64,000 bases of DNA from an uncultured Pseudomonadota bacterium (GTDB lineage: Bacteria; Oederibacteriota; Muellerivitia; Muellerivitales; Muellerivitaceae). The stretch spans positions 160,001-224,000 of the forward strand of contig CAVYRH010000008.1 in the NCBI GenBank assembly GCA_963770835.1. The letters are read 5' to 3'. The position numbers were made by a program, and so were the translations under genes. The notes under the pieces were generated by a model. It made no database searches and was not told the origin of the DNA. It saw only the letters and a list, made by a program, of their open reading frames with translations. This document shows positions 1 to 64,000 of this stretch, in pieces (within the stretch, counting starts at the first letter, position 1; each line of letters opens with the position of its first letter).

Positions 1-284
1 GGGCCGTAACCGGGAGGGGGGGCGCGGAAACCACTGGGCCCTGCCCCGGGAAAGCCGGCGGGCCCGTCGTGCCCGAATTGGTCGTACTCGGCTTTCTTTT
101 TGGGGTCCGAGAGGATGCCGTAGGCCTCGTTGATGTCCTTGAACATCTCCTCGGCTTTTTTGTCCTTGGGATGGAGGTCGGGGTGGTATTTTTTCGCGAG
201 GGTCCGGAAGGCGTTCTTGATCGCCTCGTCACTGGCCCCGCGCGGAACGCCGAGCAAGTCGTAATAGTCTTTTTTAGGGGCCAT
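1..284 (-). CDS. dnaJ: DnaJ-family chaperone, N-terminal J domain (partial, runs off window)
   Basis: Manual translation from ATG 284: [71 protein letters not shown], with the HPD motif followed by a G/F/P-rich segment. Confidence 0.88.
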
Positions 285-341
285 CGTTGTTATTACCGTT
301 CATATGGGGTTCGGCAGTGGGTCAGTTTGAAAAAAACACTT

Positions 342-423
342 CACCCTCATCCCAACCTTCTCCCCTCAAGGGAGAAGGAGCGAGTCTCCCTCTCCCTTGA
401 GGGGAGAGGGCGGGGTGAGGGTG
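342..423. repeat. REP-like palindromic element (CCCTCACCCC/CTCTCCC..GGGAGAGG family)
   Basis: Inverted pair of hairpins CACCCTCATCCC..TCTCCCCTCAAGGGAGA / TCTCCCTTGAGGGGAGA..GGGGTGAGGGTG; second copy at 21754-21842. Confidence 0.8.
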
Positions 424-590
424 GTTGTTCCTGGGCCGCATTACATGCCTTTTCGCAGGTCAGGCTCGCAACGACAGCTAAACTGACTTACTACCTACAA
501 ACAGGGGTTTCTTAAGATGGTTTAGGCTAACACGTTCCCCCGGACTTTCCCATGCTTCCGGGGGGACGCCGGCCGTCAAACCGATAAAGT

Positions 591-2484
591 TCAATGAATT
601 CCCAAAACGCCCTTTGTCTTATCGGCAGTGGATTCGACTTCATTGGCCGTATTGACCGCGCTTTGAACATCCTTCACCCCATCCCCAACGGCCTTGAGCG
701 GGTCCTCTCCCTTCGCTGAAGCTTCGGGCGCCTGCTTTTCCTTCTCGGCTTGGGCCGCTGCTTCCCCGGGACTCAATTCCGTCACCTTTTCCACCAGGCT
801 TTGGCCATCCGGGTGGTGCTGAATTTGAAGGATCAGGCCGACGGGCCGGGTGGTTGTGGCCACCCCATCCCTCTGCTTGGTTTGCTCGCCCTTCACCAAG
901 AATACCCCCGAACCACCCTCCATCTGCAGAAACTCGGCCTGCGGGCTCTGGAAGACATAAACCAGATTTTGTTCCCCTATCTGTTTGAAAAAAGCCGGCC
1001 CGAAATACTGGCTCCGGAAGGTGGGAAAATAAGATTTGAGCAAATGGTTTTTGAGATATTCCAAATTGTCGGATACGGTATCAGCAGACATATTGAAAAA
1101 ATTGCCTGCGATATCGGTGGCAAAATCGGCCTCATTCGCGGCCCAGGAAGGAACAACCTGGGCCGAGTTCGAAGTGTGAAGTTTGGAGTTCGAAGTTGAA
1201 ACCAAAGGCCCCTTCGAACCTGAAACCGGACTCAAGGCAGAATTAGGAATTGAAACCGACGGGGCCGGATTCGGCGCTACCTGTCCGGAATGGACAATGC
1301 GGTACCCCATCCGGGTCACAAGCCGGATGCCCTGGTGGATAAGGAAGCTCCCCGCCCAAAGCACCAGGAAGGCCACCAGGAAGGTGGCCCAAGTGGTGTT
1401 TTTGACCCCCATCTTCTGGAACAACCCGGTGATGGCGTGGGGCCCTTGTGAACCCGGGAACAATCCGGTTGGCGATATGCCCGGGGGCTTGCTTTATCTG
1501 TTTCCCGAGGATATTCCCCACAATGGACGCGCCTACCTGTGCATGGGTAGAGGCGGAATCTGGTACCGGGGTTTGCTTTAATTCAGAGGCTAATACCCCC
1601 TTCGTTCCAACAGCGCTCACAGGGAAAGACCCCTGTGTACCCTCAAAACCAAAGCCCTTTTTGAAAGGGGGATCAAAATCTTCCGGTTTATTACCCCCTT
1701 GCACCCATTTGACCAGCCCCTTTACCTGGGGACCCGTCATTTCACGGGACAGGATGACCGGCATTGCCTTCTCCACCAGGGCTTGGACATCCCCAAGGGA
1801 CCTTTTGTCCCAGAGGGCGGTCAGCGGATAGGCGACCTTCTCTAAAAGCTGCCATTTTTCACGATTTTCGGATATGCGATTTTTAAGGGTTTCCGCATCA
1901 TTGTCCAACGGTTGGACAATATCATTATTCCCCTTATTTTTTGCATCCCCTTCGGTCCCCTTGGACTCGGATTGCTCCAAGTGCTCCAGGATCAACCTCC
2001 GGGAGGTGAGGTTCAGCACCCCTAATATTTGCCTGGCCCGCCAGATCCAGGACTTGGCCACCCCCACTTTAGCCGCAATCTCGTCTTCGCTAAGCCCAAG
2101 GCCCGTCGCCAGGTAAGGTTCCCAGCTTTCGTAATCGTCAAGCCAGTAAGGCTTGGAACCCTTATTGGAGGTGATGGCCCTTAGTTTCGCCTCCTCCAAG
2201 GGGCAATCCACCTCCTCAACCTCCATGTGGGCCCAGCCCAGCCTTCCGGCGGCGAGGAACCGCCTTTGGCCCTCAATAATGGCAAAAGGAGATTTACTTT
2301 CCCCCTTCCAGGTGATGATCCGGGGGGGCTTCCGACCGGACTTCATGAAGGCCATGAGGTCCTGCATTTCGGATTCGTTTTTGTATTTGCGGGGGTTCCA
2401 ATCCGGCACGTAAAGCTCGGACCGGGGGACCATCCGGATGACGGGTTGGGTAACTTCCGGGGCGGGATTCTGGGCGGTTTCCAT
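591..2484 (-). CDS. ParB N-terminal domain protein with a TM helix and a C-terminal TraE/VirB8-like domain; one frameshift near 1464 (ORFs 1243-2484 and 591-1463)
   Basis: ParB/Srx motifs (WNPRK, IIEGQRRFLAA, AITSN) plus an HTH; removing one base in AACCGG-A-TTGTTC joins the two ORFs seamlessly. Confidence 0.65.
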
Positions 2485-2679
2485 AGGGCCTCCTGATTAT
2501 GAATTTCCGTGAATGGAAAAAGATAAACCGGGAAGTTGGGGCCCGTCAATTTCGAAATGGATTTGAGCTGATTTTTAGGCGGGAGGAAGGCTGTTCTGCA
2601 CTTTTTATGGCCGTTAATCCGGCCAACCCGGCGGTGGAATGCGCCTAGGACATCCAATGCGGGGTCTCCGTCGTGGACA

Positions 2680-2709
2680 AAAAAAAGCCGGGCTCAGGAG
2701 AGCCCGGCT
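2680..2709 (-). terminator. Intrinsic terminator after the lipoprotein gene
   Basis: AGCCGGGCTC-AGGA-GAGCCCGGCT stem with an A-run on + (U-tail on -). Confidence 0.8.
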
Positions 2710-2733
2710 ACCATGTTAAACAAATCTAAATCC

Positions 2734-4830
2734 TCAAGGTGAAATCACCGCCACCGCGCTGGAACCGGCGACGGCCACAAGGATCCCATTCCCGTTGGTC
2801 ACGGAGGACCAGTACTGGGAGCCGGGGAGGGTTTCATTGGTCCAAGTAACCCCGTCGGGCGAAGTCGCCGCCACCGCGCCGCCATAAATAACCGCCACAA
2901 ACAACCCATTCCCATAGGTCACCGAATCCCAGGACTGTGTGCTGGGGAGGGTTTGGGCCGTCCAAGTGATCCCGTCGGGTGAGGTTGCCGCCTTCGCCGC
3001 GCCGCCATAAGCAACCACCACAAACTCCCCATTCCCGTAAGTGACGGCGTACCAAGCCCCCGTACTGGGGAGGCTGCGGGTCGTCCAAGTGATGCCGTCC
3101 GGTGATGTCGCTGCCACCGAGTTATTGGGGGTTATCGCCACAAAAACCCCGTTCCCGTAGGCCACGGAGGTCCAGCCCGCCGAACTGGGCATGGTGCGGG
3201 ACGTCCAGGTGACACCGTCCGGCGAGGTGGCTCCCACGGGACTGCCGATTCCACTGGCGAGGGCGCCAGCCGCCACAAAAACCCCGTTCCCATAGGCCAC
3301 TGATTTCCAGTTCTGTGCGGCGGGGAGGTTATGGGCCGTCCAGGTGACGCCGTCCGGTGACGTCGCTTCCGCCGTAGTGCCACTCAAACCACTGCCGGAT
3401 GCGACCGCCACAAACTCGGAATTCCCATAGGCCACTGACTCCCAGGCCTGTGAGCTGGGGAGGGTTTGGGCCGTCCAATTAATCCCGTCGGGCGAAGTCG
3501 CCGCCACCGTGCTGGGTCCGGCGGCAACCGCCACGAAAATACCGTTCCCGTAGGCCACGGATGTCCAGTTCTGCGAGCTGGGAAGGGTTTCAGCCGTCCA
3601 AGGCATGGGTGTGGGGGTGATCGTCGGGGTGAAAGTGGGGGTGGAAGTGGAAGTCCCCGTGGGGGTGGTGGTGGCTGTGTAAGGGACGGCCGGGGTGGAA
3701 GTGGCCGTGGCGGTCGGCCCGCCCGGGGCGCCGGGGCTGAACTTGACCGGGTATTCGTAACCGCCGGTATTGGCTTCTTCCACGTAGATGTTTCCCGAGG
3801 CGTCCACCTTCACGTCCCAGGTGAAGACGTTGCCCGCCAGGTCCAGCTCGTCGCAGAAGGTGCCGTCGGTCTTGAAGACCTCGATCCGTCCGTTGGTGGC
3901 GGTATCGTCCACCACGTAAACCAGGTTGCCCGGCCCCACGGCTAGGCCCATGGGCGTGTAAAGCTGCCCCTGGCCCGACCCGCCGTTGCCCCAGCCGCCG
4001 AGGGCCTGGAGGCTGGGGCTGTAAATGGCCACCGACTGGCCCTGGCCGTCCAGCACGTAAAGGTTGTCGTTGGAATCGGTGGAAAGCGCGTTGGCGTAAG
4101 CCAGGAAGCCGTTGCTGGAAACCGAGGCCAAATCGGCGCCCGCTGTGGTCAGCTTGCGGATCAGGACATAGCTATTGCCGCCGGCCACCACGTAAAGGTT
4201 GTTCTGGGAATCGATGGTCATGCAGTAGATCTGGCGCATCGCGCCGTCCGAATTGGAACTGTCATTGAAGGCCCCGATGGAAACCCCCGAGGAATTGAAT
4301 TTTATGATTTCGGAGGTGGTGAGGGTGGCGCCGCAGCTGCCGTCATTGGTGATGTTATTGTAGGCGTAATAAAGGTTCCCGGAGCTGTCGGCGGCCATTC
4401 CTCCGCAGGCGCCGTAGTCCAGGTTGCTCACGGAGTTGCCGGAAGGATAAAATTCCCGTTGGTAGGGCCCGGACAGGCTGAATTGCTGCACCCGGTTGTC
4501 GAGGCAGGAGAGCGGGCCCTTGCCGGCATCATAGACGTAAAGATAGCCATTGGCCGGGTCGATGGCGAGGTCGTTTCCGTATCCCAAGCCCCCGGCGGCA
4601 TAAACGCCCGCCACGGTGACGGATAACCCGGCGCCGGTGGTTCCGATTTGAAAAGAGGCCGAGGGCGCCGTCAGGGGACATGCCACGCTGGTGGCCGGGC
4701 CGCCGCCGCTGTTATTGTTCCCTCCCCCGCCGGAGGGCGAGGAAGGCATGGATTTTTTGCCGGGGCAGCCGATGATTAAAAAGGTAAATCCAACCAGGAG
4801 CAAAAAAATCCCCGCGATGCGGCACTTCAT
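2734..4830 (-). CDS. Lipoprotein with an NHL-repeat propeller, PT linker and a 7-repeat Asp-box-like propeller
   Basis: Lipobox LIIGC; NHL motifs (LYTPMGLAVGPGNLVYVVD); seven repeats of WTxxxLP..WxSVAYGNGxFVAV..ATSPDGxT; start placed at ATG 4830. Confidence 0.8.
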   Translation of the reverse strand: MKCRIAGIFLLLVGFTFLIIGCPGKKSMPSSPSGGGGNNNSGGGPATSVACPLTAPSASFQIGTTGAGLSVTVAGVYAAGGLGYGNDLAIDPANGYLYVYDAGKGPLSCLDNRVQQFSLSGPYQREFYPSGNSVSNLDYGACGGMAADSSGNLYYAYNNITNDGSCGATLTTSEIIKFNSSGVSIGAFNDSSNSDGAMRQIYCMTIDSQNNLYVVAGGNSYVLIRKLTTAGADLASVSSNGFLAYANALSTDSNDNLYVLDGQGQSVAIYSPSLQALGGWGNGGSGQGQLYTPMGLAVGPGNLVYVVDDTATNGRIEVFKTDGTFCDELDLAGNVFTWDVKVDASGNIYVEEANTGGYEYPVKFSPGAPGGPTATATSTPAVPYTATTTPTGTSTSTPTFTPTITPTPMPWTAETLPSSQNWTSVAYGNGIFVAVAAGPSTVAATSPDGINWTAQTLPSSQAWESVAYGNSEFVAVASGSGLSGTTAEATSPDGVTWTAHNLPAAQNWKSVAYGNGVFVAAGALASGIGSPVGATSPDGVTWTSRTMPSSAGWTSVAYGNGVFVAITPNNSVAATSPDGITWTTRSLPSTGAWYAVTYGNGEFVVVAYGGAAKAATSPDGITWTAQTLPSTQSWDSVTYGNGLFVAVIYGGAVAATSPDGVTWTNETLPGSQYWSSVTNGNGILVAVAGSSAVAVISP

Positions 4831-5139
4831 TGTTTGGCCTTTCGGATAAACATTAAAACGTTTGGCCAAACAATCGGTTTGGGAAAATGTCTTAGCTCAT
4901 GGAGTATAGGCGTTTTTGTAAGTATTAGATACAGTTAGCATATTCAAAGCCGGGGCATCCCGGTGAAAGCCGGGAAATCATCAGCGGCTTTTGTCCAGTT
5001 ACCGCGCGCGGAAGGATTTCGGGGGGAACGAAGGGTATTGGGTTGTCCAATGCGGCTCCCCGCCGTGGACAGGTAACATGATGGCCATTCCACCGCCGGG
5101 ATTAAACTATTCCCGGTGAGTAGCCACTCATAAGGAGGA

Positions 5140-6216
5140 ATGACCATGAAACAGATTAGCAAAAAAGGATTCCAAGGCAAGGAGGTATCCAAGCGGGACG
5201 CCGTGTTTGTGGGGCTCGATGTCCACAAACGAAGTATTTACGTAGCAATCAGGATCAATGGAAAGGAAACCGGAACCAAGTCTGTGCCCGCGGATTGGGA
5301 AGCTGTGGTGAAGGTTCTGGAGCCTTACCGAAAAGGGTTAAAAAAGGTCGTCTACGAGGCAGGACCTACTGGCTTTGGCTTGGCACGTCGCCTTCGGGAA
5401 GTGGGATACCCATTGGACGTCATCGCCCCGAACAAAACACCTCGTGTAGCTCAGTTGGAAACAAAATCCGACCGGTTGGACTGCCGCAAGCTGGCGGAGT
5501 ACGCCGAAAAGGATCTCTTGCGGGCTGTGGCGATCCCAACCCTCCAGGAAGAAGCGGATCGGCAAGTGGTGCGTTTGAGAAACGCGATGGTGGAACAAAA
5601 ACGCAAGGCCAAACAAAGGATCAAAAGCTTTTTCCTCCAATATGGATTCAAGGAACCTAGAGGGCTGGATTACTGGACCCACGAGGCCATCGGAGTTTTG
5701 CGGGATATGGAACTGCCGCCGGCCCTGAGATTCACGTTGGATAGCCTATTGGAAGATCTCTTTTACTTTGATAGGCAGCTTAAAGACGTGAACATACGTT
5801 TGCGGGTCATGATGAAGGACAAGGCCTACGAGAAAAAGGCTAAGATCCTCAGGTCCCACCCGGGAGTGGGTGAAGTAACGACCCTGCAAATGTTAACGGA
5901 GATTTACCAGCCGGAGCGCTTTCAAAACGCCAAACAGGTGGCGGCTTACGTGGGGTTGGCCCCAAGGATCAGGCAAAGCGGAGAAACTCGAAAGGAAGGC
6001 CATTTGCAGAAGGCCGGAAAAGGAACCTTGAGGGCTACCTTAGTTGAAGCTGCCTGGTCATGGATTCAAAAGGATACCCAGGCCAACCGCGTTTTCCGCC
6101 GGTTCGTCCGTAATACGGGGCATGTCAACAAAGCGATTGTGGCAATGGCTCACAAGCTTTTGATTCACCTTTGGACTATGTTGGTTCGAAAGGAAGTTTA
6201 TCGGCCCATGCTCTAA
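5140..6216 (+). CDS. IS110-family DEDD transposase/recombinase
   Basis: VGLDVHK, VYEAGPTG, KSDRLD, PGVG, YVGLAP..QSG motifs; AAGGAGG RBS (alternative start 5146). Confidence 0.97.
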   Translation: MTMKQISKKGFQGKEVSKRDAVFVGLDVHKRSIYVAIRINGKETGTKSVPADWEAVVKVLEPYRKGLKKVVYEAGPTGFGLARRLREVGYPLDVIAPNKTPRVAQLETKSDRLDCRKLAEYAEKDLLRAVAIPTLQEEADRQVVRLRNAMVEQKRKAKQRIKSFFLQYGFKEPRGLDYWTHEAIGVLRDMELPPALRFTLDSLLEDLFYFDRQLKDVNIRLRVMMKDKAYEKKAKILRSHPGVGEVTTLQMLTEIYQPERFQNAKQVAAYVGLAPRIRQSGETRKEGHLQKAGKGTLRATLVEAAWSWIQKDTQANRVFRRFVRNTGHVNKAIVAMAHKLLIHLWTMLVRKEVYRPML

Positions 6217-6220
6217 AGAG

Positions 6221-6385
6221 GTTTCAGCCTCAGTTTCGTGATTCGACCCCTTAGGAATGACCACGAGTTTTAGCTGTGCCTTAGGCACGTTGGACAGGTG
6301 GTGGCTTCCCTCAGGATTATCGAATTCTTATCTTGTGCCTCGAGCACGAATAGCAGCGTGAATCCACGAAACCAAAAGGCTGACC
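6221..6385 (+). ncRNA. Predicted bridge/seek RNA of the IS
   Basis: Closing stems TCAGCCT/AGGCTGA and GTTTCGTG/CACGAAAC; two parallel GTGCC..GCAC hairpin modules carrying target-matching TGGACAG and donor-matching ATAGCAG. Confidence 0.75.
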
Positions 6386-6446
6386 GTAGGAGAAAATTGG
6401 ACTTGAGGAATGGCCTCATAGCAGGAATGGCCTCATGGTTTTAAAA

Positions 6447-6791
6447 CTATTCAAACAGGATAATCTTAAGATTTTCGATCAGCTTTGCCTTATTCAACGG
6501 ATTTAACTCGCCCAAATGCTTGACGAACCGGCGGTTATCAATGGCCCGGATTTGATCGACTAAGATGTCGGAATTTTTTTTAAGGCCCATTCCTTTTTTG
6601 GAAAGGTGAACCCGGAGGATTTCCGCCCCGCGGATGACTTGTGTGGTGATGGGGCAAACAATAGTGCTGGGGTGTTGGCCGTCATTTAAAAGGTTGGTTT
6701 GGAGGACGACGACCGGCCTTGTCTTGCCCGGCTCCGTGCCGAACCGCGGGCTTAGGTCGGCCAGGTAAACATTGAATTTCCTAATCTTCAT
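6447..6791 (-). CDS. mazF: PemK/MazF-family toxin
   Basis: ADLSPRFGTEPGKTRPVVVLQ, IVCPITT and DQIRAID motifs. Confidence 0.95.
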   Translation of the reverse strand: MKIRKFNVYLADLSPRFGTEPGKTRPVVVLQTNLLNDGQHPSTIVCPITTQVIRGAEILRVHLSKKGMGLKKNSDILVDQIRAIDNRRFVKHLGELNPLNKAKLIENLKIILFE

Positions 6792-7027
6792 TCGAGGGTT
6801 GCTTCCTCAAGCTTTTCCATCTCCCCGAGGATGTCCATGGAGTTCTTCCGCGTGAGCAGGGATTCCTTCAGCAGTTTTTTCCTGAGCCCTTTTCGGCGGT
6901 TGAAAGCGTTATAAAAATCCAACGCCTCATTGATGTAGGCATTTCGGGACATATGAAGCCGTTTGGTTAGGATTTCTACATCCTCGAAGATTTCACCTTT
7001 AATTTTTAGGGACAGGACCTTGGTCAT
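6788..7027 (-). CDS. Ribbon-helix-helix antitoxin
   Basis: SLKI..MSRNAYINEAL RHH pattern; 4-nt overlap with the toxin gene. Confidence 0.85.
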   Translation of the reverse strand: MTKVLSLKIKGEIFEDVEILTKRLHMSRNAYINEALDFYNAFNRRKGLRKKLLKESLLTRKNSMDILGEMEKLEEATLE

Positions 7028-7156
7028 TCCGGGCTCCTTTGGAGGTATATACGAATAGTATATACCTCCAATTTCAAAAGGAATAAATAGTTTTAACCTG
7101 GTTGTCCAATCCAGTCCTCGCCGTGGACCCTGCCTGCCACCCGGATAACGCTGCTT

Positions 7157-8470
7157 TTATTGGTTTGAACCGCCGAGCGGCGTGAGCTGTATCTGTTTGG
7201 CGAGTCCATAGGCGGCCGGAAGGTCGCTGTCGCCGGTTACGAGCACACGGCCGATGACGAGCACCGAATTGTTCGGCGATGATATCCGCGCCACCCCGCC
7301 CGGCACCGCGCCCTGCCAGCCCGGACCACTAATAAGATAATTTCCCGCCTGGGTGCCGGTGGCGCGCCGGCCGACGTAGGCAAAATTAGTGTTGTTCGAC
7401 GGATCAGTGAATTGCACGCTGTAGTAGCGGCCTGACATGTCCGGCACATGCAGGATTTGCGGCCCTTGACGGAGGTCCAACCAGCCGGCCGAAAGCAGCG
7501 TGTCGCGGTTTACCCCGGTCGTCGCCAATTTCGAGCTTGAGGCGGGCGGGTGGAGGGGGTCCGCGAAGAGGGCTTGGGGCTCCGTATAGATCGTATTGAT
7601 CGAAACGGGGCCGTCGCCGAACCCTTTCACAAGGATCGCTTTCTTGTATACGTTCAGAATGAGGCTTGGCCAAAAAGCGATGAGCGCGAAGGTAATGAGC
7701 CCCCATGCGATGACCGCCAATAAGGCGAATGGAACGAGATCGGTCCCCCCCCTAAAGAACCGCCTGTAGACGGCCCACGCGACGACTGCGGTTGTGACGA
7801 TCGCAATGAGATGTTGGGATATCACATCCGGTATCATCGCGCCTAAACCACCGGCGCCGCCGGGTCCTTGCGCCTTGACCACCGGCGGCACTTGGTACTT
7901 GCCCTCGAGGATGGCCGCGCCAGGCTGGTAAACGCGCAGCCAAAGCAAAAAAGGACCGGCCGGCGCGGGCAGCCAATTCGGCTCGTGGCCGGCCGGAGCC
8001 GTGTTTTGAATATAGATATCCACCGAGCCGTCGGCGTTCGGCACCAGGCCCGTTCTGTCGCTGACGCTGTAGCGGTTGAGGGGGTTCGGCACAAATTGAT
8101 TTTTCGCGTTACCCATCGTCAGCGACCAGAACGCGTTGTTGGGCGGCAGGCCGCCCGGCGGGAAGCGCAATAGGTAGCCGTTCCGGCCGTTGAGCGCGTG
8201 GCCCGCGCCATCGACTTTCGTCAGCCAATACATCGCCTCTTGCGGTACGTTGACGGGACCGGGAAAGATGAGGGAACAGGCGGCCCGCTTAAACAGGCCG
8301 TTGCCGGGCACCCCGCATCCCAATAAGGTGACCCAGCCGTTGACATTCGTGGCCATGAACCCCGCTAAGATTTGGAACGTGATCCAAGCCAACCAGGCGC
8401 CGACGAAAATTCCCTGCACGCCGTGATCGTGGACGGGCCTGTTAAGGATGTTGGTTAGGGTATTTGCCAT
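7157..8470 (-). CDS. DUF1214 + DUF1254 membrane protein
   Basis: FWSLTM..NRYS..NADGSVDIYIQ..NWLP (DUF1214) then NRDTLLSAGWLDL..PDMSGRYYSVQF (DUF1254). Confidence 0.85.
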   Translation of the reverse strand: MANTLTNILNRPVHDHGVQGIFVGAWLAWITFQILAGFMATNVNGWVTLLGCGVPGNGLFKRAACSLIFPGPVNVPQEAMYWLTKVDGAGHALNGRNGYLLRFPPGGLPPNNAFWSLTMGNAKNQFVPNPLNRYSVSDRTGLVPNADGSVDIYIQNTAPAGHEPNWLPAPAGPFLLWLRVYQPGAAILEGKYQVPPVVKAQGPGGAGGLGAMIPDVISQHLIAIVTTAVVAWAVYRRFFRGGTDLVPFALLAVIAWGLITFALIAFWPSLILNVYKKAILVKGFGDGPVSINTIYTEPQALFADPLHPPASSSKLATTGVNRDTLLSAGWLDLRQGPQILHVPDMSGRYYSVQFTDPSNNTNFAYVGRRATGTQAGNYLISGPGWQGAVPGGVARISSPNNSVLVIGRVLVTGDSDLPAAYGLAKQIQLTPLGGSNQ

Positions 8471-8553
8471 TCGCTTATTATGCGCCTTGCCCGGAATGGT
8501 GAAAAGCGCCGGGCAAAAGAAACATCCGCTGAATGCGGTTTAAATAGGCGCTT

Positions 8554-9105
8554 CTATTTTGCCGGCTCATAGTAAAAAATGACCGCGCCGCTGCCGAATG
8601 TTTTTGTTTTTGAGAGTTTAAGATTGATTCGTTCCCCGACGTTTTTAAAGAGTGGCGAGCCGCTACCTAAAATAACGGGGTGAACGACAAGCTGGAATTC
8701 ATCGACTAAGCCAAGCTTCGCCAAGGCTACGATTAAACTGCGGCTGCCCGCTAAAATGTTTTTACCCGCTTGCTGTTTGAGGTTTAAAACTTCTTCCTTA
8801 ATGAGTTCCTTTTTCAATATTGAATTTTTCCAGCCGACCTTTTGCAGCGTACGGGAAAAAACGATCTTTGAAATTTTATCGATGAGTACCGCGAATTCAT
8901 CGTCCAGTTTGTCGCCGGACGGTTTTTTTACCATCGCCGGCCAATAATCCTCCATCAGTTGATAGGTTATCCTTCCGTACAGGAGGGTGTCCGCGTCGCG
9001 CAACAGGTCATTGAAAAAGCGCATCCCTTCGTCGCTCGGGACCATCGCCGTGTGGTCGCAAAACCCGTCGAGCGTCATATTGATGCATGCGATTAGTTTT
9101 CTCAT
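8554..9105 (-). CDS. Dihydrofolate reductase-like (RibD_C) protein
   Basis: MTLDGF, LLYGRITY and GLVDEFQLVVHPVILGSG motifs. Confidence 0.92.
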   Translation of the reverse strand: MRKLIACINMTLDGFCDHTAMVPSDEGMRFFNDLLRDADTLLYGRITYQLMEDYWPAMVKKPSGDKLDDEFAVLIDKISKIVFSRTLQKVGWKNSILKKELIKEEVLNLKQQAGKNILAGSRSLIVALAKLGLVDEFQLVVHPVILGSGSPLFKNVGERINLKLSKTKTFGSGAVIFYYEPAK

Positions 9106-9155
9106 ATCATGATTTCTTAATTAAAAATTTAAAATTCATAATTGAAAATTGCCTT

Positions 9156-9752
9156 TTAAGCTCCCATCGTACCTGTCTTAACTTTTCCAACCCGCTTGTA
9201 ATTGGCAAAGATCACTCCGGTGGGCGTCACCATACTCTCTATCAATGTAAAGGCCGCCGGAACCGCGTCACTTCCAAACAACTTTTTTCCTTTACCCAGG
9301 ATTAAGGCGCAAATTCTGAGCCAGAGTTCGTCCACCAGGTCATTCTTCAGCAGGAGCTGGACGAGCATGCCGCTGCCGTGGACTTGAAGGTCCGGGCCTT
9401 TTGATTTTTTGACCTTTTTGATGTCCGCCAGGCTTTTGAGGAAAACGGAGTTTTTCCAACCGGACTTTTTCAGGGTCTTGGACAGGACGTACTTGGTGCC
9501 GTTATTGATGCCGGGCCAATAGTCCGCGTGCTGGGGCCAGTAGGGCTCCCAGCTCTCAAACGTTTTTCGGCCCAAAAGATAATCCGCGGGTTGGGCAAGT
9601 TGTTCCCTGACCTTAGCCCTCCCCATTTCGGTCATATAAGGCACGAACCACCCTCCATATTTGAAACCGCCCGATGGATCTTCCTTGGGGCCGCCGCCCG
9701 CTTGCATGACGCCATCTAATGAAATCATGGATAAGACGATTATTTTTCTCAT
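9156..9752 (-). CDS. Dihydrofolate reductase-like (RibD_C) protein
   Basis: ISLDGVMQ, LLGRKTF and LVDELWL..LGKGKKLF motifs. Confidence 0.92.
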   Translation of the reverse strand: MRKIIVLSMISLDGVMQAGGGPKEDPSGGFKYGGWFVPYMTEMGRAKVREQLAQPADYLLGRKTFESWEPYWPQHADYWPGINNGTKYVLSKTLKKSGWKNSVFLKSLADIKKVKKSKGPDLQVHGSGMLVQLLLKNDLVDELWLRICALILGKGKKLFGSDAVPAAFTLIESMVTPTGVIFANYKRVGKVKTGTMGA

Positions 9753-9830
9753 GGAATGACAGCCTCCAAAGTTTTACAGGGTGCCGGCGAAGCCGCACTG
9801 CTTTTGCGCAAAAGTTCCATAAGCACCCTG

Positions 9831-11891
9831 TTACGGGGTCGTGCAACTCGTTCCAACACTCACGCCCTGGGAAAGCGCCACGTTGGAGTTGGACACGTAA
9901 ACCGTGTAGAAGCTCGAGGGGGTGCAGGTCCCCCCGTCGCCGGTGCCGTCGTAATAGTTTTGGTATTCCCCGGCCGGGACCGAAATATTGTTCCCGCCGC
10001 TGTAGCTGGCCCCTCCCGCGCTGTCGTAAAAGGCCCCGATATAGTAGTCGCCGGGCCAAAGGCCGCCGAGACTGTAGGTGCCGTAGTAACTGGTGCCGTT
10101 GTTGGGCAGGCTGGTGATCTGGGTGACGGCCCCGGACCAGACAGAGGAAAAGGGATCGGAGGGGTTCGTAAAGGCGAAGACGTAAAGGGGCGTGCCGGCG
10201 GCCGGTGCGCCGTCGCCCATGAGCAGGGACACGGGCCCCGAGACGCCGTACTGCGCGTAGTAACAGCTGTCGCCAAAGGCCAGGGCGGGCCCGGTGGTGT
10301 TGCCGTTCACGTAAACCGGCGCCAGGCTGGACCTGAGGTCGCAGCCGCTGTTGGCGGCCCCGTAGGCGGTGTAATAGTCCCCGTTGGGAGGCTGCGTATT
10401 AGGCTCACCTGGGTACCAGCCTCCACCGCCCGCGTTGTAAATGGCGGCCAGGTAATAGGTTCCCGTGGTGACGGGAAAACTATAGGATCCGCTGGAGCTG
10501 GTGAGGGTCACCGAAGCCAGGGGGGCCGAATTATTGCCGGGCCCGATGTTGGGCGTGTTGAACAAAAGGACGTAAAGGGGATAGGTGGAATTGACCGTTC
10601 CCCCGCCCGTGTAGTTGACGGTGCCCGAAAGGGTGAGGGCCTGGCTGAACTTGCAGGAGTCTGCGAAGGTGAGGGCCGGCCCGGCGGTGGTGCCGTTCAC
10701 GAGGACGGCGGTGGGATCCAAATCGCAGCCGCCGTTGCCGCCCCCGTAGGCAAAATAGGAATCCCCATTGGGAGGAGCGCTCCCGCCCGGCCCGCCCCAG
10801 CCGCCGACCGAGTCGTAAATGGCGACCAGGTAATAGGGCCCGGTGGTCACCGGGCCGCTGGACAGGGTATTGAAGGAGTAAGTACCGGTGGCGGTCGTGA
10901 ACGAAGTATAGGTGAGGGGCATGCCGCCCTCGACTTGGGACGTGTTAAACAGCATCACCCAAACCTTGTTGTTGGTCCCCACCGTTCCGCTTCCGTTATA
11001 AGTCACCGCCCCCGAAAGGCTGCCGTTGGCGTAATAGGCGCAGCTGTTGCCGAAGGTCAGGGAGGGCCCGGTAGTGGCCCCGCTGACGAAAACGGGCGTG
11101 GTGGAAACCAGGCTGCAGCCGCCGGTGCCCCCGCCGTAGACGTCGTAATAGCCGTTGATGGGCACGTAATGGGTGGCGACGCCCGTGTTATAAACCGCCA
11201 CCAAATAATAGTTGCCGGTAGTGAGGCCGGTAAAATTGTAGGTGCCGAGGGTGGCGGACATGGAAACGGAAGTCACGGGGCTTCCCTCCAGGATGTCGGG
11301 GTTGGTGAAGAGGATCACGCTCAGGGGGCCGGCCACGGTGCCCCCGTTATAGGTGACGGTGCCCGACAGGCTGTTGGTGGCGGAGAAGCCGCAGCCGTTG
11401 CCGAAGGCCAGGGTAGGCCCGATGGTATTGCCGGAAACCGTCACCCCCAGGGAGGCATTGAGGGTGCAGCCGTTGGAGCCGCCCCCATAGATATAGTAGT
11501 AATCGCCCGTGGGCGGCGCGTTGCCGCTGAAGGGGCTCCAGGTGCCGGTGGCGTCGTAAACGGCGCCCATGTAATAAGTGCCGGGGGCGACCGACGTGAA
11601 GTTATAGGTTCCGTCGGCGGACAACAAGGTGACCGCCGAATAGGAGCTGCCCTGGAAGAGGGCGTTGTTGGACAGGAACACGTAGATGGGCTTCAGGTTG
11701 TCCACGGGGCCCCCGCCGGTGTAACTCACGGCGCCGGAGACGGTATAAGTGGCGCCGTAATAGGGGACGGGCGTGGCCGTGGGCGAGATGTTTTGCGGGG
11801 TAGTGGGGCTCTTGGAGCCGCAGGCGGTGATCCCGGCGGACCCAAGGGCGATGAGGACTGGAAACAGCAAAAGGTAATAACGGAATTTCAT
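9831..11891 (-). CDS. Lipoprotein with five tandem beta-sandwich repeats, two Cys each
   Basis: Lipobox ITAC; repeats SG.V.Y.G..V.LF..GTY.F..G.YY..A.YD..C..GP.L.F..C. Confidence 0.85.
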   Translation of the reverse strand: MKFRYYLLLFPVLIALGSAGITACGSKSPTTPQNISPTATPVPYYGATYTVSGAVSYTGGGPVDNLKPIYVFLSNNALFQGSSYSAVTLLSADGTYNFTSVAPGTYYMGAVYDATGTWSPFSGNAPPTGDYYYIYGGGSNGCTLNASLGVTVSGNTIGPTLAFGNGCGFSATNSLSGTVTYNGGTVAGPLSVILFTNPDILEGSPVTSVSMSATLGTYNFTGLTTGNYYLVAVYNTGVATHYVPINGYYDVYGGGTGGCSLVSTTPVFVSGATTGPSLTFGNSCAYYANGSLSGAVTYNGSGTVGTNNKVWVMLFNTSQVEGGMPLTYTSFTTATGTYSFNTLSSGPVTTGPYYLVAIYDSVGGWGGPGGSAPPNGDSYFAYGGGNGGCDLDPTAVLVNGTTAGPALTFADSCKFSQALTLSGTVNYTGGGTVNSTYPLYVLLFNTPNIGPGNNSAPLASVTLTSSSGSYSFPVTTGTYYLAAIYNAGGGGWYPGEPNTQPPNGDYYTAYGAANSGCDLRSSLAPVYVNGNTTGPALAFGDSCYYAQYGVSGPVSLLMGDGAPAAGTPLYVFAFTNPSDPFSSVWSGAVTQITSLPNNGTSYYGTYSLGGLWPGDYYIGAFYDSAGGASYSGGNNISVPAGEYQNYYDGTGDGGTCTPSSFYTVYVSNSNVALSQGVSVGTSCTTP

Positions 11892-12143
11892 AAACGGCCT
11901 CCCCAGGGCGCCTTCTTAAGGGTTTCCCGGCGCCTCTCTTTGCCAGCGATATTACCCTTGGAGGGAATGGGGAGCAAAGAGGTTTTAGGAGAGGGCAAAC
12001 CCCTCGTTTACCCCAGGCGGAGAAGCCCAATCGTTTATGGGGGAAGCGGCTCAGCGGAAGGGTAAAACTTCCCGGCCTCGGAGGAGATTTAACAATTCCA
12101 TTACAAAAGCTTCCCTCAATCGATGGGCGAGATTCTTAGGAAT

Positions 12144-12299
12144 TTATTTTTTGCGGCGGTTGGCGGATCGGCGGTTTCCCTTGCGCGAATCGTCCTTGCG
12201 GATGCCGATCAACCGGCCCGGGAAACGCCGGTCGCCCGGCTTTCGGCGCTCGGATTTTCTTTTGCTGACGGCGGGGATCGTTTTTTTCATTTTAGGCAT
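12144..12299 (-). CDS. Small Arg-rich protein (ERRxxxDRR motifs), not in the ORF track
   Basis: Manual translation MPKMKKTIPAVSKRKSERRKPGDRRFPGRLIGIRKDDSRKGNRRSANRRKK. Confidence 0.5.
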   Translation of the reverse strand: MPKMKKTIPAVSKRKSERRKPGDRRFPGRLIGIRKDDSRKGNRRSANRRKK

Positions 12300-12324
12300 T
12301 TTTCGCTTTCACTATTCATTAAAT

Positions 12325-12510
12325 TTACTTTGATATGGATCCAGGTTTATCGGAAAGCTCCGGCCTGTACTTTTTCCGATTCCACCCAATCACGCATTCC
12401 ATCATGGTGGGGGCATCCCCGGTGCCGCCGGTGTAACAAGCCGACATTTCCAGGTATCGCCTCGAGGCTTCCTTTCCCCATTTTCCAGCCGTTGCTTTAG
12501 TCTTGGCCAT
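12325..12510 (-). CDS. Small hypothetical protein
   Basis: AGGAG RBS upstream of ATG; co-oriented with neighbours. Confidence 0.5.
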   Translation of the reverse strand: MAKTKATAGKWGKEASRRYLEMSACYTGGTGDAPTMMECVIGWNRKKYRPELSDKPGSISK

Positions 12511-12573
12511 AAAACTTCTCCTTGGTTGGTTGATTCAATCGGCTTTGCAAGTGGGCGGGTCGGGAGGAATGGT

Positions 12574-13010
12574 TCATTTCACGTGAACGTAGAGGAGTTC
12601 GTCCTGATCCATGGTTTGGGAGTTGGCGAACGGGTCGATAAATTTTATTCCTTTAATTATGGCCATTCTTCCCTGGTCGGCGCCGGCGGGGTTTAAATCA
12701 ACCCCATCCGTAGTGGCGCTCTCAACAACGATCGCGTCGCAGCCGGCTTGGCGGGCCTGGGGTTTGCACAAATACACGGACGAAACCGCGGACCGCGCGG
12801 GATGTTGCGTGCTTCCGCCGTAGGAGAATAGGCAAACCTCAATGTAGGAATGCGGTATCGATTCCTCGCCGACGTAAACCTTCATGTCGTAATCGGGCGG
12901 TTGGGGGGGTAATCGTGGTGTCCAAGCCGGATAAGGCTCGGTGGAACGCAGCCCGCCAAACCTAAAACCAGGATGAAAGCAAAAATACCGGCCCATTTTT
13001 TTCTTTTCAC
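12574..13010 (-). CDS. Lipoprotein, frameshifted at a G7 run (12903-12909)
   Basis: Signal peptide KRKKWAGIFAFILVLGLAGC in one frame and PPDYDMKVY..ARQAGCDAIVV in another; one extra C restores a single ORF. Confidence 0.65.
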
Positions 13011-13224
13011 GGCTTCCCCCATCCCCCGCTTCAAGATCCCCCACTCACCTTCATTTAAAGCAAGTTTTATTCCCCTCCGGCCGCAAGGGAGGATCGTTCC
13101 AGCCCGTCCATATCGTTTAAACAGGCCGGTTATTTTCCCGCTTTTATTTTTTGCGGACCGCCCAAAGGAGCCGCCGATCAAAACGATACCGCAAAACTCT
13201 CATTTTGATGCTTTCCACGGGCGG

Positions 13225-13497
13225 CTAAACGGGGCTTCCCACCGCCAATTCCAGCAGGGCCACCACCGCCTTATCCGCGTCCTCGCCTTCGGCGGTAATT
13301 TCCAGCCGTTTGCCCTTGGCGCGAAGCAGCCCGATCATCTCGACGAGACTTTTGGGGTCTACCTCGGTTTTTCCTTTTCGGATGCTGATCCTGGATTTGA
13401 ATTGATGGGCCGCCAGGCTGATTTCCATCAAGGTATGCGCTTGAAAGGCAGAAGCTTGGGGACGGCTGTATTTGAGTACCATTGGAATGACCTCCAT
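13225..13497 (-). CDS. HPr-family phosphocarrier-like protein (Crh-like, His15 replaced by Gln)
   Basis: FKSRISI..VDPKSL..LEITAEGEDA HPr motifs; AFQAHT where HPr has GLHARP. Confidence 0.8.
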   Translation of the reverse strand: MEVIPMVLKYSRPQASAFQAHTLMEISLAAHQFKSRISIRKGKTEVDPKSLVEMIGLLRAKGKRLEITAEGEDADKAVVALLELAVGSPV

Positions 13498-13570
13498 GAG
13501 AAACGGTTGAAGGGGTGAACGATCGATTCGGGAAAGATGATTGGAACAAGGGGGAAAGAGGTGAAAAAGC

Positions 13571-13936
13571 TCAAATTCTCAAGAAAAAGGGATAGGGGGA
13601 ATGATTCGATTTCGAGAGGAGGGGCGGCGAATCCATTTCCATTCCAGCCGCTACCCGCGACGGATCCTTGGCTGGGCTTGCTTTTGAATGGGAATCCAAG
13701 GGTTTCTGGGATTTCGAATCGCTTTCGCGGGTCTGGGATTCCAGCTGGCGGGCCAAGCCGCAGGAATGGTGCGGGGCCGGGCAGGGTTGGAGGGTGGCCT
13801 TCACGGGAAAAGCCGGGTGTTCCTTGATGCCCAGGCTGAGCAAGGGGCGAAGGACAAAGGGGGTCAACACGGCCGCTACCAGGCCGATCAATGAAGCTTT
13901 CCTCAACCACCCCACGAGTCCCAGCACAGGAACCAC
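13571..13936 (-). CDS. Possible hypothetical membrane-anchored protein
   Basis: Hydrophobic N-terminus, co-oriented; no recognisable motif. Confidence 0.3.
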   Translation of the reverse strand: MVPVLGLVGWLRKASLIGLVAAVLTPFVLRPLLSLGIKEHPAFPVKATLQPCPAPHHSCGLARQLESQTRESDSKSQKPLDSHSKASPAKDPSRVAAGMEMDSPPLLSKSNHSPYPFFLRI

Positions 13937-14078
13937 CCGTCTTAAAAAAGGAGGGCGGAAAAAAGGCCGCCGGGCCCCATGGGCCGGTGGATGCCTTTCA
14001 TTCCCTCTCCATGGTTCAGACGCGCGCCGGGCTGAAAGGTTTCGGCCTTAACACGGTGATGGGATGGGGACGGGGAAA

Positions 14079-14423
14079 TTATTTGGCCAGGAGGGTTGCT
14101 TTTTCTTCCCCGGGTTGTTGGACGGCCTGTAGGATCTCGCGATTGAGGTTCATGGCGGCTTCGCCCATGACCCTTTCCAAAACTTCGTAGCCCACGATGC
14201 CGACCTTGGATTTTTGCAGGTTCTTGACGAAATTCTCGGCGTGCCTCAGGTTCTCGGCGCTCCAGGGCCCGCAGTAATGCGAGGCTTTCCGGCTCCAGTC
14301 CTCGAAAAACTTCGCCCATTCCATCACTTCATCGTTGGTCGCGCCCCTGCTCATGTCGAAATGAATGCGCAGGGTATGAAGCGACTGGTCCAGGCCCAGG
14401 TAAAAAGAGTTCGAGGTATTCAT
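14079..14423 (-). CDS. Hypothetical protein, paralogue of 14705-15049
   Basis: About 80% identical over the first ~100 aa; GGAG RBS; own sigma54 promoter. Confidence 0.85.
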   Translation of the reverse strand: MNTSNSFYLGLDQSLHTLRIHFDMSRGATNDEVMEWAKFFEDWSRKASHYCGPWSAENLRHAENFVKNLQKSKVGIVGYEVLERVMGEAAMNLNREILQAVQQPGEEKATLLAK

Positions 14424-14508
14424 AGTTTCACGGCTCCTAAAATTTTAAATTCCAATTAGGCCCTGGGGGTTCGGGGGAAAAAGGCCCGGAAGACTATTCT
14501 TTTAAAAA

Positions 14509-14523
14509 GCATATCGAGTGCCA
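14509..14523 (-). promoter_or_regulatory. sigma54 -24/-12 promoter with tandem enhancer at 14574-14607
   Basis: TGGCAC-TCGAT-ATGC on the - strand. Confidence 0.7.
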
Positions 14524-14704
14524 AAGGAAAACCTGGAAAAGCGGCTTTTGGGGAGGGCACGACGGCGGGAAACTGGGAAAATATTACGCACTTCCCATTT
14601 TTGGGTAAAGTTTTCTAACCGCGAAACCGAAACACGATGGCCCATAGGGTTAGGGACTGGGTTTGGAGGCTTTTGGGAGGGCCGCCATTGCCAGGCCCCA
14701 TCTT

Positions 14705-15049
14705 TCAAGCTTTAACGGATTGTTTGATCCCGCCGTCGTCGCGGACGGCCTTCAGGATCTCGCTATTGAGGTTCATGGCGGCCTCCCCCATGACCCTTTC
14801 CAGGACCTCATAGCCCATGATGCCGACCTTGGATTTTTCCAGGTTCTTCACGAAGTTCTCGGCGTGCCTCAGGTTCTCGATGCTCCAGGGCCCGCAATAA
14901 TGCAAGGCCTTCCTGCTCCAATCCTGGTAAAACTTCGCCCATTCCACCACTTCATAATTGCTCGCCCCCCGGCTCATATCGAAATGGACGCGCAACCGGT
15001 GAAGCGCCTCCTCCAGGTCCAGGTAAAAAGCGTTTGAATGATTCGCCAT
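14705..15049 (-). CDS. Hypothetical protein directly after cheB
   Basis: GGAG RBS; paralogue of 14079-14423. Confidence 0.85.
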   Translation of the reverse strand: MANHSNAFYLDLEEALHRLRVHFDMSRGASNYEVVEWAKFYQDWSRKALHYCGPWSIENLRHAENFVKNLEKSKVGIMGYEVLERVMGEAAMNLNSEILKAVRDDGGIKQSVKA

Positions 15050-15059
15050 CGGAGTTCTC

Positions 15060-16136
15060 CTATCTTTTCTCTTTCACTGCCATAGCCGGCGTCATCAAGG
15101 CGTTTATTTTGGATTGGATGGCTTCAGCCATCCGGTTCAAGGGGACAATTTCCTGGGCCGCCCCTTGGGCCACCGCTTCTTTCGGCATGCCGTAAACCAA
15201 GCAGGATTCCTCATCCTGGGCCAGGGTGGCGGCGCCCGCCCGGCGCATGGCTAGCAAGCCCTCGGCCCCGTCCTTTCCCATCCCGGTGAGGATCACCCCC
15301 ACGGCATTAGGACCGGCGGCTTGCGCCACGGAATGGAAAAGCACGTCCACGCTGGGCCGTACGTGGTGCACGGGGGGCCCCTGCCGGCATTCCACCCGGT
15401 ACTTGGCCCCCGTTCTCCTTAACAGGAGATGTTGGTTCCCCGGGGCCAGGAGCACGGTGCCGTCCTTGACCTCGTCCCCGCTTTGGGCTTCCCGCACCCT
15501 CAAGGCGCAGGTTTTGTCCAGGCGCTCGGCGAAGGTCCTGGTGAAATAGGGGGGCATGTGCTGGACCACCAGGATTCCCGGATGGTCCGCGGGGAGGGCC
15601 TCCAGCAGTTCCGCCAGGGCCTGGGTGCCGCCCGTGGAGGCGCCGACAGCCACCACCTTGTCGCTGGTGATTTCAATTGCGCGTCGTTTTTTCGCGGAAG
15701 CCGCCTGGGGGCCTTTCCCAAATCTCCGGCGGGGGCGCGCCTTTGCCCCGGCCTTGAGGCTTTCCACCAGCTGGCGCAGGGTGTTTTCCTCCAGTCCCGC
15801 CGCCATGCCGCTTCCCGGCTTGCCGATCACGTCCACCGCGCCGGCATCCAGCGCCCTCAAGGCCAATTCACTCCGGGCCTCGGTGAGGCTGGAAAGTACC
15901 ACCACCGGCATGGGGTAATGGGCCATCAGGCGGTCCAAAAAGGTAAGCCCGTCCATGCGGGGCATCTCCAGGTCCAGGGTCAGCACGTCCGGCTTTTTCA
16001 GGAGGATCAAGTCCCGCGCCACGTAGGGATCGGCGGCCACTCCCACCACTTCCAAGCCGGCTTCCGTCAGCCGCTGGGAGAGGACGGAACGCACCACGGC
16101 CGAATCGTCCACGATGAGGACCCGGACGCGGTTCAA
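15060..16136 (-). CDS. cheB: Chemotaxis methylesterase CheB
   Basis: REC domain plus GASTGG, VQHMP and ILTGMGKDGA. Confidence 0.97.
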   Translation of the reverse strand: MNRVRVLIVDDSAVVRSVLSQRLTEAGLEVVGVAADPYVARDLILLKKPDVLTLDLEMPRMDGLTFLDRLMAHYPMPVVVLSSLTEARSELALRALDAGAVDVIGKPGSGMAAGLEENTLRQLVESLKAGAKARPRRRFGKGPQAASAKKRRAIEITSDKVVAVGASTGGTQALAELLEALPADHPGILVVQHMPPYFTRTFAERLDKTCALRVREAQSGDEVKDGTVLLAPGNQHLLLRRTGAKYRVECRQGPPVHHVRPSVDVLFHSVAQAAGPNAVGVILTGMGKDGAEGLLAMRRAGAATLAQDEESCLVYGMPKEAVAQGAAQEIVPLNRMAEAIQSKINALMTPAMAVKEKR

Positions 16137-16516
16137 TTGGCCGCGCCTAACGCTCTTTCGATTACCTGCCGCAGGAGGGAGGCCTCAAAGGGCTTTTGCA
16201 CGATCTCCTTCACGCCCTTTTGGGCCAAGTGCTCCAAAACCGCCTTGTCCCCCTCCGAGCTCACGACCACCACAGGCAGGGCGGAAAGCATCGGGTCGTT
16301 TTTCATTTCCTCGATCATTTCCTGGCCCGTCATGTCGGGCATGTTCAGGTCCGCCAGCACCAGGTCCACCCAGTTGCCGCGCATCTTCTCCAGCCCCTCC
16401 CTTCCGTTGGCCGCCTCCCAGATTTCCCCCAGGGGCAGCTGGGTCATGCCCAGGACCTTCTTCACCATGCCGCGCATGGTGCTGGAATCATCCACCACCA
16501 AAATATTGAACGCCAT
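16133..16516 (-). CDS. cheY: CheY-like single-domain response regulator
   Basis: VVDDS, ADLNMP and KPF motifs; inside the che cluster. Confidence 0.88.
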   Translation of the reverse strand: MAFNILVVDDSSTMRGMVKKVLGMTQLPLGEIWEAANGREGLEKMRGNWVDLVLADLNMPDMTGQEMIEEMKNDPMLSALPVVVVSSEGDKAVLEHLAQKGVKEIVQKPFEASLLRQVIERALGAAN

Positions 16517-16529
16517 TCTTCCCTCCTAA

Positions 16530-16642
16530 AAATGAGTTTGAAGTGCGAAGTTCATGGTTCGAAGTTTCAGTAGGTTTTTGTTTGGCGATTCCAAACAAAA
16601 ACTTCATTCACTTTGAACTGTAGACTGCGAACTTCGAACTGC
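16530..16642. repeat. Inverted heptamer-repeat intergenic element
   Basis: GAAGTGC GAAGTTC..GTTCGAAGTT versus GAACTGT AGACTGC GAACTTC GAACTGC. Confidence 0.65.
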
Positions 16643-16644
16643 CA

Positions 16645-17145
16645 TTAAAGTTCATGTTCTCCTTCAGCGTCCTTCACCAGGGTCCTTCCGTCCTCCATGC
16701 GCAGGCGCAAGGTCCGGCTGGCCGTGCCCCCCGTTTCCTCGGCCAGGACCGGCAGGCTGTTTTTCCACAACAGCTTCTTGGCCATCAAAAGATTCCGCCT
16801 TCCGATGTCGAAAAATTCCCCGTCTTTTAGCACTTTGGATCCGCCCGCCAGCTTCACTTGGAGGGACTTCCGGGTCGCCCCCAAGGCGAAAATCTCGTTC
16901 AAGAAAAGCGCCAGCCCCGTATCGCCGAAGGTGGCGGGCTGTGCCTGGGCTTTTTCCGGGTTGATCCGGGAATCCGGGAGCATGAAGTGCAGCAGGCCGC
17001 CGACCCGGGCTTGCGGGTCGTAAGCCGCCACCCCCAGGCAGGACCCCAGGCTGTAGGTCACCAGGACCTCCTGGGGCCTGGTGCTGGTTTTGCAGTCCCC
17101 CACTCCCACGACCACCGTCAGTTGGCCCGTCTGGACTCTCTCCAT
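16645..17145 (-). CDS. cheD: Chemoreceptor glutamine deamidase CheD
   Basis: TYSLGSCLGV, GLLHFMLP, KLAGG and IGRRN motifs. Confidence 0.96.
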   Translation of the reverse strand: MERVQTGQLTVVVGVGDCKTSTRPQEVLVTYSLGSCLGVAAYDPQARVGGLLHFMLPDSRINPEKAQAQPATFGDTGLALFLNEIFALGATRKSLQVKLAGGSKVLKDGEFFDIGRRNLLMAKKLLWKNSLPVLAEETGGTASRTLRLRMEDGRTLVKDAEGEHEL

Positions 17146-17170
17146 TTTCGATTCCTTTAAAACCTTTTCT

Positions 17171-17358
17171 CACCGCCAAGACGCCATGCCGACCTTCATA
17201 TAAGACTTTAAAGAGGTCGGTATAGTACCGATTTCATTAACTCCCTTATGGAAAATCGGCACAAGACGCCAAGGAAGGCAAAACAAAACCTTGGGTTTTA
17301 AAACAATTTCCGGGCACTCATCTTTCGCTGTTCTTGGTGCCCTTGGTGCCTTGGTGGT
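17171..17358. repeat. CACCAAG/CTTGGTG REP-like element with a nested 75-bp insert
   Basis: CGCCAAGACGCCAAG..CTTGGTGCCCTTGGTGCCTTGGTGG; sister copy at 19435-19547. Confidence 0.7.
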
Positions 17359-17706
17359 TCAATCGCCTTTTTCGGCGGGGCTGCCGCCCTCGATGATGGC
17401 GCGCACCCTCTCGGAGAAAAACTCCTGCTTGAAACGGATATGGGCCGCCAAAACCTTGGCGAAGCGGGCCACGCCCTCATTGCCATTCGCCCAAACCAAT
17501 TCTTCCAACAACCGGTGGTCGGTCAGGACCCGGCCGATGTAGCCGCGGCCGTAACCGGCGCCCTCGCCGTATTTTTGGAGGAATTCAGCCTCGGCGCTGA
17601 AGTGGGGCTTGATCTCCGAGGTCCACAGCCGCCAAAGTTCGGCGCCGAGGGATTCCCCGCCGTTTTGTTCCTGGATTTGTTCTTGTTGTCCGTTGCTCAT
17701 CGTCAT
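17359..17706 (-). CDS. Hemerythrin-like (HHE) protein, degenerate
   Basis: HFSAEAE, LTDH and AHIRFKQE; GAGGA RBS; this is the C-terminal part of track ORF 17359-18264. Confidence 0.7.
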   Translation of the reverse strand: MTMSNGQQEQIQEQNGGESLGAELWRLWTSEIKPHFSAEAEFLQKYGEGAGYGRGYIGRVLTDHRLLEELVWANGNEGVARFAKVLAAHIRFKQEFFSERVRAIIEGGSPAEKGD

Positions 17707-17711
17707 TCCTC

Positions 17712-18515
17712 TCATCTTTTTAATTTTCTCAGGGAGTTGGACTGGCAGTCCCAAAGGCGGTTGATGGCCGCCATGATTTCCTCCGGGCTGGCCGGTTTGG
17801 GCAGGAACTCCATGCAGGTGTCGTATTTGTACTCGGCCTTCAGGTCGGAGGCCTCGTTGGAGGAGAAAACCAGTACCGGTTTCTGCTTGAGCAGGTTGTT
17901 CTTCCGGATCATCTTCAGGAAGGTACGGCCGTCCATTCCGGGCATCTGCAAGTCGGTGATGATCAGGTCCACCTTCTTTTGGGCCATCTCGGAGATGGCG
18001 TTGCGTCCGTCCTCCGCCTCGCGGATCACGCAGCCGGGCAGCTCCCGTTCCAGGATCCGGCGCACGAAGTTGCGGATGGTTGTCGAGTCCTCGATCAAGA
18101 GGATGTGCCTTTCCTCCCCCGGGCGGGTCTCCGGATCGGCCTCGACCGTGACGGTGGGGCCCAGGGTTTCCAATTGTTTGAAGAATTCCCACCTTTTCTT
18201 TTTCGAAATCACCGCTTTCACGCAGGTTTGTTTCTGGAAGGCCTCGCTGTCCTCGGAGACCCAATCGGTCAGGAGGAAAACCGGCCTTTTGGAGGGCTCC
18301 AGAACCTGGAGGAGTTCATGCCCTTCCAAACCGGGAATGGCGAACTCGGTGACGACCAGGTCGGTTTGGCCCGCCCTCAGGACTTCCTTGATTTGGCTGG
18401 GCGTCCCTGCCTCCCTGACCTCGAATCCCAGGATTTCCAGGCGGAGCGTAACGTACTGCCGGAAAGTCGGGTCCGCGTCGATCACCAACGCTGTTTTGGG
18501 GCTAACGGTAACCAT
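17712..18515 (-). CDS. Tandem receiver-domain protein (pseudo-REC + REC)
   Basis: REC1 has LVVTEFAIPG (Asp to Glu); REC2 has IITDLQMPG and KP. Confidence 0.9.
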   Translation of the reverse strand: MVTVSPKTALVIDADPTFRQYVTLRLEILGFEVREAGTPSQIKEVLRAGQTDLVVTEFAIPGLEGHELLQVLEPSKRPVFLLTDWVSEDSEAFQKQTCVKAVISKKKRWEFFKQLETLGPTVTVEADPETRPGEERHILLIEDSTTIRNFVRRILERELPGCVIREAEDGRNAISEMAQKKVDLIITDLQMPGMDGRTFLKMIRKNNLLKQKPVLVFSSNEASDLKAEYKYDTCMEFLPKPASPEEIMAAINRLWDCQSNSLRKLKR

Positions 18516-18567
18516 ATTATTTCTCCTTCACTTCGCTTCTTTTCTCCGGACCCTTACGGGCCTGGGC

Positions 18568-19407
18568 TTAAGGCTTTACGTACACCGAGGAGGCCACCGG
18601 CCTCAGGGGGTGCTTGATGGCCAGGAGGCTTTCGGCCAGGCCTGTGAAAAAATAGCCGCCCTTTCGCAAGGTCCCCGCCATGCGGTGGACCAGCGCCTGC
18701 TGGACGTCCTGCTCGAAATAGATCATGACGTTGCGGCAGAAGACCACGTCGAAGGGGTTGCGGAAGGGGAAGTTTCCCCCGTTCAGGTTGAACCGGTGGA
18801 ATTGGACCATTTCCCTCAGGGCCCCGCCTACGCGGTAGGCCCTTTCCGCCCCCTTGCCGCCCGCCTCGAAATATTTCTGGAGCAGGGACGGCGGCACCCC
18901 TTGCACCTTTTCATTTTCATAAATTCCCGTCACGGCCTTATGGATCATGCGGCTGGACAGGTCGGTGGCCAGGATCTTCACACGGACCTCCGTCCCCACC
19001 GAGGCTTCCCTAGCGCCCATGGCCAGGGTGTAGGCCTCCTCGCCGGAGGAGCAGGCCGCGCTCCAAATCCTCAGGGTCTTGTCCGCCCTTTGGGCGGCGC
19101 CTTGGAGGAGCTCCGGCAGGAACCTTTGGGCCAGGAGGACGAAATGCTTGTCTTCCCGGAAAAACTCGGTCTTGTTGGTGGTCACCACGTCCAGCATGCG
19201 GGCCAGCTCCTCCCCCGACTCGTCCGAAAGCACCAACTCGTAGTACTCCTTGAACGAGGTGAGGGAGAGGGCCCTCAGGCGTTTGGCTAGGCGGGCCCGC
19301 AGGAGTTCCGATTTCACCGTTCCCAAATGGATACCGCTGTGGCGGCGCACCATTTCAGAAAAGCGCTGGAAATCCGCGGGCTTTAGCTCTTGTGTCTGGC
19401 TTTCCAT
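18568..19407 (-). CDS. cheR: Chemotaxis methyltransferase CheR
   Basis: TTNKTEFFRE, RIWSAACSSGEE and FCRNVMIYF. Confidence 0.97.
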   Translation of the reverse strand: MESQTQELKPADFQRFSEMVRRHSGIHLGTVKSELLRARLAKRLRALSLTSFKEYYELVLSDESGEELARMLDVVTTNKTEFFREDKHFVLLAQRFLPELLQGAAQRADKTLRIWSAACSSGEEAYTLAMGAREASVGTEVRVKILATDLSSRMIHKAVTGIYENEKVQGVPPSLLQKYFEAGGKGAERAYRVGGALREMVQFHRFNLNGGNFPFRNPFDVVFCRNVMIYFEQDVQQALVHRMAGTLRKGGYFFTGLAESLLAIKHPLRPVASSVYVKP

Positions 19408-19434
19408 ATTCAAAACCTCCGACCAAACATTTTT

Positions 19435-19547
19435 CCACCACCAAGGTCACCAAGAGCACCAAGAACAACAAAGGCTTTATGTGTTTTCTTGCCTTGGACC
19501 CGGTTTAGGTTTTGCCTTTCTTGGTGAACTTGGTGCCCTTGGTGGTT
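19435..19547. repeat. CACCAAG/CTTGGTG REP-like inverted element
   Basis: CCACCAAGGTCACCAAGAGCACCAAGAA / TTCTTGGTGAACTTGGTGCCCTTGGTGG. Confidence 0.8.
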
Positions 19548-19557
19548 CATATTGTTT

Positions 19558-21174
19558 TTAGAAATCCCTTAGGTCTTCATGCCCCAGGGGAATGACTTCC
19601 TCGGGGGAGGACTTCGCGAAAGCATGGACCAGCGTTTTATGTGTGATTTTCTTCTTGTCGCGGCCGTTTCCCGAAGGCGCCGTTGAGGGCTTGAACGAAG
19701 CCGCTTGGAAAACCGCCGGCTTGGGGGCCGCCACGGGGGCCTGGAAAGTAAGCTTGGCCGCGTCCTGGTTGCCTTCCGGCAGGACCGCCAATTGCACCAC
19801 CATGTCCTTGAGGGTTTGGGCCTGGCTGGACATTTCCTCGCTGGAGGAGGCCAGTTCCTCGGCGTTGGAGGTGTTGCGCTGGGTGACCTTGTCCATCTGG
19901 GCCACGGCGATGTTGATTTCCTCGATGCCCTTCGATTGTTCCTGGCTGGCCGCGGCGATCTCGCCCACCAGGTCGGAGACCTTCTTGGCCCTGTCCACGA
20001 TCTCGGAGAGGGTCTTGCCCGCTTCCTCGCTGACGCGCACGCCCTGGCCCACGCGCTTGGCGTTTTCCTCGATGAGGGCGGCCGTATCCTTGGCCGCTGT
20101 GGCGCTGCGGTGCGCCAAATTGCGCACCTCCTCGGCCACCACCGCGAAGCCCTTGCCGTGTTCCCCGGCCCGGGCCGCCTCAACGGCGGCGTTCAAGGCC
20201 AGCAGGTTGGTCTGGAAGGCGATCTCCTCGATGGTCTTGATGATCTTGGAGATCTTTTCCGCGCTTTCGTTGGTCTCGATCATGGACTTGACCGTCTCCC
20301 CGACGGCCTGGTTGCCTTGCAGCACCATGGCGCGGGTGTCTTCGACAAGTTTGGAGGCGCGAAGGGCGTTTTCCGCGTTCTGCCGGGTCATGGAGGCCAT
20401 TTCCTCGAGCGAGGAGCTGGTTTCCTCCAGGCTGGAGGCCGATTCCCCCGCTCCCTCGGCCAATTGCTGGCTTGCGGAGGAGGTCATGGAGGAAGCCGAG
20501 GCCACTTGGTTGGCGCTTTCAATGAGTCCGCGCGTGAGGGCCCTTAAGGTTCGGGCCACCCCCAGGGAAATCATGAGGTTCAGGAAAATACCGCCCAGCA
20601 CGAGGAGCACCAGCAGGACCCCGATTAGCCGCCCGTTGGCGATTTGGTCGATGACCGCCGTCTGGGAATCCTGGACCTTCTTGTTCAAGAGGGCTACATA
20701 GCCCTGGCTGGCGTTGTCGAAATCGATGGTGATGTCTTTCAGGTAGGAGGTGTAAAGTTCCAGCGAAGCGGTTTTTTCAATCGGCTGCTGGACGAGGGCG
20801 GTCAACTTGGTGGCGACACCGTCCAGCTGTTCCCCCAGTTTCCTCAGGAAGTCCTGCTCGTCGGCATCGGTCTCCACTGTTTGTAAGTCCTGGTAAGCGT
20901 CCTGCGCCTTTTTCAGGTAGACCATGGTGACGTCCTTATGGTGCTGGTCCTTGACGATGGCCACGTCCTTGCCCTTGGAAACCGCCAATTGGAAATTGTT
21001 GTCCAGCTCCTGGGCCAGGCGCACGGCCGTGCTGGCCTTGACCACTTGTTCCAGGCCCTTTCCCGCCGAGTGCAACAGCGCCAGGAATTGGATAAAAAAG
21101 AAGACCATCAGCGCTGCCACCAAAATCGACGACCCCACCAGCTTGGTATCCAGCTTCATTCGGTTAAAACCCAT
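19558..21174 (-). CDS. Methyl-accepting chemotaxis protein with helical periplasmic sensor and C-terminal pentapeptide-like tail
   Basis: Two TM helices; [30 protein letters not shown]; ends DLRDF. Confidence 0.96.
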
Positions 21175-21176
21175 GA

Positions 21177-21704
21177 CTATCCCTCCTTTGTTTCGGTGGA
21201 CGCCTGGGCATCCCCTGTGAGTTGCTCGAGCTTCTTGAGTTCTTGAAGGTCCTGCTCCTGCATGACCTTGTCCATGTCCAAAAGGACGATGACCCGTCCC
21301 TTGGTCTTGGAAAGGCCCGTCACGAAATCCAGCTTCATGTCCTCGCCCAGGGCGGGCACCGGTTCCACGTCCGAGGCCGCGATTTGGACCACCTCGCTGA
21401 CCCCGTCCACCAAAAGGCCGGTCAGGACCTGCCCTTCCTTGCCCTCCACCATGGTGGTGATGATGCAGGTTTCCCGGGTAGCCGCGGATTCGGGAAGGGA
21501 GAATTTCCGGCGCATGTCCACCACGGGAATGATCTTTCCACGTAGGTTGACCACGCCCCGTATGTGCAGGGCGGTCAAGGGAACGGGCGTGATTTCCATC
21601 ATGGCCACGATTTCACGCACCCTCAGGATCTCGATGCCGTATTCCTCGCGGCCCAATCGGAAGGTGAGGTACTTGCCTTCCGTTTTTTTCAAGGTTGCTT
21701 CCAT
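21177..21704 (-). CDS. cheW: CheW coupling protein
   Basis: [29 protein letters not shown] and [10 protein letters not shown]. Confidence 0.96.
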
Positions 21705-21753
21705 TGTTCGCTCCTTATTGAGTTCCGGCCTCGACACCGGTTTTCCGCTTCAT

Positions 21754-21842
21754 CACCCCTCACTCTTCCCTCTCACGCAAGGGGCGAGTGTTTTTTTTGG
21801 TTTTCCCCCTCTCCCTTGACGGGAGAGGGCGGGGTGAGGGTG
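21754..21842. repeat. REP-like palindromic element (same family as 342-423)
   Basis: Shares CCCTCTCCCTTGA.GGGAGAGGGCGGGGTGAGGGTG. Confidence 0.8.
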
Positions 21843-21914
21843 AAAAAAAGTTCATCTATACAAACCGAGGCATTACCCATCTTTCTCTCAAAGCCGTTCG
21901 CCCTTCCTTCTAAA

Positions 21915-21929
21915 GCAATCGAGGTGCCA
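21915..21929 (-). promoter_or_regulatory. sigma54 promoter for cheW-MCP-cheR..cheB; enhancer at 21993-22027
   Basis: TGGCAC-CTCGA-TTGC; palindrome TGCCCAATATTTGGGCA upstream. Confidence 0.85.
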
Positions 21930-22054
21930 AGTTTGTCACCCTTAAAAAGCTTGAAAAATAAGGCTTCTAGGATTTTGCCATCTTCCTTTCACTGCGCAAC
22001 TTCTTGGCAATGCCCAATATTTGGGCAGTAGAAAAATCCGGTGCGTCTGAGTTT

Positions 22055-22178
22055 GTCATTGCGAGGAGGTACTGTTTTATTTGGTGCCGACACGGCAATC
22101 CTAACCAATCAACAAACTACAGTTTTTTGATCGTTTCGGATTGCCTCCTCGGTCAAAAATCGACCTCCTCTCAATGAC
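22055..22178. repeat. GTCATTGCGAG-type MITE/REP doublet
   Basis: GTCATTGCGAGGAG..GGCAATCC / GGATTGCC..CTCCTCTCAATGAC inverted ends. Confidence 0.75.
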
Positions 22179-22422
22179 GACCAAATTCAAATTGAGCTGC
22201 CACTGGAAAATTCAGGAAATCGGGAAGGCGGGGTGCGGTTTCCGGCGGGCTTAGGAATTCTTTTGCTTCCCGTTCATCCGGTCGAGGAGTTCCTGGGAGG
22301 AAATCTTCGATCCCGAGGCGGAAAAAATAATTCCGGGTTGCCTTAACTTTTCGTCCCGGGGAGGGGTTGGGGAAGCGGGTTTTCCCTCCTCCGGGGCTTG
22401 CCCGGGAATGCCCTTCCCTTCC

Positions 22423-23859
22423 TCAGGCATGGGCCTTGGCCAGGGACGGGGCGGTTTTGATCGGGGCCCTCTTCGACGTGGGGCTCCCGGGGAAGGAAGC
22501 CACCCCTTGTGTTTTCGCCCCCTCCAACACGCCGGTCAGCTTGCCCACCATTTCGCGGACGGAAGAGGCTTGGGAGGCCAATTCCACGCTGGACGAGGAC
22601 AATTCCTCGGCGTTGGCGCTGTTGCGCTGGGTGACCTTGTCCATCTGGGCCACGGCGATGTTGACCTCGCCGATGCCCTTGGATTGCTCCTGGCTGGCGG
22701 CGGCGATCCCCAGCACCAGCTCCGAAACCTTGGCGGCCTGGGCAACGATCTCCGACAGGGCCTTCCCGGCCTTCTCGCTGACCGCCACGCCCGCGGTGAC
22801 CCTTTGGGCGTTTTCCTCGATGAGGGCCGCCGAATCCTTGGCGGCCTGCGCGCTGCGCTGGGCCAGGCTGCGCACTTCCTCGGCCACTACGGCGAAACCC
22901 CGCCCGTGTTCCCCGGCCCGGGCCGCCTCCACGGCGGCGTTCAGGGCCAGCAGGTTGGTCTGGAAGGCGATCTCCTCGATGGTTTTGATGATTTTCGTCA
23001 CCTTTTCCGAACTCTCCTTGGTCTGCCGCATGGACTTCACGGTGCCTTCGACGGCCTGGTCCCCCTGGAGGATGAGCTCCCGGGAGTCCCTCATGAACTG
23101 GGCGGCCTGCCCTGCGTTGTCGGCGTTTTGTCGGGTCATGGAGGCGATTTCCTCCAGCGAGGAACTGGTCTCTTCCAGGACGCTGGCAGACTCGGAGGCC
23201 CCCTCGGACATCTGCTGGCTGGCGGTTGAGATTTGGGAGGAACTGGAGGCCATCCTCTCGGCGCTCCCGCTTAAGGATTCGATGATTTCTTTCAGAGGCC
23301 CCGAAACCTGCTTTTCCAGCGCGAAAGCCACCAGAAAGGAGACGGCCAGCGAAAGCAACAGGACAATGGCCATGACGCCGGTGTAGCCGGCCATCTTGGC
23401 GTTCATTTCCTTCATGTCCGATTCCAGGTAGATCGTCCCCTTGAGGTCCTCGCCCATCCGGATCTCATGGAAAAGCGAAACCTTGCCGTCGGCAACCTCG
23501 AACCCGTCCCTCTGGACGGACGGAAACCCGCCCGCGCCCGCCGAGCCCGGCCGGAATTGGGCGAAAAGGTCCCCCTTGGCGTCGTAAAAGCAGGCGCCCA
23601 GGATGTGGGGATTGGCCTTCAAGGTCTGCAGGATGTTCTCCGCCGTGTTGGCGTCGCTGAAGGTCAGCGCCGCCGTGGCGTTTTCCCCCAGGACCTGGGC
23701 CAGGTTGGAGAGGTTCGCCGCCATGATTTTGGGGAAGGTGGCTTTTTCGTTGGAAACCAGGATCAAGGCCGCCAGGATGAGCGAGAGGGCCGTGGAAACC
23801 ACGGCGATCCCCATGATCTTGGTCCTGAGGGAAATCCCCTTCAAAGTCGTTCCGTTCAT
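22423..23859 (-). CDS. MCP with CHASE8-like (YfiN-type) periplasmic domain
   Basis: [35 protein letters not shown] sensor followed by the MCP signalling motif. Confidence 0.92.
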
Positions 23860-23860
23860 G

Positions 23861-24424
23861 TTATTCCTCCGCCTGGTAAAGCTTGGCGACCTGTAAAAGC
23901 TGGGAGCTGATGGAAAGTCCCGCCTTCTTGGCCGCGGATTCGTTGAGTGTCAGGGTGATCTTCTGCCCTTCCTGGTCGAACTGGATCACGCCCCCCTTCA
24001 CGGGGAACTGGTCGATCTCGGAAACCGTCAGGACGGAGGCCCCCTTTAGGGCTTTTAGGATTTCCCCCACCTGGTCCTTCTCCGAATAAGAGATGAAGAG
24101 CACCTGGCACTTGGCCAGCTTGGACCCCATCCCCGCGCTGAAGTCCCCCAGGCGCTTCACCTGCAGGGTGTGGCCCCCGGCGGTCTTTCCCTGCACCGCG
24201 CCGTCCAAGGCCGCCCCGAAGGGGTCGTCGCCCAGGATGCCGATGACCAGGGGGCTGCCGTCGTCCAGCGCCCCCTGGGGCCAATGGACGAACTGGGTGA
24301 AGTTGTAGAGATAGGCGGCTTTGACCCCGTACTCGGAGACTTCCCCCGCCGCCGGTTTGGGCCCGGCGGCCAGGAGAAGAAGCCCTAAGGAGAGGAAGAG
24401 AGTTTTGAATGCTTGATTTTTCAT
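23861..24424 (-). CDS. yfiR: YfiR-family (DUF4154) periplasmic protein
   Basis: [30 protein letters not shown] and ISSQLLQVA. Confidence 0.93.
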
Positions 24425-24448
24425 GTGTTTTTTCCTTTCTCGCGGCGG

Positions 24449-26597
24449 TTAATAACGGACCGTGACTTGGCCGTAAACGCTTGGCACGATCTCAGTGGGA
24501 GAAATGCCGTAGGACTGAAGGGTTTCCGTGTGGGCCCCTTCCAGGTCCATGCCCCAGAAGGCCACTTCCAGGTTGTCGGTGGCCTTGAAGTCCGCCCCCA
24601 GGTCCCAACGGACATAGTCGGGGGTGATGGAATTGCCCGAGTTGGCGTCGTAAAGGAAGGTGGCATCGGTGTAATAAATGTTGTTGTTGAGCTCCAGCCC
24701 CTTGACCGGCTCATAGGTCAGGCGGCAGTTGATCAAATTGTGCGGCGGCGGCGCGCCCAAGTTGACGCTGGAGGCGTTGATCATGGCCTGGTCGTAGCTT
24801 TGGTAGGTATAGCCCAAGGCCGCGTGGAAGCAGGAAGCCGGTTCCCACTTGATGCTGGTTTCCACGCCATAGATGTCGCCTGAACCGCCGTTAACCTCTT
24901 GGTAGGCTGGCATGACGCTGGTGTCGATGATGCCCCCCGCCGGGGAGGCGAAAACCCCATTGACGCCAGGGATGGCGATGAGCTGGTCGTAGTGATTGTA
25001 GAAAGTGGCGATATCCAGCGTACTGTCCTTGGTGGGGCTGGTCCGGAAGCCCAGTTCGTAAGAGACCAGGGTCTCCGACTTCAGGTTGGGGTTCGGCACC
25101 AGCCCGGAGTAATAGGCGGGCGTTCCAGGCCCCATCGTGCCCGCGGGCAACCCGTAAAAGTACAGGTAACCGGTGTCCGCCAGCTGGTTGGGAGTGCGCA
25201 CGGCCCGGGACACGGCGGCCCAAAGGCTGCTGTTGTCATCCGGCAGGAAGAGCAGGCGCCCGGAAGGCTGCAGTTCATTGCCCGTGTAGGGGTTGTTCTC
25301 CAGTTTGGCCCCGCCGGTCAGGTAAAGGCGGCCTATCCACCAGGGTCAGTTTGTCCTGTAGGAAACCCGAGTAGATGTTCTGGTTCTGGGGCGTGTAATA
25401 CCAGTCGATCTGGTTGAAGAACTGGTCGGCGATGTTGCGCCAACTCCCTCCCCAGGTGATTTCGTTGACCGAAGCCAGGTGGAAGCGGTGCTGGAACTCG
25501 ACGTCCAGCTGCCCCACGTTGGAGATGCGGCTGTCGCCGGTGGTGGTCAGGTTGTTGTAGTCGTAATAGGCGAAGGCTTGGATCTGGGAATCATCCTCGA
25601 AATCCCTCGTCCAGCGGCCCAGGATGTGGGCATTTTGCTCCACATCGGTATTGATATCCGTGAAGAACTGGAAGTTCTGGGCGTCGAAGAAGTTGTCGGC
25701 AGCGGTGTTGAGCTGGGCGTAGTTGAAATAGCCCTTTTGGCCCTCGCCTTCCAAGGTCCATTGGTCCGCTCCGTCGTGGAGGTCGGCCCGGAACCCGGCC
25801 CTGAAGTCGTACCACTCGTCGTTCCAGGTGCTTCCCAGGATGGTCTCCCCTTCCCCCGTGCCCGGGTTCAAGGAAGGGTTCTGGTTGTTCACCTGCCCGT
25901 AAACCCGGTAGTAAAGGTCATCGCCGGCCTTGCCGCCGTAGCGGAAGGCGCTTCCACCGTTCAGGGCGCTGGTGCCGCTGACCCCCGAGGGATAAAGATT
26001 GGTCCCCCCATTGGCCGAAAGGTAGAGGCCCTGGGTCTGCTTGGCGTCCTTGGTGATGATGTTCACGATGCCGTTGACCGCGTTGGAACCCCAAAGGGTG
26101 CCGCCCGGCCCCCGGATGACCTCGATATGGTCGATGTCCTCCAGCATTACATCCTGCTGGTTCCAGTTGACGCCCCCCAGGATGGGGTCATAAACGCTGC
26201 GCCCGTCGACGAGCACCAGCATCTTATCGTTGTAGTTCGCGTTGAACCCACGGGCGCTGATGGCCCATTGGTTGGCGGACTGGCGGGCCACTTGCACGCC
26301 CGGCACCATGGCCAAAAGGTCGGCCACGGTCTTGGCCCCGCTGCGCCGGATATCGTCGGCCGTGATGACGAAAATGGCCGAGGTGGCTTCCCGCAGGGAC
26401 TCCGCCTTTTTGGAGGAGGAAGTCACCACCACGTTCAGGCCGGCCAGGTCGGCCAGGCTGACCGAGGTCAGGTCGTTCGCAGTCTTCCCAACTTGGTTTT
26501 CATCCGCGATCGCCGGGAAAAATCCTCCCGACAGCAGGATGACCGACAAGGCCGCTAGGGCCTTGAGAACTTTTAAACTTCTTTCAAAAAACTTCAT
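24449..26597 (-). CDS. TonB-dependent receptor; one +1 frameshift near 25334
   Basis: Plug motifs (AIFVITADDIRRSG, VLVDGRS, IEVIRGPGGTLWGSNAVNG); the barrel continues in another frame as RLYLTGGAKLE..WAAVSRAVRTP..VTVRY. Confidence 0.88.
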
Positions 26598-27087
26598 GAC
26601 TTCCTCCAAAGATTGAATTGAACTTCCCGGCTTCCACTTCCACGGCCAGCCCGTCCACGTCCAACAAAAAGACCTGTCGGCCCTGGAATCGAACCGGCCC
26701 CTGGAGGAATCCCTCCATGACGCTTTCTTCCGCCCCCGGATCGTCCCCGGTATCCTTTTTCCGGATTTCGATGATTTCCCGGACTCCATCCACCAAGAAC
26801 CCCATCAAAAAGGGCCCGTCCCAACCTTGGGCCATAACGGTGACGATGCATTGGTCCGAAGGCCGTCCGGCCTTTCCCTGGCCCAAGCGCCGCCTCAAAT
26901 TCACGACCGGCACGGTCTTGCTCCGGAGTTTGAGGACCGAGTCTTCAGCGGCCTCCCCCCGGGACAAGGAATCCACCAAGGGGGACCCGAGGATTTCCCG
27001 GACCTTCTGGATTTCCACCGCGTATTCCGTGCGGCCGATGAAAAAAGCGAGGAACCTTCCTTCAATATTTCCAATCATGGTTTTCAT
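26584..27087 (-). CDS. cheW: CheW-like protein
   Basis: FLAFFIG..YAVEIQKVREI, VPVVNLR and GFLVDGVREI. Confidence 0.88.
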   Translation of the reverse strand: MKTMIGNIEGRFLAFFIGRTEYAVEIQKVREILGSPLVDSLSRGEAAEDSVLKLRSKTVPVVNLRRRLGQGKAGRPSDQCIVTVMAQGWDGPFLMGFLVDGVREIIEIRKKDTGDDPGAEESVMEGFLQGPVRFQGRQVFLLDVDGLAVEVEAGKFNSIFGGSHEVF

Positions 27088-27099
27088 CGTTTCTTTCCC

Positions 27100-27654
27100 C
27101 TACCTTTCCGGCAGGACCGTGGCGACTAGGACGCCGACGGTTTTCGACCCATCCACGACGGGGAAGGCGATCTCGACCGTTTGCGAGGAGCCCATCGGAA
27201 AGGGCTGGTTCACGTAAACCTGGCCGGCGCCGTGGTTGAAGCAATTGGCGAAACAAGGATCTTCATCCTGGAGGAAATCATGGGGTTTGAAGATCGTCCC
27301 CACGACCCGGCCCTGGGCGTCCAGGGTGAAGCAATCCACCAGCGATATTTCCTTGATGAAACCGGCCCACAAGGACTGGCTGGAGGGCTTCTTCCGGTAG
27401 GCTTCGACAAGGTCGGAAAGCTCCGTGCTGCGGACCCACTGCTCCTGGATTTCCTGGACCTTGGCCCCATCGGTCAACCGGCGGTTCTGGTCCTCGATGT
27501 CGGCCACCACGTCCTTCTCCTGGGCCAACTGCTGGATCAGCGCGAAAGTTTGCCTGGAGATCGACAACCCCTGGACCGCGGGTCCTTCGGCCATCGCCCC
27601 CCCTTTTCCCAGCAAAAACATTGTCAAAATCAGTGGTAAAGCCGCCTTCTTCAT
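27100..27654 (-). CDS. Stand-alone secreted Cache/PDC-like sensor protein
   Basis: Signal peptide; FTLDAQGRVVG..GQVYV..IAFPVVDGSKTVGVL. Confidence 0.7.
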   Translation of the reverse strand: MKKAALPLILTMFLLGKGGAMAEGPAVQGLSISRQTFALIQQLAQEKDVVADIEDQNRRLTDGAKVQEIQEQWVRSTELSDLVEAYRKKPSSQSLWAGFIKEISLVDCFTLDAQGRVVGTIFKPHDFLQDEDPCFANCFNHGAGQVYVNQPFPMGSSQTVEIAFPVVDGSKTVGVLVATVLPER

Positions 27655-27672
27655 GCCATTTCTCCTTAAAAT

Positions 27673-29679
27673 TTAATTTCCGGCGGTGAGGGCCGGGCTG
27701 ACCTGGCCCCCTTGGACAAGGGCGTTTAAGTCGAGGATGAATCCCACTTGTCCGTCGCCCAGGATGGCGCCGCCCGCCACGCCCGGGAGTCCCTGGAGGT
27801 GCTCCCCCAGGCCCTTCACCACCACCTGCTGCTTGCCCACTACCTCGTCCACGACCAGGCAGGCTTCCCTGTCCCCCACTTGCACATGCACCACCACGGC
27901 TTGGTTTCCCTTGGCTGCGGCGCACCCGAACCACTCGGAGAGCTCCACCACCGGGATATGCCCGAAGGCGGTGGTGAGCCATCCCCGGGACCCGGAGACC
28001 TGGTGGCTTTCCGTTTCTTTCAAGGCCAGAAACTGGCGGACATGGAAGGACGGAAGGATGTAACGGGAGGAACCGACCCGCACCACGATGCCGTCGATGA
28101 GGGCCATGGTGAGGGGGATGCGGAAGATAAAGGCGGTTCCCTGTCCCTCATGGCTTTCCACTTGGATGGAACCCTTGAGGGCCAATATTTTGCGTTTGAC
28201 GGCGTCCAGCCCCACGCCCCGGCCCGAGACTTCGGTGACCTTGTCGGCGGTGGAAAACCCCGGCAGGAAAATGAGTTCGGTCAGGCGTTCGCGGGAAACC
28301 TCACCTTGGTTGAGGAAGCCCAGGGCGGTTCCTTTTTGGCGGAGTTTTTCGTAGGAAAGCCCCGCCCCGTCATCCTCCACCCGCAGGACGAAATCTCCGC
28401 CCTGGTGCCCGGCTTTCAAGGCTAAGCATGCCTCGGCGGGTTTTCCGGCCTTGGCCCGGCCCTCGGGGGTCTCGATGCCGTGGTCGACGGCGTTTCGAAG
28501 GAGATGGACGAGCGGGTCCACGAGTTCCTCGGTCATGCGCTTGTCCAACTCGGTCTCGCCGCCCTCCAGTTCCATCCTCAAAGGTTTGCCGGTCTTTTGG
28601 GAAAGGTCACGGGCCAGGCGGGACATGCGGTGGAAGAGGGGTTGGACCGGAACCATGCGAAGGGAAAGAACGATCTCCTGGAGCTGGCGCGAGATCTTGC
28701 CCAATCGGGAGGACTCGGCCGACAAGTGCCCCAGCACGCCCGCAGCCGCGATGCCTTCGGTGACCTGGGATTGGCAGATGGCCAATTCCCCCACCGTTTC
28801 CAGGAGCTGGTCCATTTTTTCCACGGCGATCCGGAGGAAATGGTCGGCCTGGCCTTGGGCTTCTTCCGTGGGGGAAGCCCCCGGGGTCTTGTGATCGCCG
28901 GTGCGGGCAAGGTTTGTTTTGTTTTCTTTTCCCGATAACTTGGCCACCAGGGCTTCCACGTCCACCAGGGGAAATTGGCCCGCCGAAAGCCCGGCGACGA
29001 TGAGCCCAATCTGCTTTTTCACCAGGTCACCCGATTCCAGGAGGAGGTCGATTTCTTTTTCGGTGGGTTTGCCCTCGCCGTTTTTATAGGCTTCCAGGAT
29101 GGCTTCCGCCTGGTGGGCCAGGTGGGCCAGGCCGGAGAGGCCCATGAAGCCGCAAATGCCCTTCAGGGTGTGGAAAGGCCGGTAAACTTTAAGGGGGTCC
29201 CAGGTTTCGCCCTGGATTAAGGACAAAAGGCCCGATTCGATGGCCTGCAGATGCTCCGGCGCCTCGGCCACGAAATCCTGGAATCCGCTCAGATCATCGG
29301 ACAGGATGGTGAAAAGGCCGTTTTCGGAGGCTGTTTTTAAGGGGGTTTGGTTGGTTTCAACGCCGTTCCCGGGTGCGGCTTCCTCGGCCAGGATCCTTCC
29401 CATGTGATGCACAGCCTCCGCCATGGCTTGGGAAAGCCTTTGGCATACTTGTTCCACAGGGCGGCCCGACTGGAGGCCTTGGAGGACTTGACGGGCCTGC
29501 GCGCCCAGCAGGCCCGTTGGATAGGACGGGAGACCGGCGGTGGCGGACAGCCAGGAGGAGAAGTCACCGGCCAAAGCCAGGACTTCCTCCCGGTTGTCCT
29601 CTCCGCAAAGGGCCATTCGGGCGCCCAATTGGGAGAGTTGCCGGTCCAGCTCTGTTGAATTCAAGCGGTCCTCACTCAT
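27673..29679 (-). CDS. cheA: Chemotaxis histidine kinase CheA
   Basis: Hpt FHTLKG, HLLRNAVDHGIE, DDGAG, GFST..SGRGVG and a CheW-like P5 domain. Confidence 0.97.
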   Translation of the reverse strand: MSEDRLNSTELDRQLSQLGARMALCGEDNREEVLALAGDFSSWLSATAGLPSYPTGLLGAQARQVLQGLQSGRPVEQVCQRLSQAMAEAVHHMGRILAEEAAPGNGVETNQTPLKTASENGLFTILSDDLSGFQDFVAEAPEHLQAIESGLLSLIQGETWDPLKVYRPFHTLKGICGFMGLSGLAHLAHQAEAILEAYKNGEGKPTEKEIDLLLESGDLVKKQIGLIVAGLSAGQFPLVDVEALVAKLSGKENKTNLARTGDHKTPGASPTEEAQGQADHFLRIAVEKMDQLLETVGELAICQSQVTEGIAAAGVLGHLSAESSRLGKISRQLQEIVLSLRMVPVQPLFHRMSRLARDLSQKTGKPLRMELEGGETELDKRMTEELVDPLVHLLRNAVDHGIETPEGRAKAGKPAEACLALKAGHQGGDFVLRVEDDGAGLSYEKLRQKGTALGFLNQGEVSRERLTELIFLPGFSTADKVTEVSGRGVGLDAVKRKILALKGSIQVESHEGQGTAFIFRIPLTMALIDGIVVRVGSSRYILPSFHVRQFLALKETESHQVSGSRGWLTTAFGHIPVVELSEWFGCAAAKGNQAVVVHVQVGDREACLVVDEVVGKQQVVVKGLGEHLQGLPGVAGGAILGDGQVGFILDLNALVQGGQVSPALTAGN

Positions 29680-30202
29680 GGGGATTTCCCTGGGTGCGGC
29701 CGGGGGCGGAAGTTTTTTCCAACCAAAGGCGGACTTCCACCGGCATGTTTTCGACGAGAAGGGCCAAGGCGGCGTCGGGCTGGCCCTCGGGCCAGAGCGC
29801 CGGGTTGCTCAACTGGGGCAGGTAAGGGTCGAAGCTGCCCCCGGTGCAATTGCGGAGCACCGTCAGTAAATGGCCGAAATAGAGGTTCACGAATTCGCTG
29901 AAGGCGTCGGCGTGGGGGATGTCCTGGAGGGCCTTGTCTTCCCCGGAAACATTCTCCCAAAGGTATTGGCCGAATCCCTCGGGCGCGCGGACCACCAGGA
30001 ACCCTTCCACGGGCCCGGTGAAACCCACCATCCGTTCCAGGGGGAGGTGGGCGGGGCCTTCGACCGGCAAACCCATGAAGTCGCAGGGCAAAAAGGCCCA
30101 TCTTTCCAGGACCGTTTGGAAAACCTCGAAGAGTTCCTGGTGATGGATCGCGGGAACGGCCAAGGAAGCGGGTGATCCGTTATTGGGGAACGAGTTCGTC
30201 AT
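29672..30202 (-). CDS. cheX: CheX/CheC-like phosphatase
   Basis: GFTGPVEG and DAFSEFVNL (E-x2-N); start at ATG 30202 with GGAG RBS. Confidence 0.75.
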   Translation of the reverse strand: MTNSFPNNGSPASLAVPAIHHQELFEVFQTVLERWAFLPCDFMGLPVEGPAHLPLERMVGFTGPVEGFLVVRAPEGFGQYLWENVSGEDKALQDIPHADAFSEFVNLYFGHLLTVLRNCTGGSFDPYLPQLSNPALWPEGQPDAALALLVENMPVEVRLWLEKTSAPGRTQGNPHE

Positions 30203-30390
30203 TTTCTCCTCCGAATTGCACAGGATGTTGAAAAACTTCTTAACCTTCAGGGTATTGCATATGGTTTTGCGCCCTGTAGCAGCCAAGGGCTTGGCACGAA
30301 TCGCCTTTGAACCCTTTTGATTTTCAAAAGGGTTTTCGTGCCACAGATACAAAAAAGTCCACCCTTGGACTTTTTCAACAACCTGCTAAA

Positions 30391-30405
30391 GCAATCGGAA
30401 TGCCA
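30391..30405 (-). promoter_or_regulatory. sigma54 promoter for the cheX-cheA..MCP operon; enhancer at 30468-30502
   Basis: TGGCAT-TCCGA-TTGC; palindrome TGCCCAATTATTGGGCA upstream. Confidence 0.85.
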
Positions 30406-30506
30406 GCTTTGTCACACTTAAAAACCTTGGAAAATCACCCTTTCTTTTTTTGTAACCCTCTTTTTACTGCCCAAGTTCTTGGCAATGCCCAATTATTGGG
30501 CACAAC

Positions 30507-30682
30507 GGCGGCCGGCAGTTCGCAGTCGACAGTCGGCAGTAATGTCTAAAAGGCCTTGCCGTGAACCAAGGCCTGACAATAGATTTTTAGTTTTTTATTT
30601 GGGTTTTACTGAGGACTGTTGACTGCCGACTGATTTTTCAGTTGGATTTTGCTGTCGATTGCGGATTGCCGGCCGTCGACTG
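30507..30682. repeat. Inverted heptamer-repeat element
   Basis: CAGTTCG CAGTCGA CAGTCGG CAGT versus ACTGAGG ACTGTTG ACTGCCG ACTG. Confidence 0.65.
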
Positions 30683-30687
30683 TTTTT

Positions 30688-31158
30688 TCAGTTGGGAATG
30701 AGATAGAGGAAATGAACCGGGGGGTTGCCTTCAGGGCGGAGAAGATCGGGAATCTCAACCATGTTCGAGGGAAGCTCGATTCCTCCCCGGACGGTGTAAT
30801 CCTGTAGGCCGGATTCGGCGGCTTCCGCCGCCTTCTCCAAGTCGATGACCTGGATAGGCAATCCGGGCTTGGCCAATTGGCGGCCAGCTTCTTCCAAAAG
30901 GTTGGAAAGCTTTTTCAAGCTTGTTTCGGACGGCTGTTGCGGGTCGACGTCGCCTATGACCTGCTCGACCCTCAAGGCGATCAGGTTCGAGGCGCAGGAA
31001 ATCCACGGGCGGGCCCTTTCCAGCCAAACGGTGAAATCCTGGGCCAGTTTCCCAATTTTCCGCCAATGGGCGGCATTGGGCTCCTGGATACGGCCCTTGA
31101 GGAATTCCAGCTGGCTTTCCAGCGCCTCAAGATGGATAGGCTTATTTTCGTGCTTCAT
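30688..31158 (-). CDS. Hypothetical protein
   Basis: AAGGA RBS before ATG 31158; own sigma54 promoter. Confidence 0.7.
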   Translation of the reverse strand: MKHENKPIHLEALESQLEFLKGRIQEPNAAHWRKIGKLAQDFTVWLERARPWISCASNLIALRVEQVIGDVDPQQPSETSLKKLSNLLEEAGRQLAKPGLPIQVIDLEKAAEAAESGLQDYTVRGGIELPSNMVEIPDLLRPEGNPPVHFLYLIPN

Positions 31159-31226
31159 ACTGGTTCCTTTTCGGCTTTTAGCTTGCTTGTAAGAAGGAAA
31201 TGCGTCGAAACCTTCCCTTAACAAAG

Positions 31227-31241
31227 GCAATTCAAGTGCCA
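31227..31241 (-). promoter_or_regulatory. sigma54 promoter; enhancer at 31303-31337
   Basis: TGGCAC-TTGAA-TTGC, a perfect consensus. Confidence 0.85.
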
Positions 31242-31433
31242 ATAGGAAACCAAGAAAAAGCCTTTAAAACCTGGGATTTTTCCATCCGGAGAGCCGAAGA
31301 ACTGCGTAAAAATTGCGCACTGCTCAATTTTTGGGAAATCCGGAATCGCTCACGGCCTCAACCGTAAACAGTTGGTCGGGGGTCTAGGTGCGTCGCTTGT
31401 CACGCCTGCAATAAACCTTGATGAGGCAGGACC

Positions 31434-32288
31434 CTAGGTCGCCGCCACCAGCAGCGCCTCCGAACCCGGCCGAAGGCCATCGGCCCTGTCGGCGAAATAA
31501 CGTTTCGCCAGGGTGGCCGACAACGTGGTCTGGACCTCCCTAAACCCGGCCTCGCGGGCCAGGGCCAGCATCTCTTCCGGGGTAAAGTAGCTGAGGAAAG
31601 GCGTCCCGCTGGCCTTTGCCCCCCGCGCCGCCGCCTCATATCCGGGTCGTTCCTCGGGTTCGGCCATTTCCATCGGCAGGATGAAGGTCATGGCCAGCGT
31701 GGAGCCGGGGGCGAGGGCCGCGGCCGGGCGCAAGGTAGCCGTGACGGCGTCCTTCGTGAGATACATGCTGACCCCGGTGGAGGCGACGACGGCGGGCCTG
31801 CGGGCGTCAAAACCGGCGGCCTGGAGCCGCTCCAACCAGGAACCGCCTGCCTCGAAATCGACCGACACGAGCTTAAGCCACTCCGGGACGCCGAACCCTA
31901 GCTCGACCAGGCGCCGGCGCTTCCAGGCCTGGGGACCCGGACGGTCGACCTCAAGCAGCTTGAGGTTTGAGGCGATCTCCGGCCTACGTTGGGCGAAACT
32001 GTCCAGGCCGGCGCCGAGGAGAACGTACTGGGTAACGCCCTTGCCAGCCTGTTCCACCACCAGGTCCTCGATGAAGCGGGCGCGGGCCACGATGGAGGCT
32101 CGGAAGAGCTTCGTGAAGTCCGGGTTCATATCCGGGCGGCCGCGCCAGCCTTCGTCGGGGGCGGCCAACTGGAGGCCGATTTCGTCCTCCAGTACGTGGG
32201 GAGAAGGGTCGACCTGGACGTGCAGGGCCCGCCACAAGGCGACTCTCACCGCCGTGCTGTCCGGTGCGACGCTTTTTTCGTCATTCAT
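31434..32288 (-). CDS. Class I SAM-dependent methyltransferase (LCM/TIGR00027-like)
   Basis: RARFIED, QYVLLGAGLDS, EVDRP, VDFE and GVSMYL. Confidence 0.92.
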   Translation of the reverse strand: MNDEKSVAPDSTAVRVALWRALHVQVDPSPHVLEDEIGLQLAAPDEGWRGRPDMNPDFTKLFRASIVARARFIEDLVVEQAGKGVTQYVLLGAGLDSFAQRRPEIASNLKLLEVDRPGPQAWKRRRLVELGFGVPEWLKLVSVDFEAGGSWLERLQAAGFDARRPAVVASTGVSMYLTKDAVTATLRPAAALAPGSTLAMTFILPMEMAEPEERPGYEAAARGAKASGTPFLSYFTPEEMLALAREAGFREVQTTLSATLAKRYFADRADGLRPGSEALLVAAT

Positions 32289-32406
32289 GACATCCCCTTT
32301 CATATCGATGGGTTCTTCCTAAAACCAAAGACAAGTTCAGTCGGGTTTTCCATTCGGTTGGCGGTTGATTTTATCCGATGGCTTTGCGGACGGCGGAGGA
32401 CCGATT

Positions 32407-33756
32407 TTACGATTCCAGCCCGTACCGCTTGATCTTATTGAGGAGGGTGTTGCGGCTGATGCCCAGTTCCTTTGCGGCCAGGGATTTGTTGCCGGAAGTC
32501 CTTTGCAGGGCCTTGAGGATGTTCCGTTTTTCAGTTTCCACCATGGAAAGGTCGCTTCCGTTGTCCTTGGCCGAAGCCGGGGGAGTGGGTTCCAATATTT
32601 CCAAGGGAATGTCGTCCCGGATGATCTTGCTGCCTTCGGCGGTCAGGACCATGCGGTTGATGGCATTCTTCAATTCCCGGGTGTTTCCCGGCCAGGGATA
32701 AGCTTGGAGGACGGCCAATATCCCGGAATCGAGGGGTTCCAGCGTTTTCGCGAACGTTTTGCAGGCCTCCTTGAAGAAAAAATCGATGAGGCTTTTGACG
32801 TCGTTTGGCCTGTCCCTCAAGGGCATGATGGTAAGCGGAAAAACATTGAGCCGGTAGTATAAATCCGCCCTGAAATTGCCCTCTTTGACTTCTTTTTCCA
32901 GCTCTCGGTTGGTGGCCGAGATGATGCGGACATCCAGTTTGATTTCCTGCGTGCCCCCCAGCCGGCGCAGCGTCTTTTGTTCCAAAACCTTCAATAGCTT
33001 GGTTTGGATGGTCAGTGGAAGTTCCCCCACCTCGTCCAGGAAGACCGTCCCACCCTGGGCCGTCTCAAAAAGGCCCTTCTTTTGTTTTTTCGCGTCGGTA
33101 AAGGCTCCCGCCTCATACCCGAAAAGCTCCGACTCCAACAGGGTCTCCGGGAAGGCGCCACAATGCAGTTCCACGAAGGGCTTGGCCGACCGGGGCGAGA
33201 ACAGGTGCATGAGCCGGGCCACGTGTTCCTTGCCGGTGCCCGTTTCCCCCAGGATAAGGACCGTCACGTTTTCCTGGGAGGCAACCTTTTCGATTTGTCC
33301 GTAAACCTTTCCCATCTCCGGGCTGGAAAGGAAGAGGTAATCCTTGGCGTAGCCTTCGCGGAGGGCGTTCTTGAGGTCAACCACTTGTTGACGCAGGTTG
33401 AGGTTGTCGGTCACTTTTTCCAGGAGCAATTGCAGCTCATCAAGGTTGAGCGGTTTCGTGAGGTAGTCCTCCGCCCCCTTTCGCATGGCCTCCACGGCGT
33501 GTTTCACCGTTCCCGAGCCGGTGACCATGATAACGACCGCGGATGGATTCTTCGACTTGATCTGGCCGAGGATTTCCAATCCCAGGATGTCGGGAAGATG
33601 GACGTCCAGCAGCACGATGTCGGGATTGAACAGGGCCGCTTTTTCCCGCCCCTCCACGCCCGTGAAGGCGGTCTCCACCTGGTGGCCCAGGTCCCTCAAG
33701 AAGGAAGTCATGGTCTTGGCCAGGGATTTTTCATCGTCGATCACGAGGATTTTCAT
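32407..33756 (-). CDS. NtrC-family sigma54-dependent response regulator
   Basis: REC, GETGTGKE, ESELFG..GAFTDA, FLDE, WPGNTREL and a Fis-type HTH. Confidence 0.96.
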   Translation of the reverse strand: MKILVIDDEKSLAKTMTSFLRDLGHQVETAFTGVEGREKAALFNPDIVLLDVHLPDILGLEILGQIKSKNPSAVVIMVTGSGTVKHAVEAMRKGAEDYLTKPLNLDELQLLLEKVTDNLNLRQQVVDLKNALREGYAKDYLFLSSPEMGKVYGQIEKVASQENVTVLILGETGTGKEHVARLMHLFSPRSAKPFVELHCGAFPETLLESELFGYEAGAFTDAKKQKKGLFETAQGGTVFLDEVGELPLTIQTKLLKVLEQKTLRRLGGTQEIKLDVRIISATNRELEKEVKEGNFRADLYYRLNVFPLTIMPLRDRPNDVKSLIDFFFKEACKTFAKTLEPLDSGILAVLQAYPWPGNTRELKNAINRMVLTAEGSKIIRDDIPLEILEPTPPASAKDNGSDLSMVETEKRNILKALQRTSGNKSLAAKELGISRNTLLNKIKRYGLES

Positions 33757-36700
33757 AAGAGAGATTCCTTTTCTATATGAAGTTCGATAATAAAGGCGGC
33801 ACCGTGGGGTTCCACCCGTTCCACGCGAACTTGGCCCTGGTGCTCCTCGGCGATTTTTTGACAGATGGCCAAACCCAAACCGGACCCCATTTTACGGGAA
33901 GTATAGAAAGGTTCAAACAAACGGGTCATCTCCTCGTCCGTAATTCCCTTGCCGTCGTCCTGCACCCGGAGGACCACCTTGTTTCCGGGGCTTTTGGCCC
34001 CCAGAAGCAGGTTTCCCCCCTCGGGCATGGCTTGGAAGGCATTAAGGATCAAATTGACCAGCACCCGTTCCATCCGGGTAGGGTGAATTTTCAAAGGAGG
34101 CATATCCTCCGCCACGTCGAGGATGACCTTCACCCGGGCATGGCTGGGCCCGAACTGGGTCTGCGCCAGCCAAAGGGCCTTTTGAAGAAGGTCTTTGGCG
34201 GGAACTTCGGTCCTTTCCTCGAATTTCTTTTCCGGGGAATAGTCCAACGTGTCGTGTACCAGGGTTTCCAGCCGGTCGCATTGCTGGAGGATATCCTTGA
34301 GTTGTTCATAAGCCGTGCTATTGCCCTCCAGTTTCTTGAGCAGGTACTGGGCCTGGGCCGAAATGGCCGCCGTGGGGTTGCGGATCTCGTGGGCCATGCC
34401 CGCGGCCATTTCACCCAGCGTGGCCAACCTTTGGTACTTTTGTGCCTTCCGCTCCGCCTCCTTGAGGGCCGTTATATCAAGGAATATCGCCAGGACCACC
34501 CTTCTCCCCCGGTCGTTGAAAGGAACGCTGGTCACCAGGACGTCGATGAGGCTCCCATCCAGCCGCTTGAGCTTCCTTTCCGCCAGTTCGTTGACGGCGC
34601 CACTTTCCATGACGGCCATCAACCTCACCCGGACCTGTTCCCGGAACTTGTGGGGGACAACTACCCAGAAGGATTTCCCCAGTAGTTCCTCCTCGCTCCT
34701 CGCCCCGAACATCCTCACGGCCGAGGGATTGACGTAAAGGATGTTTTCCTCGTCGTGCACCATGACCGCGTCGGGCATGGATTCCACCAGGCTGCGGTAC
34801 CGCTCTTGGCTTTCCCGTACCGCGTCCTCCGCCTGCTTGCGGGCCGTGATGTCCCTCAGGCTCACCATAATGGCGGGATTGCCCTCGAACTGGATAGTAA
34901 TGGAAGCGGTTTCCGCCGGCAAGGTGGCCCCGTCCCGGCGCACTAGGTGAATCTCGGCGGGAAGGGTCAGTCTCCCCTCCGAAAGGGTTTGGACCCGCTC
35001 GACGACGGTCTTTTGATCGTCCGGGTGGACAATGGTCATATTCGGTTTCCCCAAAAGTTCTTCCGCTTCATCGTAACCCAGCAAGGCCAGAAGCTTGGGG
35101 TTGGCGTAGACGATTTTCCCGTCCCGGTTGACCAAAATGGCGTCCGGTGACTTTTCAATGAGATTCCGGAAATTTTCCTCCGAATGCCTAAGGGCATTCT
35201 CGGCTTTTTCCTGCTCGGTCACGTCCCGGAAAATGGTGACCACCCCTTTGATGGCCGGGTCGTCCACCAAGCTAACACCCGTATAATCCACCGTGCGCCA
35301 GGAACCGTCCTTGTGCCGCAGCCGCGCCCGGTCCGAACCAACCGCGCCGGGCATTTGTGCGGCTTGGACCGCCCGGATCCTGCCGGGACGGTGGGCATCG
35401 TCCGGATGCATCAAGTCAATCATTTTCACTCCCATCAGGTCCCCGGGGGTATATCCCAAGACCCGTTCGACCGAGGGACTGATATAGGTGACGGCCCCTT
35501 CGGAGTCCATCACCATCAATACGTCGTACAACTTGTCGATCAGGGACCGGAAATACCTCTCCCGGTGTTCCAGGGCCGTCTGGGCCTCGACCCTCTCGGT
35601 GATATCCCGGAGGTTATAGATGATCCCCTGGACCGAAGGGTTTTCCAGGAGGTTGGTACCGGTAGACTCAACGATCCGCCAGGAACCGTCCTTGTGCCTG
35701 AGGCGGAATTCCACCGTCCAGGAAGCGCCGTTCTTCCCGCGGAGCTTGGCGAATTCTTCCTTAATGCGCTCCACGTCGTCCGGGTGCATGATCTCGGCAT
35801 AGCCCTGGCCGATCCTTTCCGAGGGTTCATAGCCCAAGACCCTTTTGACCGAGGGGCTGATATAGCTCATGACCCTATCTTTCCCGGTGATCGAAATGAC
35901 GTCGTAGGAGTTATCGATCAAGTTGCGGAATTTTTCCTCCGATTGGCGGAGGGTTTCCTCGGCCCTGACCTTTTCGGTGATGTCACGGAAATTGATCAGT
36001 ATCCCCTCCACATCGGGGTTTTGCAGGAGATTGGTGGCGGTGATCTCGCCGATCAGCCACTCGCCGCTTTTGTGGCGCAGCCGAAGTTGGGCGGTCAGCA
36101 TTTTTCCGGGGTTTTTCCGAAGTTCCTCCAATAATCCCATTGCTTGCGGCAGGTCATCCGGGTGGACCACTTCCAACACGTTTCGTCCGGCCCTTTCCTC
36201 CATTTCGTAACCCGTGAGTCGTTTGTTAGCGGGGCTGATATAAACAGCCGTGCCGTCTTCCGCTACCAGGGTGATCCCCTCGTGGGAATGGTCCAGAATG
36301 GCGCGGAAACGCTCCTCGGATCGCCGAAGTGCTTCTTCGGCTTTTTTCCGTTCCGTCAAATCCCAAAAACTGGCGACCCGGAGTCTTCTTCCTTCAAAAT
36401 CGAAATCCCTCCCATGGACTTCCACGGGCATGAGGGTTCCATTCTTGCGGCGCAGGTTAATTTCATACGGATCTTGCGGGTATCCCTTTTTCCGGAATTC
36501 ATGGACCTTTTCGGCCGAGGCCTTGGTCAAGACGGCGGCACCGTCCGTACCCACCAGTTCGACAGCCCGGAAACCCGTCATCTCCGCTAAGGCTTGGTTG
36601 AGATCGACGACAATCCCGTTCTCGTGGATAAGAATGCCTTCCTTTGTGATTTCCGTGAACCGCTCAAACCTCTCCTGGCTGGCCTGCATACTTCGGAGCG

Positions 36701-37328
36701 ACTCGTTGAGGTTCCGGGCGATGGAAAGGCTCAGGATCATCCCAGCCAGCCCCAGGAAGGTTCCAGCCAGGGCCAGGAGCAGGTCCAGCAGGATTTTTCC
36801 GTCGAGGTCCGATTCTTTGGCCTGGATTTTACCGTCCAGGAACCCCAGGTAACCACGACTTGCATTGTCGAAATCGATGGTGATGTCTTTCAGGTAACGG
36901 GTGTAAAGCTTTTCAGCGGAATCGCTTTTTTGGGCCGTGGAGGTCAGGATGCCCAGGGGGAATTCGGCGCTTTTGAGCCCAGCCCCCAGCCGGTAAAGCA
37001 ATTGGCGTCCCTGGGGGTCCTGTTCAACTTTGGATAACTGGACAAAATTGCCCTGGGCTTCCCTAAAGTAAGCCAGGGCTCTCTCCTTATCGGCCCCGTC
37101 CTTAAGGATGGCGAAATTTTTCCCTTTTGAGACGGCCAATTGGAAATCAGTGTCGGCGGCCCGGGCCAGCCGGGCGGCTTCATCCAAGCGGCCATCCTCC
37201 CTTGCCTCCGCCCGGATGGAAAAAAAACCAGCGAGGGTCAGCAGGAAAAAGGTGATGACGGCGGCGCCCAAATACAAGGCAAGCCTGGTTTGGGTTTTAG
37301 GACTGAGGGATTTTAAAAATTCAACCAA
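33753..37328 (-). CDS. Sensor histidine kinase with a periplasmic sensor and six PAS domains
   Basis: Two TM helices, six PAS/PAC units, AHEIRNP, NLILNA, DDGKG and GSGLGL. Confidence 0.96.
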   Translation of the reverse strand: MVEFLKSLSPKTQTRLALYLGAAVITFFLLTLAGFFSIRAEAREDGRLDEAARLARAADTDFQLAVSKGKNFAILKDGADKERALAYFREAQGNFVQLSKVEQDPQGRQLLYRLGAGLKSAEFPLGILTSTAQKSDSAEKLYTRYLKDITIDFDNASRGYLGFLDGKIQAKESDLDGKILLDLLLALAGTFLGLAGMILSLSIARNLNESLRSMQASQERFERFTEITKEGILIHENGIVVDLNQALAEMTGFRAVELVGTDGAAVLTKASAEKVHEFRKKGYPQDPYEINLRRKNGTLMPVEVHGRDFDFEGRRLRVASFWDLTERKKAEEALRRSEERFRAILDHSHEGITLVAEDGTAVYISPANKRLTGYEMEERAGRNVLEVVHPDDLPQAMGLLEELRKNPGKMLTAQLRLRHKSGEWLIGEITATNLLQNPDVEGILINFRDITEKVRAEETLRQSEEKFRNLIDNSYDVISITGKDRVMSYISPSVKRVLGYEPSERIGQGYAEIMHPDDVERIKEEFAKLRGKNGASWTVEFRLRHKDGSWRIVESTGTNLLENPSVQGIIYNLRDITERVEAQTALEHRERYFRSLIDKLYDVLMVMDSEGAVTYISPSVERVLGYTPGDLMGVKMIDLMHPDDAHRPGRIRAVQAAQMPGAVGSDRARLRHKDGSWRTVDYTGVSLVDDPAIKGVVTIFRDVTEQEKAENALRHSEENFRNLIEKSPDAILVNRDGKIVYANPKLLALLGYDEAEELLGKPNMTIVHPDDQKTVVERVQTLSEGRLTLPAEIHLVRRDGATLPAETASITIQFEGNPAIMVSLRDITARKQAEDAVRESQERYRSLVESMPDAVMVHDEENILYVNPSAVRMFGARSEEELLGKSFWVVVPHKFREQVRVRLMAVMESGAVNELAERKLKRLDGSLIDVLVTSVPFNDRGRRVVLAIFLDITALKEAERKAQKYQRLATLGEMAAGMAHEIRNPTAAISAQAQYLLKKLEGNSTAYEQLKDILQQCDRLETLVHDTLDYSPEKKFEERTEVPAKDLLQKALWLAQTQFGPSHARVKVILDVAEDMPPLKIHPTRMERVLVNLILNAFQAMPEGGNLLLGAKSPGNKVVLRVQDDGKGITDEEMTRLFEPFYTSRKMGSGLGLAICQKIAEEHQGQVRVERVEPHGAAFIIELHIEKESLL

Positions 37329-37505
37329 AGGGGTCTTCTGCTCTCGGTGATCGGATTAATTTTGCGTTGATGGAAATCGCGGGGTCAAATATAGCAAATA
37401 TCGTTGAGCACGATGAAAGTTCCTGGCGAGCAGGGCGGAAACAAGGGTTGAAGCGCAGTGATTATTTTGCAGTAAAGCCCTAAAAAGATCGCCTCTTCCT
37501 TTGGA

Positions 37506-40500
37506 TCAGTGGATAACCACGATTTTGACGGTTTGACGTCCCACGAGGCCGCCGTTGGCGGCATTTTGCAGCTCCACCACCGCGAGATAGAGGCCGCTGG
37601 CTAAGCCGCTGGTGTTCAATTGGGGTGGATTGGCCCCGTTGTCCCCCATAATCGGCGGTCCGATTAATTCACCGTCGACCGTATAAAGGCTTACCCTCAA
37701 CAACAGGCTCATGGTGGAATTACTTCGGAAGGTCACCATCGTCGAGCCGCGTCCCAACAGGTTTGGCACCGCCATCACCACTCCCATACCGGTGCCGCTG
37801 GAGCGGTCATCCACCGATACCTGCTTGATCACGGTCGTTTCATCGCCGCTTCCGTTCGTCGTATGCACTTCCAGGAAATATTGCCCGCTTTGCACGTAGG
37901 ACCCGTTGTTCCCCGTCCCGTCCCACACCACCGTCGTCCCGTTGCTCAAGATGATGTTCAACCGACTGGGCGCCCCGCCTCCCTGCCCTCCCGGCTGAAT
38001 CACCGAACTTGACAACTGCACTCCCGATATCGTCGCCTGACCCGGATCATCGTAATAAGTCACCAGGTTCTTCACTTCTTCCCCCGCCTCGTTGTAGATG
38101 AGGATCGTCGACGTCGCCAATGACCGGCTCACCGTCACCTGCTGGGTCGTGCTGTTCACCGTTCCCGAACTGTCGATATTGTCCACCTTGATGTAATAGA
38201 CCCCGTTGGAGGCCGGATCGCCGTTGGAAGTTGTCCCATTCCAGGTCGCGATGGCAATGCCCTGGTAATACACCGTTACCGCGTTATCCGCACCATGCAG
38301 GCTGGTGATGGAATCGCTTGACTCAATGGCAATGTTGTTGATCGGCTGGGAGAGTTGTTCCGTGTAGATCTGGTCGATCACCTCCCCCGCCTCGTTATAC
38401 ACGTCGATTTTCACTGTGTACTGCCCGATGAGGGCCACCGATACGCTGGCGGAAAGTGGCGCCGACAGGCCCGGGTAGGTCAGCTGGGCCCCGTTGACCA
38501 CTGGCGTCCCCGCTGCCACAAAGTTATTCACCTTCGTCTGGTAGGACAACTGGTAGTTCCCCGGCGCGAGGCTGGCCGGAAGCGTCCAGCTCAAGAGCGA
38601 ATGGGCCGCCACATAGAAAGTCGTCGTTCCCGCCGGTGCCGAATCAAATCCCACAAACGACACGTTGGCCGGCAGGGTATCCGTCACCACCACCCCGTTG
38701 GCCGAGTTGGAGGTGACGTTGATATTCAGCGTATAGGTCAAGACGCTTCCGGACTGGGCCGTCGTGGGGACTACCTGCTTCTGGAAGGTCACATTCAGCG
38801 GCGGCGTGGGGGTCGGGGTGAGGGTGGGGGTATTGGGGGCCGTCAGGGTGGGGGTGTTGGTCCTCGTGTTGGTGGCCGTATTCGTCGGCGTGAAGGTATC
38901 GGTCATCGTGGCTGTGTTGGTCGGGGAGGCCGTGGGGGTGAAAGTACTGGTATTGGTAGTGGTGTTGGTCGGCGTATAGGTGGCCGTCACCGTGGGGGTA
39001 TTGGTCAGTGTGACCGTGGGCGTTGAAGTGTTCGTGTTAGTGGGTGTGGCGGTGGGGGTCTTGGTGGCCGTATTCGTGGCGGTGTTCGGCAGCGTGTTGG
39101 TGGGGGTCGGGGTGGGGGTGTCCGTGGGAGTAACTGTGGGAGTATAGGTGTTCGTACTAGTAGCCGTGTTGGTCGGTGTGGCGGTGGGCGTGGAAGTGTC
39201 GGTCAGAGTGGACGTATTGCTGGAGGTGTTGGTGGCTGTATTCGTGGCGGTGTTTGGCAGCGTGTTGGTAGGGGTCGGAGTGGGGGTATCCGTGGGTGTG
39301 ACTGTGGGAGTATAGGTGTTCGTGCTAGTGGGCGTATTGGTCGGCGTAAAGGTGGCCGTCACCGTGGGAGTATTGGTCGCAGTGGCGGTGGGCGTGAAAG
39401 TATTCGTGTTCGTGGGAGTGTTGGTCGGGGTGGGAGTATTCACAAAGGTGTTGGTGGGAGTGGCGGTGGGGGTGTTGGTTGGTGTTTGGGTGGGTGTATT
39501 CGTGGGTGTGGCCGTATTGATCAAAGTATTGGTGGGAGTGGCGGTGGAGGTATTAGTTGGGGTGTTGGTGGGTGTGAAGGTATTCGTTGGAGTGGCCGTA
39601 GGTGTATTGGTGGGTGTCGCGGTTGCTGTATTGGTAGGCGTGGCTGTAGGTGTGCGGGTCGGCGTGTTCGTGGGGGTGGGAGTGTTGACGAAGGTATTGG
39701 TGGGCGTTGCCGTAGGAGTATTCGTCAGGGTTGCCGTAGGCGTGAAAGTATTCGTCGGAGTATTCGTGGGGGTATTAGTGGGTGTATTGGTCGGTGTGGC
39801 GGTGGGGGTATTGGTTAAAGACGGGGTAGGCGTAGCTGTGGGCGTTCGAGTTGGTGTGTTGGTGGGAGTCGGCGTAGGCGTATTGGTCGGTGTATCGGTT
39901 GGTGTATTTGTGGGGGTGGGGGTTTCTGTGGGAGTTGGGGTCTTCGTCGGGGTATTGGTGGGAGTGTTGGTCGGCGTATTGGTGGGTGTGGAGACCAGGG
40001 TATTGGTTGGGGTATTCGTAGGGGTGTTTGTGGGTGTAGGAGTCGGCGTGTTGGTGGGTGTGTTAGTCGGGGTGGGGGTCGGGGTATTCGTTGGCGTCAA
40101 AGTAGGTGTCGGGGTCGGCGTATTGGTGAGGGTATTGGTGGGGGTGCGGGTCGGGGTATTCGTAGGGGTGTTTGTTGGCGTGTTAGTGAGTGTGTTGGTG
40201 GGAGTCCGGGTCGGTGTGTTCGTGGGCGTATTGGTGGGACTATTGGTGGGCGTCGGGGTCGGCGTGTTCGTGGGGGTATTGGTGGGCGTGTTGGTCGGAG
40301 GAGGCGTGGCACAATTGGCGTTGGTAAAATTGACGGTATTAGACGTCACTGAGCCCGTATTCCAGGCACCTGCCGCGAAATTGGTGCTCAAACATTGGGC
40401 CGGGTCGGTGCCGATATAATTGCTGAGGGCAAAGATACTGACAGCCGTGCAATAGTTACCCGGAAAGCCGGAGGGGTAAACCCAGGTAAGGGGCGAACTG

Positions 40501-41468
40501 CCTGAGAAGATCGGGCCGTATTGGGTGGTGGATCCCGATCCCGCGCAAAGGGGGGCCCCCGTCCAAAGGTCGGCGAAGCAATATCCCGGGTAAGGCGCGT
40601 CGGTGGCGAAGCCGGAACTGGAAGTCAGCGTATCCGAGAAGGTGGCCGGGCCGGAGGTGGGTCCTCCCGTATTGCAGATATTGATTACGAAGGTCACTGG
40701 CTGGCCAGAAACGATGCCGGCCGAGGGCCCTAGGATGGATTTGGTGATGGTGATGTGGGGGGTGGGCGTGGCGGTGGGGCAGGTGCTCGTCAAGGTGAAG
40801 GTTTGCTGAAAATAAAGGGACGCATTAGCCACCTGGTCCGCCAGGGTCGTGGAAGTGCTGTTCCCGTTTCCCCCGTCCATGTCCGCACCGAGGGGTGGAA
40901 GGGGGCCCCCGTTGATGGGGTCGTTCGCGGGCGTGTAATAAAAGGCCGGTAGATAAGTCACATTAACAGGCGTCGTCCATCCCGAAGGGACATAGGACGG
41001 TGACCACCAAGTGACCGCGCCTTCGCTAGGCGGGGGCGGGCCATTGGCCACCGGCTGGTTCCACATTTGGACGTTGCCGCTGCTGCTGGTGACGTAAACG
41101 GTGGAACCTCCCATGTTCACGGCGAGGGACCAGGAGGCCCAATTATAGTGGGGTGCGAGGTTGTAGGATTGGACAGCGATGACGTTGGTGCCCAGCACAA
41201 GGTCGGCTGTGGGGACGGTGACACAAGGCTCGGTTTGCGTGGGGGTGAAGCCGGACATGGAAACGGCCACTTGGTTTCCGTTGATCCAAACAATGCCGTA
41301 ATCGTCAAAACCGCCGCAAAAGGTCGCGCCCATAATGGAACACTGGGCTTGTGCGCGCGGGATAATTCCTCCCACAAGGCAAAACAAAAGCAACAAGCAA
41401 AAGCCGGTGGACTTCAGCCCTGTAGCCCTCAAACCAGATTTGAATCGATTTAACTTTTTAACGTCCAT
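37506..41468 (-). CDS. Large secreted protein with a Pro/Thr/Asn stalk, DUF11-like domain and FlgD-Ig-like C-terminus
   Basis: Signal peptide; about 500 aa of [39 protein letters not shown] motifs. Confidence 0.9.
38805..40305 (-). repeat. Low-complexity PT/TN coding repeat
   Basis: Degenerate 6-12-bp periodicity encoding TPTN/TPTA. Confidence 0.9.
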
Positions 41469-41814
41469 CTCCCAGAAAGCGCTTCCTCACCACCGCCAAA
41501 TAAAGCTTTTCGCCAAAAAAGACCAGCTCGGTGATTTTTAGGATGATTCAGGTGAAAAACTTTGGCGGCAAAGTGGTGTCTAGTTGAAGTTTATACCAGG
41601 ATGGTCAAAATGTAAAAAAAAGCGGGGATTTTCGGACGACTTCTTTCGCAAGCAAATGCCAGGGCGGGTTACGAAGCGGAACTACTTTATAATTTTGGTT
41701 TTTTTACTGAACAACCGTTGGAAAGTTTCTTTTTTGTTTAATAAACGCGCTTATGTCGGATTACGCATTAGCCTGGGTTAATAAAAAAAATATTTTCCAG
41801 CCAATTCACAACCG

Positions 41815-43242
41815 TCAATAAAAAACGATGTTATCAATCCAAACATCGGTTGTCGTGCTGGCATTCACTTGCCATTGGAGGCCAAAGAGGGCGGTGGTAT
41901 CAAGTGTCAGGGTTGAAGGGCTGGACAAAGTGACGCTTGAAAAAGGCACGGAAATGGACGTCCAAGATGTCGTCAAGGAATTGGTCGTTTGGAAGGCCAG
42001 AACGGTCGTCCCGCTGCCGGAAGGATTGAAGAGGGTCACCGGCTCCCGTTCCTGGAGAAAGCACGTCGGCGACAAAGGCCCGGTTGTATTCTTCGCGCAG
42101 AATTGAACGCCTGTATAGCCATAATATTGGGCGTCGAAAAGGCCCGTCGAGGTGGAGGTGGTCAAATTGCACCCGAAACCAGCCCCATAGTTCGTAAAGC
42201 CGGCGTTGGTTGAAACTTCCACTGCGTCGTTGCTGGTTCCAGTGCAGCCATAACCCACGCCCACGCCACCCGATGCCATTGTGAACGTATAAGTCGGGGA
42301 CCAAGTTACAGCTCCGGTTTTTTGAATACCTCCCGCGGTACCATCGTTATAAGCATACCAATAACCGTTCCGGCATTCGTTCAACAGAACCTGGTTGTTT
42401 CCATCCTCCATGTCATCCAACAAGGCCGGCGTTGAGGTGGGGGCGATGCCGCAAAGTTGCGGCGTGGGGGTGGGCACGGGTGACGTGGTAGCTAATGGGG
42501 TTGGGGTGGCTGTAGGCGAAGAGGGACAGTGGTCCGCGTTGTAAACCAACCGCATATTGTCGATATAGATATTGCCGATACCCTGTCCGGCGTTGGGGGT
42601 GCTGCGGTTGTAAATGATGTAGAGACGATCCATGGGAGCGGCCGGATTAATCACGCCGGCTGAAAAATTAATGTTCCAAGTGATCGTTTGGGTTCCAGCC
42701 GTGACGTTCGGGGCATCCGAACTGATGGGGGTAAAATAGACGCCAGTGCTGGTGGAATAGCCGACCAGGTTCATGAAGCTGTAGGTGTTCCCCGCCACCA
42801 CCGAGGGGTCCACGGTGATGTCCATCTTGAGTTGGGCCACGGTGTTCCAAACATTGGGGGAAAAGCCGAACATTTGAAACATGGTTTGGTTGTAAGAAAA
42901 GGCTTTGATGATGTCCAAATCCAGGGAATGGGTCCCTTGGGTGGCCCCAAAATTGGAGAGGCCTAGCACCGATGAAAAAGTGGTTCCGGCGTCGGTCAAA
43001 TCGTAATCATTGATGGTGATGCCCCGGTCGGTCACATAAAAGGTGGTGCCGTTGCTGGCGACGCCGGTGCTGAGGCTTTCAAAACCCTCGAACAAGACGG
43101 GCGGGCAGGATTGAATGGGAACTCCGGCGGAAGTGGACATGGCAGAGGTGGGGGGCACACTGCTCTTGCATCCGGGGCCGAAGGCCCAAAGGATGGCAAA
43201 GGCCAGAAGGGCCGGGACCGAACCTAAAAGTTTTCTTCCCAT
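41815..43242 (-). CDS. Lipoprotein with two CBM-like domains (C-terminal one CBM11-like)
   Basis: FGPGC lipobox-like; LLDDMEDG..GYWYAYND..YTGVQFCAK..WIDNIVFY. Confidence 0.8.
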   Translation of the reverse strand: MGRKLLGSVPALLAFAILWAFGPGCKSSVPPTSAMSTSAGVPIQSCPPVLFEGFESLSTGVASNGTTFYVTDRGITINDYDLTDAGTTFSSVLGLSNFGATQGTHSLDLDIIKAFSYNQTMFQMFGFSPNVWNTVAQLKMDITVDPSVVAGNTYSFMNLVGYSTSTGVYFTPISSDAPNVTAGTQTITWNINFSAGVINPAAPMDRLYIIYNRSTPNAGQGIGNIYIDNMRLVYNADHCPSSPTATPTPLATTSPVPTPTPQLCGIAPTSTPALLDDMEDGNNQVLLNECRNGYWYAYNDGTAGGIQKTGAVTWSPTYTFTMASGGVGVGYGCTGTSNDAVEVSTNAGFTNYGAGFGCNLTTSTSTGLFDAQYYGYTGVQFCAKNTTGPLSPTCFLQEREPVTLFNPSGSGTTVLAFQTTNSLTTSWTSISVPFSSVTLSSPSTLTLDTTALFGLQWQVNASTTTDVWIDNIVFY

Positions 43243-43298
43243 CGCGCTTCCTCCTTCCCAACAAATGCTACCACTTCAGCGGTATTTTTGCTTGGGGC

Positions 43299-45647
43299 CT
43301 AAAACTCGACCTGGTAAGTGACTTCAGTGAATTGCTCATTCTCCGTGCCCTGAGAGGGATTGTTGGGCAGCATATTCCCCGTCGTATAGTCGTAATCCAG
43401 GAACAGACTCGAGTTGCGGTTGACCTTGAACACGCTGGAAAACCTCAAGCTCTGAACGGATCCATTAACGTTGAAAACGGAATATTGCCCCAAATCCGAG
43501 GGATCGAACAAATAAGAGTATCGGGCCCAAAGCGTGCCCCCATACCCGGCTTCCGTTCCATTGGCGTTCCTCTGGCTGAAGGCCGCCGAAACTTCCCAAA
43601 CGGGCAGCACATCCATCCGTACCCCGCCGATAACCCAGGTGCTGGTCAAGGTTCCCAGGACACTGTTGGTTTGTTCATAACGGAAGTTGGTCCCCACCTC
43701 AATGTCCCGCTCAAACCCGATGGAGGGGCCCAAGTTGAAGGAAGGTCCGAAGTTGACGTAGGTAAAGTTCCGAGTTGGGAAAACGCCGCTGGGGGCGTCC
43801 ACGGCGACATAATTGAGGCCGGGGCCCAAAACCAGGTTGCTTTGGATCTCGCTCGCCAAATAAGCCGACCCCCGTATTTTCAGGGCTTTTTGCGAAAGGG
43901 TTTGGATATCCATCTCCAATCCGACCCCATCGCGGTTAGGCGTGGCCAATCCGTAGGGGAAAGTGTTGTCCATCGTCCGGTCGTAAAAGCCGAAAATCGC
44001 CCCCGCCCTGGGAACGTCCGAAAGGAAATACTGGCTGCGAAGGGGCGCTTCGAAAAGGTCCGGGGACTCCAGCGAATTTCTTTCCGGCAACTGGGTAACC
44101 GCGTCCTGCCGCGTCTGGGCCAGGGGAGCGTAATAGTAGGGTTCCACGTCCAGGTAGTTCAAAGAGATGCTGGAATCGCCGAACCGGATGTAGGGGCCGC
44201 CGATAACGGCATAATCGGTGATAACCCTTTGGGAATTCAGTTTGTCGTCCTGGTAGCTGGAATAAGCGTATTCGGCGGTGCCACCCAGGTAGAAATTGTC
44301 GCCCAAACCTACTTTCAAATCGGGTTTGACGCTGCCGGTCAAATATTGGTGGGCCCAGGTGGTAGGGTCGATGGGGTCGTAGGACGACCCAGGTTGTTCG
44401 GAATTTATCGGTTCGTCTAGGATGGTGCCATAAACGTCCAAACCCGCCTGCCAGGATGTCTCCCCCCAATACCATTTGGGGGACTTCAACCCGGCTGTCC
44501 CGCCGATGACCCAATCGGTGAACTGTCCGGGGCCGAAATACCAGCCGACGTTGTCGTTGAAGCCGTTTCGGATCATGTCAACGAAGGTGGAAGCCTTGAG
44601 TTCCCGGAGAACATCCGAATCGGGCCACAAGATATCTTCGCCCAGTTTGAGGCCCCGGAAAGGCCAATAGGGCTCGTTATTGAAAAAGCTCTCATACTTG
44701 GTGATATCGTCCTGCCGCGCCCACATTTCCGGCATGTAGCGCAGGTCCAGGGTGTCGCGGTTCCAAAGGGTCAGGGGGGTATAAGCCTCGTCAAAATCGC
44801 CTATGGTCGCCGACAGCCAATCGGGGTTGAATTGCATGGTGATGCGGCGTACCGCAAAAAGGGGAGAATCGTTGGGTTCCAATGAATCCTCAAGCCGCAA
44901 GATAAAATCCCATTTCACTTCCTTGGAAACCGTCCCGTCGGTGGTCATATCCAGGTAGCCCAGGGTTGAACGGACCCCCAAGGAAAGGTCGTAAGGCGAA
45001 AGGTTTCCAGAAAACTCCTGGGACAACCCGAAGGCCCGGCCCAAACCATGAAGGGCGATGGTCGGGTTTTGGGAAATTCCATTTAGGTGTTTCAAGAGGT
45101 CATATTGGCTCGAATCCACTTCATCTGCTTTGGCCTCAGCGTCCTTCACCTGGTCCTTCACCTTTTTCAATTCATATTGGTAGGCCTCTTCCAGGCTATG
45201 CAGACTCTTGACGGCTTCTTCCCGGGTGGCCGCTTTTTGGGCGGGCGTCAGGGTCACCGGGCCAGTGGGGGTGGCCGCGGTTCCCGCTTGAATATTTTCG
45301 GGAGGGGGCAAAAGCGTGTCGTCCGAGGCGGAAGTGTTCTGGGCCACCACGATTTCCCCCGAATTTTTCTCAGCCTTCACGATCAGTTCAGCCACCTCGA
45401 AACGGGTCAAGGTGGAAGGCGCCACGTCCTTGTTAGACAGCCAACCCGCCTGGGCCAATTGTTTCAACTCGCCATAGGCAGCGTCGCCCGCCGGCACAAT
45501 GGAAAAAAGGTCTTGGGAGGCTAACAGCGGCTTGTCTAGGATCAAGGTGCTTAAAAAAGCCAATGTTGAAATGAAAAACAGCCGATTTTTTAGCTGACAC
45601 CTGATCCCTGGTGACTGATCGCTGTTTTTATTAGAAGGAGACTTCAT
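43299..45647 (-). CDS. Outer-membrane beta-barrel protein with an SLH-like domain and coiled coil
   Basis: FSIVPAGDAAY..LAQAG..LTRFE; coiled coil; ends YQVEF. Confidence 0.75.
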   Translation of the reverse strand: MKSPSNKNSDQSPGIRCQLKNRLFFISTLAFLSTLILDKPLLASQDLFSIVPAGDAAYGELKQLAQAGWLSNKDVAPSTLTRFEVAELIVKAEKNSGEIVVAQNTSASDDTLLPPPENIQAGTAATPTGPVTLTPAQKAATREEAVKSLHSLEEAYQYELKKVKDQVKDAEAKADEVDSSQYDLLKHLNGISQNPTIALHGLGRAFGLSQEFSGNLSPYDLSLGVRSTLGYLDMTTDGTVSKEVKWDFILRLEDSLEPNDSPLFAVRRITMQFNPDWLSATIGDFDEAYTPLTLWNRDTLDLRYMPEMWARQDDITKYESFFNNEPYWPFRGLKLGEDILWPDSDVLRELKASTFVDMIRNGFNDNVGWYFGPGQFTDWVIGGTAGLKSPKWYWGETSWQAGLDVYGTILDEPINSEQPGSSYDPIDPTTWAHQYLTGSVKPDLKVGLGDNFYLGGTAEYAYSSYQDDKLNSQRVITDYAVIGGPYIRFGDSSISLNYLDVEPYYYAPLAQTRQDAVTQLPERNSLESPDLFEAPLRSQYFLSDVPRAGAIFGFYDRTMDNTFPYGLATPNRDGVGLEMDIQTLSQKALKIRGSAYLASEIQSNLVLGPGLNYVAVDAPSGVFPTRNFTYVNFGPSFNLGPSIGFERDIEVGTNFRYEQTNSVLGTLTSTWVIGGVRMDVLPVWEVSAAFSQRNANGTEAGYGGTLWARYSYLFDPSDLGQYSVFNVNGSVQSLRFSSVFKVNRNSSLFLDYDYTTGNMLPNNPSQGTENEQFTEVTYQVEF

Positions 45648-47784
45648 CGGTCAGCCTCCATATCTGTTCGCGCCGGTCAAAGCCCGGCTGTTCGGTCCAG
45701 GTATACTGGTTAAGGAATAAGTCGCCATGAATCTCAAAAGTGGAACTCAAGGGGCACTTTACTCCAAAGGCCCAGGAAGTCCGGGTCACGTCGAGGGCCT
45801 GGTAAGTGTAGCCCATGGTGGAAGTGTCAAAACAAGAAGCGTAATAGGCCAGTGTGGGCGGGCTGCCCGCGCCCGTCAGGGTGTATTCACTTCCGCTGGA
45901 TTGGGCCAGTTCATAAGCTAGTGAGACAACCAGTCCCTCAAATAAGGGGACATGTGAAAAGGGTCCGGCGTCCGCCGCGGCGATGAAGTTGTCGACGGCA
46001 AAAGGCGGGCCACCCATGCCTAGATCGGTGGTTTGGTGCTTGAAGTCGACCGACAAAGAACAGGTTTTCGGCAGTCCATCCAGGGCCTTGGCGAGGTTGG
46101 CCGTGAGCGCGCCTTCAAACCCACCAAAGGTCCTCGTGGTAGAAGGGCCGCCGATGATCGTCGTTCCAGCGGTATCCGGCTGGAGTTCCTTCATGCCCAG
46201 GTCGTAGGAAGCTTGGGGCTTGAACCAGCCGTTGCGGCCGATTCCGGCGGAGAACCCCAGGACGAAGCCTTCCCGGTCCGGGGTCGAGTATCCGTAGGGG
46301 AGGATATTCTCCGCCAAGCGGTCATAGGGCGCCAGGGTGGGCCGGTTGACGCTTTGGAAGATGTAATTATTGAGGTAGCCGTTCAGGCCATCGTCCAAGA
46401 TCGAATATCCTCCTACGGCGAAGGGAGTGAAGCGGTTGGTCTGGGCCCCCGGTGAGTAAAAATGGGACCCGTTATCGAGGAATTTCACCGTCAGATGGGC
46501 TTGGTCGACGTTGAAATCCCCGTTAGCGAGGAAGGCTCCGTCGGCAATCGAGCCTTGGGGATTGCTGGCATCGTCCTGGTAAAAGCTACCCGCGTATTCG
46601 GCCGACGCCTTAAACCTGACCGCTTCGGCAATGGGCAATTCACCATTTAAGGAAAGGCTTCCTACCTGATATTGCCGAACATAAGTTGAAAGATTGGCGG
46701 GGTTATAGATGACATAGGAATCCGCGTTGTCGTCCCAAAGCAGCAGGCCCGTTCCCTTCAACTCCAGATGGTTGTCAAAAAACTCCGCGGCCGCCTCACT
46801 CCCGGCGTAATAGTCGCTAAAATTATTCGGCGTGGCTGACTGCATCTGGCCTGCCATGGCTTGCAGGTGGAAGGAGCTCAGGGCCGGAAAACTTTTGTCC
46901 AGGGCCTGGTCCGAGGCGGCCTCAAAGCCCCGCATGTGCTCATCCGGGCCATGGTCCATGTAAACCATTTCTTCCAGGTCCTTGCGGACCCGGTAATAGG
47001 AAGTGGGTTCGATAAAGGTATAAACGGGTACCTCGTAGTTCCAAAGGGTCAGGGGGGTATAGCTCCGGTAGAAGTCCCCCGCCGTCAGGTTGGCCACCTC
47101 GTTGGTATTCGTCAAGGAAATCCACCGCAGGCTGAATTCGGGTTGATTGGGGTCGGCGTAATAAAGCCCGACAGTGCGGGTCAAGCGGAGATCCGCGTCA
47201 AAAAGCACGAAGGGGACCGGCACGCTCTTGAAAATGAGGTCGCCGAAAAGGATGTCGTTGTAATCCATGGGCCCATAGATGGCGTTGGGCCCGAATCCGC
47301 GGTAGGTGTTGAAATAACCCCGAGAGTAGCCGGAAATGTTCGTGCCGGTTTGTTTCAGGTACTCCTGCTGGAGCGACTCGAATCCCTCATTCCGATGTTC
47401 CTGGTCGTAAATGCGGTTCTCCAGCTTGAATACGTCCACATCCATGGCGGAAAGTTCGGCTTTAAATTCCTCAGCCAGTTGTTGGAGGCTCTTGGCCGCT
47501 CGGTCCGGCACCTGGGTGGCCTTATCCTCCGCCGGGGAGGGCGGCGCCTGGGCGAGATAGATTTGGGCGGCGTGCGAAGTCAGTTGCGCCACTTCCAGGT
47601 TGGTCATCTCCCCAGCCGGTTTGGAGGAAGGGTCGGCCAGGCCGGCCGCCACTAGGTCTTCCACGGCGGAGTTAATCCAGCCGTCACGGACAGTCGTGGT
47701 CAACGCCCCGTGTTCGGCGAAAGCTGGAACCGAAGTTCCCGCCGCCAAGGCCACAAACAACAAGATGGTTATTTTTCGTTTCAT
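45631..47784 (-). CDS. Outer-membrane beta-barrel protein with an SLH-like domain and coiled coil
   Basis: WINSAVEDLVAAGL..TNLE; LQQLAEEFKAEL; ends DEVSF; alternative start 47835. Confidence 0.75.
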   Translation of the reverse strand: MKRKITILLFVALAAGTSVPAFAEHGALTTTVRDGWINSAVEDLVAAGLADPSSKPAGEMTNLEVAQLTSHAAQIYLAQAPPSPAEDKATQVPDRAAKSLQQLAEEFKAELSAMDVDVFKLENRIYDQEHRNEGFESLQQEYLKQTGTNISGYSRGYFNTYRGFGPNAIYGPMDYNDILFGDLIFKSVPVPFVLFDADLRLTRTVGLYYADPNQPEFSLRWISLTNTNEVANLTAGDFYRSYTPLTLWNYEVPVYTFIEPTSYYRVRKDLEEMVYMDHGPDEHMRGFEAASDQALDKSFPALSSFHLQAMAGQMQSATPNNFSDYYAGSEAAAEFFDNHLELKGTGLLLWDDNADSYVIYNPANLSTYVRQYQVGSLSLNGELPIAEAVRFKASAEYAGSFYQDDASNPQGSIADGAFLANGDFNVDQAHLTVKFLDNGSHFYSPGAQTNRFTPFAVGGYSILDDGLNGYLNNYIFQSVNRPTLAPYDRLAENILPYGYSTPDREGFVLGFSAGIGRNGWFKPQASYDLGMKELQPDTAGTTIIGGPSTTRTFGGFEGALTANLAKALDGLPKTCSLSVDFKHQTTDLGMGGPPFAVDNFIAAADAGPFSHVPLFEGLVVSLAYELAQSSGSEYTLTGAGSPPTLAYYASCFDTSTMGYTYQALDVTRTSWAFGVKCPLSSTFEIHGDLFLNQYTWTEQPGFDRREQIWRLTDEVSF

Positions 47785-47838
47785 TTCGCTGCTTCTTTTT
47801 TTACCTTCATGGTTTTTCACTTTCCCGTTTTTCATCCG

Positions 47839-50496
47839 TCAAAACTCGAAAAGGAAGTACGAATAATACTGGTTTGCCTGGTAGTTGTTGGCTGGGAGGT
47901 AGGCGTCCTGGAAAGTAATGTGTTTATAGCGGAACTCGAACTTCCCCCCGCCCCAAGGCAAGTCGTAGGCGAAGCCCGCTCCCAAGGCATCGGTCCGGTA
48001 ATCCACCAAGGGATAGGTGTAGTTCGACCTCCAAAATTCCAGGCCGTAGTCGGCAAGGAAATTGAGGTTCCGAACCACGCCGCACATCAAAGCCGCGTCA
48101 TAAGCCGTCTGGTGGAACATGTCGGGGATATTGGCCAGGGTCTGTCCGGGCCGGTTCGGGTCGGAAAGACCGGCCACTGCGGGGTCGGTCGTGGTGCCTG
48201 AAACCCCGTGGTCCGTGAAGAAAAAGGAGCCGTAAAGCGGGGTCGGCAGCTGGAACATCTTGCTGAACTGCAATTTAGCAGTCAGGGTGATGTAATTGTA
48301 AGTCTTCAAGTCGTCCAGGTTGACGTAAAGATTGTGCCCGCCACTGGTGACGGGAGGCGCCCCTACCGGAATCGGTTGGCCGCCAGCGCTGACCGGGGCG
48401 CTGATGGGCAGGATCATGGGGATCCGTTCACTATCGATTCCGGCGAAACGGAGGACATAAGCATAGTCGTTGGCCGCAGTGCCGGACCAGTTGGCGTCGT
48501 TCCGGGCGGCTTCGATATTATTGACGTATTGCTCCCCGCCCGGATGGATGCCGCTGAAGCCGTCCCAAACCGCCCCCCCGAACAATCCCGTGTCGTCGGG
48601 ATAAAGGACCGAGATCAGGTTGTAGGGCTCCACGTCGTAATAACCCGTTTCGTCCGCCACCACCGTGTATTCGGTCTTTTGGGCCACGTCGAAGTTGATC
48701 ACCACGTCGTCCAGGAAATCGGGCAGGGATTTGGTCCAGCTTTCCTGGCGGCCCTTCCATCCCAGGTTTGCCCGCCACCCATAGCGGTCGCTGATGAGGT
48801 CATCCACCATTCCGACGAAGCCGAACTGGTCGTTCATCGCCGTACCGTTGTTGTAGAGTGCGGTCGGGTAACCGTTGTAAAACCCGTATTTCCAGAATTG
48901 GATTCCGGTCAGGATAACCTTGCTCTGGAAATTGGCGTAACCATCACTGATGGCCGTGTAATAAAGGGTCAAGGGATAGATATTTAAGGAAGCCTGGCCG
49001 GCGGGGGCCTCCAGGGCTTGGGGGGTACCGGTATTGGCTTGGAAACCCGTCACCGCCGCGCTGTTGCCGCTGAAATAACCCGTGTAAAGATGGGAAAATC
49101 CTCCTTCGAGGTCCAAAAAGGCCGGTTTCAAGTCGATGGCGATATCGGCAGCGTAATCCCGTAGGTCCATGGCAGGCTGGCCTCCAGGCTCAACCGTCGT
49201 CACGCCGCTGTTTATGATGGTGGCGCCCTGGGCGACCCCAAAATTATCGTTCACCCAAATCGTGGAAAAGGAGGTCTGGATGCCGCCCGGCCAGGGCTGG
49301 GTGTACTTGATTCCCTCCTCCCAACGCTGAGTGTAACTTCCTGTCGTCTCCCCGGGGGAGGATAAGAAGTCGTTGAGGGATATGGCCCCGGGGGTGGTAT
49401 CGGCCCCGCTGGGGCCCATACGGCCCACGAGTATCGTGGCCTTGGCATCCTGGCTCACCAGCGGCAGGTGAGTACCTAGCATGTAAAGTCCGTCAAAAAC
49501 TTTAGCGGATTGGTTCTGGGTGATCCAGGAATTATAGCTGGGCACGTAGCCCAAGTTGTTCATGTAATCGTCCCAGTTCTTCGTGTTCTTGTCTGTGGAA
49601 TACCGTTTGATATCGAAGGGATCCTCGAACCTCAGTTGCCCGGGATAGGCGCCTCGGGTGAAATCTCCCATGTCCACATCGCTGGTGTAATCCTCTACCG
49701 CAATCGTATTGCTCCAGCTCCCCAGCATGCCGTTCATGTTGAAGTTGACCGTGGGGCTAAAAAGATAGATGGAGGCCGGCTGGGACGGGGTGGCGGTGAC
49801 GGAGGAATAAATATAGGTTCCCAAGCCCATGCTGAAGGAACCCACGCCGCCTAGGTCCCCCCAAACCCCCAGGTTTTCCTCGTTCTTGACCGAGGTGGCC
49901 GCGACTTGGGTGATACCCGAGAGTCCCAAATTTTCCACGCGGATGTCAGCGATGGAAGTGAAACGGGGGTTGCTGGAGGACTTGTTGGCCTTACGGAACT
50001 CGGCGTTGATCTGGTCCTGGGCATCGTTCAATTTTTGGAGTTCGTCTTCTTGTTGTTGGATGCGGTAATCGTCCAGGGCCAGGCGGGTGTTGAGGTAATC
50101 CGCCTCCTCGTCCAATTCCTTGAGCAGGCTGTCAATTTCCGCGGCCACCGTCGGATTAGGCGGGGCCTTGGGCGCTAAAGGAAGCGGAAGGCTTGAGGAT
50201 TGAGGGGTGGGAGTTCCATTGGCCGGGGTGGTATTGGATTTAAGTTTTTCCTTCGCCTTCTCGGTGTAAAAAGCCAGTTCCAAGCGGGTGACGATACGTC
50301 CTTGGTCCAGGACCGCCTGGTCCTGGGGATCGAGGAGTCCGTAAGCCTCCAGGGCCTTTACCCGCTGGTAAAGCGGTTCGCCGGGTGCGACCTGCAGGGA
50401 AGGATCGGCAAAAAGGGGCGCCACCCCGAGGAGGGAAAAGAAGGCCGTGAGAAGAAAGAAGCCGGGGACAATTTTTATCCGGAAGGTCAATGCCAA
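47839..50496 (-). CDS. Outer-membrane beta-barrel protein with an SLH-like domain and coiled coil
   Basis: VAPGEPLYQRVKALEAYGLL..VTRLE; coiled coil; ends FLFEF. Confidence 0.75.
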   Translation of the reverse strand: MALTFRIKIVPGFFLLTAFFSLLGVAPLFADPSLQVAPGEPLYQRVKALEAYGLLDPQDQAVLDQGRIVTRLELAFYTEKAKEKLKSNTTPANGTPTPQSSSLPLPLAPKAPPNPTVAAEIDSLLKELDEEADYLNTRLALDDYRIQQQEDELQKLNDAQDQINAEFRKANKSSSNPRFTSIADIRVENLGLSGITQVAATSVKNEENLGVWGDLGGVGSFSMGLGTYIYSSVTATPSQPASIYLFSPTVNFNMNGMLGSWSNTIAVEDYTSDVDMGDFTRGAYPGQLRFEDPFDIKRYSTDKNTKNWDDYMNNLGYVPSYNSWITQNQSAKVFDGLYMLGTHLPLVSQDAKATILVGRMGPSGADTTPGAISLNDFLSSPGETTGSYTQRWEEGIKYTQPWPGGIQTSFSTIWVNDNFGVAQGATIINSGVTTVEPGGQPAMDLRDYAADIAIDLKPAFLDLEGGFSHLYTGYFSGNSAAVTGFQANTGTPQALEAPAGQASLNIYPLTLYYTAISDGYANFQSKVILTGIQFWKYGFYNGYPTALYNNGTAMNDQFGFVGMVDDLISDRYGWRANLGWKGRQESWTKSLPDFLDDVVINFDVAQKTEYTVVADETGYYDVEPYNLISVLYPDDTGLFGGAVWDGFSGIHPGGEQYVNNIEAARNDANWSGTAANDYAYVLRFAGIDSERIPMILPISAPVSAGGQPIPVGAPPVTSGGHNLYVNLDDLKTYNYITLTAKLQFSKMFQLPTPLYGSFFFTDHGVSGTTTDPAVAGLSDPNRPGQTLANIPDMFHQTAYDAALMCGVVRNLNFLADYGLEFWRSNYTYPLVDYRTDALGAGFAYDLPWGGGKFEFRYKHITFQDAYLPANNYQANQYYSYFLFEF

Positions 50497-50765
50497 CCTC
50501 GTAACGTTATTGAAGTCATCTCAAGAAGCGCCCCGGACAGAAGAAGGGGTTTTCCATCCAAGAAGGAGTAGGCCTTGAAAAAATTTATCCTAACGCCACT
50601 ATAACAGGACAAAAAAAATCGGGAAATAGAATATCGGTTTTTTTAAAAAAGCAGCTGAAACATACTGAAGCGAGTTTCACTAAAATTTAAGTTTGACTTC
50701 AACCGGGTAGGACGAAATAGCTGCCTTCTTCCTGGTGAACCCCAGCGTTCTCAAGTGCATCCGAC

Positions 50766-50801
50766 AAAAGAAAAGCCCGCTCTTTTGAGGAGCGGGCTTT
50801 C
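50766..50801 (-). terminator. Intrinsic terminator after GH44
   Basis: AAAGCCCGCTC-TTTTGAG-GAGCGGGCTTT stem with an adjacent A-run. Confidence 0.85.
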
Positions 50802-50818
50802 AAAATTATCCACTACTC

Positions 50819-53401
50819 CTATTTCAAAACAACCAGGAGCGCCGAAAAGGCGGGCACTTCGATCTCCACCTTGGGGCCCGTGGCAGCTATTTCCCCCGAG
50901 TCGTAAAGCCGCTTCCCCGCCGTCTCGGCCAGGGTGTAAACGTGGTAGGACTTCGCCGCCACCGGCATTTCCAAGGCGGTGTCGATTTCCGAATCGTGGT
51001 TCTTGTTGACCAGGACCACGAAGGTTTTGACTCCGTCCCTGGCCGCGAAGGAATAAAGGTCCGGCGAGGAGCTGGTGCTGTTCACGTAGTTCCCGCCAAC
51101 CCTGTCGCCCTGCCCGTCGTAGTTGCTATAAAGCCGGTGCCCGAAAAAGGTCCAGTTGCCGTCCGTAGTTGAACCCCAATCGCAGGCCATATCCATTCCC
51201 TCACGCATGAAGATTCCCAGGTTCACGGCCTCCAGCAAACTCCCGTGGTAATAGTGGGAACTGGCCGGGTAATACTCGGTCATGGAAAGCTTGGTGCCGG
51301 GATAATCCTCCGCGATCATTTTTTTCAACTTGGGGATCAAGCCCACCCATGGGTCCCAAAGGTAGGGCTTGTTGCCCGGATTCGCGCACCAGCTGTCAGG
51401 GCTCTCGAAAGTGGGGTCCCAGAAAATCCGCATGGCCTCAAACTGTTTGGGCGTCAACACCGGATCGTAAGCGAAATCGCCTAGCACATTGACCTTGTTG
51501 CCCTTGCCGTCAGTGCCCCAAACCTCGGGGAAGCCGTGGTCGTCCACGTAATCGATCAGGCGTTTGCCGGCCAGTTTCGAGCGTTTGGCCATTCCCTTGA
51601 GGAAATACTCCAATTGGGTGATATTGCCATGGGCCTTGCGGTCGGTCCACTTTTCCCCATCCCCTTCTTTTTTATAGCCTTTCTCGCCGCCCGGCATGTA
51701 ATCCCAGGGCGAACCCGCCAGTTCCATGACGCCCCAAGCCGTAAAGCCGATCACTTGGGCGTTGGGATCCGTGGTCTTCACGGCCGCCGCGTATTTGGCG
51801 TTCAGGTCCACCAGGTCGTCGAAACCGATGCCCTTGGGGACCACATCCCGATGGTTCTCGTTCCACAATCCAGGTTCATTGTCCATCTGGTAGAACCTCA
51901 CCCCGCCCTTGGACGAGGAGCCGAAGTCTTGAATCAGGGTCTTGACCCATTCCGCCTGGTCTTTCGGCGTCGAAGGGAGGTAGTTGTAATTCGGGTCATT
52001 GCCCCATAATTTCTTGCCGTCTGCCGTTTCTCCCTTGCCCAATCCCGGTTCGCCACCGGGGGCTTCGGTCGGGAAAAGCGACAAGGGAAAGGAACCGAAC
52101 TTCGCCCCGCCTGCGGGCGGGGCCTTCGCTACCCAGCCGCTGATGGGGATGGTGATGATGGGGGTAGCTCCACCGGAAAACGTGTCTTGGACGAATTTAT
52201 AATAACGCTTGTCCTTTTCGGCGATGCCAACCGGCCCGCCGCTGTTCAAATAAAACCAATCGGCACCATGGTTGTCGGCGTCGTCCTTCCAGTTGTAACC
52301 GGTGGTGTCGTTACCTCCCCAGCGGTTGACGATACCGCCCACTTTTTTAAGGGTCTCACCATCGAGGTAATTGAACCCGTAGATGTAAGGGGAAATGGCG
52401 TGTCCGTCCTTGGCTGAGACCGAAACCACGGCCGTGGCCACCGCCTTGGGGTTCAAGAGGACCGTTACCGACTGGTAGGAAGAAGTCTGTTTGTCGTTGG
52501 CCGAAGCCACGCTCACCACGTGGCTGCCGTTACCCGGAAGCGCCGAGGGCGGCAGCTTGACGCGCCGCTTTTCCCCGCCGTCCACCCGGCCCACCACTTT
52601 GCCGTCCACTTCCACCAGGTATCGCGTGATGCCTGAATCGTCGGCTTTGTCCCAAACCACCTCCACGCCGCCCGGCACTTTGACCCAGCCCAGGTTTTCC
52701 ACGGGAGTGACCAGTTGGGTGTCGGTAAAATAGATTTTATCGATATCCACGTAGACGAGCTTGTTTTCCGGGTAGCTGCCAGCAAGGTCAAACCGGATGG
52801 TCTTGACCTGGGTCATATCAAGCTTGGAGAGGCTGGGCAGGGCCGCGATGGGGATCACCACCTGCGTCCAATCCGCGCCGATCTGGTGCCCTTCCGCGAA
52901 ATCGCTCACCTTAACATTGCCGGTTTGGGCGGAGTCCGAGGTGCCGGTCAAAGCCAGGTTGAAATCCACCCCTGGCGCGTTGGTCTTGGCGTAAAAGACC
53001 AGGTACTTGGCCTGGGAAAAATCCAGTGAACTCCAGGAATTATTGAAAGCCAGCCCGCCGCCCGACCACATCTGGCCCCAGAACTTGTCGTTGGGTTTGG
53101 TCACCCAAGTGAATTCGTAGGCCAGGCATTTGCCTGTGTCCTCGCCGTCATAAACCACCCAATTGGAATGGTCCCCCAGGGTTTTGGAGTCGATCTTTTC
53201 CTTGCAAACGTCGTCGCGGAGGACGAATTGATGCTTGTCACCCACGCAAACGATGCTCACGCCCCCCTTTCCGTCCTTGCCCGAGGCGTCCATCCAACAA
53301 GGGCCATAAAACTGGATTTCATCGTCCGCCCGCGCGGGGACCATCCCCGCCAGCAGGCTTGTGATAAGAAAACCTCCCAACCAAAGATGGATTCGACGCA
53401 T
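50819..53401 (-). CDS. GH44 endoglucanase/xyloglucanase with an N-terminal CBM-like domain
   Basis: ISPYIYG, NRWGGN..YNW, YQMDNEP and SMTEY. Confidence 0.9.
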   Translation of the reverse strand: MRRIHLWLGGFLITSLLAGMVPARADDEIQFYGPCWMDASGKDGKGGVSIVCVGDKHQFVLRDDVCKEKIDSKTLGDHSNWVVYDGEDTGKCLAYEFTWVTKPNDKFWGQMWSGGGLAFNNSWSSLDFSQAKYLVFYAKTNAPGVDFNLALTGTSDSAQTGNVKVSDFAEGHQIGADWTQVVIPIAALPSLSKLDMTQVKTIRFDLAGSYPENKLVYVDIDKIYFTDTQLVTPVENLGWVKVPGGVEVVWDKADDSGITRYLVEVDGKVVGRVDGGEKRRVKLPPSALPGNGSHVVSVASANDKQTSSYQSVTVLLNPKAVATAVVSVSAKDGHAISPYIYGFNYLDGETLKKVGGIVNRWGGNDTTGYNWKDDADNHGADWFYLNSGGPVGIAEKDKRYYKFVQDTFSGGATPIITIPISGWVAKAPPAGGAKFGSFPLSLFPTEAPGGEPGLGKGETADGKKLWGNDPNYNYLPSTPKDQAEWVKTLIQDFGSSSKGGVRFYQMDNEPGLWNENHRDVVPKGIGFDDLVDLNAKYAAAVKTTDPNAQVIGFTAWGVMELAGSPWDYMPGGEKGYKKEGDGEKWTDRKAHGNITQLEYFLKGMAKRSKLAGKRLIDYVDDHGFPEVWGTDGKGNKVNVLGDFAYDPVLTPKQFEAMRIFWDPTFESPDSWCANPGNKPYLWDPWVGLIPKLKKMIAEDYPGTKLSMTEYYPASSHYYHGSLLEAVNLGIFMREGMDMACDWGSTTDGNWTFFGHRLYSNYDGQGDRVGGNYVNSTSSSPDLYSFAARDGVKTFVVLVNKNHDSEIDTALEMPVAAKSYHVYTLAETAGKRLYDSGEIAATGPKVEIEVPAFSALLVVLK

Positions 53402-53419
53402 GGACCAACCTCCTTAAAG

Positions 53420-53540
53420 TCAGCCATTAGCTTTTAGCTGATGGCGGTTAGCAACAAATTCTAAAAGCCAAACAAAACCTTACGAAAGTTCCGAGGATTT
53501 TCGACCCTAGCTAAAAACCAACAGCTAACGGCTATCGGCT
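53420..53540. repeat. Inverted heptamer-repeat element
   Basis: AGCCATT AGCTTTT AGCTGAT..versus AGCTAAC GGCTATC GGCT. Confidence 0.6.
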
Positions 53541-54823
53541 TACTTATTGAAGTACTTCTTATTAATATCCGCCGTCAGCTTGGGCAGGACCTCCGCGGGG
53601 GTCTTTTCCCCTTCCCAAACCGGGTCCAACGCCGGCCCCACTTGGCCGTACCAGATTTCATCCCAATTTTTGAGGAAAGGGGAGAAGTGGGAATATTGGG
53701 GCATGTCCAGGAGGATCTTCTTGTTCGGCGGCTCTGGATTTTTCAGGAAGGCGTCGGACTCGGCGACTTTCACCAGGGCGGGCTGGATCAAGCCCGTGGC
53801 CGCCATTTTCGACTCCAGATCCGCTCCCGCGATTTCCTTCAAGACCCTCCAGGCCTTTTCCTTGTCCTTGCAACCGCTCCAGATGGCGTAACCCGTACCC
53901 CCCGTGCCCCAACCGCGCTTACCCGTGGGTCCCTTGGGGAACTCCACCACGTCGAAAGACAGGCCTTTTTCCACAAAAGAGGGGGTATGCCAGATTCCCG
54001 AGCACATCATGGCCACCTGGCCGTTGAGGAACATATCCGCCGCCCCGTTGCCGAAGTTGAAACCCTGGATTTCACTGGGCGTCGGCGACACGTGCCACTT
54101 GTAGATCATGTCGTAACGGAACTGGTAGGCCTCCAGGGCCTGGGGGCTGTCCAGGGCCAGGCGGGTGGGGTTCGTTTCACTGTCCATGAAATAGCCGCCG
54201 TCGCTCAAAAGAAAAACATCCGCGGCGGTGCCGTAAGGGTCCGCATAGGCCCAACGGGTGATCTTACCGGCGGCGTCTTTTTTCACCAGTTTCTGGCAAA
54301 GGGACAGGAAGGGCTCGGGCCACTGGAGCTTATCGGTGGGATAGGGCACCCCCGCTTCATCGAAGACCTTCTTGTTGTAATAAAGAAGGCCCACGGGGGC
54401 GATGTCGGAAGGAAGGGCGTAAATCTCGCCGCCCGGGCTGAAGCGGGCAAGGATAGTGGGGAAATAATCCTTGGGGTCCATGTTGTCCCGCTTGAAATAG
54501 GGCGTCAGGTCCTCAAAAGCCCCCCGCATGTACATGTCGGAAAACCGGCTGGTTTCCACGCTGATGATGTCGGGCGCGTCGTTCGCCGCCATCTCTACGG
54601 TAATCTTGTCCTGGTATTCGTTATAAGGAATGTTTTCCACCACAATCTTAAGGCCGGGGTATTTGGTTTCGATTCCCCGGATGGCTTCGGAGATGAGCTG
54701 CACCACCTGGCGGTCGGTGGCGAAAATGGAAACCCGGATAGGTTTCTCCTTGTGCATGCAACCCAAGCCCCCTAAAAGGCAGGCGGCCGCCGCCAGGAAA
54801 AACACCGGCAAAAATTTCCGCAT
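53540..54823 (-). CDS. Sugar ABC transporter substrate-binding lipoprotein
   Basis: Lipobox LGC; APDII, LYYNKKVFDEAGV and FLNGQVAM. Confidence 0.92.
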   Translation of the reverse strand: MRKFLPVFFLAAAACLLGGLGCMHKEKPIRVSIFATDRQVVQLISEAIRGIETKYPGLKIVVENIPYNEYQDKITVEMAANDAPDIISVETSRFSDMYMRGAFEDLTPYFKRDNMDPKDYFPTILARFSPGGEIYALPSDIAPVGLLYYNKKVFDEAGVPYPTDKLQWPEPFLSLCQKLVKKDAAGKITRWAYADPYGTAADVFLLSDGGYFMDSETNPTRLALDSPQALEAYQFRYDMIYKWHVSPTPSEIQGFNFGNGAADMFLNGQVAMMCSGIWHTPSFVEKGLSFDVVEFPKGPTGKRGWGTGGTGYAIWSGCKDKEKAWRVLKEIAGADLESKMAATGLIQPALVKVAESDAFLKNPEPPNKKILLDMPQYSHFSPFLKNWDEIWYGQVGPALDPVWEGEKTPAEVLPKLTADINKKYFNK

Positions 54824-55045
54824 GAAAACCTCCGTCAAGAAATGGCCTTTAGAAGCATAGCCAAGAACCCCTTCCTTTTCTATGACCAAGGACATTCCCT
54901 TGTTAGAATCGCGTGAAACTTTTTCACTTTAGTTTCTCCGGTTTTCACCCTTTTGATTGAAGGGCATGGGAAAGATGTCATAATTCCTTCTTGCCATGAC
55001 CGCCCCGATTTCTCATCCAATGATCCCGCTTCACAAGGAGGATTC

Positions 55046-57922
55046 ATGTCGTTTAAGAAATCCATCTTCCTGTTGGGGATCCTTCTTCCGATGACCGCCC
55101 TTTCCGCCACCTCCCAAGAACGCCAAAGAATCAATTTCGACGCCGGCTGGAAGTTCCATTTGGGACCCATGCCGGGCTCAGATATAGACAACGGCTACCT
55201 GATCCCCAAATGGCGTTACCTGGACATGGGCAAAGACAAACCCGCCGATGAAAGCCCCGCAGGGCCCAATGTGAACACGCAAAGCGCCGGATGGAAGAAC
55301 GCGGAAAACGGCCAGGACGTCTTCAATAACCAGCCCGGCTGGGCCTGGTTCCGGGCCGACCTGCCCGATGTCCCTGGCCCCCTGGCCAGAGGCCCTCAAG
55401 CCGAGGGCCAAGCTTCGATGAATTCTATCGCCCTTGACCGCGATAGCGGACAACGGGTGGGTGTGCCGGGACTAGGGGCACAGCCCCAAAAAGGTCCCGG
55501 CCCCCACCGGATGCTATGGTTCCAAGCCATCGACGACAACGGGACGATCTACCTGAATGGCCAAAAGCTGCTGTATCACCAGGGCTGGAACGACAGCTTC
55601 GAGGTGAACCTGGACAAAGCCTGGAAGGAAGGCGGCCCCAACCAACTGGCCGTCCTAGTGGAAAATACCTATGGGGCTGGTTATATAAAGGAAACTTACT
55701 TGCGGACCATCGGCCAGGAAGAACCCGTTCCCCCCGTGGCCGCCGCCGGTTTTGACGATACAGAGTGGCGGTCCCTGCACCTGCCCCACGACTTCGTAGT
55801 AGAAGGGACTTTCGATCCTAAGGGGGACGGATCCCACGGCTTCCTGCCCAAGAATGTCGGCTGGTACCGGAAGACCTTTGATGTTCCAGCCTCCGCAAAG
55901 GGTCAAAGCCTCTGGGTCGACTTCGACGGCATCTACCGCGACAGCCGGGTCTGGCTGAACGGTAAGCTCCTGGGCCATCACTTGAGCGGCTACACCGGCT
56001 TCCGTTACGACATCACCGACACCGTTAATTACGGTGGTAAAAACGTCCTCACAGTTTACGCGGATGCCCGCGGCTCCGAGGGCTGGTGGTATGAGGGCGG
56101 CGGCATTTACCGGCATGTCTGGCTCACCGTGGCCAATCCCTTGCACGTGGCGCCATGGGGAACATATGTGGTGGCGGCCCCCAAAGGCCGCCAAGCGGAT
56201 TTGGCTTTGGAAACCACCGTGGACAACCAAACCGGGGCTGCCGTTTCCTTCAACCTGGTTTCGGAAATCACGGATGCCAAAGGTAAAAAAGTCCTAACCC
56301 TTTCCACAACCTGCAAACTCCCCAAAGGGTCCACAAAGGCCTTCACCCAAAAAGGCCGGATCACCAAGGCTATCTTATGGTCCCTGGAAAACCCTCATTT
56401 ATATACCTGGACCGTCCGTATTGAAAAAGGCCGGCAGGCTTTGGACCAGGTCGATACCAACTTCGGTGTCCGTTCTTTCCGTTTTGACGCCGATAAGGGT
56501 TTCTTCCTCAACGGCAAACCGGTCAAGATCAAGGGCACTTGCAACCACCAGGACTTCGCGGGGGTTGGCACCGCCATTCCCGACCGCCTCTTCACCTATC
56601 GCCTGGAAAAATTGAAGGAGATGGGTTCCAACGCCTACCGCTGTTCCCACAACCCTCCCGCCCCCGAACTACTGAACGAATGCGACCGATTGGGCATCAT
56701 GGTCATGGACGAAAACCGCAGGCTTGGCGATACGCCCGAAGTTCTTTCCCAGGTTGAAAGCATGGTGCTCCGTGACCGCAACCACCCCAGCGTCCTCTGG
56801 TGGTCTCTCTGCAACGAGGAACCCCTTCAAGGAACCCCTGAGGGCAAAAAGCGGGGTCTGGCCATGGAAAAAGTGATCTTGGGCCTCGACAAGACCCGCA
56901 TCATCACCTGCGCCATGAACTATGGTTGGGGGCCTGGCGGCCTCTCCGACATCGTGGAGGCACAGGGATTCAATTATGCCGTCGACCAGTACGAACTTTA
57001 TCGCGGAAAGCATCCCAAGATGCCTTTATATGGAAGCGAAACCGCTAGCACCGTTTCCACGCGCGGCGTTTACGAAACCGACCGCCAGCTGGGCTACGTT
57101 AGCGCCTATGACGTGAACCATACCGAATGGGCCTATACCGCCGAGGCGGCCTGGAGGCCTATCGCCGAGCGTCCCTGGATGGCCGGGGGCTTTGTCTGGA
57201 CCGGCTTCGACTATCGGGGCGAACCTACCCCCTACAACTGGCCCTGCGTCAACTCCCACTTCGGCATCTTGGACATGTGCGGGTTCCCGAAGGATAACTT
57301 CTATTATTACCAGGCTTGGTGGGGCGATAAACCCATCCTGCACCTCTTCCCCCATTGGAATTGGAAGGGCAAGGAAGGTAAACAGGTCGATGTTTGGTGC
57401 CACACCAATTACGATCTGGTCGAGTTGTTCCTGAACGGCAAATCCTTGGGTAAACAGGAGACCCCCCGCAACGGCCATTTGGAATGGAAGGTTTGGTATG
57501 AACCGGGTATCTTGACGGCCAAAGCCTATAACAAGGGTGTTTATGTCACCGAAGCCTCCGTGGAAACCACGGGCGAGCCCGCTTCAATCCGTTTGAAGCC
57601 TTATGTGACGGAGTTGAAAGCCGACGGCGAGGACACAACCCCTGTCGCGGTAGAAATATTGGATGAAAAGGGCCGGGTGGTGCCGATGGCGGATAACGAA
57701 GTGGCCTTCAGCGTGACAGGCGCCGGGCACATCGCGGGCGTGGCCAACGGCGACCCTTCCAGCCACGAACCGGACAAGGCGGAAAAGCGCAAGGCCTTCA
57801 ATGGATTGTGCATGGTACTGGTTCAAACCGAGGACGGCAAAGCGGGGGAAATCAATTTGACTGCACAGTCGCCGGGATTAAAAAGTTCCACTTTAAAGCT
57901 ATCTTCGATAGCTCTTAAATAG
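55046..57922 (+). CDS. GH2 beta-galactosidase
   Basis: LPHDF, GWYRKTF, GGIYR, KGTCNHQD, RCSHNP, RDRNHPS..CNEE and WTGFDYRGEP. Confidence 0.95.
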   Translation: MSFKKSIFLLGILLPMTALSATSQERQRINFDAGWKFHLGPMPGSDIDNGYLIPKWRYLDMGKDKPADESPAGPNVNTQSAGWKNAENGQDVFNNQPGWAWFRADLPDVPGPLARGPQAEGQASMNSIALDRDSGQRVGVPGLGAQPQKGPGPHRMLWFQAIDDNGTIYLNGQKLLYHQGWNDSFEVNLDKAWKEGGPNQLAVLVENTYGAGYIKETYLRTIGQEEPVPPVAAAGFDDTEWRSLHLPHDFVVEGTFDPKGDGSHGFLPKNVGWYRKTFDVPASAKGQSLWVDFDGIYRDSRVWLNGKLLGHHLSGYTGFRYDITDTVNYGGKNVLTVYADARGSEGWWYEGGGIYRHVWLTVANPLHVAPWGTYVVAAPKGRQADLALETTVDNQTGAAVSFNLVSEITDAKGKKVLTLSTTCKLPKGSTKAFTQKGRITKAILWSLENPHLYTWTVRIEKGRQALDQVDTNFGVRSFRFDADKGFFLNGKPVKIKGTCNHQDFAGVGTAIPDRLFTYRLEKLKEMGSNAYRCSHNPPAPELLNECDRLGIMVMDENRRLGDTPEVLSQVESMVLRDRNHPSVLWWSLCNEEPLQGTPEGKKRGLAMEKVILGLDKTRIITCAMNYGWGPGGLSDIVEAQGFNYAVDQYELYRGKHPKMPLYGSETASTVSTRGVYETDRQLGYVSAYDVNHTEWAYTAEAAWRPIAERPWMAGGFVWTGFDYRGEPTPYNWPCVNSHFGILDMCGFPKDNFYYYQAWWGDKPILHLFPHWNWKGKEGKQVDVWCHTNYDLVELFLNGKSLGKQETPRNGHLEWKVWYEPGILTAKAYNKGVYVTEASVETTGEPASIRLKPYVTELKADGEDTTPVAVEILDEKGRVVPMADNEVAFSVTGAGHIAGVANGDPSSHEPDKAEKRKAFNGLCMVLVQTEDGKAGEINLTAQSPGLKSSTLKLSSIALK
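55383..55505. repeat. In-frame 123-bp palindromic insertion inside GH2
   Basis: Flanking near-direct repeats CCTGGCCCCC/CCCGGCCCCC; three hairpins. Confidence 0.65.
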
Positions 57923-57924
57923 CT

Positions 57925-58344
57925 GTCATTGCGAGGAGCGCTTTTCATTGGTTTTAGCGACGAAGCAACCTCAGTTCATGGGTAAAAATAATGCCGTTTT
58001 ATGTTTATATAACCGCCAACCGAAACAATACGGTACTTTATACCGGAGTTACCAACAATTTTAAAAAACGGATTGCCGAACACAAACTGAAATTACATCC
58101 AGGCTTCACCAAGAAATATAACGTTAATAAGTTGGTCTATTACGAAGTGTTCGAGCATTTAAAAGATGCGATAAGCCGTGAAAAACAAATAAAAGGCGGT
58201 TCAAGGCAGAAAAAAGTCGATTTGATTAGAAACATCAATCGGAAATACGAGGATTTGACATCAAAACTTTGAAAGGCGAAGCAGCAGCTTAAACAACCCA
58301 TGAACTGAGGTTGCTTCGTCGCGAAGTTCGCTCCTCGCAATGAC
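57925..58344. mobile_element. GIY-YIG gene bracketed by GTCATTGCGAG inverted repeats
   Basis: Perfect 16-bp outer and 27-bp inner inverted repeats. Confidence 0.75.
57991..58272 (+). CDS. GIY-YIG nuclease (small, YhbQ/UPF0213-like)
   Basis: YVYI..LYTGVT..RIAEH..FTKKY..LVYYE..AISREKQIK; AT-rich. Confidence 0.95.
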   Translation: MPFYVYITANRNNTVLYTGVTNNFKKRIAEHKLKLHPGFTKKYNVNKLVYYEVFEHLKDAISREKQIKGGSRQKKVDLIRNINRKYEDLTSKL

Positions 58345-58392
58345 CGCAAATTAAATTTTTCTATCGGCTATCGCCGATAGAAAGGAGCCATT

Positions 58393-60708
58393 ATGAAAGA
58401 GTATCCCTACCCCTTGTTGAACCACCCCGTCGACATCAGCCGGTCCTTTTCCAACCTCGAAAACACCATGTTCCTTCCCGAAAAGCTCGGCACCTACAAC
58501 GCCGCCAAGGCCCAAGGCGACATCCTTTGGGGCCGTTACGCCTATAAGGTCCGCATGGCCTTCAACCAGGAAAGCATTAACCTCATCCCCACGCAACCCT
58601 GGGAATTCCCCTCCGAGTACGGCGGCGAGAAGGAACCCTATCCCTTCTCCATCACTTTTTACGGGGACCGCACCCTGCGCCTGAGGTTCCGCGGCCGCAC
58701 CACGCCCCGCGTTGCAAAGGAGCCGTCCCTGATGTTCGCCAAGGAACCCAAGCCCACCTCTCCTTGGAAGATCTCCAAGAAAAAGGGCCGCATCACCTAC
58801 CAGGGCAAGGCCGGCTCCGTGACCGTGGTCGAGAACCCCTGGGCACTCGAAATCCGCGATGCCTCGGGCAAACTCTTGACCAAGACGATCCACCTCAAGG
58901 ACAACCGCAGCCTGCGCAATACCGATCCCCTGCCCTTCTCTTTCCAGCGTCCGACGCCCGAATACGGCCGCCAGTTCGCCGCCACCTTTTCCCTGGCCAA
59001 CGACGAGAAAATCTTCGGCTGCGGCGAATCCTTCACGCGACTCAACAAGCGCGGCCAGAAGGTGGTGCTTTCGGCCTACGACTGCCACGGCGTACAGCAC
59101 GACGGCATGTACAAGCCCGTCCCCTTCTTCATGAGCAGCCGGGGCTACGGCATGTTCCTGCACACCAGCGCGCTCGCCACCTTCGACTTCGGCCATTCCT
59201 ACAGCGAAACGACCACCCTTTTCTGCGGCGATGAGGAACTGGACCTCTTCGTCTTCCTGGGCAATCCCAAGGAAGTGCTTTCCGGGTACACTTCCCTGAC
59301 CGGCCGTAGCCCCGTGCCGCCCCTTTGGTCCTTCGGCCTTTGGATGAGCAAATGCACCTACAAATCTGAGAAGGAAGCCCGGGATGTGGCCAGGAAACTG
59401 CGCGAGCATGAAATCCCCTCCGACGTTATCCACCTGGACACGGGTTGGTTCGAGGAGGACTGGCGCTGCGACTACCGCTTCTCCAAAACCCGCTTCAAGA
59501 ACCCGCTCAAGATGATCAAGGACCTGGCCAAGCAGGGTTTCCATATCAGCTTGTGGCAGCTCACCTATTTCAACCCCAAGAACCGCCTCTTTAAGGAGAT
59601 CATCGAGAACAAATTGGCGGTCACTGACGGCAAGGGAACCCTGCCCACCGAGGACGCCACGCTGGATTTCAGCAACCCCAAGACCGTCAAGTGGTACCAG
59701 AAGAACCTAGCGGGCCTTTTGAAGATGGGCGTTGGCGCCATCAAGGCGGATTTCGGCGAGGGCGCGCCCCTGAAAGGCGTCTACCATTCGGGCATGACAG
59801 GCTTTGAGGAACACAACTACTACCCCCTACGCTACAACAAGGCCGCAGGGGACATCACCAGGCAGGTCACGGGCGAGAACATCATCTGGGCCCGTAGCGC
59901 CTGGGCGGGAAGCCAGCGCTATCCCCTGCACTGGGGCGGCGACGCCGAATGCTCCTACGGGGGCATGCTGGGCTCCCTCCGCGGCGGGCTGTCTTTCGGG
60001 CTGTCGGGCTTTTCCTTCTGGAGCCACGATATCGGCGGCTTCGTGAACGCGCCCACCGAGGAACTTTATAAGCGCTGGGCCGCCTTCGGCCTTTTAACCT
60101 CCCACAGCCGCTGTCACGGTATGTGGCCCCGCGAACCCTGGGTTTTCGGAAAGGCCTTCGAGGACAACTTCCGCCGGACCGTGGAAATGAAATACAAGCT
60201 CATGCCCTATGTCTACGCGCAGGCGGTGGATAGTTCCAAAAAGGGCTTTCCCATGTTGCGGACGCTCTTTTTCGAGTACCCCAACGACCCCACTTCCTGG
60301 CTGATCGAGGACGAATACCTTTTTGGGTCAGACCTCCTGGTCGCGCCTTTATTGGAAGAGGTAAATGAACGGGATGTTTACCTGCCGCCCGGTATCTGGA
60401 TCAACTACCAGACCAAACAAACCTACCGGGGCGGGCAATGGCACAAGATCAAGGCGGGGCCGATTCCCTGCGTCATCCTGGCCCGGGGTGGGTCGGTGAT
60501 ACCCCACCTGGAATTGGCCCAATCCACGAAGGATATGGATTGGTCGAAGATCGAGTTGCGGGCTTACGGAACCAACACTGAAGCCACGGGACTATTCTGC
60601 ATGCCGACCGACAAGGTTCTTCAACCTTTGCATTTGGAGCGGGAAGGAAGCTTCTGGAAGCTGTGGAAGGGCCTGCCGCCAAAGGTGAACTACACCATCA
60701 CTACCTAA
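58393..60708 (+). CDS. yicI: GH31 alpha-xylosidase (YicI-like)
   Basis: WSFGLWMS, IKADFGE, HWGGD, WSHDIGGF and SHSRCHG. Confidence 0.92.
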   Translation: MKEYPYPLLNHPVDISRSFSNLENTMFLPEKLGTYNAAKAQGDILWGRYAYKVRMAFNQESINLIPTQPWEFPSEYGGEKEPYPFSITFYGDRTLRLRFRGRTTPRVAKEPSLMFAKEPKPTSPWKISKKKGRITYQGKAGSVTVVENPWALEIRDASGKLLTKTIHLKDNRSLRNTDPLPFSFQRPTPEYGRQFAATFSLANDEKIFGCGESFTRLNKRGQKVVLSAYDCHGVQHDGMYKPVPFFMSSRGYGMFLHTSALATFDFGHSYSETTTLFCGDEELDLFVFLGNPKEVLSGYTSLTGRSPVPPLWSFGLWMSKCTYKSEKEARDVARKLREHEIPSDVIHLDTGWFEEDWRCDYRFSKTRFKNPLKMIKDLAKQGFHISLWQLTYFNPKNRLFKEIIENKLAVTDGKGTLPTEDATLDFSNPKTVKWYQKNLAGLLKMGVGAIKADFGEGAPLKGVYHSGMTGFEEHNYYPLRYNKAAGDITRQVTGENIIWARSAWAGSQRYPLHWGGDAECSYGGMLGSLRGGLSFGLSGFSFWSHDIGGFVNAPTEELYKRWAAFGLLTSHSRCHGMWPREPWVFGKAFEDNFRRTVEMKYKLMPYVYAQAVDSSKKGFPMLRTLFFEYPNDPTSWLIEDEYLFGSDLLVAPLLEEVNERDVYLPPGIWINYQTKQTYRGGQWHKIKAGPIPCVILARGGSVIPHLELAQSTKDMDWSKIELRAYGTNTEATGLFCMPTDKVLQPLHLEREGSFWKLWKGLPPKVNYTITT

Positions 60709-60726
60709 CAAAAAAATGAGTTAGCT

Positions 60727-60938
60727 GTCATTGCGAGGAATGAGCCCCGAATAGGGGCTCGATCATGACGAAGCAACCTCAGTTCCAAAATATGCCGTTG
60801 TGTGTAACCGACAACCAATGCTTAAACCACCCATGAGCTGAGAAGTGCGGTTGTAGTTGGCCCTTTGGGCCAACCACGGTAGGCCGAAATTCGGCCTACC
60901 GCTTCAAGGCTGCCTCAAAATTCGAAGCTCGCAATAAT
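60727..60938 (+). mobile_element. ~210-bp MITE derived from the GIY-YIG element
   Basis: GTCATTGCGAG..ACGAAGCAACCTCAGTTC; reverse-complement copy at 63600-63808. Confidence 0.8.
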
Positions 60939-60977
60939 ACCCCAAAACAACTATGCATACGAAGGAGGAGGGTTCGA

Positions 60978-62909
60978 ATGCGTTCATCCTGTTTAAGCAT
61001 TCTCGGATGGATAGTAGTCACCTTGACCGCCTCCGCGGCTTCCGCCCAATTACAGCTACCCTCCTTGATCGGCGATCACATGGTTTTCCAAAGCGGAAAA
61101 CCCGCGGTTGCCTGGGGGAAGGACAAGCCGGGCGAAAAAATCGAACTTTCCATGGGAGGCAAATCAACCACCGTGAAAGCCGACGCCCGGGGGCGTTGGA
61201 AAACCTCCCTTCCGCCGTTTTCCCCCGGCGGCCCCTACGAACTTACCATCACCGGCTCCACTTCCGTCACGGTCCACGACGTGTTGGTGGGCGAGGTCTG
61301 GCTGGCGTCCGGCCAATCCAACATGGCATTCCGCATGGACCAACTCCGCGGCCCGGAGGTGGCCATCGCCGAGGCGCACGACCTCCAAATCCGGCTTTTC
61401 CTTCAAGCGCCTTTCATCGCCCCCAATCCCCTGGACCGGCCGAGGGGCCAATGGGAAGTCTGCTCGCCTGAATCGGCCAGGAGTTTTTCGGCGGTGGCCT
61501 ATTACTTCGGCCGGAACCTCCGCCAAAAATTGAGGGAACCCGTGGGGCTCATTGCCGCCAGCTACGGGGGCTCCTATGCCGAAAGTTGGACGCCCGAAAA
61601 GGTCCTGAAATCCAGTCCGGCCTTCAAGCCCATTTGGGAGCGCTGGAACAAGGTCCCCGCAGCCGAAAGAACAGGCTGGTTCACGGGCCATTTTCCCGTG
61701 GACTTGGCGGTCCGCAACCTCCATTTCATTCCCCGCGATCCTTCCCAAATACCCCTGGCCGTCCGGGCCGCCGGAGTCTCCTCCCCCGCCACGGACATCA
61801 ACGAACCCGGGATCTGGGGTTGGAGCGTTCAGCAAGGTTCCGGCCTTTATGTCACCGTTTCCGACAACACCCCCCGGATGCGGGGGAATTTCCTGAGGGA
61901 CGCCTGGGGATTCATGACCACCCACTTGGGCCTTAAAGGAAAAACCCTAGACCTGTCGCCTTATGAGGCCGTGGAATTCGACGCTAAGGGCGACGGTAAT
62001 TACATCCTTTTCCTCTCCCAGCCCACCATCACCGATTGGGACAATTACCGCACTCCCGATCCCTTCCTGGTTTCAACTAAATGGAAGCATTACCGCATCG
62101 CCTTCCCATCGTTGAAACAGTCCGGCTGGGGCAAATCCCACTCCTTCACACCGGAGGCCGTTTCGAACATTTCCTTTGGGGTTGATCCTAAATCTTTGAT
62201 CGCGATTCCCTCCGTGTTCTATAACGGAATGATCAGTCCCTTCACAGCCTTCCCCATCAAAGGGGTGATTTGGTACCAGGGCGAGTCCAATACCATTCAC
62301 GCGGATGAATACGCAAAGCTGTTGGAAAGTATGATCGAAGGCTGGCGGAAAGCCTGGGGGGACCCCCAATTGTCTTTTGTGCTGGCCCAGTTGCCGAACT
62401 TCATCCCGGGGCCCGGCGCGGGCCAGTGGGGCGAATTAAGGGACGAACAGCGCCGGGTGGCTGAATTTCCCAACAACGCCATGGCCGTCCTAATCGACTT
62501 GGGCGAACCCCATGATATCCATCCGAAGGACAAGGCAGACGTGGGAGCCCGCCTAGCCCAAGCCGCCCTGGCTTCCGCCTACGGCCAAAAAGACGCCCCA
62601 TTAAGCCCGATTTTCGAAAGCGTGGATGCTGAAGGAAATAAAGTCCGGATTCATTTTAAAAACGCGGAAGGGGGTTTGGAGGCCAAAGGAGGGGATTTAA
62701 AGGGCTTTGAACTGGCCGGCGCCGATGGGAAATTCGTCCCTGCCCAAGGGCGGATTGAAAAGGAAATGGTGGTAGTTTGGAGCGACCAAGTAGCCGAACC
62801 CAAGGCGGTCCGCTATGCCTGGGCGGACGATCCGGTCTTCAACCTCTACGGCAAAAACGGGCTACCTGCGTCTCCCTTCCAATCGACGGATCTTTCGCCG
62901 AAAAGATGA
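60978..62909 (+). CDS. SASA-family (sialate O-acetylesterase-like) esterase with an inserted CBM11-like domain
   Basis: GEVWLASGQSNM, FSAVAYYFG, WYQGESN, DIHP and VRYAW. Confidence 0.92.
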   Translation: MRSSCLSILGWIVVTLTASAASAQLQLPSLIGDHMVFQSGKPAVAWGKDKPGEKIELSMGGKSTTVKADARGRWKTSLPPFSPGGPYELTITGSTSVTVHDVLVGEVWLASGQSNMAFRMDQLRGPEVAIAEAHDLQIRLFLQAPFIAPNPLDRPRGQWEVCSPESARSFSAVAYYFGRNLRQKLREPVGLIAASYGGSYAESWTPEKVLKSSPAFKPIWERWNKVPAAERTGWFTGHFPVDLAVRNLHFIPRDPSQIPLAVRAAGVSSPATDINEPGIWGWSVQQGSGLYVTVSDNTPRMRGNFLRDAWGFMTTHLGLKGKTLDLSPYEAVEFDAKGDGNYILFLSQPTITDWDNYRTPDPFLVSTKWKHYRIAFPSLKQSGWGKSHSFTPEAVSNISFGVDPKSLIAIPSVFYNGMISPFTAFPIKGVIWYQGESNTIHADEYAKLLESMIEGWRKAWGDPQLSFVLAQLPNFIPGPGAGQWGELRDEQRRVAEFPNNAMAVLIDLGEPHDIHPKDKADVGARLAQAALASAYGQKDAPLSPIFESVDAEGNKVRIHFKNAEGGLEAKGGDLKGFELAGADGKFVPAQGRIEKEMVVVWSDQVAEPKAVRYAWADDPVFNLYGKNGLPASPFQSTDLSPKR

Positions 62910-62979
62910 AAAGAAGGTTGGGGGCGACCCGTCCCCGGGTTGGACTCGAACCAAGCAATCGCGTTTCCGTTACCCGCAA

Positions 62980-63564
62980 TCACTTCATTTCCACCCAACC
63001 AATATAATCCAACTCTCGATATCGTCCATCCAAGTCCATCCCATACCCAAAAAGCCAATAATCCTCGAGGCCCTTTAGGGCCAAAACACTGCGGTCCAAG
63101 TTCAGGTCGAATCCCAGGAAATCCACAGGGCCGCTCTGGGCCCCGAATTTACGGGTCAAGACGGCTGTTTTTACTTCTCCAGCTCCCAAGGCCGTCACTT
63201 CGGCTTTTAACAGTTTGAGGGTGGCGCCGGAATCCACCAGGTCGTCCACTAATAGCACCGGCGATTGGTTTAGGACGTTCGGATCAAGGATGCCGCCCTG
63301 TAGTTCCCTGGTTTCGAGGAGACTTTTGCCGTCCGTGCCCTTGATACGGATTTCATGAACCTTGATTTCAAGTTCCGGAATGATCATTTTCAAATTGGTC
63401 ATTAGGTCCCGGGCGAAAGGCTTTGCGCCCTCCATCACGGAGATCAAATTGAGGGACTTTTGTGATTTGGATTGAAGCCAACCGGCGACTTCTTGCGCGA
63501 CCTTTGCCACTGCGGTTTGGATTTGGGATTTGTTGAAAATGATGGTTTGAAGGGAGTCGGGCAT
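62980..63564 (-). CDS. hpt: Hypoxanthine phosphoribosyltransferase-like protein
   Basis: VLLVDDLVDSGATL PRPP loop; FGYGMD..YRELDYI. Confidence 0.8.
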   Translation of the reverse strand: MPDSLQTIIFNKSQIQTAVAKVAQEVAGWLQSKSQKSLNLISVMEGAKPFARDLMTNLKMIIPELEIKVHEIRIKGTDGKSLLETRELQGGILDPNVLNQSPVLLVDDLVDSGATLKLLKAEVTALGAGEVKTAVLTRKFGAQSGPVDFLGFDLNLDRSVLALKGLEDYWLFGYGMDLDGRYRELDYIGWVEMK

Positions 63565-63599
63565 GGGGGGATTGTAACATCTGATAAAAAATAATTGCT

Positions 63600-63808
63600 G
63601 TCATTGCGAGCCTCGAATTTCGAGGCGGCCTTGAAGCGGTAGGCCGAATTTCGGCCTACCGTGGTTGACCCAAAGGGCCAACTACAACCAAGCTTTCAGT
63701 TCATAGGTGGTTTACGCTTTGAATTGGTCGTCAGCCAACGACATATTTTGGAACTGAGGTTGCTTCGTCATAATCGAGCCCTATCCGGGGCTCATTTCTC
63801 GCAATGAC
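63600..63808 (-). mobile_element. ~210-bp MITE, inverted copy of 60727-60938
   Basis: Reverse complement aligns along its length; terminal repeats GTCATTGCGAG/CTCGCAATGAC intact. Confidence 0.8.
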
Positions 63809-63825
63809 AGCTATTTAAATATTTT

Positions 63826-63999
63826 TTATCGGGATTTCCACTCATAGAGAAGCCGCACCTGGGGTGGGTGGCTAAGTTTAGTGGTCACCTGCGAAGCGCT
63901 ACCGGGGTTCATACCGTCTGCCGGAGGGGCGAACGCGACGATGGGAAAGGGTTTGGAGGTTCCCCACTCCATCGCGGCCTGGGTCAGGTCCACCCATTC
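63826..63999 (-). CDS. C-terminus of an unknown protein (partial)
   Basis: Open frame EWVDLTQAAMEWGTSKPF..LLYEWKSR* to the window edge. Confidence 0.55.
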   Translation of the reverse strand, partial: EWVDLTQAAMEWGTSKPFPIVAFAPPADGMNPGSASQVTTKLSHPPQVRLLYEWKSR

Positions 64000-64000
64000 A

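Follow-up and report, generated by a model that had tools for sequence, protein, structure and literature searches.

The window analysed here is a 64,000-nt stretch of DNA from an uncultured bacterium. Near its left end an IS1111-type mobile element has inserted at the edge of a 28-bp palindrome, beside a toxin cassette. The features of the locus are listed by position.

5044–5071, no strand: 28-bp palindrome, 13-TC-13 (13-GA-13 on the other strand); TGGAC (5066-5070) in its right arm supplies the target's left half
5071–5077, plus: left terminal extension AGGTAAC, the AG core (5071-5072) followed by GTAAC, the donor-right part; these 7 nt lie beyond the inverted repeat
5078–5091, plus: left subterminal inverted repeat ATGATGGCCATTCC, one base longer than the right repeat
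5078–5148, plus: predicted left-end RNA stem, in which the left inverted repeat would pair the Shine-Dalgarno sequence (5132-5138) and the start codon
5140–6216, plus: IS110-family DEDD recombinase gene (PF01548 and PF02371 profiles, NF033542, catalytic residues intact)
6224–6392, plus: putative bridge RNA, placed in the non-coding stretch 3′ of the gene with approximate boundaries
6259–6306, plus: target-binding loop, stem CCAC 6261-6264 / GTGG 6301-6304, hairpin 6276-6288
within it, plus: target-loop guides, 5′ guide TTTTAG-CT 6268-6275 (pairs AG-CTAAAA) and 3′ guide TGGAC-AG 6291-6297, with handshake GT 6298-6299
6328–6358, plus: donor-binding loop, hairpin 6335-6347, handshake CG 6357-6358
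within it, plus: donor-loop guides, 5′ guide TTATCT 6328-6333 (pairs AGGTAA with one G-U) and 3′ guide ATAGC-AG 6350-6356
6403–6424, plus: inner right end, with a -35-like TTGAGG (6403-6408), inverted repeat 6407-6419, 3-nt extension AGC, then AG
6425–6436, plus: outer right end, a duplicate; it measures 17 bp in each of the three further full copies, and here 4 nt (AGCA) are missing before the flank
6437–6446, plus: right flank of the window copy, which with the left flank makes the empty site GTGGAC-AG-GTTTTA
6447–7030, minus: MazF/PemK toxin gene and a small upstream ORF, likely its antitoxin; the insertion struck the palindrome downstream of this cassette

The recombinase is 358 residues long from the ATG at 5140, or 356 from the ATG at 5146, which has the better Shine-Dalgarno spacing. 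It scores 239.8 bits against NF033542 (cut-off 140) and has D27, E73, D111, D114 and S280, all invariant in a 40-sequence alignment of relatives. The DEDD RuvC-like domain and the C-terminal PF02371 domain with its catalytic serine, which together define the IS110 family, are both present, and so are anatomical features of the IS1111 group. The subterminal inverted repeats, of about 11-13 bp, lie 7 nt from the left end and 3 nt from the right, as the IS1111 rule has it (PMC11187229; this and the other reports are cited on their accessible portions), and the element’s relatives have the same spacing. The 3′ non-coding region is long, about 220 nt against about 70 nt on the 5′ side. The guide complementary to the top strand (6268-6275) stands 5′ of the bottom-strand guide (6291-6297). 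The IS1111-type element with a 3′ bridge RNA that had originally been predicted is thus supported by family profiles, catalytic residues, ends and guide–flank covariation, its place in the IS1111 group being judged from anatomy and ends.

The nearest relatives of the recombinase are 92% and 63% identical to it. Plasmid-borne IS110-family proteins are 22-38% identical, with 30.6% for ISHvo10 and 27.7% for IS4321. The element is a new member of the RNA-guided IS1111 type, the mechanism of which has been known since 2024, so the description ‘new programmable recombinase’ holds for a new orthologue of a published class and fails for a new class. By sequence comparison it is a recently active orthologue of a divergent branch, at most 38% identical to any plasmid-borne match. 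Its novelty was judged against plasmid-borne proteins and named elements, and a catalogued relative is possible.

The 3′ region is predicted, from its sequence, to encode a two-loop bridge RNA. TGGACAGG at 6291-6298 repeats 5066-5073 letter for letter, as ATAGCAG at 6350-6356 repeats 6418-6424, and TTATCT (6328-6333) and both hairpins (6276-6288 and 6335-6347) are where they had been placed. Guide matches and covariation support module 1 as the target loop and module 2 as the donor loop, with all four guides correctly assigned. The stem first proposed to close the target loop, ACCAC/GTGGT, is the CCAC/GTGG stem in a register shifted by 3, and we rejected it: 70% of its cells were paired, a value reached by 63 of 500 shuffles, whereas the whole 16-pair structure built on CCAC 6261-6264 / GTGG 6301-6304 had 89.7% of cells paired and was equalled by none of 500. 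This structure was drawn from the same 28-sequence alignment used for RNAalifold and the pair counts, which favours its pairing score; the pair counts showed two-sided changes at 13 of the 16 pairs. As the loop is closed by CCAC/GTGG, the GT at 6298-6299 is free to serve as a handshake guide, in the position that this guide has in IS621 (PMC11208158).

Guides, core and insertion sites in relatives

Covariation was examined in 46 loci, selected from 170 by at least 38.5% identity and 150 bits, less three duplicates. Patterns were used to parse the loci, eight of which went through another, looser round, and the rows were merged to one per element, giving 23-31 rows per test. The outermost end was used where there were two, and the right-flank tests were run without L008, which has a broken outer end, and L093, a tandem junction. 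The permutation tests (20,000, own against swapped pairs) ignore relatedness.

Both target guides followed the insertion sites. The 3′ target guide matched its own flank at 3.33 of 5 positions and swapped flanks at 1.51 (n = 23). The 5′ target guide matched at 3.74 of 6 against 1.50 in a fixed register, and at 5.01 against 2.33 when a slip of one base was allowed (n = 26 for both). None of the 20,000 permutations reached the observed value in any of the three tests, so the guides covary with the sites, as they should if the original prediction was right. The donor 5′ guide agreed with the left end at 3.20 of 5 positions against 2.53 (n = 25, 0/20,000). The donor 3′ guide, ATAGC-AG, matches the right end, but cannot covary with it because both are nearly invariant. 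There are therefore two loops in which three guides match and covary with the DNA and the fourth matches.

The handshake bases gave a similar result for non-cognate DNA. The target loop's first handshake base agreed with the left end's first base at a rate of 0.87 against 0.32 (n = 23, 0/20,000), a correlation limited by the two being inherited together. The first base of the donor-loop handshake agreed with the right flank at 0.63 against 0.30 (n = 31, 1/20,000), while its second base showed no significant agreement with the flank (1110/20,000). Both cross-controls, with the cognate DNA, were null. The first base of each handshake thus matches non-cognate DNA, as a handshake guide does.

The conserved core is AG, found at 26 of 29 left junctions and 23 of 31 right junctions, with AA or GG at the rest. 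The base before it was T in 11, C in 9, A in 6 and G in 3 of 29 elements, and the base after it G in 11, C in 10 and A in 10 of 31. A CAG(G) core, as proposed originally, was rejected on this variation, the neighbouring C and G not being conserved.

The insertion sites of the other copies agree with the guides. The guide TTTTAG calls for CTAAAA, the extended form of the CT(A/G)(A/G) target half first predicted, and the outer ends of the three complete copies run through AG into CTAAAA, GTAAAA or CTATAT, with 6, 5 and 4 of 6 matches; the sequence past the inner end has 1 of 6. Poor fits were seen in L016 (2/6), L019 (3/6) and G027 (3.5/6), and at the window copy’s own site, which matches the 5′ guide at 2 of 6. 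The 63%-identical elements bear different guides and different flanks, a natural retargeting among close kin. The G024 element lies at GAATT-AG-GAATT and the G002 element at TT-AG-AGG(C/T)TCT, each site matching the element’s own guides. In G002 the guide is readable for eight right ends; six of these match it at 6-8 of 8 bases, and the remaining two have flanks alike in type. In G027 the target core is AA and the donor core AG, and its guide reads T at the place of a C in this element.

Some relatives differ in other ways. Both G027 copies (L002 and L006) have unequal cores, AG at the left junction and AA at the right. L028 sits in a 32-bp tandem repeat array, and its guides match the repeat unit. 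A sub-branch (L021, L025, L026, L033 and L106) has an AA core and a much shorter 3′ region, for which target-loop parsing was unreliable.

Right ends, junctions and expression

Four exact copies of 5071-6436 lie in the genome. There are two partial ones as well, a 5′ fragment on contig C3 and, on C15, a 3′ remnant of 96% identity. The element had been taken to end at 6424, with the GAAT that follows as a mismatched target flank. None of the four full copies has its boundary there. All share a tandem 17-bp duplicate of the right end, and the three besides the window copy extend across another GAATGGCCTCATAGC-AG, with their flanks parting only after it, so GAAT is the start of the duplicate and belongs to the element. 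The flanks of other copies, put forward as a check on the boundaries, thus moved the right one and upheld the match between guide and site. Short-read contigs of runs X1 and X3, from two studies (X1 possibly being the source sample), also cross the duplicate, which argues that it is no assembly error. One of these contigs leads from it into GTAAAATG, which is a new flank; the insertion flank that the public contigs add is GTAAAA.

A contig of run X1 joins 5071 to 6437 and so gives the empty site, GTGGAC-AG-GTTTTA, which by hand count matches the guide-predicted target at 9 of 13 positions. The left junction of the window copy is precise. Its right side is short of 4 nt (AGCA), a deficit known from the assembly alone and possibly an assembly error, as no contig confirms the right junction of this copy.

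Among 38 loci with a parsed right end, duplicated right ends occur in this element (17 bp) and in L017 (54 bp), or 2 of about 31 elements. In both, the duplicate unit begins directly after an internal AG and stops at the terminal AG. L017 left a longer AGCAG microhomology unused at the duplication, and its outer flank matches its guide at 6 of 6. The C15 remnant and G027 have single right ends. These observations fit a duplicate that arose when the recombinase joined DNA at AG.

Three other accounts of the modules and ends have to be weighed. On one account the modules match by chance, or go back to an old internal duplication, and guide nothing; this might be suggested by a scan of 4800-7300 against Rfam, which matched no family at E up to 5, and by the weak folding of the isolated 3′ region relative to shuffles (z = -1.43). 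Against this the guides shift with the insertion sites across elements of 39-92% protein identity and the stems show compensatory changes; on this sequence covariation we take the chance reading to be refuted and give it practically no weight. The geometry of the original prediction, with an end at 6424, a CAG(G) core and a target right half, GAAT, that escaped the guide, had more to recommend it: 6418-6424 is a complete right end with the better junction promoter, and single-ended relatives stop at the equivalent place. Both the empty site and the sequences that flank the other copies nevertheless refute it. The four full copies are identical through 6436, three of them diverge only past the second ATAGC-AG, the empty site joins 5071 to 6437, and the C and G beside AG vary among elements; its being correct is extremely improbable. 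The origin of the duplicate is less settled. It might be a passive replication slip, or an assembly error, unconnected with the recombinase, and AG(G) microhomology does border the 17-bp unit, while the 4-nt loss is known solely from the window assembly. The assembly-error version conflicts with the short-read contigs of two studies, and a slip accords poorly with L017, where the unit also runs from AG to AG past the unused AGCAG, though two cases are too few to decide. A passive origin is a serious contender, to which we give somewhat less than even weight. Searches of the literature by title or abstract returned nothing on point for a duplicated IS1111 right end.

The choice of end bears on expression. 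A junction promoter, TTGAGG-17-TAACAT, forms as had been predicted when 6424 is joined to 5073, but is absent at the outer end, which the copies used and where the best -35 matches 3 of 6 positions. In 18 of 23 elements the reconstructed junction has a -35 that matches at 4 or more of 6 positions and lies 17-19 nt from the -10. Joined ends were seen in L093 only, where a relative is present as a tandem dimer and the right-end/AG/left-end junction is clean. Contigs of four sequencing runs contained no end-to-end circle joint; such contigs show presence, not absence. A search of sequencing runs listed no RNA data set with the element. An internal promoter scan found 1 site where 1.2 were expected by chance. 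The left-end stem is more stable than its shuffles (z = -3.88, 0/200), and of 27 homologous left ends in which a Shine-Dalgarno sequence could be parsed, 26 are predicted to pair it and the start codon with the left inverted repeat; two more had none that was parsed. It seems likely from this predicted pairing that translation of the recombinase is damped. Nothing on point for an inverted repeat hiding a Shine-Dalgarno sequence in IS1111 was found by title or abstract.

The palindrome and its arrays

The 28-bp palindrome recurs at about 60-66 loci in the genome (60 oriented), including contigs C3, C4, C11, C12, C15 and C17. The copies are co-oriented within each contig and form arrays behind AT-rich genes, a stop codon lying no more than 40 nt before 38 of the 60. 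Identical palindrome flanks recur on different contigs. Beside the window copy, the next palindrome beyond the MazF/PemK cassette lies at about 7103-7130. The MazF/PemK module is present in 11 of 30 other genomes of the family, in differing contexts and usually bounded by palindromes; a palindrome, or half of one, comes just after the toxin stop in most of 11 relatives (8, by eye). It is likely that the palindrome separates swappable gene cassettes, and the arrays look like a cassette system of a non-integron kind.

Left junctions lie at a palindrome edge in 4 of 5 cases in this genome and 2 of 2 in G027; the element copy on C26 is off-repeat, which argues against strict dependence on the palindrome. 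The genome has 91 sites that agree with the guides at 11 or more of 13 positions, and 11 of these are at a repeat edge. The sole perfect 13/13 target (C26, near 493001) is unoccupied and away from any palindrome. Because so few strong sites are at a repeat edge and the perfect one is empty, the palindrome may help targeting beyond base pairing; the comparison is rough, as the window site itself scores 9.

The palindrome was considered as an integron attC site, the target of the IS1111-attC elements, and this was rejected as its flanks have no conserved AAC/GTT boxes. No integron integrase was identified.

Other mobile functions lie near the repeats. The only resolvase-family gene of the genome (C17:12108-12548) sits between repeats in an array, and a tyrosine recombinase near one C26 repeat looks phage-like by eye. 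Y1 transposases gave 11 matches, one of them between two repeats on C12, and had no general link to the palindrome. Group II introns (18 maturase matches in the genome) begin 3 nt past the palindrome at several places, the loci being C11:107398-111632, C3:39417, C2:200663, C26:616708 and C5:306559.

Mechanism, spread and known systems

The explanation that best covers these results is an RNA-guided IS1111-type element with a two-loop RNA, an AG core, use of the outer end and steering by the palindrome, and we are highly confident of it. The recombinase would use the 3′ RNA to pair the target TGGAC-AG-CTAAAA and the joined ends ATAGC-AG-GTAAC, and the two were probably recombined at the AG core. 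Read on the minus strand by analogy with IS621, the target would be TTTTAG-CT-GTCCA and the donor GTTAC-CT-GCTAT. The RNA would then have the same order as in IS621, a left guide with its CT core, a right guide and then the handshake dinucleotide. After strand exchange, again as in IS621, the GT of the target loop would pair the donor and the C of the donor loop would pair the target, favouring insertion. The 3′ target guide, being the conserved arm of the palindrome, would steer most insertions to cassette boundaries.

An ancestor seems to have acquired the 17-bp duplicate of the right end. The outer end would now be the end in use, at the cost of the junction promoter, as mobilisation likely needs guide-matched target bases past the junction, of which the inner end has 1 of 6 and the outer end 4-6. 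This flank requirement and the role of the handshake are treated in PMC11187229, PMC11208158 and PMC13626964. As the IS621 donor loop alone supported excision in vitro (PMC13626964), the inner end may be less inert than this suggests. For its expression the gene would depend on read-through, or on inner-end circles that form rarely, and the stem that covers the ribosome-binding site at the left end would hold it down. The window copy is likely to be a donor of enzyme and RNA, yet a poor substrate owing to its damaged outer end.

In a variant of this explanation, with the same element identity, the element spreads for the most part without circles. It would do so by direct transfer of strands with a processed (seek) RNA that has the target loop only, or by one-strand copy-out, and not by four-strand recombination of a circle as in IS621. 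Such a route would account for copies having spread with so poor a junction promoter at the outer end, and for the G027 junctions, where the donor core AG on the left and the target core AA on the right in both copies are what one-strand transfer predicts. CazIS110-1 is reported to use pathways of this kind (10.1101/2025.10.25.684509), and members of IS1111 to have short seekRNAs. Set against these are a donor loop that is conserved and covaries with the left end, heteroduplex repair that could equally yield the G027 pattern, and read-through that suffices for IS621 excision (PMC13626964). The circle-free route is plausible, but on balance we doubt it.

The RNA-guided reading places the element close to the IS1111 seekRNA elements ISEc11, ISPa11, ISKpn4 and ISPst6 (PMC11187229). 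It shares with them repeats 7 and 3 nt from the ends, the long 3′ region, a top-strand-complementary guide 5′ of the bottom-strand guide, the GL-P----SG motif, a junction promoter (here predicted in relatives) and the edge of a foldable repeat as insertion site (attC for ISKpn4, REP for ISPa11, the palindrome here). It differs in its protein, whose identity to the listed named elements does not exceed 31%, in its duplicated right end, and in having as target a 28-bp palindrome without attC R boxes. The donor module is a simple two-loop form with an internal hairpin, whereas a multi-loop form is said to be common in IS1111 (PMC11208160). IS621 and ISCro4 (PMC11208160, PMC11208158, PMC13626964; PDB 8WT6, 9T56) have the same composite active-site residues (DEDD plus serine), target and donor loops, a 2-nt core (AG, or CT on the other strand) and, in IS621 (PMC11208158), a handshake dinucleotide straight after the core-binding guide. 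Their proteins are distant (profile E 1e-21 to 1e-25), and unlike them this element has its RNA 3′ of the gene, a hairpin between the guides in each loop, and long subterminal repeats.

ISPpu9 (PMC12288879) is alike in its AG crossover, insertion at palindromic (REP) repeats, alternative ends and spread without a junction promoter. It belongs to the IS110 group, with a 5′ RNA and a strong promoter of its own, and its alternative ends flank an extra RNA gene where those of this element form a 17-bp tandem. The IS1111-attC elements and group IIC-attC introns (PMC11187229, PMC3001079) are a parallel for an IS1111-type element and a group II intron at cassette boundaries, although the site here is not attC and the sole resolvase-family gene lies inside one array. 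By title or abstract, the literature held nothing on point for IS110 elements at serine-recombinase cassette sites.

A further-reaching reading would make this lineage a dedicated parasite of a non-integron cassette system, with an enzyme that duplicates its own end. By analogy with attC, the guide would spell an arm of the crossover site, and the intron would have come to use that site by convergence, marking it as an attC analogue in function. The end would have been duplicated by one-ended transfer to an internal AG, and the element would have spread without a junction promoter. As one joint proposition this is speculative, and it is more doubtful than credible.

The element is a compact orthologue in which four guides, the core and the handshake bases can be read from the sequence, and natural retargeting among close kin backs the reading, so that a reprogramming assay could start from it. 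A natural test of junction choice, and of the need for a junction promoter, is offered by the duplicated end, and the targeting of one 28-bp site by both an insertion sequence and a group II intron hints that the cassette arrays are an integron analogue. The duplicated end, the cassette-site targeting and the inverted repeat over the ribosome-binding site are extras that deserve a footnote.

A second IS1111-type element, 30% identical to the first, lies inside the group II introns. Its six copies are at C26:878898-879965, C26:617615-618682, C3:40325-41392, C20:121-1188, C2:198713-199780 and C11:94798-95865, with the ends AG-ATAAC and ATATC-AG, and its 3′ region likewise has two hairpin modules.
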